Shown in pieces: positions 1 through 64,000 of a stretch of DNA of 64,000 nt; within the stretch, counting starts at the first letter, position 1; the number at the start of each line of letters is the position of its first letter. Location of the stretch: the NCBI GenBank assembly GCA_977017645.1, contig OZ360229.1, forward strand, positions 47,926,001-47,990,000. The letters run 5' to 3'. Under the pieces are notes generated by a model. The model did no database searches. It was given only the letters and a program-made list of their open reading frames with translations, and had not been told where the DNA came from. The position numbers were made by a program, and so were the translations under genes. Source of the DNA: Torpedo marmorata. Lineage: Eukaryota.

Positions 1-151
1 CCCGGTTCCGATACCTGGTTTCCATGGGCCAGTCTCCAACAGCCCGCAGGCTGTGTTGGTCCTTCGACCTCAAGTCTCCAGCAGCCTGTGGAGGTTCCTC
101 AGTCGCTTAGCCCCTCTCTGGTCCACTGTCGTGGTCACCGTCCTGTAGGGT
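1..151 (-). mobile_element. Partial, diverged copy of the GC-rich non-autonomous element with Rex1-type tail
   Basis: CCCGGTTCCGATACCTGGT and following sequence align to 17678-17890; cut by the window edge. Confidence 0.75.
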
Positions 152-778
152 CTCTTAAAAGTTTCTATTGTACCTGCTTCCCCCACCATTGCTGGCAGCG
201 CATTCCATGCACCCACCACTCTCTGTGTGAAGAACTTACTTCTTACATCCCTCCTGTACTTCCTCCCAAGAACCTTGAAACTATGCCCCTTGTTTTAGCC
301 ATTTCAGCCCTGTGGAAAAAGCCTCTGGCCATCCACACGATCAATGACACTCATCATCTTGCACACCTCTGTCAGGTCATCCCTCATCCTCTGTCATTCC
401 AAGGAGAAGAGACCAAGTTCACCCAACCTATCCTCATAAGAGATGCTCTCCAATTCAGGCAACATCCTTCATAAATCTCCTCTGCACCCTCTCGATTGCA
501 TCCACATCTTTCCTGTAATGAGGTGACTAGAACTGAACTCAGTGTTCCAAGTGGGGTCTAACCAAGTTCTCATATAGCTGTAACATTACCTCACTGCTCT
601 TGAACTCGATTCCACGGTTAATGAAGACCAACACATCATACTCCTCCTCAACAACACTATCAACCTGTGCAATAGCTTTGTGTCTTATGGACACAGAACC
701 CAAGATATCTCAGTTCATCCACACTGCTCAGACTTCTCCCATTAACATTGTATTCCACCTTCACATTTCACCTTGTGA
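152..778 (-). mobile_element. CR1-clade LINE 3' fragment
   Basis: Typical CR1 ORF2 C-terminal DNA (AAATCTCCTCTGCACCCTCTC, CATTCCATGCACCCACCACTCTCTG); homologous to 24178-24737. Confidence 0.85.
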
Positions 779-1364
779 AATGACAGCATCCAACTATATT
801 TTTCCATCACCTCTCTTACTCGCTCTATGTTTCTGCTTGCTAATATTAAATAATGAATATAAATTCCAAATGAAGAAAAATAAACAAATCTTCCACTATT
901 CATGTCAAGAAGATGAACATGGAAAAGAGCATTTGGCAGTATATAATCTTTGAGAAGGCTTATGTGATATCATTTTTAAACTGCATGAACATTCCATCAG
1001 TTCAGAGCAATTTAACAAATATTATGGCTTGAATTAAATGCAATAAAAATAGAGTATTTTAAACAACTAGTTTCACTATAAATTTAGCATTCAACTATAA
1101 AATCCTATCAATTTAGATTGGATTTTATAATTTTAGATGGCACAGTGTTTTAATGCCCTAAGCTTAGTTTAAAACCAGTTGGGCTGCCTACACGAGCTGA
1201 ACAGACTCATGGACTCATCTTTTCATTCATGCCAAGAAGAAAAAAAATATCTTCACCTTGGTCTGTGCATTGCAGTGCAGTCTGCAGAATTCAAGACAAG
1301 AAATTAGGTCATTGCTACAATGCAGTTAAACAAGAAAGTCTGCAGTCACTGTGATTGTAGTTCA

Positions 1365-1505
1365 ACACACAAAAGTGCTGGAGGAACTCAGTAGATTTTG
1401 CACTGTCCATCGAAGGCAAAGATATGTAACCAACGTTTCGGGCCTGAACCCTTTGTCAAGGTATGAGCAAAAAGCATGCAGGCGCCTGAATAATATGGTA
1501 GGGGG
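1365..1505 (-). mobile_element. Penelope-derived short repeat with hammerhead-like core
   Basis: GTGCTGGAGGAACTCAG head; minus strand reads TTGACAA-A-GGGTTCAGGCCC-GAAACGTT. Confidence 0.6.
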
Positions 1506-1791
1506 AGGTGAGTTTGCTTCAGGTCAAACTGGAGGAAAGTGAACCAAGGCCAATGGTTTTATTTGAGTCGTTGCAGTGTGCCATTGTTTGGAATCGGGTC
1601 CTGAATTGTATGTTTGTCCCAAAGCAGTACAACTCCAAACCTGCCACGCTGTTATAAATTAAATGAAAAGTTCTATCAAATGCCTTTGAAACCTTAGCTT
1701 CCATGTCACAAAACATATAAAAATATTACTGAATATTCCCATATGTTTGCAGCACTGCAACTAACAAGGTCCTAAGCAAGCAGCTTATGAG

Positions 1792-2012
1792 TTCAAGATT
1801 CAAGATTCAATTGATTGTCATAGTAATAAGACAGTGTCATATTCCATGAAATTTCTTTTTGCCTGCTGCAAGGCAGACAGATTCGCCACTGGCAGAAATT
1901 GCCTAAGTGCCTCTAACATTCCTTACAGTCAGAGAAAGAGAAGCAAAAGAGAGTCCCCCCAGAGTCACCGCATGTATGTAGATTCGCCTCCAGCGTTTCC
2001 GCAGCCTCCGAG
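1792..2012 (-). mobile_element. 5'-truncated copy of the GC-rich non-autonomous element
   Basis: (TTCAAGA)n tail plus ~200 bp near-identical to 17375-17590. Confidence 0.85.
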
Positions 2013-2124
2013 TTCAGCTCAATCTTAGAAAGCCAGGAACTGTATACCCAAGGGGACAATGGTGACCTTCCATATCCCTTTCACCATATCTCAAATACTT
2101 TAGACCACAGGTCATAGTTGTAGA

Positions 2125-3705
2125 AATGTGGTGGATAGTTGATGTACACCAAGCTTTTGCAAACAAAGTGATAACATACTGTTAGTCTGGTTAAGTGATG
2201 TTGATTGCAGGATAAATATTGCCCAGAAAATTGTTCAAGACAGCCATCATCATCACCACCCAAGAGGGCGACAATAACAGGCCTCAATGACTGTGGCATT
2301 GACCTCCACCATTATGAAATACTTCGAGCATCTGGTGATGGAACACATTAAAGCACACCTCCCAGATACACTGGGCCCATTTCAATTTGCCAATAGAAGA
2401 AACAATTCCACAGATGATGCTATAGCCTTGTCGCTTCACTCTGTCCTGACCCACCTGGAGAACAACGCCTCATACGCCCAGCTGCTATTCATTGACTTCA
2501 GCTTGGCGTTTAACACAATCACTCCCCAGAGGCTGGTGGAGAAGCTGTCCTCGTTGGGACTCAACACCCCTCTCTGTAACTGAATCCTGGACTTCCTAAC
2601 GGAAAGACCACAGTTTGTCCGGGTCGGTAGCAGAACGTCGAACACTGTCACACTTCAGGGCTGTGTGCTCAGCCCACTTCTGTTCACGCTACTGACACAT
2701 GACTGCATCGCCAGAGCCAGCTCCAACAGTGTCAACTAGTTTTCAGATAACACAACAGTAGTTGGCTTCATCACCAACAACAATAAGTCTCACTATAGAG
2801 AAGAGGTTGAAAATCTCGTGAAATGGTGCGGGAGTAACAACCCGAGTCTCAATGTGGACAAGACGAAGGAGATGATCGTGGACTTCAGGAGGACCAAGAA
2901 TGACTACCCTCCACTACACATCAACAACTCTGTTGTAGAGACAGTGGAGAGCACCAAGTTCCTTGGAGTTCACTTAACAAGTGACCTGTCGTGGACACCC
3001 AACATTTCCTCACTTGTCAGGAAGGTGCAGCAGCAACTGTATTTCCTGAGAAGACTGAAGTGGGCAAGGCACCATTATATCAACTTTCTATAGGAGCTCT
3101 ATCAACAGGGTCCTGGCCGGCTGCATCACAGAGTGGTACGGTTGCTTCAGAGAAATGGATCGGAGGTCAATCCACAGTGGCAGAGAGGATCAATGGAGTC
3201 TCCCTCCCCCCCCCCCCCCAATCGATGTGATCTACCAGGATCATTGACTCAAGAGGGCGTGCAAAGTCATTGAGGACCCCTTCCACCCTGCACACAGCAT
3301 CTTTCAGCTGCTCCCGTGGGGAAGAGATACAGAGCCAGCACCACCAGGCTGAGGAACAGCTTCTTCCCACGGGCAGTGAGAATGCTGAACGACCAAAGGA
3401 ACTGCTCACACTAACCATCCAAGACTCTCATATTCATGAAACAATATTGATTTATTTCTTGTGAAGATGAAATACTTGTCCTGCATATGTATTGTTTGTC
3501 TGTATATGCGTTATGTCTGGTTGTATTCTGCGTGTTTTGCACCAAGGACCGGAGAACGCTGTTTCGCCAGGTTGTACTTGTACAATCAAATGACAATAAA
3601 CTTGACTTGAATGTAATTCACCTGCTCTTCTTCATAATAGTGTCATTAGATCTGTGACATCTAATGTGTATATGGACCTCGGCTTAAACATGCTATCTAA
3701 AAGAT
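2125..3705 (-). mobile_element. Old Deu-domain SINE-like remnant in two halves (~2125-2235 and ~3615-3705), split by a Rex1 insertion
   Basis: GTGATGTTGATTGCAGGATAAATATTGCCCAG and CCTGCTCTTCTTCATAATAGTG...GGACCTCGGCTTAAACATG resemble contiguous Deu-domain sequence as recalled. Confidence 0.5.
2240..3610 (+). mobile_element. Rex1/Babar LINE, 5'-truncated and degenerate
   Basis: RT motifs [39 protein letters not shown]; ends TGACAATAAA(CTTGA)n. Confidence 0.9.
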
Positions 3706-5002
3706 GGATCATATCTGGGACATATCAGAAACTTGAACCAATGTTATAACAAATTAAATATATCTGTCAACGTTTGATGCTACTCACATTCAGCAAAAAT
3801 CACACTGAGGTAACAAAAATAAAAAAAATCATATTACATACAGAAAGAATTTTTTTTTAATTGTATTTAAACTCTTATTGGTAAGCATGGCAAAACTACA
3901 GTTCTGAAGAACATTTTACTGCAATCAGCAATGTCCTCTGCAAAATAGTGTCTGCTTTACAAGTGTAGCTATAGATCTCGGTGCATCTACTGTAATGTCT
4001 GGACAATTGCACAAATGAGATGACCCATCTATCCCACAAACCAGTCTAAAAATAGTCTGCAGAATATCAATTAGCTTTTAACTAATGAAAAATGTAATTA
4101 CAGCAATATGTGAGGCTACAAGTTCAATAATGATGCATTATAATATTAAAGTCAACTTAATATCCAACACACAACATGAATAGCAAAAGGTCATGGCATT
4201 GATTCAATAACTGCAGTAACGAGCGACAGTGCAGTCCATGTTTAAATCAAATATATGAAATATGTACATCCCATGTCGAACTGCAAATTATTCTGAAAAG
4301 ATGCAATCGAGCTGATCAACTTAATGAAAAATATTGAGTTCAACCTATGTCAGCTTTTTGTTAAAAGGACAAGAGTAAAATCTTTGCACCATCCTGTGGA
4401 GAACATGTGGGCAACTGAAGTTCATGCTGCAGCAAGTTGCTCATTCAATTGTCGTTTTTAAAGTTCTTAAGCATTAACTTGGTCACTTACAAGTTAAAGC
4501 TGTTGTCCAAGTTCAATTGATAATGAAGAGCAGCAGACCTGAAAATGTAAACCTCTTCTTCCAATATTTGTCAGCTAATTTGTAGATTTTCAGGCTGATA
4601 TTATTTATCTACACAATGCCAAACCATTGGATGTACCCACATTTTAGAGACCAATATCCTGGGATCATGTGCAGGTGAAACTTGAAAAAAACTAAGATCA
4701 ACTGAACTGTGATCTTATTGAAATTGTTTGGAGGAGGACATGACCCTTCTCAATAGCAAAACCAGCACCTTTACTGCATCTCAGTTCTCATTTTCAAATC
4801 ATGTCTTTCCAAAGCGTGGAGCAGAAGGGGAGCATCAAGGATCCTGATACCTTTTCCAACATCTCTCAACCAATTCTGTTAAAGTGATTCATCTAAGCAT
4901 GTAGGAACTCGCACCATAGAAGAGCCTGTAAAACTATCAAACGTGGAGTATCTCCAAAAGTCAAGAGTTCAAATGCTGTCCTCAATTCCATTTGTCATTC
5001 TT

Positions 5003-5908
5003 TTTTTAAAAATATTTTATTTAAATTTTTTAAAAATCACACATTACATAGTTTAAAATGCAAAATTATCAAATTACATGTGATACATTTTCAACCCCCT
5101 CCCTCCCTCCCTCCCCTCCCGAAAAGAAAGAAAGAAAGAAGAAAAAGATAAGGTAGGGAGAATGTCACTCTAAAAAGAACAACTATAAACTAATTTTATT
5201 GTGGAACACAGGTTTGCCAGTCACATCCAATATCCAGAGATCTTCAAATCCTTAAACCGACAGTTTTTATATATGGGCTCCATATTTTCAAAAATAAATG
5301 ATATTTATTACGTAAATTATAAGTAATTTTTTCCAAGTGGTATAGCTGAACGAAGTTCTGCATGCCACCTTTCTAACCCTAAATCTACATCAGATTTCCA
5401 TGTAATAGCAATGCATTTCTTAGAAACAGCTAAAGCAATACGTAAAAATTCTGTTTGATACATATTTAATTTCATCTTAACACTAATTCTTTTAATATCT
5501 CCAAACAAAAATATCATAGGATCCATTGGGAGTGTAATTCTTAATACTTTATCTAAAAACTTTTTAACTTTCAACCAAAAATCATATATCTTTGGACAAA
5601 ACCATGTAGAATGTACAAAAGAACCTTCCTCTCTATTACATCTAAAACATAAACCAGATAATGTCGGATTAAGTTTCTTTGATTTTTTAGGTGTTAAATA
5701 TAATTGATGAAAAAAATTATATTGCACTAATCTATATCTAACATTAATAATCTTCGTCATACTTTGTTTACATAATTCTTTCCAATGTTCTTCATCTATT
5801 GTTACATTCCAATCTGATTCCCAATTTAATCTTGATTTATGAATTCCTAGTTTAGGCATTTTCCTCTGTAACAATCTATACATTTGAGAAATAAATTTAT
5901 TTACACCC
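5003..5908 (-). mobile_element. L1-clade LINE 3' fragment (ORF2 C-terminus and 3'UTR)
   Basis: Zinc knuckle CFRC...H...C in ORF 5317-5919; 15-bp TSD CCATTTGTCATTCTT at 4988-5002 and 5909-5923; A-rich tail. Confidence 0.92.
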
Positions 5909-6939
5909 CCATTTGTCATTCTTGAAGCAATGCTGAGACATTATAACAAGCCCACACCAAAACCTTGCTCATGTTTTTTTTCATATGTACAGTTTATTTG
6001 GGAGGGATAACTCAGCCAAGTTTTACTGAGAGAGGCTGACATTTTATATCTAGCACATTTTTATAAATGTTCCAAACTTAATAGTCCAGAGCACTGCAGT
6101 AAATATTTTGACACAGCATTGCTTGCAACACTTGTATAATCAACTATTCCGAGCTATTTGATGAAATACATATTCTATCCCAGTCAGCATGAAAACACAA
6201 ATGCACATAGTAAGTTCATAACAGAAGACTTTTATTCTTTTGCTGCATTGATGCACTTTTATATTTATCTTGTATTGAAAATATTGATTTATTTTTGGAA
6301 CAGTACAGTTGCTAACTCCTGTTTTGCTGACCTCATTTTTTTTTGTATCATGGAGTCTCAATTATGTATGAACCGTTCAGAAATGTTCGACTGCCAGTCT
6401 CATTGGTGCACATGGCACCAAAATATTGAGCTGGAACAAAGAAGGTAATTGAGTCATATCCAGAAGGATAAACAGAAATGCATAATCAAAATAATACAAG
6501 CAACAACTATGTGGGAGATGAATGGCACCTCTTGTGATGTTTTGTCACAACCACATTCATCAGCAACCCTGATGAATGCTCAATATTACTAAACTAGCAA
6601 TATAGCACAGCTGGTTCTTTGCTTCATGCTTATATTTTGCATAGAATTTACACCACAGTTAAATAAATTTTGGTCCCAATTGTCTACAAGTATTAATGCT
6701 CTTTGCACATCTTCCTGATATTTTCAAACATGTATAATCAGTGATCTGGTGACATCTAAAATGTGAAAATTGAAATGAAGTGGCAGAAAAGTCATCAAAA
6801 CCTTTTGGTCCAGAATTTACCAATTCAAAGTTCATGTCTTTAGGTTTAAGACTGTCCAGAAGGAATATTGATGTGTTGTTCCTGAAGTTTATGTTTGGCC
6901 ACACTCTGACAACAGATGAGGATGAACAGATACAACTGT

Positions 6940-7770
6940 GAGGACATGTTCCGCCTAGTGGGGGAGAGCATTAGTCAATGGGGTCTGAACGGCTCTGTTC
7001 AAGAAAGAAGCCCTGAGGCCTTCCTGATGAGGAATGGATGTGTAAAGGATATGTAAAGAATATGTATCCATGGTGAAGATATGGCGGTGGGGGCTGGATA
7101 ATCGGAGTTCTTCAAAAGAGGTAGAGAGTGTGAGTGGTGACCTAGATGTAGATGGGATTGGGCTGGTCGAGGTAAGACAAGACGGTGTCGCGGTATGAGG
7201 AACTAAGTTAGGTGGGACAAGAGCAGGTAGAAATAATGGTTGTGCTAGGGCAGTTCTGTTTGTGAATGTTGGGTTGGAGATAGAAGCGGGCGGTGCAGGG
7301 TTGGGGAACTATCAGGTTGGAGGCAATGGAGGGGAGATAATCTGAAATGACAAGGTTCATGATGGTCTGGGAGATGGTACTAATTATGATTAGGGGGGGG
7401 TCTTGGTCGAGGAGTAAATATGAGTTGTCCAAGAGCTGACATCTGGTCTCAGCAATGTAGAGGTCAGTACGCCAGGCCACAACTGCATCTCCAGCTACGT
7501 GTTTGATGGTGAAGTTGGGGTTGGTACAGAGTGAGTGGAGAGAAGCATGTTCGGGGGGAGGGGGGTTTGAGGATACACAAGATAAGTGGGGTGGAGAAGT
7601 CCAAGCAGTTAATACCCCATGAGAAACTCAAGATAAAAAAGGTCAGGAGCAGGAAGTCCATCAGAGGGATGTGTCCAAGAGCAGGAGGACTATTGGAGAC
7701 GGGTGAAAGGATCATAGTGGAGGTGGGGGGGGGGGGGGGGGGGAGGTGGGATTCCTTAATGTTGGACTTT
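6940..7770 (-). mobile_element. Penelope-like element RT fragment
   Basis: AWRTDLYIAE...NLIVPQPCTARFYLQPNIHKQNCP..IISTCSCPT matches the PLE RT pattern PKIHK.D.PGRPIVS.C. Confidence 0.8.
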
Positions 7771-8524
7771 TAATCTGAATGAAAGAATGAATTTGAGAAT
7801 GATGAAAGCAAAAATTTCATTTTCAGTGCCAGAGAAATTGGTTGGCAGCAATTAAGACTTTTCATTGCATTGCCATGGTCACACAGACTTGAATGGAAAA
7901 CTCCCAATGTTCTGCATTTTTGGCCATATCATCAGCAGAATCGGCAGATCAATAGGTCTGAGGGGCAAGCCAAACAGTGACAAATCAATTTAATGCTGCA
8001 CATGGGAACGATGTTCTTTTTCAGACTCCTCCCCACCGTTAACTGTGCATCTGTACTTGCCTGAAGATGCTGTCCAATTTTCACACAAGGAATAGAGCCT
8101 CAATTATTTTAACAGTGGTGTACTGCCCCAACAATTGGCTCAGCCATCCTAGCTTTCACTTTGTGATTACCCTACTGTCAAGTTTCTGGATTTAGGTGGA
8201 TGAGGAAAGTGTTATCAGACTCAGCATTATACCTCCGAACTTTCATTAAAAGTGTTAACTTCGGCAGCTAATGTACACAATAACATGAGAAGCTATCTCA
8301 CAACATTTCCTCATGATCATTGGTTCTACTCAAAAGCATTTGGATTTATTTACTCAAATTTGTTCAATAAATAACATAAAGCACCACAACTGCTTGAAAA
8401 TTAAAGATTAAGCACAAGATGTCACTATCATAAACCCAAAGAGTAAAATAACCTTGTTTCAAATGTCTGATATACGAGTTGAGTTCAACTCAGTATACTC
8501 AGTTGAGGAAGTATATTAAATTAT

Positions 8525-9080
8525 TTAAAGCAGGCTGCATCTGGAGTATTGTGTGCAATTCGGATTGCCTTGTTGAAGGAAGGATTTGGAGGGTTGGAAA
8601 GGATACAGATTGGCCAGGATGCTGCCTGGATTGGAAGGTATGAAGGAATGGGGAGAGATTGGACAAACTTGGGTTTTATTCTCTGGAGCAGAAGAGGCTG
8701 AGGGAAGATTTGACAGAAGTTGATAAATTATGAGAGGCACTGATGGGGTAGACAATCAGAATCTTTTTCAAAGGGTAAAAATATTAAACCTGGAGGACAA
8801 GCTTTTGAGGTGAGAGGGGATAAATTTGAGGGAGATGTGCAGGGAAACTTTTTTTTTCCATACATAGAGTAGCAAGTGTCTGAAACAAGTTATCAATGGA
8901 AGTGCTGGAAGCAAAAATGATAGTAGTGTTTAAAAGGCTTCTATATAGATACATGCATATGTAAGGAGTGGAGAGATGTGAACCATGTACACGTAGAAAA
9001 AGATTTAGTTTAATTTGGCACCATGTTCTGCGCAGACAACGTGGGCCAAAATGTCTGTTCTTGTATTGTTCCATGTTCGA
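8525..9080 (+). mobile_element. CR1 LINE 3' fragment
   Basis: CTGGAGTATTGTGTGCAATT, GAAGAGGCTGAGGGAAGATTTGA; 3' tail GGGCCAAAATGTCTGTTCTTGTATTGTTC. Confidence 0.85.
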
Positions 9081-9234
9081 TGTATTTTAGGCTCTTTGTG
9101 AGCTTCTTGAATTAAAACTGAAAACAAATTCAAGAGTCTTGAAAATGCAACTCTTTGTCCCCCTGGGGACAGACTTTTGGTATTTAATTTAAGACAGTGA
9201 GAAGAATTATCCAAAGCATTTCATGCTGATTCAT

Positions 9235-9495
9235 GGGCAGCATGGTTAGCGTAGCGGTTAGCGCAATGCTATTACAGTGCTAAGTGACCCGGTCTCAAAT
9301 CTGGTGCTGTCTGTAAGGCGTTTGCACGTTCTCCCCATGTCTGCATGGGTTTCCTCTGGGTGTTGGGGTTTCCTCCTACCCTTCAAAACATGTGGGGGTT
9401 GTAGGTTAATTGGAGTATTTGGGCAGCTCGGGCTCGTGGGCCAGAAGGGCCTGTTACCGTGCTGTATGTCTAAATTTAAAATAAAATTTTAAAAA
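9235..9495 (+). mobile_element. tRNA-derived V-SINE (HE1-like), full length
   Basis: A-box-like TAGCGTAGCGGTT; V-domain GTTCTCCCCATGTCTGCATGGGTTTCC; CR1-like tail GAAGGGCCTGTTACCGTGCTGTATGTC followed by (TAAATT)n. Confidence 0.88.
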
Positions 9496-9904
9496 TTAAA
9501 TTTCATTATCCGAGAGGGGCCTACTTTTATTAAACCAGGACAATGGATCACATCAATCTGTGTCATGGTGAATGTAAACCAAACTTAAAAATATTGTATC
9601 TTTCGACTCTTTCTGATATTTGAATCCAAATTATACAAATCAACAGCAATATGATACTGCAGAAACTTCAGAACTATTGCTTTAAGCTCAGAAATATTTG
9701 CAGAATTTATTTTACTCCATTGTAGTTGTTGTGATAACCAGAAAGGAAACTCAACTTCTAACTGACTGAACTTGTAGTACAATAAATTTTTTCACTCTCA
9801 ATGTAAAATACTTTGGACTCATCTTGTGAGATCATGCAATGGCAAAATCCATTCTCTGAATGTTGACAGCAGACAAATAAATTAATTTGAGGTAGTTCAG
9901 CAAA

Positions 9905-10320
9905 GATTTAATGGACCGATTCCTGAACTGGTCAGGCAGTCCAATGAAGAAGGTTGGACAAGCAAAGTTTGCATCCACTAGAATTTAGAAGATTAAAATT
10001 GATAAGATCTTGACAGGAAGAATGTGGAAAAGATGTTTACACTTGTGGGATAATCTAAAAGTCAGGGTTGATTGTTGAAAATCAAGGAGTCACCTCTTAA
10101 AGGTAGAGGCGAGGCAAAATGCTCTCTGTCAGAGGGTTAAGGTTTTGGAACTCGCTCCCACAAAGGGTTGGAGAGGCAGAGTCTATGAATATTTTTAAGG
10201 CTGAGGTTGACAGACTCTTGGTAAACAAGGAAAAGACAGGTTAATATAGGGCGACAGGAATGCAGAGTTGAGATCTGCCATGCCTTAGTCAATATTGGAG
10301 CAAACTCAAGGAGCTTAATC
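9905..10320 (+). mobile_element. Old CR1 3' fragment
   Basis: Degenerate CR1 3' DNA (GAATTTAGAAGA...GGAACTCGCTCCCACAAAGG...ATTTTTAAGGCTGAGGTTGACAGA). Confidence 0.65.
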
Positions 10321-10458
10321 AGGTTCCTCACCATTTGTTGTTCTATTTTCAATCAAATCACCATCGTGAATTTGTCAGTGTTTCTATTCTTTCCATAGTA
10401 TATTTGTTCACTTCAGGAAAAACGGATTAGATTAGATTAGATTAGATTCAACTTTATT

Positions 10459-11740
10459 ATCAGAATCAGAATCAGAATTTATTGTCATGAACAAGTCATG
10501 AAATTCGGTGTTTTGCGGCAGCATCATAGTGCAATTAACATTCATATTAACCATCTTACGACATTACTACAAATAATTATAAACAATAGTGCACGAAAAG
10601 TAAGGCAGTGTCTTTGGTTCATTGATTATTCAGGAATCTGATGGCAGCGGGGAAGAAGCTGTCCTTGTGCCGTTGAGTGCTCGTCTTTAGGCTCCTGTAC
10701 CTTTTTCCCGATAGAAGCAGAGTGAAGAGGGCATGGCCTGGGTGGTGGGAGTCTTTGAGGATAGAGGCTGCTTTTTTAAGACACCGCCTCATGTAGATGT
10801 CCTCGATGGAGTGAAGTTTGGTGCCTGTGATGTCACAGGCCGAGTTAACAACCCTCTGGACTTTACTCTTGTCCTGGGAGTTGGCGCCTCGATACCAGGC
10901 AGTGATGCAACCAGCCAGAATGCTCTCCACGGTACACCTGTAGAAGTTTACGAGAGTCTTTGGTGACATACCGAATCTCCGCAGACACCTCACAAAGTAT
11001 AGCCGCTGACGAGCATTCTTTGTGATTGCATCGACATGGATGCTCCAGGACAGATCCTCGGAGATGTTGACACCCAGGAATTTGAAGTTCTTGACCCTCT
11101 CCACGACTGAGCCATCAATGAGGACTGGGTCGTGTTCCCCTGACTTCCTCCTGAAGTCCACAATCATCTCCTTGGTTTTGCTGACATTGAGCTCAAGGTT
11201 GTACGCTTCCTCATTGCCGTTTGTGATTCTGCCGACAACTGTGGTGTCATCGGCAAACTTGTAGATGGCATTGGAATTGTGGTTGGCCCCACAGTCATGG
11301 GTGTATAACGAGTAGAGCAGTGGACTAAGCACTCATCCTTGGGGTGCGCCTGTGTTGATAATCAGTGAGGAGGAGATGTTGTTTCCAATTCGTACTGACT
11401 GTGGTCTTCCGATGAGAAAGTCAAGGATCCAGTTGCAGAGGGGGGTACTGAGGCCTAGAGTTTGTAGCTTCTTGACCAGCACTGAGGGAATAATGGTATT
11501 GAAGGCCGAGCTGTAGTCGATGAAGAGCAGCTGTATGTATGAATTGCTGTTTTCGAGGTGATCCAGAGCTGAGTGGAGAGCCAGCGATATTGCATCTGCT
11601 GTGGAGCGATTGTGACGATAGGTGAATTGCAGTGGGTCCAGATCTTTGCTTAGGTACGTGTTAATTCTGGCCATGACCAGCCTCTCAAAGCATTTCATCA
11701 CAGTAGAAGTTAGTGCTACTGGGCGGTAGTCGTTGAGGCA
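10459..11740 (-). mobile_element. Rex1/Babar LINE with (TCTGAT)n tail, nested in the 3' end of another Rex1
   Basis: ORFs 11333-11776 and 10619-11332 carry [24 protein letters not shown]; frameshift and small internal deletion near 11200. Confidence 0.92.
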
Positions 11741-13114
11741 TTGTGCCAAGTAAAATACAAAGCCAATGAAATACAATTAGCATCCAACCAGAAGTTAAAA
11801 AATAGTGATATATACAAATTACTACGTGCAAATCAAAACAAGCACATTCAGCAAGCAAACAATTATAAAAGTACTGACAGTACAATGTGAGTGCAGTACC
11901 ACTCAGCACTGTGATTTAAGGTTCAGCAGGTCACAGCGTCAGGCAAAAAGCTCTTCTTGAGCCTGCTGGTTCGAGAGCGAAGGCTCCTGTGGCGCCTACC
12001 GGATGGAGGAAGAGTAAAAAGTCCATAGTTAGGGTAAGATGCATCCTTGATGATGCTCTTCGCTCTGCCCAGACAGCGTTCCTGATAGATGCTCTCAATG
12101 GTGGGCAAATGGATGCCAATAATCCACTGGACAGTTTTCACCACCCGCAGAAGTGCTTTCCGGTCCGATATAAGACAATTGCCATACCACACTGAGATGC
12201 CATAGGTAAGTATGCTCTCAATGGTACAGCAGTAAAAATCCATCAATATCCTGGGACAGAGGTGTACTTTCTTCATGCTCCGCAGAAAATAAAGGCGCTG
12301 TTGCACCTTTTTGATCAGAATAGAGGAGTTCAGGGACCAGGTGAGATCATCGGAAATGTGGACACCAAGGAATTTAAAGCTTGATACACGTTCAACCACA
12401 ACTCCATAGATGTAAATAGGGACATGAGTGTAGCTTCCAGCACGCCTGAAGTCCACAATGATCTCCTTGGTCTTCTGAGTGTTAAGTGCCAAATTGTTGT
12501 CGGCACACCATGCGGACAGGTGCTGAACCTCGTCCTTATAGGCCGTCTCATCATCCCCTCTGATCAGGCCAACCACTGTGGTGTCATCTGCGAACTTGAT
12601 TATGGAATTAGAACCATATACAGGAACGCAGTCATAGGTGAAAAGGGAATACAGGAGAGGGCTCAGCACACAGTCCTGGGGCATGCCGGTGCTCAAGGTG
12701 AGAATGGAAGAGAAAAGATTGTCTAACTTAACAGATTGGGGTCTGTTCATCAGAAAGTCCAAGGTCCAATTACAGAGGGATGAACTGATACCAAGCTGGC
12801 AAAGTTTGGCGATCAGTTTGGAGGGAATCACAGTATTGAATGCCGAACTGAAGTCAATAAACAGCATTCTGACATAAGAGTTGGAGCTCTCCAAGTGGGT
12901 CAAGGCAGAGTGAAGTGCCGTGGAAATGGCATCCTCAGTCGACCTGTTGATACGATAGGCAAATTGATGAGAGTCCAGGGTGATGGGCAAATAGGATTTC
13001 AAATGTGATAAAACCAGTCTCTCAAAGCACTTTGCAATGATGGGGGTGAGTGCAACTGGATAGAAGTCATTCAGACTCGTGGCGGTGGGACGCTTCGGCA
13101 CTGGCACGATGGTG
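11741..13114 (-). mobile_element. Rex1/Babar LINE with (TCTAA)n tail; its terminal tail is displaced to 10425-10458
   Basis: Uninterrupted 394-aa RT ORF 11923-13107 (FADDT); 3'UTR homologous to 32079-32304. Confidence 0.93.
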
Positions 13115-14029
13115 TCAATCTAGCACATATTTTAACGTTATTTTCCAAAATCCCGTAAGACACTTAGACTCAACATCTGACTTGGCAGCATAATTAAGTC
13201 TGAGAATTTCCCATCATATGGTAAGCATGCAAATCAAGGTGTTTTTTCTGTAAGAAAATGTGAATAATACTGCAGGACATGTTGCAGGAATGTTCCCTCT
13301 CAGCTTTACCTGTGACCATCAAACCACTGACTGTGATATAATGTTTTCAGCCTTCCACTGATTTCACCCTACAATTATGTGTAGATCATTCCTGTTGTAT
13401 GCTATTTGAAATATAGCAAAACTGATCACTTCCTGATATTATTGCTATTAAAAACAGTTATGTTGCATATTACACTAGCAGAAATTGCATGTTTAATCTT
13501 TTGTGTCAATCCAACAGCAAAGTTCATGGCTTCTATTAGACACTAACCCCTTCCAGGAGGTATAGCATCAATAACAGAGAAGCTTTGAAGACAACTGCTG
13601 CAGGGACATTTTGGCTTATTGAAAGAATATGGCTGGCAACAACTCAAAGCATTGGCAGTCTTCAGTCGAGCAGATCCATTGCATGATTTATGAAGCAAAT
13701 GTCCGTAGTGAAATTTGCTCCATAAAATGTAATCAGTGATTGGCTAAAAACATGAGACATCAAGATGAAGAGATAAAGCTGTGGCTGCTTGAGTTTGACA
13801 GAAGAGGTACATATCATGATTTCTGCTTTTTAAGACTGAGTAGAAAAATAAGATGGAAAAGCTTTTGAGTAATTGTTTCCCTATTTGTGAAGTTTGATGG
13901 GATTCAGCACAAAACCATGTTTACACCTTAACTTCAAATACAATAGGGGAATACGATGAATTCAGTACATAATGTTGATAAGTCAAGAAAACTTACTCTG
14001 GAAAACACCCTTGATCACAGGCATGTTGT

Positions 14030-15110
14030 TGACATGCTCAGTGGGTTTGCAGAAGACACTGAAATTGGCAGCACAATGGACAGTGATGAAGGTTATTGAA
14101 AATTATTAACTAAATCCAGCTCAACTGGAAAAATGAGCTAAGGAGTGCCAAATTTAAACTAGGACAAGTGCCATGTGCTGCTGTGATGTAACGTGTTGTA
14201 AGTTAAATCAAGATAGACCTACACAGAGAGTTTTACTGAACTGAGAGACCTAGGGTTTCCTAGGAGACAATGCATGAAGAGTGGTGAAGAAGATATTTAG
14301 CACACTTGTCTTTATCAGTGAGGGCATTGAGTACAAGAATTGGGACATCATGTTACCAGTGTAAAGATGTAATTGAGACCATACTTGGAGTATTATGTTT
14401 AACAAGAAAATCTGCAGATTCTAGGATCAAATGCAATACACAAATGGGCTGGCGAAACTCAGCAGGTCATGCAGTATCCATTGGAAATAAAAGGTAATCA
14501 ATGTTTCGGGCCTGAGCCCTTCGCCAAGAAGGAGAAAACAGGTTGATGCCTAAATAAAAAGAAAGGGGGAGGATGAGATGAGAAGAGGGAAGAAGGGGAA
14601 GGAACACAGGCAACAGGTAATAGGTGGATACAGGTGGGATACAGGTGGGAGGGTTGAAGAGAAAAAAGCTGAGAAGTGTTGGGGGATTGTGTATTGTATT
14701 GGAGTATTGTGTGCAGTCCTGTCACTAGTTGCAGGAAGGCTATCATCAAGCTGCAAAGAATGCAGAAACGGTTCACAAGGATGTCGCTGGAACTGGAGGT
14801 CTTGAGTTATAAGAGTCTGGGTCATTTTTCCTCTGAGTGTAGGAGGCTGAGGACTGATCTTAGATACAAAATAATGAGGGGCAGAGATAAAGTGAATGTT
14901 CAGTCTTTTTCCAGGGTAGGGGAGTCTAAATCTAGCAGGGAAAGATTTCAGGTGAAATGGGAAAGACTTAAAGGGAAATTGATGGACAACTTTATCACAC
15001 ACAGGGTGGTAAATATGTGGAATGATCTGCCACAGGAACTAGTAAGGACAGGTAAAATTACAACATTTAAAAGACATGTGGATAGGTACATGGCAAGGAA
15101 TGGTTTAGAG
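14030..15110 (+). mobile_element. CR1 LINE fragment interrupted at 14399-14698
   Basis: GTTTGCAGAAGACACTGAAATTGG (FA.DT); ORF 14676-15290 contains LQRMQKRFTRM and VVNMWNDLP. Confidence 0.85.
14399..14698 (-). mobile_element. Penelope-derived short element inserted in CR1
   Basis: GAAACTCAGCAGGTCATGCAGTATC; hammerhead-like TTGGCGAAGGGCTCAGGCCCGAAAC on minus; flanked by TTGGAGTATT(A/G)TGT at 14385-14398 and 14699-14712. Confidence 0.7.
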
Positions 15111-15160
15111 CAGTGGTTCTCAACCTTTTCAACCACAGATCACCTTAAGTATTCCTTTAC
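15111..15160. mobile_element. One end of a hAT/Charlie-like MITE
   Basis: CAGTGGTTCTCAACC terminus; matching opposite end not found. Confidence 0.5.
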
Positions 15161-16280
15161 GTATCGTGGCCCACAAATAACAAATACAACGACCATATTT
15201 TGGAGTGATGGGTGCGCACCTGTTGAGTTCAAGCCCCTTCCAAAACCACCAACAGGATTTTTGTTGTGTTTTGCTTGGAACATTTTTTGAGACCTTGCCA
15301 ATATCTGCTGTCAAACAGAAAGCAAGAACACATTCAAGACAGCCTTGGAGGAGCCCGAGTGAAGTCCAGTACAGGTATGGTTGACATCTGTGAAGAATTT
15401 TGGGGTTCACTTTACTGGAGCTAGAAGTGCAGGGTCAGGCTGGGTAGAGTTATGGGGAGTGAGGAAAAGCTTGTAAGAAGATCTGACCCAAGTATAATGA
15501 GGCTTTAAAACTTCAGTATTCTATGTGTTCAAACTTGATAGATTCATGCTCAATGGTTAGATCAATATTCTGTTTCCTCATCTTGTTCTCAGTTCTATTT
15601 GACCATATTTCAACCACCCTCTGGTCCTGTACAAAATGCTAGCCTCAGCTTCAAAGGATTAAATAGGCAACATAACTGAAGCATTGATGTTTTCTTTGCC
15701 AAAAATAAATATGCACCAATGAGATATGACAGAAAATAAATAGATTTATCAATCATCTTTTTTTTAAATAAAGGAAAGTTATGGAAACACAGAGGAGCTC
15801 AATTACCATCACGAGAACATAGGACTATTGTGATACTTCATCGGTAATAGTCACGCCTGATGACGAATTATACCCTCAGCAGTTACTCCTACAGATATGG
15901 ATGTTTTGTGAATACAAGATGAGAGAGGGAATGGAGAAACAGGCATTGGCACTTCCAGCCTCACAGATCTATTCCACCATTAAATTAATAATTGCGCACT
16001 CACCAAAAGCATTTTCAGACATCCTTTCAACCTAACTTGCCGGAGAGAAATCTTGCGGGATTATGAAGGGGTGTGAAATTGGGAAGGGTGCAAACTTCGG
16101 GAGGTACTCAGAATCACCTACTTGCCAACGAACCATTTGCAACCAGAGTGGGTCATTGACAGCATTTAAGAAGTGTCCAGGCAAACACTTGAATTGCTAA
16201 ATCATAGAGGGCTATGGACCAAGTGTAGAGTGATGGGTTTACGATGGAAGTGTGCCCATTTGTCGGTGTGCACGAGTTGT

Positions 16281-16544
16281 AAGGTAATAAAATTGATAGG
16301 CCTATCAATAAACACTCGAAGGCTATGAGCGTGAGTGAACCATAGGCTTTTATTACCTTAGAACTAAGCAGTACTTTCCAGCAGATCTGACCCGGACTGG
16401 AGGAGTGGCCGTGATACAGTGGCCTTTATTCAGGTGAGGAAAGGGGAGGGGTTACCTGGACACCCAAGGGAGGGGAGGGAGTAGACATCGGGACAGCCTG
16501 CAGTACATACCTACACCACAATACACAAACAGTGGTTTACCACA
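16281..16544 (-). mobile_element. LTR (Gypsy-like; TG...CA at 16544-16294) with 13 bp of adjacent internal sequence
   Basis: Minus strand starts TGTGGTAAAC and ends CCTATCA; two AATAAA motifs; possible TTGT duplication at 16277-16280 and 16545-16548. Confidence 0.7.
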
Positions 16545-17374
16545 TTGTCCATTGACAGTATAAAACCTGTACAAAAATCATGCTCTGGAGATCAGCTTTG
16601 ACTGGTCTCCTGATGCGCATCGGTTTTAATAAATCACCAGTTGTTTCAAACACCAACTCTGTGTGTTTTTTCTCTTTAATCCTATAGAACAACATGGCAA
16701 ATGATTTTCAACTGTTTAGCAGTGCAATGTAAAAATAATGTCAACATGACCATGAGGCAAATAAATATTCTCACTTGACATTTTGCATGCACCACCAAGT
16801 CATGATTGAATTTCATCAACAGCTAAATAAGCACAGGATGATCATACCACTGAACAGTACACGGCATTTGAAAGAGTGGGTAGCAACATGTGTACTTTAA
16901 CACGGCTCATTGAAACGTAAAATAACATCTCAATCACCCAGAAAAATAAACCCTGACGTCTTCACAAATGTATGGTACACTAGCAGCAGCTGTCTATTTG
17001 AAGCCTATAATATGCTTATTTACCCTGCTGTGGACACAAACATACACAAAGACCACCTTCAAGTTGTAATATATAAATCTATGAGAATGGAATTAAGGAT
17101 TGCATTGCAAAGATGCTCCACACAAGATGAAGTATAATAAAGTGCAATGAAATGTTTGAATCAATCATGTCAAAAGCTTTGCATAAGAGGACATCATATC
17201 TGAGGGTATCACATTAAAATAAGACATTAAAACCAGCAATTACCTTTTAGCTAATCAAGACAATAAATGTGAATGAACTCTGATTCATCTGTTAACTGCA
17301 AATGGGGACCAAAGAGCTAAAATTTCTAATTCAAGCCTAACAACTTTGAGTGTTTTCATGGAATAATCAACTTA

Positions 17375-18220
17375 TTCAAGATTCAAGATTCAATTTATTG
17401 TCACAGCAATAAGACAGTGTCATATACCACAAAATTTCTTTTTGCCTGCTGCAAGGCAGACAGATTTGCCATCGGCAGAAATTGCCTAAGCGCCTCTAAC
17501 ATTCCTTACAGTCAGAGAAAGAGAAGCAAAAGAGAGTCCCCCCAGAGTCACCGAGTGTCCATAGATTCGCCTCCAGCGCTTCCGCAGCCACACAAAGTCC
17601 AGTCCAAACGATCGGCATCCCGAGCTCCAGATCCGAACCTCCAACACGGTCAGGTTGCCCTCGGCACCCCCTCACATCCCGGTTCCGATACCTGGTACTC
17701 CTCCAGCCAGTTCGAGCCAACCTCCAGCAGTCCGCAGCCCATCGTGAGTCCCCCGACAGCAGTCTCCAGCAGCCCACAGCCTCCGCGGGTTCCTCGCCTC
17801 GAGTCGCTAGCAGCCCACCGCATGCACTGGTCCTTCAGCCTCAGAGCCCCTCACCGGTCCGCCGCTGTGCTCACCGTCCCGTGGGTCGTCTCCTCCGCTT
17901 CTCCTTCTCAGACGGGGGTGATCTTCCCGTCCACTGGTGCCCTGCTCCGGTCCCCTGCTTCCCCGGAGTCTGCAGCCCCTCGTGGCTGCTGCCGATTAAT
18001 AGGCGCTGCCATCTTGGGAGCAGACCCCGCGGTCGCGGGATCTCAAATAAAACCACTATCAGCTCCTTTAACGGGCCGTTCAAAGCCCGTGCGGAACCGA
18101 CGGCCGTCGACTGGGTGGCTGGACCCCGCGGGAGCGCTGTATCTCCGCTCCCACGCTCCTCGCGGGTCCGCACCAGCGGCAGCGCTGCCTCTACAGCGGC
18201 TCCGGCAGCGCCGTCATCTT
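17375..18220 (-). mobile_element. Apparently full-length GC-rich non-autonomous retroelement with Rex1-type tail
   Basis: Colinear with 34507-35355 end to end, same 5' start; TGACAATAAA plus (TCTTGAA)n tail. Confidence 0.85.
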
Positions 18221-19626
18221 CAGGTACGAATCAGAAGGTGCCGTAAAACAAGCAATAAATTGCTGAAATAATGCAGGTGAATTTCACCTTGGGGTGTCTT
18301 CAATTTTCATATCAATTAAGATCAAAATTACTAAATGATTGTTGTTGGGAGATTTCAATAAAGATGCCAATTTGTGCATGAAGTGTGACTCGAGTCAAGG
18401 TTCAGACATGCTTTCCCACTCAGATGCCCAGCAATTTCTTCTCAGGGGAATATTGTTCCCAAAACCATAACTAATATCAATACAGGAAAAAAAATCACAA
18501 ATATAATTAAAATGGCTGAATTAATGTGAAAAATACATAAAATACTTTTCTCTTCAGAAACCACACAAAGAACTCCTGTTGATTGATGAAGAACATTCTG
18601 AAAGCAATGCTGCGAATTTCCTCAGCTATTCTCAATTTTCCTGCATTAGCTTCATCAAGGAACCAAGCATGAAACATCTTCACTTGGGTGTGAGCGCCCT
18701 GACTGAGATCTGCTGCCCATTCCAACTGCAAGATAAATCTCAGAGACGAAAGAAGTTGGCGTTGCCAAAGTTACTATTAGCATGGACTATGCTACTTCTA
18801 GCTCGCAGTTCCAGTTATTTGCAGTCTCATCTTTCATTATCCAGGGATGTTGGAAGAAGATTAGTGAGTGCCTCCGTTTGAAGGCACCAAGCTACTTTTG
18901 ATTCTTTCTTATCGAAAAGCAGCAAAAGAAGTGAGCATGATGCTTTCGAAGATTACTGCATCATACTCAATGCTATTGAACACACAAGCAGCGTGGTGGA
19001 GCCAGAAGACAACTGAAATGTACTGCCACCAAAAGGAATTTTAATTGATCCATCTTGAGTGCAACCATAAGATGCAAGCCATGCAGGTCTTCAGGCTTCT
19101 CAATTTTAAAAAAAGACAGTGGCATTGGGGAAATAGGATATCATCACATTCTCTTGTTGCAACACTGCTGTTGATCCAAATCTCAGTAAAGGTCACCAGT
19201 TATGGTGAGAACTCTCCTCCACAAGGGTGGTGGTAAGGCCATTCAGCCTTGTCTAACCTGAAGTGGTCATTGCTCCTGCTTCTTGTCAAAAGGCATCTTG
19301 CCTGGAAAGAGGGGCAAAAGTGCCTCAGTGAGAACTGCACAAAATATATGGGTGATGTGGCGGGCAGGCCTTGAGGTGCCAGTGTGCTGGTCACATCACT
19401 GGTGCGAGTGAATTTATGAATGTTGGAGTATTTACCTGGACTAGTAGAGACTGTTGGTAAGTGAGCAATGGACACCTTTGAAGATGGTAATGCAGGTGGC
19501 AAGTTCTGCCATTTGAAGACCCTGACCACTGGTGTGAAATCTGTGAATGCCAGTTCCTTGACACATGGCATCGATTGCCATAGCTATCTACTAGTTTCAG
19601 CATGCCAGTAAGCAAGAGAGATTACA

Positions 19627-20545
19627 TTTCAAGTTTATTGTCACATGTACCAAGGTGCAATTATTGACGTTGTTTGGCGAGAAGACCAATAGTACAAACA
19701 ACAGTAGTACAAGCAGAGTTAGATTAGTTGGTACATGACAAAGTTGCTACATAGTGTTGCTACATAGCAAAGGCAATATTTTACTATTTTGTGGCTCATT
19801 CAGGAGCCTGATGACAGCGGCAAAGAAACTGTACTCGAATCTGGTGGTGTGTGATCTCATACTTGCGAATTTTCTACCTAATGGGAGGGGAGGTGAAGAA
19901 AGTGTGGCCAGGGTGGGATTAGTCCTTGAATACATCGGCTGTTTTGCCAAGGCAGTGGGAGTTACAGACAGAGCTGATAAAGGGGAGGGAGGTATGTGAG
20001 ATGTCCTGAGCTATGTTCACAACACTGCAATTTTTTTGTGGTCTTGGGCAGAGCAGTTCCTGTACCACACAGTGATGCACCCTGATAGGATGCTTTCAAT
20101 AGTGCACCTGTAGAAGTTGTTTAGGGATACTGGTGTCATTCCGAATTTCGTCAGACTACTGAGCAACCAGAGGCACTGGTGCACTTTCTTGTCCATTGCA
20201 TTGACGTGGGTAGGCCAGCAAAGGTCACTGGAGATGTTTATCCCTTGAAACTTTAAGCTGTCTACTATCTCCACCTCAGCACTGTTACATTACATTCTTC
20301 TTTGGCACTGATAGCAACATCTTGAAGTAGGTGGGTGCTTCAGGTTGTTGGAGAGAGAGGTTAAAGAACACAGCCACCAGGTGGTCTGCACAGGCACAGA
20401 GGATCTGTCCAGGGACTGTCTGGTACAGTTGCTTTCCATGGGTTCACTCTCCAGACATCTGCAGTGATGGCCATGGGATGTCATTTGCAAGGTTGGCATG
20501 CTGCATGCATGGACTGGATGGGCACCTCTGCCACAGCCCCGAGAT
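19627..20545 (-). mobile_element. Older Rex1/Babar LINE fragment
   Basis: NFYRCTIESILSGCITVWY; GTGACAATAAACTTGAA tail. Confidence 0.85.
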
Positions 20546-20885
20546 TGCTGACATTACATTGGTAAACCAAATTACCAGCACAGTTCATGCAAAAGGATTT
20601 TCTCATTCTATGTATTTTCAGGTGATGAGGATACACTTTAAAATAAACACACAAAATGGCTAAGAAAAGCTTGTTCATAATATTATATTTTACTGACAAA
20701 TTATAAGTAATGGAAAACAACACGAATGTTTTTCAATTTGGGCAAGTTACTGAAAAGAGATACCTCGCTATCATAAAATACAACACTGCAAGGCACCAAA
20801 ACAAAGAAATCATTGAGGTATTTGTTCAGGTTTTGATTTGCAATTGGGGTGCAACAGTCCTTTAACTGCCATGTATATTAGTGTA

Positions 20886-21137
20886 AATTTAAATTTTTTT
20901 TTAGACATACAGCACAGTAACAGGCCCTTCCAGCCCACAAGCCTGTGCCATCCAATTACACCCAATTAAGCTCCAACCCCCATACGTTTTGGAGGGTGGG
21001 AGGAAACCGGAGCACCCAGAGGACACCCACACAGACACGGGGAGAATATACAAACTCCTGATACAGCTCCGGATCTGAACCCAAGTCACTGGCGTTGTAA
21101 CATCGTTGCGCTAACTGCTACGCTAACCCTGCCGCCT
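20886..21137 (-). mobile_element. V-SINE, full length
   Basis: Reverse-complement homologue of 9235-9495 with B-box GGGTTCAGATCC. Confidence 0.88.
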
Positions 21138-21556
21138 TTCGATTCTTCTTCCCTGAAGTCAAAATCAGAAAAGTGCTGATTGAGAAACTACCGATTCAAA
21201 AACTGCTTCCAAATTCCCAGACATTTCAGAAGATTTGACAACTCAAGATCTGCACCTGCAAGGATCGACAAGGTAGTAAAAAAGTATGTCAATCATTTCC
21301 GCTATGTGTGGCAGATATTAAAAGTTCATTTATTCACTGGTGTTGATGTGAAAGACAGAAAGTAAGCACTGTTTATGACTAAATTAAATTATATAAATTC
21401 TCTACAATAATTCAAAATGTATAATTTATAACAGTAACTTGTATCTTGTGCACAAAATCAGAGTGTACCTTTGAAATTCACTAAAAAAATATTTTCCTTA
21501 AACTTCTATGTCATTATCATAAAGTTAATAAAATATTCTGGATCACATACTTTTAT

Positions 21557-21631
21557 TGCACTATGATGCTGCCGCAAAACACCGAATTTCATGACTTGTT
21601 CATGACAATAAATTCTGATTCTGATTCTGAT
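21557..21631 (+). mobile_element. Extremely 5'-truncated Rex1 tail ((TCTGAT)n family)
   Basis: Matches the reverse complement of 10459-10533; GATCACA occurs at both flanks (21541 and 21629). Confidence 0.85.
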
Positions 21632-22129
21632 CACAAATAGAATTATTCACACTAATAGATTCATTGGACTATTTATGACAGAATAATATAAAGTATGACC
21701 AACCACTTTATGAACTCGGTTAAAATTAGCAGTGATAGAGGTTTGCATCCAGAACTGGCTCCTTGTTAATTATTCACTCAGGAAATGCGTATAATACATT
21801 CAGTTCAGAAGATTTCAGAGCCAGGACATTTTCTTTCTTCGGCTTCAGATAAATCTGACAGATGGATAATCTGTCTGATATGCAGCTGAACATGAACAAG
21901 TTTCTCTGCATCATTCGAGTCATCCTTCCAGAGGCTTGCTTAAAATTAGAATACATTTTTTTAATGCAGATTGTATTTCATATGTTATAGGAACTGGAGC
22001 ATTTTATTTGAGCTCACACCGCCAATCAATAACATGGTTGATCTTATCTTGGCCTTACTCGCATCATACTTTATTCCTTTCATGTCAAAACAAAATTCCA
22101 CAATAATTTCACTTGACAATAATTCTTAG

Positions 22130-22503
22130 CAGTAAAGACTCACAAAACTTTCAGGAAATTATTCCTCATGTCAGACTTAAATAGCTGACCCCTTACTCCA
22201 AGCCCATGATTGATAATTCCAGATTTCCCCATGAGAAGAAACATTCCTTCAGCATCTATCCTGTCTCGTCCCTTCAGGATCCTCCATATCCTATTCATAT
22301 GTCTGATTCTTCATGGAATACGGGCCCAATCTGCAGATTTTTTTTGTTCCTCACAAGATCACCACTTCTTCCATCAAATCAATTCTGTTCACCTACTCTG
22401 CAGTGTCTTCAAGGCAATTTAAACATACATACAGCATGGTAACAGGCCATTTCGGCCCACAAGCCCGCGCTGATCACCCAATTACACCCAATCAACCTAC
22501 GTA
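22130..22503 (-). mobile_element. Old CR1 fragment (~22130-22410) followed by a V-SINE 3' fragment (22417-22503)
   Basis: AAACATTCCTTCAGCATCTATCCTGTC; CATACAGCATGGTAACAGGCC. Confidence 0.65.
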
Positions 22504-23309
22504 ATGATAATCTTCCTTTATAAAAGGAGACTGAAGCTCTGTGCTGGGCTTCAGGTGTAATCTCATCAATGCCCTGAACACTTGTCGCAAGGCATTCCAA
22601 ATTCCAGTAACAAAAACAAGAAATGTCATGAACACTCAGCAGGTCAGGCAGTGTTTGTGGAAAGAAGCAAAGCTAATATTTCAGGTTCTAAACCCTTTGT
22701 CAGAATAGGGATGGAGAGAAACCAAGTCAGCTTTCGCTTGCAGAGAAGGTAGTGGCGGAACAGGTAGAGAAAACACAATGTAGCTGAGACCAAATGGGTT
22801 AATGTGGCAGTCCAAAGTATATTCTACCTTCTTCTTTGTGTTATGTGTGACTAATATCATGGACATGACCACCAACCCATGCAAGAGAAATAGAGATGAA
22901 AAAACAAACTACACTTTTGTACCATCTGCCTTGAAGTGAAGTCCAAGAATGAAGTAGCAGGACAAATGAGATGCACACAAGTCCCTCAGCTTTCAGAAAC
23001 ACCTTCAGAGGATTTGTTGAAAGAGGGCATGGTAAGATGCGTAATCCTGTAACCCAGACATGGAAGATACATCTCAAACATATGACCCGGGCATGAAGGT
23101 GCGAGTTCTGTCAGGAGTAGTAGCCGTGTCAGAGCCCAGAGACAAGACCTAAAATGGCTTTATGACTTCACACAAAAGAGTTGTGTTTTTCACGTATCAA
23201 TTTCTTTCTGGAAAAGATTATATCACTTCAATAATATGTAGTAAGTGGGAGATCAAGGTAGCCTCAAAGGCTGTCAAAGCAGACCATTCGGCAGAACATG
23301 AACTTGCCT

Positions 23310-24050
23310 CTGAAATATTGTTTCATTAACTAATTTCTGCAGCATTTATTGCTGCTGCTCAGTCTTCTGGCTCTGTCCACCTCCCCTAATTCTTGGTCAT
23401 CAACAGATTCCTTAAAATCTGCTCTGCTGCATCCATCTCCAATGTACTTAGCATTAAGGGGTTGTGCAGGATATAGCATGCTATAATAATGTGAGATATT
23501 TTGTTGGAGCCACATTGAAGGGTCCCTGTTTTATAAAAGACATTTGAAACTTGGCTTCAATGGCCCAAATGTACACTCTGATGAGTAGCGGATTGAACAG
23601 CTTTCCTCTGATTTGGCATGGATGGAGTGTGTGTATGAGAGGGCAGGTCTGTTAGATGTCCAAGTTTCATTGCTTTTTCCAGCAAAAGGAGATCAGCAGT
23701 AATCACACACTGATGGACTGAGGGTAATTTTTGCTCACAAAAGCTCCTGGATTGTCATTTGGTGCCTCAACAGCCACATAATTGGTGCCCCAAACACACA
23801 TAATTCAAAGCTGGGTTTGCAGTTTCTAGATCAGTCACAATCTGCCTGTTCACATCCCCAAGGAAAGAGATGTGCTGGTTTTCTCTAGAAATGAGGACCA
23901 TAGTGACCTGATTGACGTGGCTGAGATGCTCAGACTTGAAGGTACAGATTCTGCAATTATCCAAATGGCCCATCTGTTCCCCATTCTGGTGATGAGGTTG
24001 TAACTGCTGTTCCTGCTTCTGCTTTGCCTTCAACCGATTGTCCATCAAAA
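23310..24050 (-). mobile_element. Decayed PIF/Harbinger (HARBI1-like) transposase
   Basis: Colinear frameshifted minus-strand blocks: VNQVTMVLISRENQHISF, NYVAVEAPNDNPGAFVSKNYPQSISV, ECTFGPLKPSFKCL, TLQCGSNKISHIIIACYILHN. These match Harbinger motifs THVAI.AP...FVNRKG.HSINVQ, ERT.G.LK.RFRCL, LQY.P.K..HII.AC..LHN. Confidence 0.78.
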
Positions 24051-24177
24051 GACATGGCAGCCATGGGAAACAGCACTTAATCAGGGCAACTGAAACCACA
24101 GAAGCATGCAATCGCCAAGTTCAAAAATTGGAGGAATCAACAGTAAAAGGCAGAAGATATTTGCTTGTGTTATCCAT

Positions 24178-24737
24178 TTGAACATAGAACATTACAGCAC
24201 AGTACAGGCCCTTTGACCCACAATGTTATGCCGACCCATATATACCTACCAAAAAAAAAGACTAAACCTGCCACCTCATAACCCTCTATTTTTCCTTCAT
24301 CCATGTGCCTGTCTAAGAGTCTGTAAAATACCCCCATTGTTCCAGTCTCCACCACCATCCCTGGCAATGCATTCCAGGCACCCACAACTCTGTGTGAAAA
24401 ACTTACCCCTGATGTCTGCCCTAAAGGTTCCTCCCTTCACTTTGTACAGATGTCCTCTGGTGTTTGCTACTCCCAGCCTTGGAAAAAGGTGCTGACTGTC
24501 TACATTATCTATGCTTCTCAAAATCTTGTAGATCTCGATTAAGTCACCTCTCATCCTTTGTCACTCCAAAGAGAAAAGTCCTAGCTCTGCTAACCTTGTC
24601 TCATAAGACATATTTTCCAATCCAGACAACATCCTGGTAAATCTCCTCTGCACCCTCTTCATAGCTTCCATATCCTTCCTGTAATGACGTGACCAGAACT
24701 GAACACAATATTCTTAGTGTGGTCTTACCAGAGATTT
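24178..24737 (-). mobile_element. CR1 LINE 3' end
   Basis: RGDLIEIYKIL...TRGHLYK...FFTQ, GAWNALP; (GAACATA)n-type tail. Confidence 0.9.
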
Positions 24738-26094
24738 GGGAGTGCTATTTTCTGCAAACTACTGAACCCAAAGGTGAAGCAACCCTGTGTCTTTAAGTAA
24801 CACAGCAAGTCATTTCAGTGGCTACCTCATCCTGATTAACTTGGTAGTTTAGACAATCAGTGCAAACACTGGGTGTCCAGTTAAAACTGCATTAGGGTCT
24901 TATATTAATTTCATTAATCAGGATTCTACTTGTGCCCAGCAGTTTCATTTTCACTCGACCAATCCATTCAGTCAAAATGGCAGTCAGCAGGTTTACACTG
25001 GAATGGACAATGTTACTTTTGATAAATTAACAGTGTGCCAGGAACTTAATTATGTCAAGGATAATGTTAACATGTGGTTACTTATCTCCTTTCAGACAGG
25101 TAATTAAATGGAAACCTGCATGATCGGGTAAATAGCTTAAACTCAGATAAAAGAGTGGCAGTTATATTATTCTGTACTTTTAATGAAAATGGCTTGTGGC
25201 ATTCAGGGGAGATTAAGCATTTAGTCCTAGCGCAGGTAACCCGAGGACATAAATGGCAAATTTGCATTGAGAGCATGTTCAAATTCTGATAGCATTAATG
25301 AAAGCAACCATTTCTCACCTGGGATGCAAAACAGTGAGAACATAGAACAACTATAAAGCACAGAATAGAACACATCACAGATTTGGGAGCCTTTTTTGAC
25401 TGTTTTATGGCTCCTGTCGGTCAGAAGGATGAAGAAATTTAATGGTCAACTTTCATCGTAACCCCATCAGATTTATATGTCCACTAAGATGGACAGAACA
25501 CAACTGAAGATAACATAAACAGGAAATACTGGAAACACACGTAGGTCAGGAAGCATCTGGAAAGAGAATCAGTTGATGCTTCAGGTCCTAGACTCTACAT
25601 CAGAACCTGAACTGTTAACTGTTTCTCTTTCCACAGATGCAGCCAGACTTGCTGGATATTTTCAGCATTTCTTATATTTATTTCAGATTAACAGCATCTG
25701 CAGGGTTTCACTCCACCCCCACCCCAAGGGAAAAATAATGTGCTGCTATGGTTCTCAGAAAAACATTCAACATGAACTTTGTCATTGCAGCAAATTCAAC
25801 AGGCATTGATAAAAATCATTTACGGGTTTGGCTGTCTCTGGAGAGATGATTTTTTTGATTTTCAGGAAAGTTAGCAATTCCTTTCACATTTTATTCGCAC
25901 AACAGTTGTGTAAACATTTCCATGGGGGCAACTTTACAACACAAACCACTTATGAGGGCAACTTATGCGTAACAAACTCTATCTATTCATGTGTAACCAG
26001 ATACTGATCTTGTTCGTCACTTTTAAAAACACAAATAGCTCTTAGTGCTTCCTCACTGTCTTCTCATTGCTCCACTAACCACATTTCTGATCTG

Positions 26095-26830
26095 CATTTT
26101 CAACAGGCTCAATATCTCCCAAAGGAGGATCCAGTGAGGAGGGGCTGATTGGCAGATAGAGTTTGGTGGGGAGGGGGAGGGTGGAGGCAGCAAGAGGCTG
26201 GGACGTGATAAGAGGAGACAACAAAGGGCTGCAGATTTTGGAATTTGATTATAAAGGAAGGTGGTGTAGGTCCAACTAAGGTAGGGAAGGTGGGCAGATA
26301 GGAACAGTGGAGTGAAGGGATAAAGGATCCTGTGGAAGGAGTGTGTGGCTGACAGGCAGATGAAGTAGGTCAGGGGAAAGACAAGAAACAGCAGGCTTGG
26401 GAGTGATTTTTGAAAAGAAAGCTTGTGAGAGGAGTTGGGTAGATCAGAAGGAGAGATAATGGTACAGAGGGACAACGGGTTACAAGAAACTGCAAAATTC
26501 AATGATCATACTTTGGGTTGACCAATGACCTCCAATTTTAGGCAACCCACTCCCCCTCTGTCCATTTCTCTCTCCTCCTGATCTAACCAGCTCCTCTCAC
26601 ACACACTCTTCTTTTCAAACCCAACCCCACCCCCTTTATCTAATCTTTCTCTTCCCCTCACCTACACCATATGCCAATTCCCTTTTACTCTTTCAGTTCA
26701 GATGAAGGGTTTCAACCCAAAACGTCCACTGTCCCTTTCCATCCACAGATGCTGCATGAACCATTGAGTTCTTCCACCACTTTGTTTTTTTTTTGCTCCA
26801 GATTCCATTATCTGCAGTCACTTGTGTAAC
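26095..26830. mobile_element. Penelope-like remnant plus terminal short repeat
   Basis: Purine-rich PLE-type DNA similar in style to 6940-7770; CAGATGAAGGGTTTCAACCCAAAACGTC at ~26699. Confidence 0.55.
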
Positions 26831-27281
26831 TTTATTAATTTCTCCCAATTGTCTTTTTTTTTTAAGTAGTCGAGTCTCCCTCCTGTTGATTAAAGAATTT
26901 TACTTGAATGCTTCCGTCACACTCAATAGCCAAAAGGACCCTATGGAGCCCCTGAGGCAGGTCAAATATTGAACACCAGAGTTTCACAATGGTGAGACCT
27001 TCTCCCCATTAGTATCCTCAAATGGAAATCCATTGTTCAACCAATCAAGATCAGAAAGCTAACACCATGAGCATTAGGACCCTGTGAGTGTGGACCAAGA
27101 ATAAACTTCATGGGACAGAACCATACCTTGCAGGTAGTTGTGGCAGCAACAGTAGCAAGTACAGGTAAGCAGCCAGACTGGCCAGCCATGCATCATATTT
27201 ACACTGTTACATCTCACTGGAATTCCCTGAGCATCGTGCATTTCAATGAAAATTGTTATTTTCCTTTTCCCATAGAGCTTT

Positions 27282-27461
27282 TTGTAAAGTGTCTTTAGAG
27301 TGTAAACCCTTAAAAGCCACATTGATTTGTTTTATAATTATTGTAAAGTGTCTTTAAAAGTGTAAAGCCTTAAAAGCCACATTGATTTGTTTTATAATTA
27401 TTGTAAAGAGTCTTTAAAGTGTAAAGCCTTAAAAGCCACATTGATTTGTTTTATAATTATT
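27282..27461. repeat. Tandem repeat, ~59-bp unit x3
   Basis: TTGTAAAGTGTCTTTA..GTGTAAA.CCTTAAAAGCCACATTGATTTGTTTTATAATTA repeated three times. Confidence 0.95.
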
Positions 27462-27543
27462 CTTCACTGTACAATGTTCCATAGAAATTGTGAAATTTAC
27501 TTCTGTACACAAAATGAGAATAATTGGCTTGCCTTATTATCAG

Positions 27544-29013
27544 AAATTAAATGTAACACCAATGCCTTTATAAAGGTGTGTCTGTCAAAAGTCATAATTA
27601 AGTTGTGAATATGCAGCCAAGAAATACAAGGGCCATGTTACCTCAGGCTATGCAGCGACACAAAATTTAACAGGGTTGGTTTCAATTATTTCCCATCACT
27701 TAACCTCTCAGCTTGGTTCACTTCCAAACCTCCATCACCGAGACACCTAACAAATGTTCAATCCCAACTTCCAATCATTGGCAGACTTTTGTGACAGGTG
27801 ACTGACCAAATTCTGTTTCCAGGTAACCGACTCTCTCTTTTGGTCACAGGCCAATAGACTCTTTCTTCCAATTCCATGCCACTGATTCAACTGCACCTTA
27901 AGTTCCAACTTGGTTATTCCCATTCTAATATCCACCATTGTCCAACATAATTGGCATAATTATCAGTTCCCTTCTCCTTCACATGTACATCAGGACTTCC
28001 TTAAACTGCAAGGATACTGTTCACTTCAATGACTAACTGTGATAGTGAGCTGCCTATTCTCACCAATCTTTGTTCAGAAAGTTTCTTCTGAATTCCTTGT
28101 TGGAAGGTGGAGGAGTTGAGATGTGAAAAAATGGCGAGTCTGTGAGCGTGACTGTGTCCTTCTGTGGCTTGACTGATTTGTGAGGCAGCTTTCTCAGTTT
28201 AGTGAGGGCAATTTTACGAGGTTGAATTGACTTGGGAGTGCCTTTGTCATGTCGGAAATTGATGCAGCAGTAAACAGTTTAACGTCCACCCAGGGACTTT
28301 TTTTTTAGTTGCAGCAGTTTGGTACATCTGTGTAGCTTCATGGGTCATTTCAGGAGGTAATTAAGAATCAGCCACATCACTGTATCTCCAAAATCACTTA
28401 AAGCCAAGCTAGTCAGAAGTATTTTTGTACAGATTTCACAAAAAATGAAAAGAGGTTTTCATTTCTTATTATTCAGATAACTGAATTTAAATGATCAAGC
28501 TACCTTGGTGGGATTTAAACTTATGTCTCTGCATCATTATTCCAGGCACCTTGATTGTTTGTAACACAACCACTAAGTTAATGCTCCCTTATGCTTTTCA
28601 ACTCAAAGACCACATTTGGCATTCGGAGTTATCAAAATGAACGGTTGTCAGATGGAAGAAGTTTGCAAAGTGCTCCATGGTCAAATGGGGAGAGAGTTGA
28701 TTATTGTGGGCAAAGTGTTTTACACACTAGCTTCAAACAATCAAAAACAACTTTCATAAATACTGCTTGCATAATTAACAAAAGCATTTAGAGATTAAAC
28801 ACTATTATGTTCAGTAATAATGGAATTGACAAGACCAAAAGTAAGTCCACACATGGGAAAGAAATCGTTTTGTTTTTCCTCTCTGTCATAATAAAGATGG
28901 CAACAGTTGGATGACTTTTACTGTGAGTTTAATCCTTCTACATCTCTCAAAGCTTGAAGAAATGACTTTTGACAGACACACCCTTATAAAGGCATTAGTG
29001 TTACGTTTCATTT
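27544..29013. repeat. 52-bp inverted repeat pair (27544-27595 and 28962-29013)
   Basis: 48 of 52 bases identical in inverted orientation. Confidence 0.9.
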
Positions 29014-29029
29014 TCATCCCCTCAATAAG

Positions 29030-29605
29030 TGTCAACATTGGGTCATTGTACGCATCTCGAGGAAATGGTTGAAACCATGCAGAGAAGTATGGATGTGAGA
29101 GCTGGTCATGGAGATGGATCAGAATGAGGGGTGTGATAAACAGAGGGGATACCATACTGTGAAAATATTTCTGAAGGGTAGAATGAGATTGTCTATGATA
29201 GCAGTTGAACAAAGGACAAGGAAATAACCCAAGCATAATCTGCTGAAGGAACTCAATGGGCCGAGCAGCATCAGTGGGAGAACAAGAATGGCCAATGTTG
29301 CCAGCCAGAACCCTTCATCAGTGCTGAGAGTATGGAGGAGAGAGAACTGGTGTAATGAAGTCAAGATAGGAGTAGTAGGCATGCTTCACCTCACCCTGGT
29401 CCACCAATCCCTCACTGGCCCTGGCCCTCACCTTACCACCCTCATGGCACCAGCTCTCTCCCCTCCACCCTCTCAGTCTTGATGAAGTCTCTGGCCCACA
29501 ACATTGACCATTTTTTTTCTCCCACTGATGCTGCTTGACCCACTGAGTTCCTCCGGCAGAGTGTGTTTGGTTTCAGATTCCAGCATCTGCAGTCTCCTGT
29601 GTGTC
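29030..29605. mobile_element. Penelope-derived inverted-arm element
   Basis: GGAACTCAATGGGCCGAGCAGCATCAGTGGGAG arm is inverted against CTCCCACTGATGCTGCTTGACCCACTGAGTTCC; degenerate hammerhead-like cores in both arms. Confidence 0.6.
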
Positions 29606-30765
29606 TCGAGAAAAAGGAAATATGTTTTTTGAGTAATATCAGTGGTAAATTAACCACAAGTTACTGGCACTTACTTTTTAATTTTTGATCAATTTTATTA
29701 GTTGATCACCAGAAAATCACTATTAGAGTTTCCCATTAGCTTCTGGTCTATCGTAATTAAAGACCTCATAGAACTTCTGCAAAGAGCCATTGTAAATTAC
29801 TGAATCAAAACACTTGTTAAATGTGGATATTGTTTGCATGTCTTCGCTCATCCCTAATTGCCAATGAACTAAGTAGCAACTAAGAGTTCCAACCACATTG
29901 GTGGGTCTGGACATAGGCATAAAGCAGGTTTTTTAACTGAAAGAAATGAGTGAACCTGATATTTTTGAATAACATTCCAGCTGATTCGTGATTGCTGCTA
30001 ATGAAACTAGATTTGAAGTCAAGATTCATTTAATTTTCACCTGCTGTGGTGGAATTCAAACATATTAATGGTCCAGAATTCTGAATGTTCATCTCATAAC
30101 TTAATTATTTTCCCACTTTATCCCTCATGGCAAGCGTTAGATTAACTTTGACCAAATATTCAGCAAATAAATTAAAATTAGCAAGCTTCAGAGTTAGAGG
30201 GAGCAAAATTATTCAAAAGCAATCTAAACCAATTTAACTTGTCAATGATCCATCCAATATTTCAAAAAATTTAAGGTGACCAAAGGTTGTACAAACAGAT
30301 TTTCTCGAGATACACCTTTACTTGGGAAACAAATTAGAAACGACAGTTCATTCTTCTGTTTTTTTTTTCCTATTTTGTTCCCTTAACAGATTTTATTGTC
30401 CAATATTTGTAAGATCACTTAATCAATTATTGAGTGGAACCAAACTGTAAAAGCAAAAACTTTCTAAATATCTCCAAATGTGCTAAAGTATTGCTCCATT
30501 AATCATGAGCTTGAGTTGATTACTTTTGTGCCTCTGGTATATCACTTCAGCATAATTTGATTAAAAGATAAATTCAGAATAGAAGATTTATGATCTGACA
30601 ATGTATGCAATTTGAGCCTTTTTTCTGTAATTTTCAATAATCCTGAGCTATATTCTTATTGCGTGATACATTAGATCATTTTACACCAGTGAAGCTTGGC
30701 ATTTAAGGCTCTTGATAACTGAATAAAATCAAATAAGAATACATTTATGTAAGAGGTTTATTTTC

Positions 30766-30885
30766 TTTTCTTTTCAAAATATTTTTATTGAGTTTAATAG
30801 ATAAAACCCTATGTACATGGTCTTCTAGTTAATAACATAAAACAGGTCATATTATATATATATATATATATGATATGATATACAT
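30766..30885 (-). mobile_element. 120-bp L1-type 3' tail insertion containing (TA)n
   Basis: 12-bp TSD AGGTTTATTTTC at 30754-30765 and 30886-30897; minus-strand AATAAAAATATTTTGAAAAGAAAA end. Confidence 0.75.
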
Positions 30886-31326
30886 AGGTTTATTTTCAAA
30901 GGAATTGGTGTGGAATTTTATTACTTGCAAGTTAGTGCCTTGTTGTTTCATAATTGAAGTAACCTTCTGAAAACTTGTGGGTCCATGGGATCGAGTACTT
31001 GCATTTATCCATTCATTTGGAAATCACCAAATGGAGGCAAAACACCCAGAGATCACCTCGAATTGGATCTAGCACTCACCAGATTGAAATTTATCAGGTA
31101 AAACTCTGCCCAGTGGCACCACCTCCCAGCTTCCCTCCAAACACTGATCAAAAACACAAAGCTGCCCATAGACAGCAGTGCAAAAGCAACTGAGATGGAA
31201 AACTTAAATTATCATGCCCTTTAAGAACTGCAAACAAAAAAATAATAGCTTTATATCTGAGCAAAACAATATTTGTCCAATTTGAGCTCAGTGTTACAGT
31301 TTGGAGTCATTCTTGGGTTATAATTT

Positions 31327-32304
31327 TGTATTCCCTTTTTACCTCCGACTGCGTTCCTGTACATAGTACGAACTCTATAATCAAGTTCGCAGATGACACC
31401 ACGGTGGTTGGCCTGATCAGAGGGGGCGATGAAACGGCCTATAGGGATGAGGTTCAGCACCTGGCCTTGTGGTGTGCCGATAATAACCTGACACTTAATA
31501 CTCAGAAGACCAAGGAGATCGTTGTGGACTTCAGGCGTGCTGGAAGCCACACTCACGTCCCTATTTACATCCATGGAGTTGTGGTGGAACGTGTGTCAAG
31601 CTTTAAATTTCTTGGCGTCCATATTTCCGAAGATCTTACTTGGTCCTTGAATTCTTCAATGCTGATTAAAAAGGCACAACAGCGTCTTTACTTCCTGCGA
31701 AGCATGAGGAAGGTACACCTCTGTCCCAGGATATTGCTGGATTTCTATAGATGCACCATTGAGAGTGTACTAACATATGGCATCTCGGCGTGGTATGGTA
31801 ACTGCCTAGTACAGGACCGCAAGGTACTCCAGCGGGTGGTGAAAACTGCCCAGCGGATTATTGGCATGCAGTTGCCTACCATCGAGAACATCTATAGAGA
31901 ACGGTGTCTGGGCAGGGTGAGGAACATCATTAAGGATGCATCACACCCAAATCACGGACTTTTTACTCTTCTCCCATCAGGCAGACGCTACAGGAGCCTT
32001 CGCTCGCGTACCAGCAGGCTGAAGAAGAGTTTCTTTCATGAGGATGTGAGCCTGATGAACACTGAATCACAGCGCTGAGTGGTACTGCACTCACATTGTA
32101 ATATCAGTACTTTTATAATAGTTTGTTTGTTGAATAGGTTGTTGTTTTGTTGAATAGGTTGTTGTTGGTTTTAATTGCACATGTTTTACTGTGATGTATA
32201 TAGCACTATTTTTTAACTTCTGGTTGGATGCTAGTTGTATCTCATTGGCTTGTTTTGAACTGGTACAATGACAATAAAGTGTATCTAATCTAATCTAATC
32301 TAAT
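31327..32304 (+). mobile_element. Rex1/Babar LINE ((TCTAA)n family), 5'-truncated
   Basis: 250-aa ORF with KFADDT, near-identical to the C-terminal part of ORF 11923-13107. Confidence 0.93.
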
Positions 32305-32850
32305 AATTCCACTATCAATGGACCCAGCAGATCATTTCCAACCTCATTCTATATATTTTGCCATTTATATACTTTTTCAGTTTGTTGAGCAGTTAAGATT
32401 CCGAGTAATTCTGAGCTTACTTATTCTGGAAGAACATTAAAAAGTTGCATGATATCTGTATTCCCGATGGATTCTTAAATATTATAATCAGGCAATTGTA
32501 GAGTGTTCACATTGATGCACATAGACACACAGAGAGCTCAAACAATATCTGTCCATTTAATTCAAAAAGCTTCATTGGAGCTTTAACACACATTGCTGCA
32601 ACCAAGGGAATAGTTAGTCACAACACAATCCTTCAAGGGATGGCAGCTGAAAAGTAATAATTATTATTCACAATAAGCATGACATTTGTTGTAATTTTCA
32701 GACATTGCCTATGTGTGTTGTTGGATCAGAGGGTCAGAGATTCATGAAGTTGTACTGCATGGAAACAATGTTACATAACAAGTCCATGCTGACTAACTTG
32801 CCCATCTAAGCTGGTTCCATTTGCCGGTGTTTGGCCCATATTCCCATACC

Positions 32851-32875
32851 GTGTGTGTGTGTACATATAGAAACA

Positions 32876-32916
<41 letters not shown>

Positions 32917-33006
32917 GTACACACACACATATATACACATGCATATACAGGTATATGCGCACAAAAAAATATATATATATGTACATACATATACACACAC
33001 ACATAC
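32851..33006. repeat. Compound microsatellite (GT/CT/TA/CA) inside a CR1 3' remnant
   Basis: Direct sequence; flanks TTTGGCCCATA and CCTGTCC resemble a CR1 3' end. Confidence 0.9.
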
Positions 33007-33212
33007 CTGTCCTAATGACTTTTCAATCATGTAATTTTACCCACCTCTACCAATTCCTCTAGCAGCTCTTTTCATACATCTTCCTCCCTCTTTGCTATGT
33101 AATGAACATGCTTTTTGTATTCTTCTTTCCTTCCCGTACTTCTCTCTCACCGTGCTCATTGGAGTATAAAATGACTCAATTGTTTTGATGACCTTTCTGG
33201 TTCCCTGCTTGT

Positions 33213-33455
33213 CTAAATTTAGACATACAGCACAGTAACAAGCCCTTCTGGCCCACGAGCTTGCAACCCCCCAAATACACCAATTAACCTACAATCCCCG
33301 TACGTTTTTGGAGGGTGGGAGGAAACCAGAGCACCCAGAAGAAACCCACGTTGTCACAGGGAGAATGTACAAACTCCTTAGAGACAGTGCCAGATTCAAA
33401 CCTGGATCGTTGGTGCTGTCATAGCTTTGCGCTGACCACTATACTAACCATGATT
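33213..33455 (-). mobile_element. V-SINE
   Basis: Homologous to 20886-21137. Confidence 0.85.
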
Positions 33456-34242
33456 CCCCACGGTTTCAATATTACTATTGACATCATAGATATATTGAAG
33501 GAATATTAAATTAGACTCAATTTGAGTAAACCAAAGTGCACTATTTTTCTGAAAATATACTCATTGAAAATATCAAATCCAAAAACATTATTCTCAGCTG
33601 TATTTCTGAAGCAGTGAGTAAACATCAAAAGCCCTGTGAATTTAAAGATGACCACATCTCCTTTCTCTTTCTTCAAATAGATATCAGAGAAGACAGAAAA
33701 AAAACAACTTGCAGAAATAATGGACTGTGTTGTCAAATGAACTTTTAATAAGCTGTGCTTATGAATGGTGTGCAGGACTTCAACAACTAAATGGTTTCCC
33801 ACCCAGGTTGCAAGTGCCCTAGTTGAACAGTTGGACCCCAACTGCTTTCACATACAATGTGGAACAGTGTACTTTTCCTGCAGTTCTTTTGTGAAGAACA
33901 TCAATGCTACCTGTGGACAAACAATGAAAGCACAGTGGCAAGGTTGGAAGTCAAGGCAGACTTGTATGAAAGATTGCTACTTATGTAAGGCACGGGAGAG
34001 TGACTTGGAGAAGGTATTGGTCATGCAAATCAATAGTCATGACACCCGATGTGTTTTTATGATGCAAGAAAATGCAGGGAGACCACCTTCGCGATGAAAA
34101 TTTCTCGCTTCCCAGAATTGTCCAAGAAAACCAATGGAAGGAGTTTATCAAAATACAGCAAGGCACCACTTATGCAGTGTACACTGCAGAGGAAAATAGA
34201 GGGTTAATTACTGTCACTTCAACAGTAGCGGACAAGTGCAAT

Positions 34243-34506
34243 TTAATTTAATTATTTAAAATTTAATTTAGACATACAGCATGGTAACAGGCCCTTTCGG
34301 CCCACGAGCCCGTGCCGCCCAATTACACCCAATTGACCTACAACCCTCGGTACATTTTTGAATGGTGGGAGGAAGCCGGAGCATTCGGAGGAAACCCGCG
34401 CAGCCACATGGAGAACATACAAACTCTTTACAGACAAAACGGGATTCAAACCCCAGTCCCGATCGCTGGCGCTGCAACAGCGTTGTGCTAACCACCACAC
34501 TAACTG
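34243..34506 (-). mobile_element. V-SINE; its 5' tip is interrupted by the GC-rich element
   Basis: Homologous to 20886-21137; AACTG occurs at 34502-34506 and 35356-35360. Confidence 0.87.
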
Positions 34507-35355
34507 ATCAGTGATGGCAGCGCTGCCGGAGCCGCTGTAGCGGCAGCGCTGCTGCTGGTGCGGACCCGCGGGGAGCATGGGAGCGGAGATGCAACGCTCC
34601 AGCGGGGTCCAGCCACCACGTCGACTGCCATTGGTTCCGCACGGGCTTTGAACGGCCTGTTAAAGGAGCCAATGGTGGTTTTATTTAAGATCCCGCGACC
34701 ACGGGGTCTGCGCCCAAGATGGCAGCGCCTTTTAACCAGCAGCAGCCACAAGGGGCTGCAGATTCCGGGGAAGCGGAGGACTGGAGCAGGGCACCAGAGG
34801 TCGGGAAGATCACCCCCCGTCTGAGAAGGAGAAGTGGAGGAGACGACTCACGGGACGGTGACCACGGCGGCGGACCGGTGAGGGGCTCTGAGGCTGAAGG
34901 ATCAGTGCATGCGGCGGGCTGCTGGTGACTCGAGGCGAGGAACCCGCGGAGGCTGTGGGCTGCTGGAGACTGCTGTCGGAGGACTCACGCCGGGCTGCGG
35001 ACTGCTGGAGGCTGGCTCGAACTGGCTGGAGGAGTACCAGATATCGGAACCGGGATGCGAGGGGTTGCTGAGGGCAACCTGACCGTGTCGGAGGTTCGGA
35101 TCTGGAGCTCGGGTTGCCGATCGTTTGGACTGGACTCTGTGTGGCTGCGGAAACGCTGGAGGTGAATCTATGGACACTCGGTGACTCTGGGGGGACTCAC
35201 TTTTGCTTCTCTTTTTCTGACTGTAAGGAATGTTAGAGGCGCTCAGGCAATTTCTGCCGGTGGCGAATCTGTCTGCCTTGCGGCAGGCAAAAAGAAATTT
35301 CATGGAATATGATACTGACTTATTACTATGACAATAAATTGAATCTTGAATCTTG
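34507..35355 (+). mobile_element. Apparently full-length GC-rich non-autonomous retroelement with Rex1-type tail
   Basis: Colinear with 17375-18220; GATGGCAGCGC start; internal CAAGATGGCAGC; TATGACAATAAATTGAATCTTGAATCTTGAA end. Confidence 0.85.
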
Positions 35356-36047
35356 AACTGTGTGATACCGTCATGCAGCATTGATACTTCAAGAGAACTG
35401 AATGTAAATCTGAATGATCCTTTTTCAAGTCCAATTATATATTTCATAGATATTCACATCACACTTGTATTTCATTGGATAGTAACCGACTGCACTTCCT
35501 ACATTAAAAACCAGTGACTCATTTCCTGGTCTTAAAAGCACTTTAAGGAATGCTGAGCTTTTGAGAGATTCCATCGAAATGAAAGCTTGCTCTGGGTAGA
35601 CTTACAATGTGTTTCTGAATTTATGTCAGTTGGACTGATTTTTTTGCCAATTCAGCTCATTGTAGCTCTTCATTGGAATAGCCTGGAATATTAGAGAGTT
35701 TATTGAGAAAGGTAATAGTTTTAGAACTCCCTGAACAATATCATGCAGCCAGCAATCTTGGTATTTAACTTTTGGTTTTCTGATTACTTTAACTCTCTTC
35801 AGGATGGGACCATTCCTGGGAATTTTGGGCCAGTGCACATGGTCAAATCTCTTTGATGTTATTGTTCATGGGATGTTGTAATGCAAAAGGGTTCATTGAT
35901 TGGAAAGTGGCAAGGAAAATATGATCCAAAGCTGAAGAGTTGCACCATAGGAACACTCAAAAAGGTACCAATTCATTGAAATAATGGATAGTGGTCACCA
36001 ATTGCAAAGAAGTGTAATTAATTCCATTTTGTGTTTTAATAGATTTT

Positions 36048-37432
36048 CAAATTCAAGTTCAAGTTTATTTATCATCCCATTGCACAAGTACAACCCAATG
36101 AAATAGCGTTCTCTGGTCCTTGGTGCAAAACATGCAAACACACAACCAGAAATAACACACATACAGACAAGCAATACATATGCAGGAAAAATCTAAAAAT
36201 AAATAAATATTGTTTAATAAATAGTAGAGTCTCGGATGGATAGTGTGAGGAGTTCCTTTAGTCGTTCAGCATTCTCACTGCCTGTGGGAAGAAGCTGTTC
36301 CTCAGCATAGTGGTGCTGGCTCTGATACTCCTGTATATCTTTCCTGAAAGGAGCAGCTGAAAGATGCTGTGTGCAAGGGTGGTAGGGGTCCTCAATGATT
36401 TTGCACGCCCTCTTCAGACAAAGATGTTGGTAGATCACATCGATGTGGGGGAGGGAGACCTTGGTGATCCTCTCTGCCACTCTTATAGTCCTGTGGATTT
36501 ACCTCTGATCCACTTCTCTACAGCAATCATACCACACTGTGATGCAGCCGGCCAGAACACTCTCAATCGAGCTCCTGTAGAAGATTGACATAATGGTGGC
36601 CAGTAGCCTTGCCTGCTTCAGTCTTCTCAGGAAGTGCAGTCGTTATTGCAACTTCCTGACAAGTGAGGAGATGTTGTGTGTCCAGGATAGGTCACTTGTT
36701 AAGTGGACTCTGAGGAACTTAGTGCTCTCTACTCTCTCCACTACTAAGTTATTAATGTGTAGTGGAGGGTGGTAATTCCTGGTCCTCCTGAAGTCCACAA
36801 TCATCTCCTTCGTCTTGCTAATGTTGAGACTCAGGTTGTTATTCTCACACCATGTCACTAGATTTTCCACCTCTTCTCTGTAGTGCAACATCATTGTTGC
36901 TGATGAGTTCAACTACTGTTGTGTCATCTGAAAACTTGATGACTCTGTTTGAGCTGGATCTGGCGATGCAGTCGTGGATCAGTCGCGTGAACAGGAGCGG
37001 ATGAGTACACAGCCCTGAGGTGTGCCAGGGCTCAGCATGACGGTGCTCGACGTTTTACTACTGACTCGGGCAGACTGTGGTCTTTCCGTGAGGAAGTCCA
37101 GAATCCAGTTACAGAGAGAGTTGTTGAGTCCCAGTGAGGACAGCTTCTCTACCAGCCTCTGGGGAACGATCGTATTAAATGCCAAGCTGAAGTTGATGAA
37201 TAGCAGCCTGGCGTGTGAGGCGTAGTTTTCTGGGTAGATCAGGATGGAGTGAAAGGTTAAGCCTAAAGCACCATCACCAGAATAGTTTCTTCTGTAGGCA
37301 AATTGAAATGGGCCCAGTGCCTTTGGGATGTGTGCTTTGATGCATTCTATCACCAGATGCTCAAAGCATTTTATAATGGTGGAGGTCAGTGCCATGGGGT
37401 GGCAGTCATTAAGGCCTGTTTCTGTCACCCTC
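36048..37432 (-). mobile_element. Rex1/Babar LINE, same family as 2240-3610
   Basis: [36 protein letters not shown]; (CTTGAA)n tail. Confidence 0.9.
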
Positions 37433-38621
37433 TTTGTTGTGCATGAAGATTTTTGCTCCAATCCAAATATATAAATTGGGTACCAAATATAATTTGCAGC
37501 TACATGACAAAAAAAGCTATTCCATTTGTTAATATTTTGAGAAGATTCACCGAAGGAAAAGTTCCAAACAGAATCCACTAATCAGGTGATATTGTTGTCA
37601 GCAATCAATTAATCAAAATGGCCATTTGTTTCAGCATTATGAGATTACAAAGGCTGATATTCTGGTAAATGCACCAACTGTAATCCATAATACTGGACAT
37701 TCCCTTGGCCACAATACTATGGCCTTTGTATCAACATACAAGTCGGTTTGCTTGAAGAGTTGCAACTGCCAGATATCGTTCATAAATTCCACAGCAATTG
37801 GTTTTGGCAGCTACTGTTCAACCAGACAGCTATTGGTTTACAGGGTCAGCATGTTTATTCCTCAGCTTGTCAAAATTGTCATGCTCAGAATCAAACTTCT
37901 TTCACAAGCATACACTTTCTGACAAATTGGATCTTTTGACTTTCACCTGCTTATCGTTTAAATATTTAAAGCTATAATGAATCTCCAATACTTTTCATGG
38001 AAAATCCTAAACATATAAAATCATGTTTTAACTTATGTTTGTCGACCATGAGTCTTTTAGTTTCCGATTTTATTTAAGTTTGTTTTGCGGTCGCAGATAT
38101 TTTTTTTCCCTACCCCTTCCCAACCCCTAGACTTAAAAGTTTCCTGTGTTTACATGCTGGCTTACACCCCAATAGACTACTCTGCTTTTCAAATGCAAAC
38201 TAATTCCCTAATTCTGCCCCCATCTCAAGGGAAATCTTCACATTGTCCTCACCACTTCATTCTAGATTTCTCCTCTTTCTGCAATTCTTTCCCAAGAGGG
38301 CAGCAGTGAGACAAAGTTGGCAAATTGCAAACTTTTGAACGCTCAATTAACATATAAAATTTAAGACCAAATTCATCTTTAATAATGAACCTGAAAATTG
38401 TTGTACAATTTGATATATTCCCCCTTCTCTCTCTTTCTTTCAAAGCCTGCCCAAAGTGTAACACTTTATACATCAATATTTCCTTCATACATCTGTAATG
38501 AAAATTAGCTGTGAAAAATCATCTGGTTGTACGTGTGACCCTCCTCCATCACCAAAGGCCAACCTACCACACTAACAGAGAAAATACAGCGCTACTAAAT
38601 CACCGAGGTATAATTGACTGC

Positions 38622-38850
38622 AGACACACGGGCAATGGTAGATGCTGGAATCTGAAGCCGAATACAACCTGCTGCTTAATCCACTGAGTTCCACCAGCAT
38701 CAATGGGAGAAAAAGAATGGTCAACGTTGAGCCGAATCCTTGATGAAAGGTTTTGGCTTGAAACGTAGACCAGAAACCCTTTATCGAAGTTTCGGCTCAA
38801 TGTTGACCACTCTTTTCCTCCCATTGATGCTGTTTGACCAGCAGATTGTG
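38622..38850. mobile_element. Penelope-derived fold-back element
   Basis: Imperfect inverted arms of ~60 bp over 38695-38832; hammerhead-like core at the apex. Confidence 0.7.
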
Positions 38851-40129
38851 TCCAATTTACTGCACCAAGCTGACAAAGGCAGTTTCCAGAGAAATACATT
38901 TATAATAGAGATACAAAGAATGTATCCCAGTAGAATCACCCAGCCCTTTGAATTGAAAGATTTTTCAACCAAGCAGAGAGAGAGTACAGGCAAATTAAAA
39001 CACAGTATAAAATGAGATAGTGCTCCGTTCATTTCCCCAAGCACATCATTGACAACACACTCAAGTGTACTTAAAATAGATTTTATAAGTGCATTTAAAA
39101 TGAAAGGAAGTCATGTGAAGTGACCTTTTCTTGTCTTCAGGAATTCACTGGCAAATTTAAACAATTAGTTTCTTGGTAAACGTTTCATCATTTAACCCAA
39201 TAAAGCTGAAATATTCATTGAAATGAAGTGGATGGTACATGTGTAATTGCCCACCTCAAAACAAAAGAAAACCGTATTCTTTCTGCCATTACCGATAATG
39301 ACCTTTATATTGTGAGAAAGATATATTTAGTGACTTGCTTCTTTTCAGAGACTGCTGTGCTGTAAAAACTATCGACTGCTCTTGGAGATCAAATAGTCAG
39401 ATATATGGACCATGGAGGAATCAGTAAAGATTCATTGTTAATGTACATATAAAACAGAACACTGTCCTTCAGAACATGAAGCAGGACTTGATTAAGCTAT
39501 ATGTGTTCAACACAATCTGGTGATATACAGCCAAAATATGCTGTGTAAAATTGTCAGGATCTACCTGTCCTGCACTTTATCTCTTGAATTTAAAGAAGTG
39601 GAGAGAAATGTTGCATGGGTACAATTACCAATGTGAGAGTGTGTGACAGTTTTAAAAGAACACAGATGAATGGAAGAAATGGCATGATAAATAAAGGTTC
39701 AACGTCAGATAGCTGGGATTTGCTAGTGCAGGCACAAGCAAAGTGGCAGAGAGCTTTCAGCAGAAGGCACAGATAGCTTGAAGCAATAGCTAATTAGCAG
39801 GAGCTTCAATATTTTTCTGCTTTCCTTCTAAAAATTATGCTAAAAATAAAAACCTACCTTCATATTGTACCTTGGGTCTGAAGGATATGATCACCTGCAG
39901 AACACGAGAAAGACCTAAGTGAAATGTTATCCATATACTGCAAACCTGGTGAGTGCTGCAAATTAAACTTTTTTTAAATTTTAAAATTCTTGAATAAACT
40001 GCACTAATAATATTCATTCTGCCAATAAATCGTAGTAAAATCGTAGTAAATCACGAAACAGAAGGAGGCCATTTGGTGCACTGCATCAGAACTCCTCACC
40101 AAATTTCACCTTGCAGTACTTTGAAAACT

Positions 40130-40372
40130 CACACTACCAGATTCAAGCACATTTTCTTCCCCACCACTATCAGATTATTTAACAGGCCTCCCATAAATAA
40201 AATCATGCTCCGCTTGCACTGCTTTAACTGAATGTTTCTCTGTAACACTACACTCTGCACTTGTGTTTGGCACTGCCTGCTATACTTAACAATAGGTTGA
40301 CTTGCCTGGATAGCATCCACAACATTTTTCACTGCATTTTGGGATCCCCAAAATGAAACAATTCAATTCAAT
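40130..40372 (+). mobile_element. Old Rex1-like 3' end
   Basis: ACCAGATTCAAGCACATTTTCTTCCCCACCACTATCAGA (TRFK..FFP..IR); (AATTC)n tail. Confidence 0.6.
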
Positions 40373-41114
40373 AGGTTGAAAGCTCTGCGGGTCACATCTC
40401 TTCAAGTACCTTTAAATGTCATGAGGGTTTCTCCACCACTCCCTCAGACGGTGAATTCCAGACCTTATCAACAGTGATTTTTTTGATTTTCTCATCTCCC
40501 TTCTAACCCTTCTATTTTCTCTTCAGTTGTGATGAATACCAGTAGTTTTTTTCCCTCCAAGAGTTTTAGCTGCAATTGTCAAGTTTAAATGCCAGAGCAA
40601 AGTTGATGGGAGATTTGACACATTACCTATTACAAAGCATATCTTTTTACAATGAATCCAGTTTGATTTGGTGTTTATTAGAACAGAGATTTGAATGTAA
40701 ATTTGATTAACTATATTGGATTGCTGCATCATTGGTCTTTCTGCAATATTTTCCACCTGTCTGTGGGAGCACGGTAGGGTTGCAGAATGAGGCATTGTTC
40801 AATACAACAAAAATATCACAAGTTAGTTTTTCCACAGGTTCAAGTCCACAAAGTCATTAGTAAGGGCAGACCTATGGATTTTGTATCACAAACTACTCAC
40901 AGAAAGTGCACTTGGGCTATTGAAAAGTAAAGCTGTGCAAAAGAGCCAGGAATCAATAAACTTGCGTGGAGGGACCATCTTGGATTAAGTGAGTATTTAG
41001 CTGAGACACTGTTCAGCGTTATGTGAAAGGAATACATTTAAAAATCTTGAACAAAAAGTTTTGGGGGAAATGAGGAACTAGTTTGGTAAAATGAAGCAAA
41101 CTGAAAATAGCTGC

Positions 41115-41290
41115 AAACCTACTTCCACCACCCCCAAAGATTGCCATTTAAGATCTCGGACAGCACTCTGGAAAATGCGCATCAATTCCACATCTTAAGA
41201 AAAATTGCCACAGCCACTAATGCATCAGTACAGATTTCAGCCCATTGAAGAGAACAAAATTCAAAGACCAAGATCTCAAATCCAACAAAA
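41115..41290 (+). mobile_element. Probable RTE-clade LINE remnant
   Basis: Translates PFKISDSTLENAHQFPHL, resembling RTE motif I.I....LENV..FPYLGS. Confidence 0.45.
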
Positions 41291-44064
41291 ACTTTCTACA
41301 GAAAATAAATTCTTAAATATTTAAGAGAATCAAGGGATCTGGGTTGTGCAGAAAGGTAGTGTCGACGTAAAAGTCCAGCCATGATCTTACGGGGTGACAG
41401 AGCAGGATTGGTTGTGGGGTTTTGGGTAGCTCACAGTGTCCAACTCCTGCTTCTATTGCTTATATATTTTTTCATTTGGCACCTCAAAGTACTGGAGATG
41501 TACAGCAATCGTTGCTGCTGCAAAACCCTCCAAACCTTTTGGCAGCAAAAACAAGTCATTATCAGTATCCTCTTCCAAGCCAAAATCCCCACTTCAGTAA
41601 TTTATATTAAGATAATGAATCAATAGAGGCAAAACTGGATTAAATACACAACAAAAGGTTAAAGAAGATGGACTAAAAAATAGCTCCCAGTTTACAATTA
41701 CAGGAAGAAGTTTGGTAAAGTCTAGTATGTCAAATAGAAAAGGCCATTTTGAATAAAAGCAGCGTAAGCTTGAAACAATTAAAACTACGAGATAAGGATA
41801 ACATAAAGGAACAATGTTTTAAATTTCAAAGGGTTTCAGTAATTGAAGTAATGTAAAAGTTAGAAGGAAATTTATTCACATAAAATTGTCACTGCTCATA
41901 GATATTGTGAAAAGGCAGTAACAGGTGGTTAACTTTATTTAATAAATATTTCAATAAATTTCAAGAGAAAATGAGGAATGGTGGAAAATAAGATGGATTT
42001 TGTAAACAAACAACAGACTTGGTTGGATGGAATTACTCTTTACAGGCTTGAATATTCTTAGGAAATCAGCTCACTATTGGCCAATCAAATGGCTGTAATG
42101 GTGAAATTTGCATATGAATTATTATGATTAATCCATCATCCTCATTCTACTTCTCTCAATATTATTTGAGTGTTTTCCTTTCACTGTGAAAGTGATAGTT
42201 CAGATGTTTTGTCTCCTTCTGAATCAGTCGCCATTTAAACAAAACATTTATTTTCCAGCTGACTATTTTAAAGAAATGTAGGAGGTTCGTCACAGACAGG
42301 TGAAACATCAAAGAGTTTCATCCGTGCTGTATGACTGAGTCAGACCTTTAAGTATCAACAGTACTTCGGTCTGAATCTTCATTGGTGCAGAAGTATCCTC
42401 TTCACATTACAATACCAGAGTTGTAACATTCCAAATAGGTATTCAGAAGATAGATGTGACAATGCACTGCCCTTTCTGTGATGAACTCGTCACCCCAACA
42501 TACCTTTTCCAATTCCATCTAAAAATTAAGCAGGTGACCAAATGCAACATTTTTTGTAAAACAGTCTTCGCAACTCAGGACAGGTTTTATGGCAGGAGTA
42601 GAGTTACTTTTTCCCTCTTGCTCGAAGACGTCTCTTGAAACACATTGGGAAAACAGGTTAAAAAAAAATGGCATCACCATCCAGCTGACCAGATGTAGCT
42701 CAGGCGAAGAATGTCGCTCAGAGCCAAGATTTTGTGAACAGATTAAGTCTCTGAGTAAATCAATTTATGAAGATATACAGACACAAAAGAGAATGTTCCT
42801 GTTACATTTGAACAATGTTGACTCAGTGACTCAGTTTCTGACTCCACCAAATCTTCTGGCAGCAAGTTCTAGATATCAACCACTCTCTGTGTAAAAAAAA
42901 ATCCCCTCAAACATTTTTTGAAGCTCATTCTTCTTACCTTCAATAAATGCCTTCTTTTTGATGCTCACACGATGGGGTAAAAGATTCTGATTATCTAGCC
43001 TATTTAATTTTGCTTTGACATGGATCCCATGTGCCTTAGTTTTCTGGATTCAGCCTCCCAGAAGGGACCTTTACATAAGCATTACTGAAGTCCATATAGA
43101 CAATGTCTACCACCCTGTCTTCATCAATCTTCTTCATTACCTCTTTAAAAAAAACACACAAACAAATTAGCAAAGCAGGATTTCCTCTACACAAAGCCTG
43201 GCTGAATATGTCTGATCAGTCCCTACTTCTCCCATCCCTTAGAATTTTCCCCCAAAATTTGGAAGCTGATGTGGAAACAACAAAGGGCTGCAAATTCTGC
43301 AATCTGATGAGCAAGGTAGTAACTGGATCCAGATAAGAAAGGGGTAATGGGAACCTTCCTTGCTTATCAGATTCCAGAATCGGCAGCATTTTGTTGTCTC
43401 CACTTTTCGTCTGTCTCTGCCTTCCTCAACCCCTACCTTGCCTCATCTACACATCACCACTTCTCACCGAGTTCCATCTATCACCACCAATTCCTGCCTC
43501 ATCTCTCCCCCTTGCTATAGTGGCCAGATCCCTGTTACACTCCCAGTCCTGCTGCAGACTCGACCCTAAACATCTACTACCCTACTGTTTCTACAAATGC
43601 TGCCTGACCTGTTGAGTTCCTCCAGCAGTTTGGTTTTTGCTCCAGATTTCAGCATCTGCAATCTCCTGTCTCCATTCTGCAGACATAGACAAGTAATGGA
43701 AACTCAAATGTCTACACTCCATTAAAACATGCAAGCAAAGCAAAACACTGTTAGGATTGTACAATGGGGAAATCAAGGACCTGTAGTAATAAAATGTGAT
43801 GGTGCATAACTACAGGAGATCAGTGAAGGCATATATCCCCAAGGCTAGAACGTAAGCTAATCTTCTGTAAGAGTTCCCCTTAAAAGCGTGCTACCGAAAA
43901 TCAAAACTCTACAGTTTTTTCACACAAGGATGTCAGAACTTAACAAGATGAATCATCTAAAGATGTCTTTTTTTTAATAAAAAAAACAACCCCTCCCCCA
44001 GATATCTTTTTAATGCATCACCTATGAAATTTTCTATCCAACATTTATTTTTAAAATATGTATT

Positions 44065-44394
44065 TGTAGCGGTACCTGCTCTTGGCAAGCGAACCGGTGC
44101 CCGCAATGGCGGCCGTGCAAGTACACATAGCAACAGCAGGGGCCGGCGCAAGGATGGCACTGACCCCCCCCCTTCTTCTTCAACCAAGAGAAGGACAGGA
44201 GACCCGCACGCGGAAACTTCCCATTGTAATGTACAGCTCCCATTGTTATGTGAACGGCAATGGTCATGTAAACGACAGCAATTAAGCTCGCAGCTCTGCG
44301 TAAAAGCCAGGGCTGCGAGACCCGATTAAACAGTCTTGCTTGCAACCCACCGATTGTGTGTTGTTCTTCAGAATTCTGTGTAGCTCACGCTACA
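44065..44394 (+). mobile_element. Solo LTR (Gypsy-like), 330 bp
   Basis: Termini TGTAGCG...CGCTACA (7-bp inverted); 4-bp TSD TATT at 44061-44064 and 44395-44398; TAAAAG and ATTAAA signals. Confidence 0.9.
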
Positions 44395-44645
44395 TATTTA
44401 ACCTTTTAAATTATTAACTGCTGCTTGATTGGTGTATAAATTGTGATTCTAGCTTTCATTTAATAAGGTTATGTCTAAATTTTGCTTTACTTTTCAAAGT
44501 GCAAAGGACAAGATGATACATCAACTAATTAGTTGAAAAGATCATGTAAACTAAGGTTCAAATTGGAAAGCATGGCACAGATATTTCCATTCGAGGTATA
44601 TGCAAATACCTGAAAATCATAGATGCAAAATACATGCCAGCAGAC

Positions 44646-45365
44646 ATGGAGAGGGTGAGCAAATTTAAGTTCTTGGGAGTCACTATCTCGGAGGATCTTT
44701 CCTGGACCCAACACACTAATGGCATCATGAAGAAAGCGCGTCAGTGCCTCTACTTCCTCAGGAGTTTGTGGAGGTTTGGAATGACATTGGAAATCCTGGC
44801 AAATTTCTATACATGTATGGTGGAAATTGTGCTGACCGGCTGCATCACGGTCTGGTATGGGGACACCAATACCCCTGAGCATAAAGCCCTCCAAAAGGTA
44901 GTGGACACAGCCCAGGACATCACAACCAAAACCCTCCCACATCGAGAACATCTACAGGGAACGCTGCCGTCGGAGAGCAGCAGCAATCATCAAGGATCCA
45001 CACCACCCAGTACATGCTCTGTTCTCGCTGCTACCATCAGGAAAGAGGTATAGGTGCCACAAGACTCTCACCACCAGGTTCAGAAATAGCTGCTACCCCT
45101 CCACCATCAGACTTCTTAACAACAAACTCAATCAGGGACTTATTTAAGGACTCTTACTTTTGCACTTCATTGATTTTTTTTCTCTCTCTCTCTTTGTATT
45201 GCAGAGTTTACATTTCTTTATTTGTTTACATGTGAACGTTGAGTCAGATTTTTTTTACACTGCCAATAAGTGGCAATTCTGCTTCGCCCGCAGGAAAAAG
45301 AATCTCAGGGTTATATGTGATGTCATGTATGTACGCTGACAATAAATCTAAATCTGAAATCTGAA
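44646..45365 (+). mobile_element. Rex1/Babar LINE 3' fragment ((TCTGAAA)n family)
   Basis: KFKFLGVTISEDLSW, KKARQCLYFLRSL; TGACAATAAA tail. Confidence 0.9.
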
Positions 45366-48300
45366 ATTTATTTGGCATCTGGGTACCAGGTCTGGTATTT
45401 TCATTTTTATTGGTGTGACTCGTGTAGACTGCAAACAACTGCAATAGAAGTGAGCTTCCAGTGTGGGTGTTATTTTGTGCAATTTATAAAGTACCTGCTG
45501 TTTCTAGATACTTGGTTCAGGAAATCTCTTTTAAATTATGTCCTTACCAACTTTTCCATTGGACACCTAACCACCCGCCTCCAAGTCCCAATCCCTAGCC
45601 AACCAGATCCACTCATTTACTTGACTCATACCAGCCTCAAACCCACTATCAACTGATCTCGAGCAGAATTCCCACTTGCCCTCATTAATCTCTCTACACC
45701 GCAGCCCTTCACCAGCATCGATCAGCAATAAAAACGCTCCCCTGCACGACTGTAATCATTCGCATCTGAGCTCCGAACTGAAACCTCCAACAGCTTCCCA
45801 CTAATCTCTCTGACACATGACTCTCCCTCGCTCCCACTGGGCCTGTGAGTTAAAGCCTTTCTTTCATGCACTATATAGTTGTGGGTATATTGCATAATGA
45901 TGCCTTAATGTGCCTTTGCAACCATTCTAGGTTGCAATATCCTTAACTTCAAGGAAATCAGTAGATAATGCAAAAATAATGGATGCTGACAGTCAGTTAC
46001 TGGAACACAGAACATGGATTATCCCACTAAGACCATCAAACCCATTTCTGAGTTCACTGAGTTCCTGGTTCTTCCAACCTCATTCTTTTTCTCCGACTTC
46101 TTAGGCATCCTTTAGGATACCCGGTGACTCGTGTTCAACTCCAGGATTTTTTTTTAGTTATGAGGTCACTGATAAGGCAAAAGTGGGAACAGCATTCCCT
46201 AATGAAGAAGGGACAGGAGGTACCTGAGTGGGGTAGAGAGATGGGTAGTTTATGAGGGGGTGTGTTTACATGGGGTTTCTATAGGCTCTTGATGCGAGAA
46301 CTAAAGATTTTCAAATCTGATTCTCCACTCAGTCATGAGGCATGACTTCCCAAAAGTTGATGGGAATATTGGAGTCTTTCAACGCATTCACCTGATGATT
46401 AAGATGATGCAGTGAAACTAAAATGACAACAGCAAGTACTTAATTAAGTTGCAAGAACAATTTATTAAATTTACCTGCTTAGATTACTGACATTTATAAT
46501 AAATACTGCACATGAATGCATGGCAATCATAATTAATGTTTCATCATAATGAATAATCTTTCAATTATATTTTTAAATTGTCATGCATCTTGACATTACA
46601 TTTTATCCATGGTTAAAATCAATTTTATTCAGTACCGGTAAGTATTAACATCATAGTGTCATCTTGACTGTTAACTGAGGGAAGCTATAAATATTGAATT
46701 GAATTTTTTGTTATCACGTGTATGGAGATACAGCGAAAAGCTTTGTTTTGTGTGCTATCCAGGCAAGTCAATTCAGAATTAAGTACAGCAGGTCATGCAA
46801 TTATAAAAACAAAAGTGTAAGGTGCAGTGCAAAGTGCAGGATGTGTTAGTTATTTTTTTTAATTCAGACATATAAACAAATAAATTTTACAGTGCATAGA
46901 GTGTAACAAATTACCTGAAAATTATAAAATGCAAGCATTTTTTAAAATGCACAAAACTGAGTGGAACATTTACACATCAGCAGAATTGATGATCACAGAG
47001 GCAACACACAATGTTTATATTATACAATGGAGTTCTGATATGAATTGTTCCATGTATTTATTCCAGAGATGACCATAAAAAGATGTCTCGTATTGGTGGA
47101 CCCTTTCCTGTTGTTTTTCAAAGTCACAAAAACATTTATTTAATTAAAAGTGACCAACATTCAACTAATAGCAGTTACTGTACAACAATACATCAGAAGT
47201 CTTTCCATCTGATCAGACTTTGCATCCAAATTGCCTCCTTTTGAGGACGACAAATATCCCCATGACACAGAAAATACCAAATCACCAGTTTTAATCTTTT
47301 CTGAACTTAGAATACTCATAATGGACTGTCTTTCACTCAGGGGCATCTCCGCAAGGTCTGAAGTTGTGGTTATTTGGGTGTGGAAATTTTAACTCTTCCA
47401 TTTTCCCTTTTCACCTCATTGAGCTTGAGATGCAAACTCCCCACAGGTGGTGCTGAGTGACTGGGACTCTATTTGCTGCCTCAGGGTGCCACATGTGCCC
47501 AATGAGAAAGAAGAGACTTATTCTGATTGCAAGAATAGTAGCCCGATTTTCTCTTTCTGATTCTCTACAACTATTATCCAACAGGTCAGTCAGGAAATTG
47601 CTCCAAACAAAGGCATTTCCAAGTGCTTGCTCCTGGAGGGTCATCTGACCAGGCAGGTAAAAAGTAATTTCCCCATGTCAATCAAGGTTAGTCCACCCAC
47701 AGGTGAGGGCACACATTACGATTGGCTCTCTTGAAATCCTTGCTTCATTTGAGCATTCCTGAGCCGGACCCTCCAGCCAGCTGCAGTAAAAAGCCCACCA
47801 CATGGAGCAGCTCTTTCTCTTTGTTCCCCTGAGACATCCCTGAGCTCCACTCCAGGTTGCGGGCCACGGGCAATGTCGGAAGACCGACTGTGAAGGGTTT
47901 GATGCAGGTTGTGAACCGTCGACGACACTGGAGAACCAGTTGCGAGGTATATGCTGGTACAGTGTGGGGGCTATTTGTGGGCATGCACCCTGGAGAGACT
48001 GTAATGTCTCACCCATTGTAGATTGTAACCAGATATGTACCTTTTAGATTACTAGGTGTACCGTGCCAGCTAGTGAGAGGTGCGGGTACTGTTTGTTTCA
48101 TCTTCATGTTTAGCTGTGGGAACTGCTATTAGCAGCAATCTGCTCGTTTGGCCAGGGGAACTGCGATTAGAGTGATCTGTCAGGGTTAACAAGTATTTGT
48201 GTGCAGCTGCTTAGTTTGTGTGTGCGAGTGTGTTCCCTGTTGTGAATTCCCCCGCTTATAATAAAGACCACTGTTTGTCAATAAACTGTATCCAGGACTT

Positions 48301-49328
48301 GTTATTTCTTGAACCCTCCAAATATGTTTTCACCATCACAGCAACACATTGGGTCAGTGATCTGTGTAAATTTACCAAATGAGAGTCGATCAGTATCAAC
48401 TTCTTGACCAAATCCACGCCACTCTCCATGAGCAACACAGCACTAAGTGCATATGCAATCTCATGCTCGGGGAGTGGAAGAGCATTACAAGCAACACTGG
48501 TGAAAAGGAAATCTTGTCAAATGACTAACTGCACCTGTCTCAGTAGACAATCAAAGCCACCAAAAACTAATACTAAGAAAGTTTTAAAATCTCACTTTTA
48601 ACATCTCGGAAAATATCGTTGATACTGTGATTACAATAAGAATATATTTTAATCACCGTATAAAATATAAGAAACAGGAATAGGCCCTCTAGCCTATTCA
48701 ATTATTTGAAGAGATCCAGGCTTATCTGATCTTTCTATTTTACTGTTCAAACCCCATCACCTTGATTCCTGTTTTGTTCAACAAACCCTTGAATGAACAA
48801 CAATTCTGGATCAATGTTCTCAAAAAATTAAAAGTCCTTAGAAAAACATAATTCCTCCTCATCACAGACGTTTATTTCCTATGCTACCATTTTAAAATAT
48901 CATATGAAAAGATTTAAAAAGCAAAATTCATTCAAAATGAAAATTTTACATCTTTGTGATCAATTCATGTGACCAATGTGAAAATGTTTATCCTCCACAT
49001 GCAGCTGAGTAACAAAAAAAAAGTTTTAGAAGTAATATGTGCGCAGTAATAGGAAAATACCTTGCAGTGTTACTGCCAGCAAAACTTCCAGCATTTGCTG
49101 TCATCACATGCACAAAAGGTAAACAGTTTCTCAGTTTATATATATATATATTTATATATTTATATATATATATATATATACACAGAGAGTAGTGGGTGCC
49201 TGGAATGGATTGCCAGGGGTGGTGGTGGAGGCTGGAACTATAAAGACATTTAAAAGACTCTCAGACAGGCACATGGATACAAGAAAATAGAGGGTTATGG
49301 GTGCAAGGTAGGGAAGGTTTAGATTGTT

Positions 49329-50927
49329 TTTTTTTAATTTTTAATTTTTAAAAATATTTTATTTAAAATTTTTAAATCACACAATACACTGTATAAAATG
49401 CAAAATTATCAAAATACATGTGATACATTTTCTCCCCCCCACCCTCCCTCCCCTCCCTAACGCTCTCACCCCTACTAATCTAATAAAATAAAAAAGAAAG
49501 AAAGAAAAAGATAGAATATGGAGAACGTCAATCTAAAAAAAACAACTATAAACTAATTTTATTGTGGAAAATAGGTTCACCAGTCAGATCTGATATCCAG
49601 AGATCTTCAAATCCTTAAACCAACCGTTTTTATATATGGGCTCCATATTTTCAAAAATAAATGATATTTATTACGTAAATTATAAGTAATTTTTTCAAGT
49701 GGTATAGCTGAACGAAGTTCTGCATGCCATCTATCTAACCCTAAATCTACATCAGATTTCCATGTAATAGCAATACATTTCTTAGAAACAGCTAAAGCAA
49801 TTCGTAAAAATTCTATTTGATACATATTTAATTTCATCTTGGTACTTATTCTTTTAATATCTCCAAACAAAAATATCATAGGATCCATTGGGAGTGTAAT
49901 TCTTAATACTTTATCCAAAAACTTTTTAACTTTCAACCAAAAATCAAATATCTTTGGACAAAGCCATGTAGAATGTACAAAAGAACCTTCCTCTCTATTA
50001 CACCTAAAACATAAACCAGATAATGTTGGATTAAATTTCTTTAATTTTTTAGGTGTTAAATATAATTGATGGAAAAAATTATATTACACTAGTCTATATC
50101 TAACATTAATAATCTTTGTCATACTTAATTTACATAATTCTTTCCAATGTTCTTCATCTATTGTTACATTCAAATCTGATTCCCATTTTAATCTTGATTT
50201 GTGAATTCCTACTTTAGGCATTTTTCTCTGTAATAATCTATACATTTGAGAAATAAATTTATTTACACCTCCATTAATAACTAATAATTCAATTTGTCTT
50301 GGTAAAATCAAACTATAACACAACCGTTCAACTAAAAATGCTCTAATTTGCTAATAAGCAAAAAGTGTATTATCTAATACATTAAACTTTTCTTTCATTC
50401 TCTGAAAAGTAATAAATTTACTAGCTTCAAAACAATCATTTATTTTCTTAATTCCCTTTTGAAACCAAATTTTAAATAATTGATTATCAACAGTAAATGG
50501 AATAAGTTTATTTTGATATAAAGGCATTCTTCGAGAAATTAACCCTTTCCCTCCTATCTCCCTATCCACTCTATTCCATATTTCTAACAAATGTTTAAAA
50601 ATAGGAGAATTTTTCCCTCTTGTTAGTACTTATTTAGAATTGGATTTATAAATAACTTCTTCTTTCAAATCTTCTCCTATATTATTTAATTCTATTCTAA
50701 TCCAAGCAGAAGATTTTCCTGAATCAAACATTTCATTAATAAATTTTAATTGAGCTGCTTTATAATAATTTTGAAAATTAGGTAGTTTTTAAACCACCCA
50801 AATTCCAAGTTAATTTCTATTCTAGTCAACTTTCCTTTCCACAAAAACTTCCTAATAATTAAATTTAAATCTTTAAAACATTTCTGAGGAATTTCATAAG
50901 GAATTGATTGAAAAAGATATTGAATTC
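49329..50927 (-). mobile_element. L1-clade LINE 3' fragment inserted into a CR1 3' tail (CR1 at ~49183-49328 and 50928-51005)
   Basis: Near-identical to 5003-5908 over the shared part; 17-bp TSD GGAAGGTTTAGATTGTT at 49312-49328 and 50928-50944. Confidence 0.93.
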
Positions 50928-51019
50928 GGAAGGTTTAGATTGTTGACTAAGTTTATATAGGTCAGCACAACATCATGGGCCGAAGGGCCTGTAGTGTTCT
51001 ACATTCCACAAATATGCAG

Positions 51020-51350
51020 ATGAAAGGAGACACAAAGAGAAACCGCAGGGAAGGCGTCCTTCGGCGCAACGAGTCTGTATTGACTTCACGGACACCTATC
51101 CGATATTAACTCTGCCTTTTTTATTCTCTCCACATTCTCATCAGCTCTCATCAGATTGCGTACGCTCTGGACAATTATATTGGCCAATTAACCTACCAAC
51201 CTGCATGTCTTTGGGATGTAGGAGGAAAACCAATGCATGATTGGGACAACGTGCAAACTCCCTGCAGACAGCATGCAAGGTCAGGACTGAACCCAAGTCT
51301 TTGGCATTGTGAGGCAGTGACTCTACAAGCTGTGCTACTGTGCTGTCCCA
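51020..51350 (-). mobile_element. V-SINE, older subfamily
   Basis: GTGCAAACTCCCTGCAGACAGCA, GACTGAACCCAAGTC (B-box on minus), GCTACTGTGCTGTCC. Confidence 0.75.
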
Positions 51351-51885
51351 AGATGTCCAAACACCTGTGTTTTTGATGCTTTCTCCTCCATTGGTAGACT
51401 GTTTCATAATCATTTCCAGGATGATCAAACATCAGTGATTCAAGGAAATCAGGTATTTTTGAATTTTTCTCAACATAAAAATCCTTGATAATTTCACACT
51501 TCATCACGAGATGTTAATGTTTTAAAAAGCACATTGACAAAAACTGAGATAATGTAATTCTCCTCGAGAAATTATTTCAAAATTTCAGAGGTATCACCAA
51601 CATAAAACCATGCTGGATGAAGCCATCTATACTTTAAACAGCATGCTAACTGGTTGTTGAACACACACACGATTATGCTGATCCTGTGCCTAATGAAGCA
51701 AAATTAAGCGATGCTCAAGTTCATCCATGTAGGAGTGGTTCCTTTGAGCACCTTGAAAAAATGAAGGCGTGGAGATCAGAGATGAGAACTGTCAGACAGT
51801 GCTTGTGGAGTGGGAGGGGAAGGTGAGGGAAACATTCATCAAAGAACGCTGCCCACGAGGTTTAAGAAACTTCTTTATTGGTTGA

Positions 51886-52367
51886 CAGTAAATCCCCTGT
51901 TATCTTGAATTCAAGCAATCGGCAAAAAAAGAGGAAAATAAATTTTAAAAATAGATAAATAAATAAATAAAAAGTTAGAATGAATAAGAATAAATAACAA
52001 ATTAAATAAAAGTTTAAAATTGTAAAAGTAAATGCTCTCTGAATTAACACATAAATCTTTGGTGAAGATGGTAGCAAATATTCAGCTGTTTGAATAAAGT
52101 TGTGTTTGAATAATATGGCGTCTCCCAGGATGAAGAGCTGGTTGATGCCGCTCACCGTTGGGCTGACTCTCTTGAAGTGTCTCCTTATCCCTACTTAGTA
52201 AGAGTCTTTATCTTTATTAGTATATTATTTTTTTTGTCTTTTAAACTGTTTATTCTAATGCAGGTGTATTAGTTAGGCATTGTAAGAGTAAGTCTTAAGC
52301 AACTGTAAAATACACTTATACAGCATCTACCAATCCCCGTAGGTGCTAGACACCAGTGGTTTTACTG
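51886..52367. mobile_element. pogo/Tigger-type non-autonomous DNA transposon carrying an ALG8 exon-1 copy
   Basis: Imperfect TIRs CAGTAAATCCCCTGTTATC and (reverse complement) CAGTAAAACCACTGGTGTC, 15/19 match; TA at the right flank, GA at the left. Confidence 0.75.
52115..52197 (+). pseudogene. ALG8: Isolated copy of ALG8 (alpha-1,3-glucosyltransferase) first coding exon
   Basis: Encodes [27 protein letters not shown](Y), versus recalled human ALG8 ...[20 protein letters not shown]. Ends TA|GTAAGA, a phase-2 donor in the Tyr codon as in vertebrate ALG8 exon 1. Next exon (HSTDFEVHRNW) not seen in the remaining 11.8 kb. Confidence 0.85.
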
Positions 52368-53448
52368 TACAAGCAAATAATCTGTACCCCACCATCCCCA
52401 CCCACTTTCCACAACTATGAATGAACATGGAGGACTCAGGAAATATACCTCAACCAAACTTGCCCATGACAAGGTTCAGAAAAAAAAATTGGGAATCCAG
52501 AGATTAACTCAGAGTTGATTATTTAATGAAACCAATAGATTAGAGGGTGAATTAACTTAAATTCACCAAGAATTTACCTCACTTTTACCCATTCCAAATC
52601 TCCCAAATTGGAATTAAATCATTAAGAAGTCCATTTTGCCATGAGACTCTCATGAAGATGTAAAAAAAACTGCTCATGTTGACATCATAATTTGCACCCT
52701 GAAATATAAATCAGTCATATTTTCATGTAGTAACTTCAGGAAAACAATTGTTTATTCTTTTTCATAAACATACAGGCTCATTAGGTTTCTGGCAGATTCT
52801 GATCCACTTTTGACTTTACATTATTGGGTTATGAAAGGTGTAATAAATTCAACCCTGAATATTTAATTAAATCCTGGGGAGAGGAAAACAGGATGCAGGT
52901 CGAAAGTAGAGAGGCAGATAGAACAGATACTTTGTCACACAAATTAAAACAATAATCATGGAATCAAATAAATAAGTTGCAATAAGAAACAAGCAATACA
53001 CAGGGTGGAGATATCAGGAAGGGCTGCGTGGATTCCCCCAGTCACAAGTAGTTTGTGTCTGTGTGGTCTTTGTACTTAGCAGCTTCAATCTGAGAAAAAT
53101 AAAATCGATCCCATGGCCTATTAAGCTAATAACCAACAATTTTAATTGCAGCTAGCAGGAAATATTACCAAAGCTAATTGTCCAATACCAGAAAACACAA
53201 CTGAACAAGGATCCCCTCATTACAGGTCATAATTCCAGCAGTTTAATTGGAGTCTTCCTCCAGGGAAGTCCCTCAGGATGATTTACTTTCACTCGGCATC
53301 TCTGGATTCTGAGGTGATTATGGATAGTGCAGATTCTTCTGTAGATGGAGCAGGAGGTAAATGGTAGGTCAAGCAAAGAGCTTTCTGAAGAGATGCAATC
53401 CACGCATCATTTATCCAGGCATCTGTATGCTCCCGGGATATGAACTCA

Positions 53449-53816
53449 AGGCCTTGCAGGGGGGAGAACCCCCAAGCCTTGCAGGGGGAAAGCCTTGCAG
53501 GGGGGGAGAACCCCCAAGCCTTTCAGTGGGGGAGAGAATCCCCAATCCTTTCAGGGGGGGGAGAGAACCCCCAAACCTTTCAAGGGGGGTGGGGGGAGAG
53601 AACCCCCAAGCCTTGCAGGGAGGGGGGAGAACACCCAAGCCTTGCGGTGGGGGGGGAGAACCCCCAAGCCTTGCGGGGAGAGAACCCCCAAGCCTTTCAG
53701 GGAGGGGGGAGAACACCCAAGCCTTGCTGTGGGGGGGAGGGAGAACCCCCAAGCCTTGCGGGGAGAGAACCCCCAAGCCTTTCAGGGAGAGAACCCCCAA
53801 GCCTTGCAGGGGAGAA
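53449..53816. repeat. G/C-run minisatellite, ~14 units of roughly 17-35 bp
   Basis: Core GGGAGAGAACCCCCAAGCCTT(G/T)C(A/G)G with variable G runs. Confidence 0.95.
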
Positions 53817-55711
53817 CTCAATGAAATCTCAACAGGAGTCACTGAAACCTCAAGAGGCAACAAATCAATGAGTTTAATATGATAAATAATTTAAAAAGTA
53901 CCAACAGCTTCTTTACGTGTCCTGCATATAAAGAAAGGACACTGTTTTTCGGGTGGATCATGCCATTTGGGTCCTCGGCCAGGAACCACTACCCACAGAC
54001 CTTGGGATGAATGAGGATAAACTGCTACATTGCCTCTGGAGTCAGAGTCATGCAGCAAGGAACAGGCATTTCAGCACAACTCGTTGACCAATCAGCAACG
54101 TGGCTGGGTCGTGACAGGACTAAAAGTGCTCCAGTAATTAGGTCCATTCCCAGAAGCATTCCTGACAGACTCTGACGATCGCACAAGTCATCACTGATTT
54201 TTCGAAGTTTTTTAAATGACATTCCAGGTCCATTTAAAAACAAAAGTGAACTGAATAATTAAAAATAGTATGGAATTTAAATATCCTTAAAACCCAAATT
54301 AACATCGAGCTAAATTAAATTTTGCAAAGCAACTTGCATCCCTCTTTTCTTGCAATACATCTGACCTGCAGTTAGCATGAATTAGTGAGGCAATTCTTTG
54401 GGTCAGGTCAGACTTGCCATAGGAGATGAACGTCAACTCTCCAGTGTAATATTGGAGAAATCCAGAAGGATTAGGCCCTGCTAATCATCTCCATGGAGAG
54501 AGTGAACTGGTAGCTTGAGGTAAACAAGCTGGCCACTACTTTCCCAATAAGAATTAGAGGGCGATGAATGAGGACTTTGCGAGTGATGCCCACTTCTCAT
54601 AATGAAAGAAAAGTTGGATGTGACGTCTAGGTTCAATTCTGGCTTCAAACAATCAGTCCCAGAGGTGAACTGCCTGACAATTTCAATGGAAATACATATT
54701 CATACTTCATTCTCACAGCTATTTTGAGACTTTGGCTACTTCAGTTACGAGGAAATTCCTTTGTGGCAGTGCGCTGTCCAATATATCTGCAAGAACAAGC
54801 CATTTATCTTCACTGCTTAAATAATCAGCACCATTTCATTTCAAATCATTCATTATTGGCAGTGCCGAGTTCCAGACACAAATGTGCTGGAGAAACTCAG
54901 CAGATCATGCAGCATCCATAGAAAGTTGAAAGTAACCAACATTTCAGGCCTGAGCTCTGCTGGCCTTCTCCAGAACTTTTGTGTTCTGCACTCGAACCCA
55001 GTACAGAGTTCCAATCTGACACAGGACAAGATTGTACTGAATGCTCAATATTTGGTGTTCATCTAATTGGTCCTGGTAAAATGAGCAGGAACAGGAAAGC
55101 AGCAACGACATTGCAGCTACCCTCATAGCAGGCAGCAGTTAACAGCAACATAAAGTGGAAATTAACCCAATTTTTTGAAAGCAATCATCCCAATTTTGCA
55201 TTTTATTGTTGGAGTCATCTAAATGGGCATTAACAAGAAATGGAACACTAGTTCAGCACACCAAGTAACGGTGAACTCCATTTTCGAGGCACGAGACTCA
55301 GCAAGCACAGAAAAACAAGAATTGCAGGCATCTCAAAATTTAGTAAATTATTGCAAATCAGATTGTATTTGTTAAAAACAAATCATGTTGAAAATTAGGG
55401 AATTTTTAAAACTAAGCTTATACTGTACTCAACTTCCAAATGTGGCAGATCATGGTGATTACAATTTAATAATCAAACTGAAAGGGTAGTGCATGATAAA
55501 ACATTAATCTTCAGTTTACAGCTAATTTTAAATGACAGCTTCTTCAAGGCATAGTCTATAATTCAGTAACTGATTAGAAAAAGATGTAATGCACAGAACA
55601 TGTACCAGTCTCAATGGTATAAACCGTCAATCTGATCTGTAAAACCAAACATGAAAATATTCATGGCAAAAGACTATGTCTTTACACCCAAAAGAACTTG
55701 GACAGGTAATG

Positions 55712-56630
55712 TCAGAATCCGAATTTATTGTCATGAACAAGTCATGAAATTTGGCGTTTTTGCGGCAGCATCATAGTGCAAACATTTATATTATAAACAT
55801 CTTACAACATTACTATAAAAAATATATATAAATAATAGTGCACGAAAAGTAAGGCAGTGTCTTTGGTTCATTGATGATTCAGGAATCTGATGGCAGCGGG
55901 GAAGAAGCTGTCCTTGTGCCGCTGAGTGCTCGTCTTTAGGCTCCTGTACCTTTTTCCCGATGGTAGCAGGGTGGGTGGTGGGGATCTTTGAGGATGGAGG
56001 CTGCTTTTTAACTCGATGGAGTGAAGTCTGGTGCCTGTGATGTCACAGGCCAAGTTAACAACCCTCTGGAGTTTATTCTTGTCCTGAGAGTTGGTGCCTC
56101 CATACCAGGCAGTGATGCAACCAGCCAGAATGCTCTACATGGTACACCTGTAGAAGTTTTCGAGAGTCTTCGATGACATACCGAATCTCCTCAGACACCT
56201 CACAAAGTATAGCTTCTGGCGAGCCTTCTTTGTGATTGCATCAACATGGAGGCTCCAGGACAGATCATCGGAGATGTTGACACCCAGGAATTTGAAGTTA
56301 TTGACCCTCTCCACGACTAAATCCTCGATGAGGGCTGAGTGGTGTTCCCCTGACTTCCTCCTGAAGTCCACAATCATCTACTTGGTTTTGCTAATGTTGA
56401 GCGCAAGGTTGTTGTCATTACACCATTCAACCAGCTGATCTATCTCCCTCCTGTTTGCTTCCTCATTGCCGTTTGTGATTCTGCCGACAACTGTGGTGTC
56501 ATCGGCAAACTTGTAGATGACATTGGAATTGTGCCTGGCCACACAGTCATCGGTGTATAATGAGTAGAGCAGTGGGCTAAGCACGCATCCTTGGTGGTGC
56601 GCCTGTGTTGATAATCAGTGAGGAGGAGAC
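55712..56630 (-). mobile_element. Rex1/Babar LINE ((TCTGAT)n family)
   Basis: [12 protein letters not shown]; homologous to 10459-11380. Confidence 0.92.
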
Positions 56631-57869
56631 ATAGAAGGATTATTCCAAAACTAGTGGGATAAATGAACATACTGGCCTGTGCTTTTCTATCAAAGAGAAG
56701 ATTGAGAAATTACATTACGAGGGCCCCCAGAACAATGAAGGGGTAGACCGAGAAAACCTGCAAGCCATAAATAGAATTGAGATCTGCAAAGAGATGTAGA
56801 GAAACACTGAAATAATGTAGAACAACAGGCTGTTCAGGATGTTCCCAGGAACACACAACTGAGGCAAATATCAAATGCTGCTGGAGAACCACCAACTCTG
56901 TTTAAGTTGCCTTCTAGTCCATCAAAACTCAATTGGTGTCAACAGCATGTGTTAGAAACCAACAGGTTCAAAGATCCAGGACCACAAGTTGAAGGACATG
57001 CTGAGTACAGCCACTTAATACTCTCAGCGAGGAAGTGAGACTGTTTAAGGGCTGCTCCAACTCAACATTAAGTGGTTGGAATCTGTTAAAAACCTATGTT
57101 CAGGTGTGGTGCATAAATGATAACTGATGTTGCACTCGCATTATGTAATTGGAATAATATGACTGAAACAAACAAAATTATGATGGCATTTGACAGGGAC
57201 GATGAATTCTCCCAGCCCAGGTCTCTAGATTTAGGGTTCAGAATCTCAAAATAAGAGTTTGGTTTGAAGGACAGAAATAAAAATAAATGTCTTTACCCAA
57301 AACACTGAAGATCTGTGGAATTCTCTATCCAAAAAGACTGTGGAAGCTTAGTCACTGACTATTTTTTAAATGAGAGTTCACAGATTTGTGGATATCAAGG
57401 ACGTGGGAAAGATTAGTACAGAGAAGTGGGGCAAAAATAAAGAAATCAAATGGGCGACTTTATCTCCCTGTACTCTTCGATAAAACAATCCAACCACTCT
57501 TCTGAAAAGTTACTTATCTATAATCATCACTTAATAAGATCTCTAGCAAAAATATTTTTCATACTTCCAGCCAATTTTCACCACAAGTTGTGGAGCAGTT
57601 ACTAGTTGCCACTTGTAACGCCTGCATCTATTACTCTCTTTTCCTATTCATTTTGATACATCATTGCAAGTTCCCATTATGTCTCTAAAATCAACTCTTG
57701 AATAAAGAGTCAGTTCTGATCATGAAAAATCTGAATACATTACAGTACTAATACATCTCCTCAGGCAATGAAATTTTGATGAAGTTTTAAAACTACAACC
57801 AGATGCATCTTAACAGACATCATATTCTTTCTCGCAGAAAATTCAAAGATTAACCACAGTAACCACAAT

Positions 57870-58290
57870 AATAACAGAAAATGCTAGAAGTATACTAAGC
57901 CGGTCAGGCAGCATCTGTGGAAAGAAAAACAGTTAACATTTCAAATCCAACACCTTTCGTCAGAACTGGGAAAGAGAGAAAACTTGAATTTTAAGTTGCA
58001 GAGGCAAAAGATGGATGGATTGTAAAGGAGAATATCTCTGATAGAGGGAGACCACATGGGCTAACATGACAGAAGCAGATGATACTACTTTGTTTATGGT
58101 ACGTGTGACAAGTGGGAAAGAGCTGGGGTGGAGGTGTGACAGGTGCAGCTGCACTAACAGAGAGAGAAACATCACTAACATAGGAAAACCGGTTCTCATT
58201 CATCACTGTATTAAAGTAACCAAAGATTGTTCGAAGAACTATTTCTGCCCAAGAATTCATTCTCACCCGTTGAGTTCCTCCAGCAATTCT
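57870..58290. mobile_element. Penelope-derived short element
   Basis: GGTCAGGCAGCATCTGTGGA arm and TTGAGTTCCTCCAGCA arm; minus-strand CTGACGA...GAAA core at 57939-57963. Confidence 0.6.
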
Positions 58291-58594
58291 TCGCGCCATA
58301 TTCAGGCTTTTATGATTTTCGATTGTTCCAATAATGTCTGCTCAGGTTCTGCTTGTTTTAATGATTCTTCAGGAGCAGTCTTGGTGCAAATTCAGCAGAT
58401 ATTTACTGGAGAGTTAGGAAGTCTTCGTGCAGTAGAGCTATGCATCTTGTCTAAGGTATGCACAGGAGCCATGATGCTCAGCAATGGAAGGAGTGAGTAT
58501 TCGAGAACAATTTCCCACAGCTGTTTAGAGTCATGGGCGGTCATGCGTGTCACACCACCTGGCGTCCAGGGGGTGAGCTCCATTTGAAGGAGAA

Positions 58595-59930
58595 GGACTT
58601 CCTCGAGTCAGCGGATGGGGCGGTGTTCAAGGACTCAGCTGAGAATCTGAACGATTACACCAGTGCTGTCCTGATCATCCCATCATGTTCGTATCTGAGG
58701 ATGACGTGCGTGCTGCCTTCAGGAGAGTGAAACCGAGGAAAGCATCAGACCGGATGGAGTACCTGGCTGAGTATTAAATATCTGTGCTGACCAACTTACC
58801 AATGTATTCACGGATATCTTCAATGTCTCACTCCAGCAGGGCGTGGTACTCATCTGTTTCAAACAGGCATCAATCATACCAGAGCCAAAGAAGAGTGTAG
58901 TAACCTGCCTTAATGACTATCGACCAGTAGCACTTACATAAACAGTGATGAAGTGTTTTGAAAGGCTGGTGTTGAAGCATATTAGCTCCTGCCTGAGCAG
59001 TGACATAGATACATTCCAGCTCGCCTATCGTAGTAACAGGTCTGAGTCAGCATACAGGAGGGAGATTGAAAACTTAGCTGAATGGTGCACCAACAACAAT
59101 CTTGCACTCAATGTCACCAAAATTAAGGAGCTGATTGATGACTTCAGAAAGGGTAAGCCAGAGGTACACAATCCAGTGATCATTGGGGGATCAAAGGTGG
59201 AGAGGGTGAGCAAATTTAAGTTCTTGGAAGTCACAATATCAGAGGATATTTCCTGGACCCAACACACTAATGGCATCATGAAGAAAGCACGTCAGCTCCT
59301 CTACTTCCTCAGGAGTTTGCGGAGGTTTGGTATGACACCAGAAACCCTGGCTAATTTTTACAGATGTGTGGTGCAAAGTGTGCTGACCGGCTACATCACA
59401 GTCTGGTATGGGGACACCAATACCCCTGAGCGTAAAGCCCTCCAAAAGGTAGTGGACAAGGCCCAGGTCATCACAAGCAAAACCCTCCCCACTATCGAGA
59501 ACATCTACAGGGAACACTGCTGATGGAGAGCAGCAGCAATCATCAAGAATCCATACCACCCAACACACGCTCTGTTCTCGCTGCTGCCATCAGGAAAGAG
59601 GTATAGGTGCCACAAGGCTCACACCACTAGGTTCAGGAACAGCTTCTACCTCTCCACCATCAGTCTCCTGAACAACAAACTCAATCATTACCTCATTTTA
59701 GGACACTTACTTGTGCACTGTATTGATTTTAAAAAAAATTCTCTCTGTATTACACAGTTTGTTTGTTTACATTCGTTATCTGTTTACAGTTCTTTATATG
59801 TATATGCTGCGTACAGGTTTTTTGCACTACCAATAAGTGGAAATTCTGCCTCACCCGCAGGAAAAAGAACCTCAGGGTTGTATATGATGTCATGTATGTA
59901 CTCTGACAATAAATCTGAAATCTGAATCTG
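58595..59930 (+). mobile_element. Rex1/Babar LINE ((TCTGAAA)n family) with internal deletions
   Basis: [21 protein letters not shown]; RT core deleted near 59043; homologous to 44646-45365. Confidence 0.9.
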
Positions 59931-60098
59931 AAGCTTGTTGAGCACATTTGACAAAGTGAATAAATTAAATCACAGAAAATCTCAATCAGAAGGCAATGCA
60001 TATTCATGGTTCTTCCTGAGTTGTTAATATTTCAATAGGTGGAAAGAAATTCCCCTTGAAAAGGCCACAAGTAACCATGTGTTCGAGAAATATAATTA

Positions 60099-60630
60099 CC
60101 GTATACGTCGGCATATTAGGTGACTGAGCGTACAAGGCGACCCCCAGAATTTCCACTAAAAATGTAGGTTTTGAACTATATTCGCTGTATAAGACTACCC
60201 CAAGTCTGGCACTTACTGCTGAGAGTTCAGTGCCCCAATAGTCCTTTAACAACCAAGTTCATGTTTCCGATGTTGCTTAATAGATAACTGTTTTTTACGT
60301 TGTATTACGTAGCAATGGAAATTAGTAATTTTAATGTCAAGATCTGCTGGTAACTTCTGCAATATTTTAGTTTTCTGCCTTGGTACGAGACCATTTCTTT
60401 TCATAAAACGACTACACCATGAAGCAGTGGCTTTGAAGTCTTTGCTGTGCTCTTGGTTTTCTTTAGCCCACTCAAGAGCAAAAATGCATCTTTTATTTCT
60501 TGATACAATGTATTCATTTTGACGCAGCTCACAGCCCATGTCTGCTACGTGCTTCTCTAGAATCGGCCAGTGAACAGTGCCTCCTCTCATTGCACATAAG
60601 TGAACACTTGAGCCTTTCCAAGAAACGCGG
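60099..60630 (-). mobile_element. pogo-family (POGK-like) DNA transposon fragment with CENP-B-type HTH
   Basis: TA|CCGTATACGTCGG terminus; ORF 60246-60590 has WPILEKHV...FKATASWCSRFMKRNGL..RQKTKI.QKLPAD. Confidence 0.85.
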
Positions 60631-60811
60631 AGGGCGGCACGATTGGCGTAGCAGTTAGCGCAACACTGTTACCGCGCCAGCGATCAGGGCTCGGGTTCAA
60701 ATCCCGCGCTGTCTGTAAGGAGTTGGTACATTCTCCCCGTGTCTGCGTGGGTTTTCCCCGGGGTCTCCAGTTTCCTCCCACCATTCGAAACATACCGGGG
60801 GTTATAGGTTA

Positions 60812-62330
60812 CTGTATTTTTACACCTATAATACGCACGTTATATGCATTGTTTATTTATTTATTTATTTATTTATTTATTACAAACCGGGTAACCCACC
60901 GCGCGTTATATGTGAGTGCGCACTATACAATACATTTTTTTACACGTTGAATATAAAATTGAACTTATTTGAGCAGCAACTGGTTCTAAATAAATATTTA
61001 TTTTTAATCACTTGAATTGAAAAAAAATTTGTAATAATTGATTTTATTTAAAAAAGACAGGCATGGGAAAATGGTAACCAGGATAACACATACACATGCG
61101 CACAGTTTATAGCGAGCGTGGGAAAGTCGCACCGGCAATAAATAACGCGCACAATTTATAGCGAGCGTGGGAAAGTAATAGTGACAATGAAACACACGTG
61201 TACAATTTACAGACGATCATGGGAAAATCACAGCAGGGATGAAACACACGCACACACAATGAACTGGGTACATACAAAATGGCAAAATTCAAAATTTTGA
61301 TCTTGGCAGTCTCGGGAATATCTCTTTGGCCTGAGTGCGATGGTATTCCGAGAAACAGGATATTCTGGCGAGTGCACTGCATCTTATCAATGTTAATTGC
61401 CCAGACCCGTCCCCTGAGGGAGGAGATTAACATATCAGAATCAATTGTCATGAACAAGTCATGAAATTCGGTGTTTTGCAGCTGCATCATAGTGCAAACA
61501 TTCATATTATTACCATCTTACGAATTACTAAAAGAAAATATAAATAATAGTGCACGAAAGTAAGGCAGTGCCTTTGGTTCATTGATTATTCAGGAATCAT
61601 ATGGCAGCGGGGTAGAAGCTGTCCTTGTGCCGTTGAGTGCTCGACTTTAGGCTCCTGTACCTTTTTCCCCAATGGTAGCAGAGTGAAGAGGGCATGGCCT
61701 GGGTGGTGGGGGGTCTTTGAGGACAGAGGCTGCTTTTTTAAGACACCTTCTCGTGTAGATGTCCTCGATGGAGTGAAGTCTGGTGCCTGTGATGTCACAG
61801 GCCGAGTTAACAACCCTCTGCAGTTTATTCTTGTCCTGAGAGTTGGCGGCTCCAAGTGCCTCTGAGACAATGGTCTCAGACGGACCTTGCAGGAGGAAAT
61901 ATTTAATGGATGATTGACACACCTGGTGGAAGTTGAATTGATTGTAAATCGCGGGAGATTAACTGTGGCAGATAGTGGGACTATGGAATGTGTATTGTCT
62001 CCTGTCCCAAGTAAATGCAAATTGATCTTGAGTTGGAATGGTGAGGAATCAAAAAGAAAGCATTGGCTAAATCCACAATTAGGCTAGATTGAATACAGGT
62101 GATATCTATACAGGCTGGTAACGTTATCTGTGCATGTATTGCTTTGTTTTTTAAAAAACTTTTATAGGACATATTATGAAGGTGCTGGACAGGACCGATT
62201 AATACTACACCCATGCGGTATATGCGTGTGCATGCTATACGAGAATATTTTTACATAGTTTAAGATTTTCCGCGCATTATATGCGTGTGCGCGTTATATG
62301 CACGTGCGCGTTATATAAGTGAAAATACGG
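60812..62330. mobile_element. Non-autonomous pogo/Tc1-type DNA transposon inserted in the SINE
   Basis: TIRs CTGTATTTT...AAAATACGG; TA duplication at 60810-60811 and 62331-62332; subterminal GCGTTATATG repeats. Confidence 0.88.
61433..61860 (-). mobile_element. Rex1 3' fragment ((TCTGAT)n family) nested in the DNA transposon
   Basis: Homologous to 10459-10890. Confidence 0.9.
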
Positions 62331-62414
62331 TAATTGGGTGTCATTGTCGGCACGGGCTCAATGGCCTGTTTCCGTGCTGCATGTCTAAATTTAAAAAAAA
62401 TAAATTTAAAAATA

Positions 62415-63428
62415 ATAATTTATTTTTAAAATCTCTTTATTAATTCCATAAAATCATGGATATAACAGTTCATTCAATATATACGTTTAGAAAGTAAAAG
62501 CAAAAAGCATTATCACATGTTCCATTAATCCATCCATAATAGAGTATACATTACAGATATATATCAATTTTTTTTCTTTACAATTTAGTATTATAATACC
62601 AATAGATATAAAAAGAACCAAGCCACAAAAAAAAGATAACATAGTAATTTCATTGTAATACATTTTTTTATAAAAGCTAAAGCACACTAAACTTGCCTAC
62701 CACCTACCCAGAAATGAAGGTTATAGGTAAATATTCATTAGTATCTATATTAGGAATGCCTTCACCCTTTAAATATTCTAAAATTTCTAATAACAAGATA
62801 GTTAAACATACGTTAAAAATATGGTTCCAATTAAGAAAAGCAAATAATTTCCTTAATTTTTTGCTTGATTGTACAATAACTTTCAATACCTTTTTTACCC
62901 CAGCTAGTGGTGATAGAGGGTTCCAGATTTGGCAAGATCACGGTATATGTTCATTAAAAAAACTTGTTTATAGATTCTAATTTTATTACTTTTGAACAGA
63001 TGGTTAATAAGTATAACTTATCTAGAAACAATTATTTTAGCTACTTTCAAGTTAGGAATTTTATAAATTCTTTGAGATTGGTGTTTCCTTTAGATTTAAA
63101 GCTAGCAATCATAGAAAAGGTTTTAACTATTACTCCTGATATACCAAAACCATTGTCAGTATTTCATAACCTTTTAAAAGAAAATGTGATACAGCATGTG
63201 GATAAAATAAAGGAGGCTTGGGAAAGAGATTTTTTAGAAGATTTTTCACCTTCAGTGTGGTCCATCCCTCTTCATTATGTGTAAGACATAATTTAATTCA
63301 AAGTAGTTCACAGAGCTCATTACTCAACATCTTTACTGGCTAAATTTTCATCAAATATATCATCTATGTGTGATAGATGTAATGTTCATGAAGGTACATT
63401 ATTTCACATGTTTCGGTTGTGCCCTAAG
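62415..63428. mobile_element. L1-clade element: minus-strand 3'UTR-like segment (~62415-62705) joined to a plus-strand ORF2 segment (~62705-63428)
   Basis: IVKHTLKIWFQ, YFQVRNF, WERDF, CDRC...HMF..C on plus; AT-rich tail-like segment on minus. Confidence 0.75.
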
Positions 63429-64000
63429 TTTTTTTAAAAAATTATTTTATTTAAATTTTTAAATCACAAAATACATAAATCAAAATATATAACTTTCAAA
63501 ATACATGTGATATATATTTCCTCCACCCATACCCACCCTCCCTTCCCAAACCCCCCCATCCCCACTATTCTAAAAAATAATAATAAAAAAAAAGTATAGT
63601 AAAAAAGAAAGAAGAAAAAGATAGATTAATAGTAAGGGGAGAACCATCTACAAACTAATTTTATCATGGAGGTTAAACTCGCCAGTAGACCTGATATCTA
63701 GAGATTTCAAATCCTTAAACCCATAACTCTCATATATGGGCTCCAAATTTTCAAAAAAGAATGATACTTATTACGTAAATTATAAGTAATCTTTTCCAGT
63801 GGAATACACGAACGGAGTTCTGCATGCCACCTATCTAAACTTAAATCTAAATCTGATTTCCAAGTAATAGCAATACATTTTTTTGAAACAGCTAAAGCAA
63901 TTCGTAAAAATTCTACCTGATACATATTCAATCTATTCCTAATACTAAATTTTCTAATATCTCCAAATAAAAATAACATAGGATCCATTGGAAACATAAC
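63429..64000 (-). mobile_element. L1-clade LINE 3' end, running off the window
   Basis: ORF 63707-63997 homologous to 49607-49936. Confidence 0.92.

What the first reader, a model, noticed from the sequence alone, without database searches (positions are those of the whole stretch)
51886..52367. pogo/Tigger-type MITE that appears to have captured ALG8 exon 1 (Pack-TIR-like)
Seen in the sequence: a 482-bp unit bounded by imperfect CAGTAAA-type TIRs, with TA on the right flank. It contains an uninterrupted ATG-initiated 83-nt exon (52115-52197; A at -3, G at +4) encoding [27 protein letters not shown](Y), followed by a GTAAGA donor. From recalled knowledge, this matches the ALG8 N-terminus and its phase-2 first intron. 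The upstream DNA is AT-rich rather than a CpG-island promoter. No exon 2 and no usual neighbour such as KCTD21 was seen in the window. Inference: a DNA transposon picked up genomic exon plus intron-flank DNA from a housekeeping glycosylation gene. It may have dispersed it as a portable start codon, hydrophobic segment and splice donor, or as a source of ALG8-homologous small or antisense RNA.
Basis: partly seen in the sequence, partly recalled or inferred. Interest (0 to 1): 0.85.

Follow-up and report, generated by a model that had tools for sequence, protein, structure and literature searches.

The report
Transposon carrying an ALG8 first exon
A short jumping-DNA element appears to have picked up the first coding exon of the essential sugar-transfer gene ALG8, a known kind of gene-fragment capture that is probably inert here but would be notable if the element has many copies.

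Summary
51886-52367 has pogo-type ends (CAGTA...TACTG, 16 of 20 matched; 2 such pairs in 300 simulated windows), with TA on the right flank only (left is GA). The 83-nt segment 52115-52197 matches human ALG8 exon 1: 19 of 21 reference bases taken from a published variant table, both mismatches synonymous, ending at the phase-2 intron (0.01 expected). Sequence databases did not recognise the short peptide. No second copy, parent exon, exon 2 or neighbouring gene was found in the window. Human intron 1 (about 12.06 kb) is longer than the 11.8 kb left, so the real-gene reading is not excluded. Best reading (0.8): a Pack-TIR, about 110-130 bp of alg8 copied at DNA level into a non-autonomous pogo element. 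It is probably silent here: no CpG island, seven AATAAA signals upstream, no good acceptor, two stops if unspliced. Copy number, parent locus and transcription could not be tested. Pack-TIRs are a described class (370 cases); I found no report of this one. Interest depends on whether it is multicopy.

The parts
51884..51885 (.). Left flank dinucleotide GA where TA is expected (mutated or absent target-site duplication)
51886..51905 (+). Left terminal inverted repeat, CAGTA-type
   Evidence: 16 of 20 match to right end; same end motif as pogoR and Tigger TIRs in PMC7386202 Table S1
51906..52114 (+). Left arm, A-rich; seven AATAAA hexamers; inferred to be mostly transposon interior
   Evidence: whole left arm 51886-52114 is 23% GC with 1 CpG; AATAAA at 51937, 51958, 51962, 51966, 51989, 52005, 52093; transposon origin inferred
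52087..52113 (+). 11-bp exact direct repeat (52087-52097 and 52103-52113) ending one base before the ATG; possible junction scar
   Evidence: 14 such short-spaced repeats in the window, 7 of them in one minisatellite, so weak
52115..52197 (+). Copy of the ALG8 first coding exon: 27 codons plus 2 nt, ending in a hydrophobic stretch
   Evidence: 19 of 21 anchor bases, single match in window, 0.01 expected; anchors; hydropathy 1.5 over the last 19 residues
52198..52203 (+). 5' splice donor GTAAGA at the position of ALG8 intron 1 (phase 2)
   Evidence: human c.96-2A>G places the intron after c.95
52204..52225 (+). Probable remnant of alg8 intron 1; the right breakpoint is not mapped
   Evidence: inference; composition shifts to T-rich near 52221
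52226..52347 (+). Right arm, inferred transposon interior
   Evidence: no other copy in window; boundary inferred
52348..52367 (-). Right terminal inverted repeat
52368..52369 (.). TA target dinucleotide

Best explanation
This is a Pack-TIR-like element: a non-autonomous pogo-superfamily transposon that holds a DNA-level copy of the alg8 first coding exon and the first bases of intron 1 (about 110-130 bp). Shown: the exon's identity, its donor, the pogo-type ends, the right-hand TA, the lack of gene context. Inferred: a break inside the element was repaired by template switching onto the 5' end of alg8 (gap filling or fork switching, as proposed in PMC8277862), and the functional alg8 lies elsewhere. 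Inferred: this copy is most likely silent, since it has no promoter-like DNA, upstream sense transcripts would meet seven poly(A) hexamers, there is no good acceptor before the ATG, and the unspliced frame stops after 27 codons. Whether it was moved again after capture is open; a parent that is not nearby fits that slightly better.
For: ALG8 match 19 of 21, 0.01 expected. Intron-side GTAAG follows the exon, so it is not a retrocopy. Chance of an inverted pair bracketing the exon 0.002 under the loose rule; CAGTA-ended 2 in 300 windows. TIR type matches published pogoR and Tigger TIRs with TA duplications. CpG observed/expected 0.43 and 34% GC in the 500 bp upstream. 0 of 368 non-repeat open frames of 45 aa or more carry a host-gene Pfam domain; the one hit is a Tc5 transposase domain. 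Cargo size is in the published range (median 224 bp) and exonic cargo is over-represented among Pack-TIRs.
Against: No parent copy, no second copy and no family consensus could be examined (within the window; outside found nothing, in collections poorly suited to the question). Left flank is GA. A shared subterminal motif between the arms was not significant (199 of 372 windows scored as well). The exon is intact (ATG, frame, GT) and both differences from human are synonymous, as a working exon would show. Human intron 1 is about 12,057 bp against 11,803 bp of window left. Most single-copy Pack-TIRs (56.9%) lie within 15 kb of the parent, and no parent lies in the 52 kb upstream or 11.8 kb downstream.
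Confidence: 0.8

Rival explanations
1. This is the functional alg8 first coding exon, and exon 2 lies beyond the window. The inverted ends are chance, or unrelated transposon pieces.
For: Intact ATG, frame and donor; only synonymous differences at tested anchors; human intron 1 longer than the remaining window; single copy in window; a small CpG-rich patch (9 CpG in 150 nt) about 1 kb upstream at 51031-51180.
Against: Bracketing by chance 0.002 or less; 23% GC left arm with seven AATAAA directly before the ATG; no CpG island at the exon although the window has them elsewhere; no host gene domain upstream. That housekeeping first exons usually sit in CpG islands is general knowledge, not tested for this lineage.
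Confidence: 0.09
2. A captured copy that was later adopted as the working or an alternative first exon of alg8 or of another downstream gene.
For: Cassette has ATG in good context, a hydrophobic segment and a donor; 30% or more of Pack-TIRs examined in three species are transcribed as chimeras.
Against: No promoter-like DNA; best pyrimidine content before any AG within 200 nt upstream is 0.7, at a site 200 nt away and upstream of all seven AATAAA; no downstream host exon detected in 124 open frames.
Confidence: 0.05
3. A dispersed duplicate of alg8 exon 1 made without a transposon (for example captured at a repaired break), with an accidental inverted repeat around it.
For: TIR match is imperfect, left TA missing; arms have no relatives in the window; loose-rule pairs occur 0.35 times per window.
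Against: The ends carry the specific CAGTA motif and a TA flank typical of pogo elements; 0 of 300 simulated windows gave that combination.
Confidence: 0.06

Closest known systems
Pack-TIRs of animals (Tan et al. 2021, PMC8277862; abstract and sections 7-10, 14 read, plus search passages)
   Same: TIR element of the Tc1/mariner-pogo group with a short internal host fragment copied at DNA level; their Pack-Tigger1 example also has one TA mutated.
   Different: Parent copy and consensus not shown here. Only 4 (1.4%) of their cases were multicopy. Main text has no mention of ALG8, shark or cartilaginous fish; its supplements were not seen.
pogo superfamily, pogoR and Tigger families (PMC7386202 passages and Table S1 rows; PMC9219625 passages)
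   Same: Short TIR (20-21 bp) with CAGTA end motif, TA target.
   Different: No transposase, so the family cannot be assigned; no published representative contained the two arm words searched (0 hits each).
HelibatN217.1 and other bat Helitrons with captured 5' gene ends (PMC4224331, passages)
   Same: Capture of a first exon with part of the first intron of a housekeeping-type gene (TMBIM4).
   Different: Rolling-circle elements without TIRs; those captures include 5' UTR or promoter, whereas here the GC-rich part starts at the ATG.
Pack-MULEs of plants (as cited in PMC8277862 and PMC4224331)
   Same: Non-autonomous TIR element with a gene fragment of a few hundred bases or less.
   Different: Mutator superfamily, long TIRs and 9-10 bp duplications; far more often multicopy (36% in rice).

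Membership tests
ALG8 exon 1 | Sequence match to reference ALG8 c.58-c.88 in register with the exon end | tested here: met
   19 of 21 bases; Gly20, Thr22, Lys25, Leu28 equal window Gly16, Thr18, Lys21, Leu24. Human Thr8, Gly9, Asn12 do not match the window at that offset and were left out of the pattern as the variable N-terminus.
ALG8 exon 1 | Phase-2 intron after human c.95 | tested here: met
   c.96-2A>G splice variant; window exon is 83 nt, 12 nt shorter, same phase
ALG8 exon 1 | Pfam Alg6_Alg8 or database homology of the peptide | tested here: inconclusive
   No hit for the 27-34 aa peptide in Pfam, PDB, representatives or Atlas; too short for the main protein search
Functional alg8 gene | Downstream exons on the same strand | tested here: inconclusive
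   0 of 124 open frames hit Alg6_Alg8, no recalled family motif downstream, but only 11.8 kb is available and Pfam also missed exon 1
pogo superfamily | Short TIRs (40 bp or less) with CAGTA-type ends | tested here: met
pogo superfamily | TA target-site duplication on both sides | tested here: inconclusive
   TA on the right, GA on the left; one substitution would explain it
Tigger family | Transposase phylogeny and DDD triad | not testable with these tools
   No transposase inside the 482 bp; the end motif is shared by pogoR and Tigger rows
MITE | Short, non-coding, TIR-bounded | tested here: met
   482 bp, no transposase domain
MITE | High genomic copy number | not testable with these tools
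Pack-TIR (Tan et al. criteria) | Both flanks belong to one TIR consensus and reach its termini | tested here: inconclusive
   Matching termini present; no consensus available; subterminal motif not significant
Pack-TIR (Tan et al. criteria) | Internal non-transposon sequence of 100-5000 bp | tested here: inconclusive
   At least 89 bp (exon plus donor) shown; 110-130 bp inferred from composition
Pack-TIR (Tan et al. criteria) | Parental copy at 90% or more identity elsewhere, not flanked by the element | not testable with these tools
   None in the window; source genome not searchable
Pack-TIR (Tan et al. criteria) | Not a retroduplicate | tested here: met
   The exon is followed by a GT donor at the intron position, not by exon 2 sequence

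The most novel reading that the evidence does not exclude
The ALG8 cassette is part of the consensus of an abundant non-autonomous pogo family in this lineage. The start codon, first membrane segment and splice donor of an essential glycosylation gene would then have been spread to hundreds or thousands of sites by cut-and-paste transposition. That would far exceed the few-copy multicopy Pack-TIRs described in vertebrates. It would set up a testable conflict: small RNAs against the element could hit alg8 mRNA, or the host-gene cargo could shelter the element from silencing, and some copies could donate N-terminal exons.
Probability: 0.3. Interest if true: 0.68.

Novelty: new member of a known kind. 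Interest (0 to 1): 0.42.

Why it matters
As a single inert copy it is one more Pack-TIR, in a lineage that looks like a cartilaginous fish (my recall of the repeat types, not tested), a group not named in the main text of the animal Pack-TIR survey. As a high-copy family it would be a rare vertebrate case of a cut-and-paste element amplifying a coding first exon of an essential gene. It would then be a natural system for asking whether gene capture causes small-RNA conflict or new N-termini, and a likely source of false alg8 gene models. TcMar elements are reported as expanded in skates (3.28%) and rays (2.30%) against sharks (0.14%) (PMC12361510, passages), which would supply the opportunity if the source is a batoid.

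Tried and rejected
Peptide identification by databases failed: Pfam gave only DUF5989 at E 0.05, PDB 0, representatives 0, Atlas no usable hit; the main protein search would not take the peptide. Searches with the overlapping antisense 110-aa and alternative-frame 52-aa open frames, aimed at spurious proteins from other copies, found nothing; these negatives carry little weight. Two arm motifs in prokaryotic genome contigs, aimed at host contamination: 0 and 0; plasmids no match. Rfam 0. Literature searches for the peptide gave only unrelated text; searches gave no sequence; four proteomics or variant supplements lacked the N-terminus (with 12 of 24 files unsearched, 35, 37); PMC10454741 passages did not help. 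Subterminal repeat shared by the arms: rejected as not significant. Outer inverted repeat 51809-51836/52379-52406: G-rich against C-rich, treated as chance. Long hairpin: plus strand z -2.83, minus strand z -0.65, driven by A-rich against T-rich arms, so not taken as evidence for a small-RNA precursor. The transposase fragment at 60249-60668 has different ends and is not taken as the partner.

Full report
Observation. The 482-bp unit at 51886-52367 is as described. Its ends match at 16 of 20 positions, the outer seven perfectly; the right flank is TA and the left GA. The segment 52115-52197 is 83 nt, starts with ATG (A at -3, G at +4), encodes [27 protein letters not shown] plus two bases and is followed by GTAAGA; without splicing it meets TAG TAA. 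It is 53% GC between arms of 23% and 32% GC.

Is the inverted repeat more than chance? Under a loose rule (CAG start, at least 16 of 20, 100-1000 bp apart) simulated windows give 0.35-0.375 pairs each, and 6 of 400 random starts reach 17 of 22, so the repeat alone is modest. The chance that such a pair brackets a fixed 83-nt exon is 0.002. CAGTA-ended pairs occurred 2 times in 300 simulated windows, and with a TA flank 0 times; those rules were set after seeing the element. Table S1 of the pogo survey (PMC7386202, four rows seen) lists CAGTA/CAGTA end motifs with TA duplications, and TIRs beginning with the same ten bases as the right end (a pogoR row) and the left end (a Tigger row). Neither of two internal arm words occurred in that table. 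A subterminal motif that seemed shared by the arms was not significant (199 of 372). From memory, with no call behind it, arms of this kind resemble an abundant short repeat in ray assemblies; this is a lead only.

Is the exon ALG8? Databases could not say: Pfam, PDB, the representative library and the Atlas gave nothing usable for 27-34 residues. I tested it through papers instead. The splice variant c.96-2A>G (PMC4504351, passages) puts human intron 1 after c.95, in phase 2; the window exon is 12 nt shorter and in the same phase. The gnomAD table in the supplement of PMC13618962 (ALG8 sheet; all 9 rows between c.59 and c.87 seen) fixes 19 reference bases between c.58 and c.88; adding the GT gives 21. 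The window matches 19 of 21 at 52160-52199, the only match with up to 3 mismatches, against 0.01 expected (1 of 100 shuffles). Both mismatches are synonymous third positions. Gly20, Thr22, Lys25 and Leu28 correspond to window residues 16, 18, 21 and 24. Further upstream, human Thr8, Gly9 and Asn12 do not match; these rows were not in the pattern. The identification is secure for the 3' half of the exon.

Context. About 30% of the window (18,930 bp in 43 segments) is repeated within itself, with many reverse-transcriptase-like frames (one confirmed as RVT_1). The element, its arms and the exon occur once. Of 124 plus-strand open frames of 26 aa or more downstream of the donor, 0 hit Alg6_Alg8, and none of ten recalled family motifs occurs there. 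Of 368 open frames of 45 aa or more elsewhere, taken after dropping frames mostly covered by within-window repeats (number dropped not printed), 0 hit a host-gene domain and 1 hit a Tc5 transposase domain. Shorter exons would be missed, and Pfam missed exon 1 itself. The table coordinates give human intron 1 as about 12,057 bp (c.95 at 77850540, c.96 at 77838482, derived), more than the 11,803 bp left in the window, so missing exon 2 does not settle the matter. The 500 bp upstream of the ATG are 34% GC with CpG observed/expected 0.43; CpG-island-like stretches exist elsewhere in the window but not here. A 150-nt patch with 9 CpG about 1 kb upstream is unexplained.

How it most likely arose. 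The cargo includes the intron side of the donor, so it was copied from DNA and not from mRNA (shown). Tan et al. (PMC8277862; sections 7-10 and 14 read) report 370 Pack-TIRs in 100 animal genomes, median cargo 224 bp, 13.4% exonic. They attribute most to gap filling at breaks inside old elements and the 4 multicopy cases to fork switching followed by transposition. The same repair route is inferred here: a break in a non-autonomous pogo element was filled from the 5' end of alg8. An exact 11-bp direct repeat ends one base before the ATG and may be a junction scar, though 14 such repeats occur in the window. In that survey 56.9% of Pack-TIRs lie within 15 kb of the parent and multicopy ones are always distant; no parent lies within 52 kb upstream or 11.8 kb downstream here, which leans slightly towards later movement.

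What it does. Most likely nothing at this site (inferred). Seven AATAAA hexamers lie in the 229 bp before the ATG, against a window mean of 1.4 per kb; no AG between them and the ATG has a pyrimidine tract above 0.55. The donor is 5 of 9 consensus, a score reached by 1410 of 3342 GT sites. The unspliced frame stops after 27 codons. A plus-strand transcript folds somewhat better than shuffles (z -2.83), the minus strand does not (z -0.65); the pairing is between A-rich and T-rich arms, and Rfam finds nothing. There is no evidence here for a portable exon or for small RNA.

Rivals. The real-gene reading (0.09) rests on the intact exon and the long human intron. It needs both a 0.002-level coincidence and a housekeeping start codon directly behind a 23% GC arm with no CpG island. 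Adoption of the captured exon as a working first exon (0.05) and a transposon-free duplicate (0.06) cannot be excluded. Attempts to find other copies outside the window failed in collections poorly suited to the task.

Comparison and novelty. It works like a Pack-TIR and meets the features that could be tested (pogo-type ends, not a retrocopy); parent copy, consensus and copy number could not be tested. Family assignment below pogo is not possible without a transposase. The closest cargo analogue is the bat Helitron carrying the TMBIM4 first exon and part of intron 1 (PMC4224331, passages). Searches showed no report of an ALG8-carrying element; I saw only the listings (3 of 3, 20 of 67, 15 of 591, 20 of 51), and none of the 15 listed contains ALG8. 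The main text of Tan et al. has no ALG8, shark or cartilaginous; its supplementary case list was not seen, nor were Dfam or Repbase available. That the source is a cartilaginous fish is my recall from repeat types and was not tested. PMC9219625 (passages) reports Tigger in 5 chondrichthyan species with 18-23 bp TIRs and TA duplications.

Verdict. A real feature and very probably a captured ALG8 exon in a pogo-type non-autonomous element: a new member of a known kind, interest 0.42. If the cassette proves to be part of a high-copy family (probability about 0.3, resting partly on untested recall), it would deserve about 0.68.

Noticed in passing
window 60099-60668 (minus strand): Decayed pogo-type transposase fragment: Tc5 HTH domain (E 2e-5); nearest proteins are 50% identical and carry PF09607, PF03221 and PF03184. 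Its nearby end begins TACCGTA, unlike the element's CAGTA, so probably a different pogo family (Passer-like by recall).
   Followed up: partly
window 51031-51180: Small CpG-rich patch (9 CpG in 150 nt) with no relative in the window, about 1 kb upstream of the ATG, running into what looks like a SINE (recall).
   Followed up: partly
window 53432-53817: GC-rich minisatellite with units of about 24-35 bp, roughly 11 copies.
   Followed up: no
window 29266-29533 and 38695-38832: Short inverted-repeat units with near-perfect 20-bp arms (19 of 20) of one shared type, different from the element studied.
   Followed up: no
window 17375-18218 and 34513-35359: Two copies of a GC- and CpG-rich repeat that form the window's main CpG-island-like stretches, with long open frames and no Pfam hit.
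   Followed up: partly
window 11926-13119 (minus strand) and related copies such as 10619-11776, 31194-32078, 58942-59523: Many LINE reverse-transcriptase fragments; the Pfam model ALKBH8_N hits them, which suggests that model matches retroelement sequence.
   Followed up: partly
window 52062-52072: An upstream ATG at 52068 in a GAAGATGG context, followed at once by GTA GCA; it resembles a decayed housekeeping-type start motif (recall) and could be 5' UTR cargo or transposon sequence.
   Followed up: no
window 51809-51836 and 52379-52406: A second, outer inverted repeat (28 nt, 79%) around the element, G-rich against C-rich, probably chance.
   Followed up: partly
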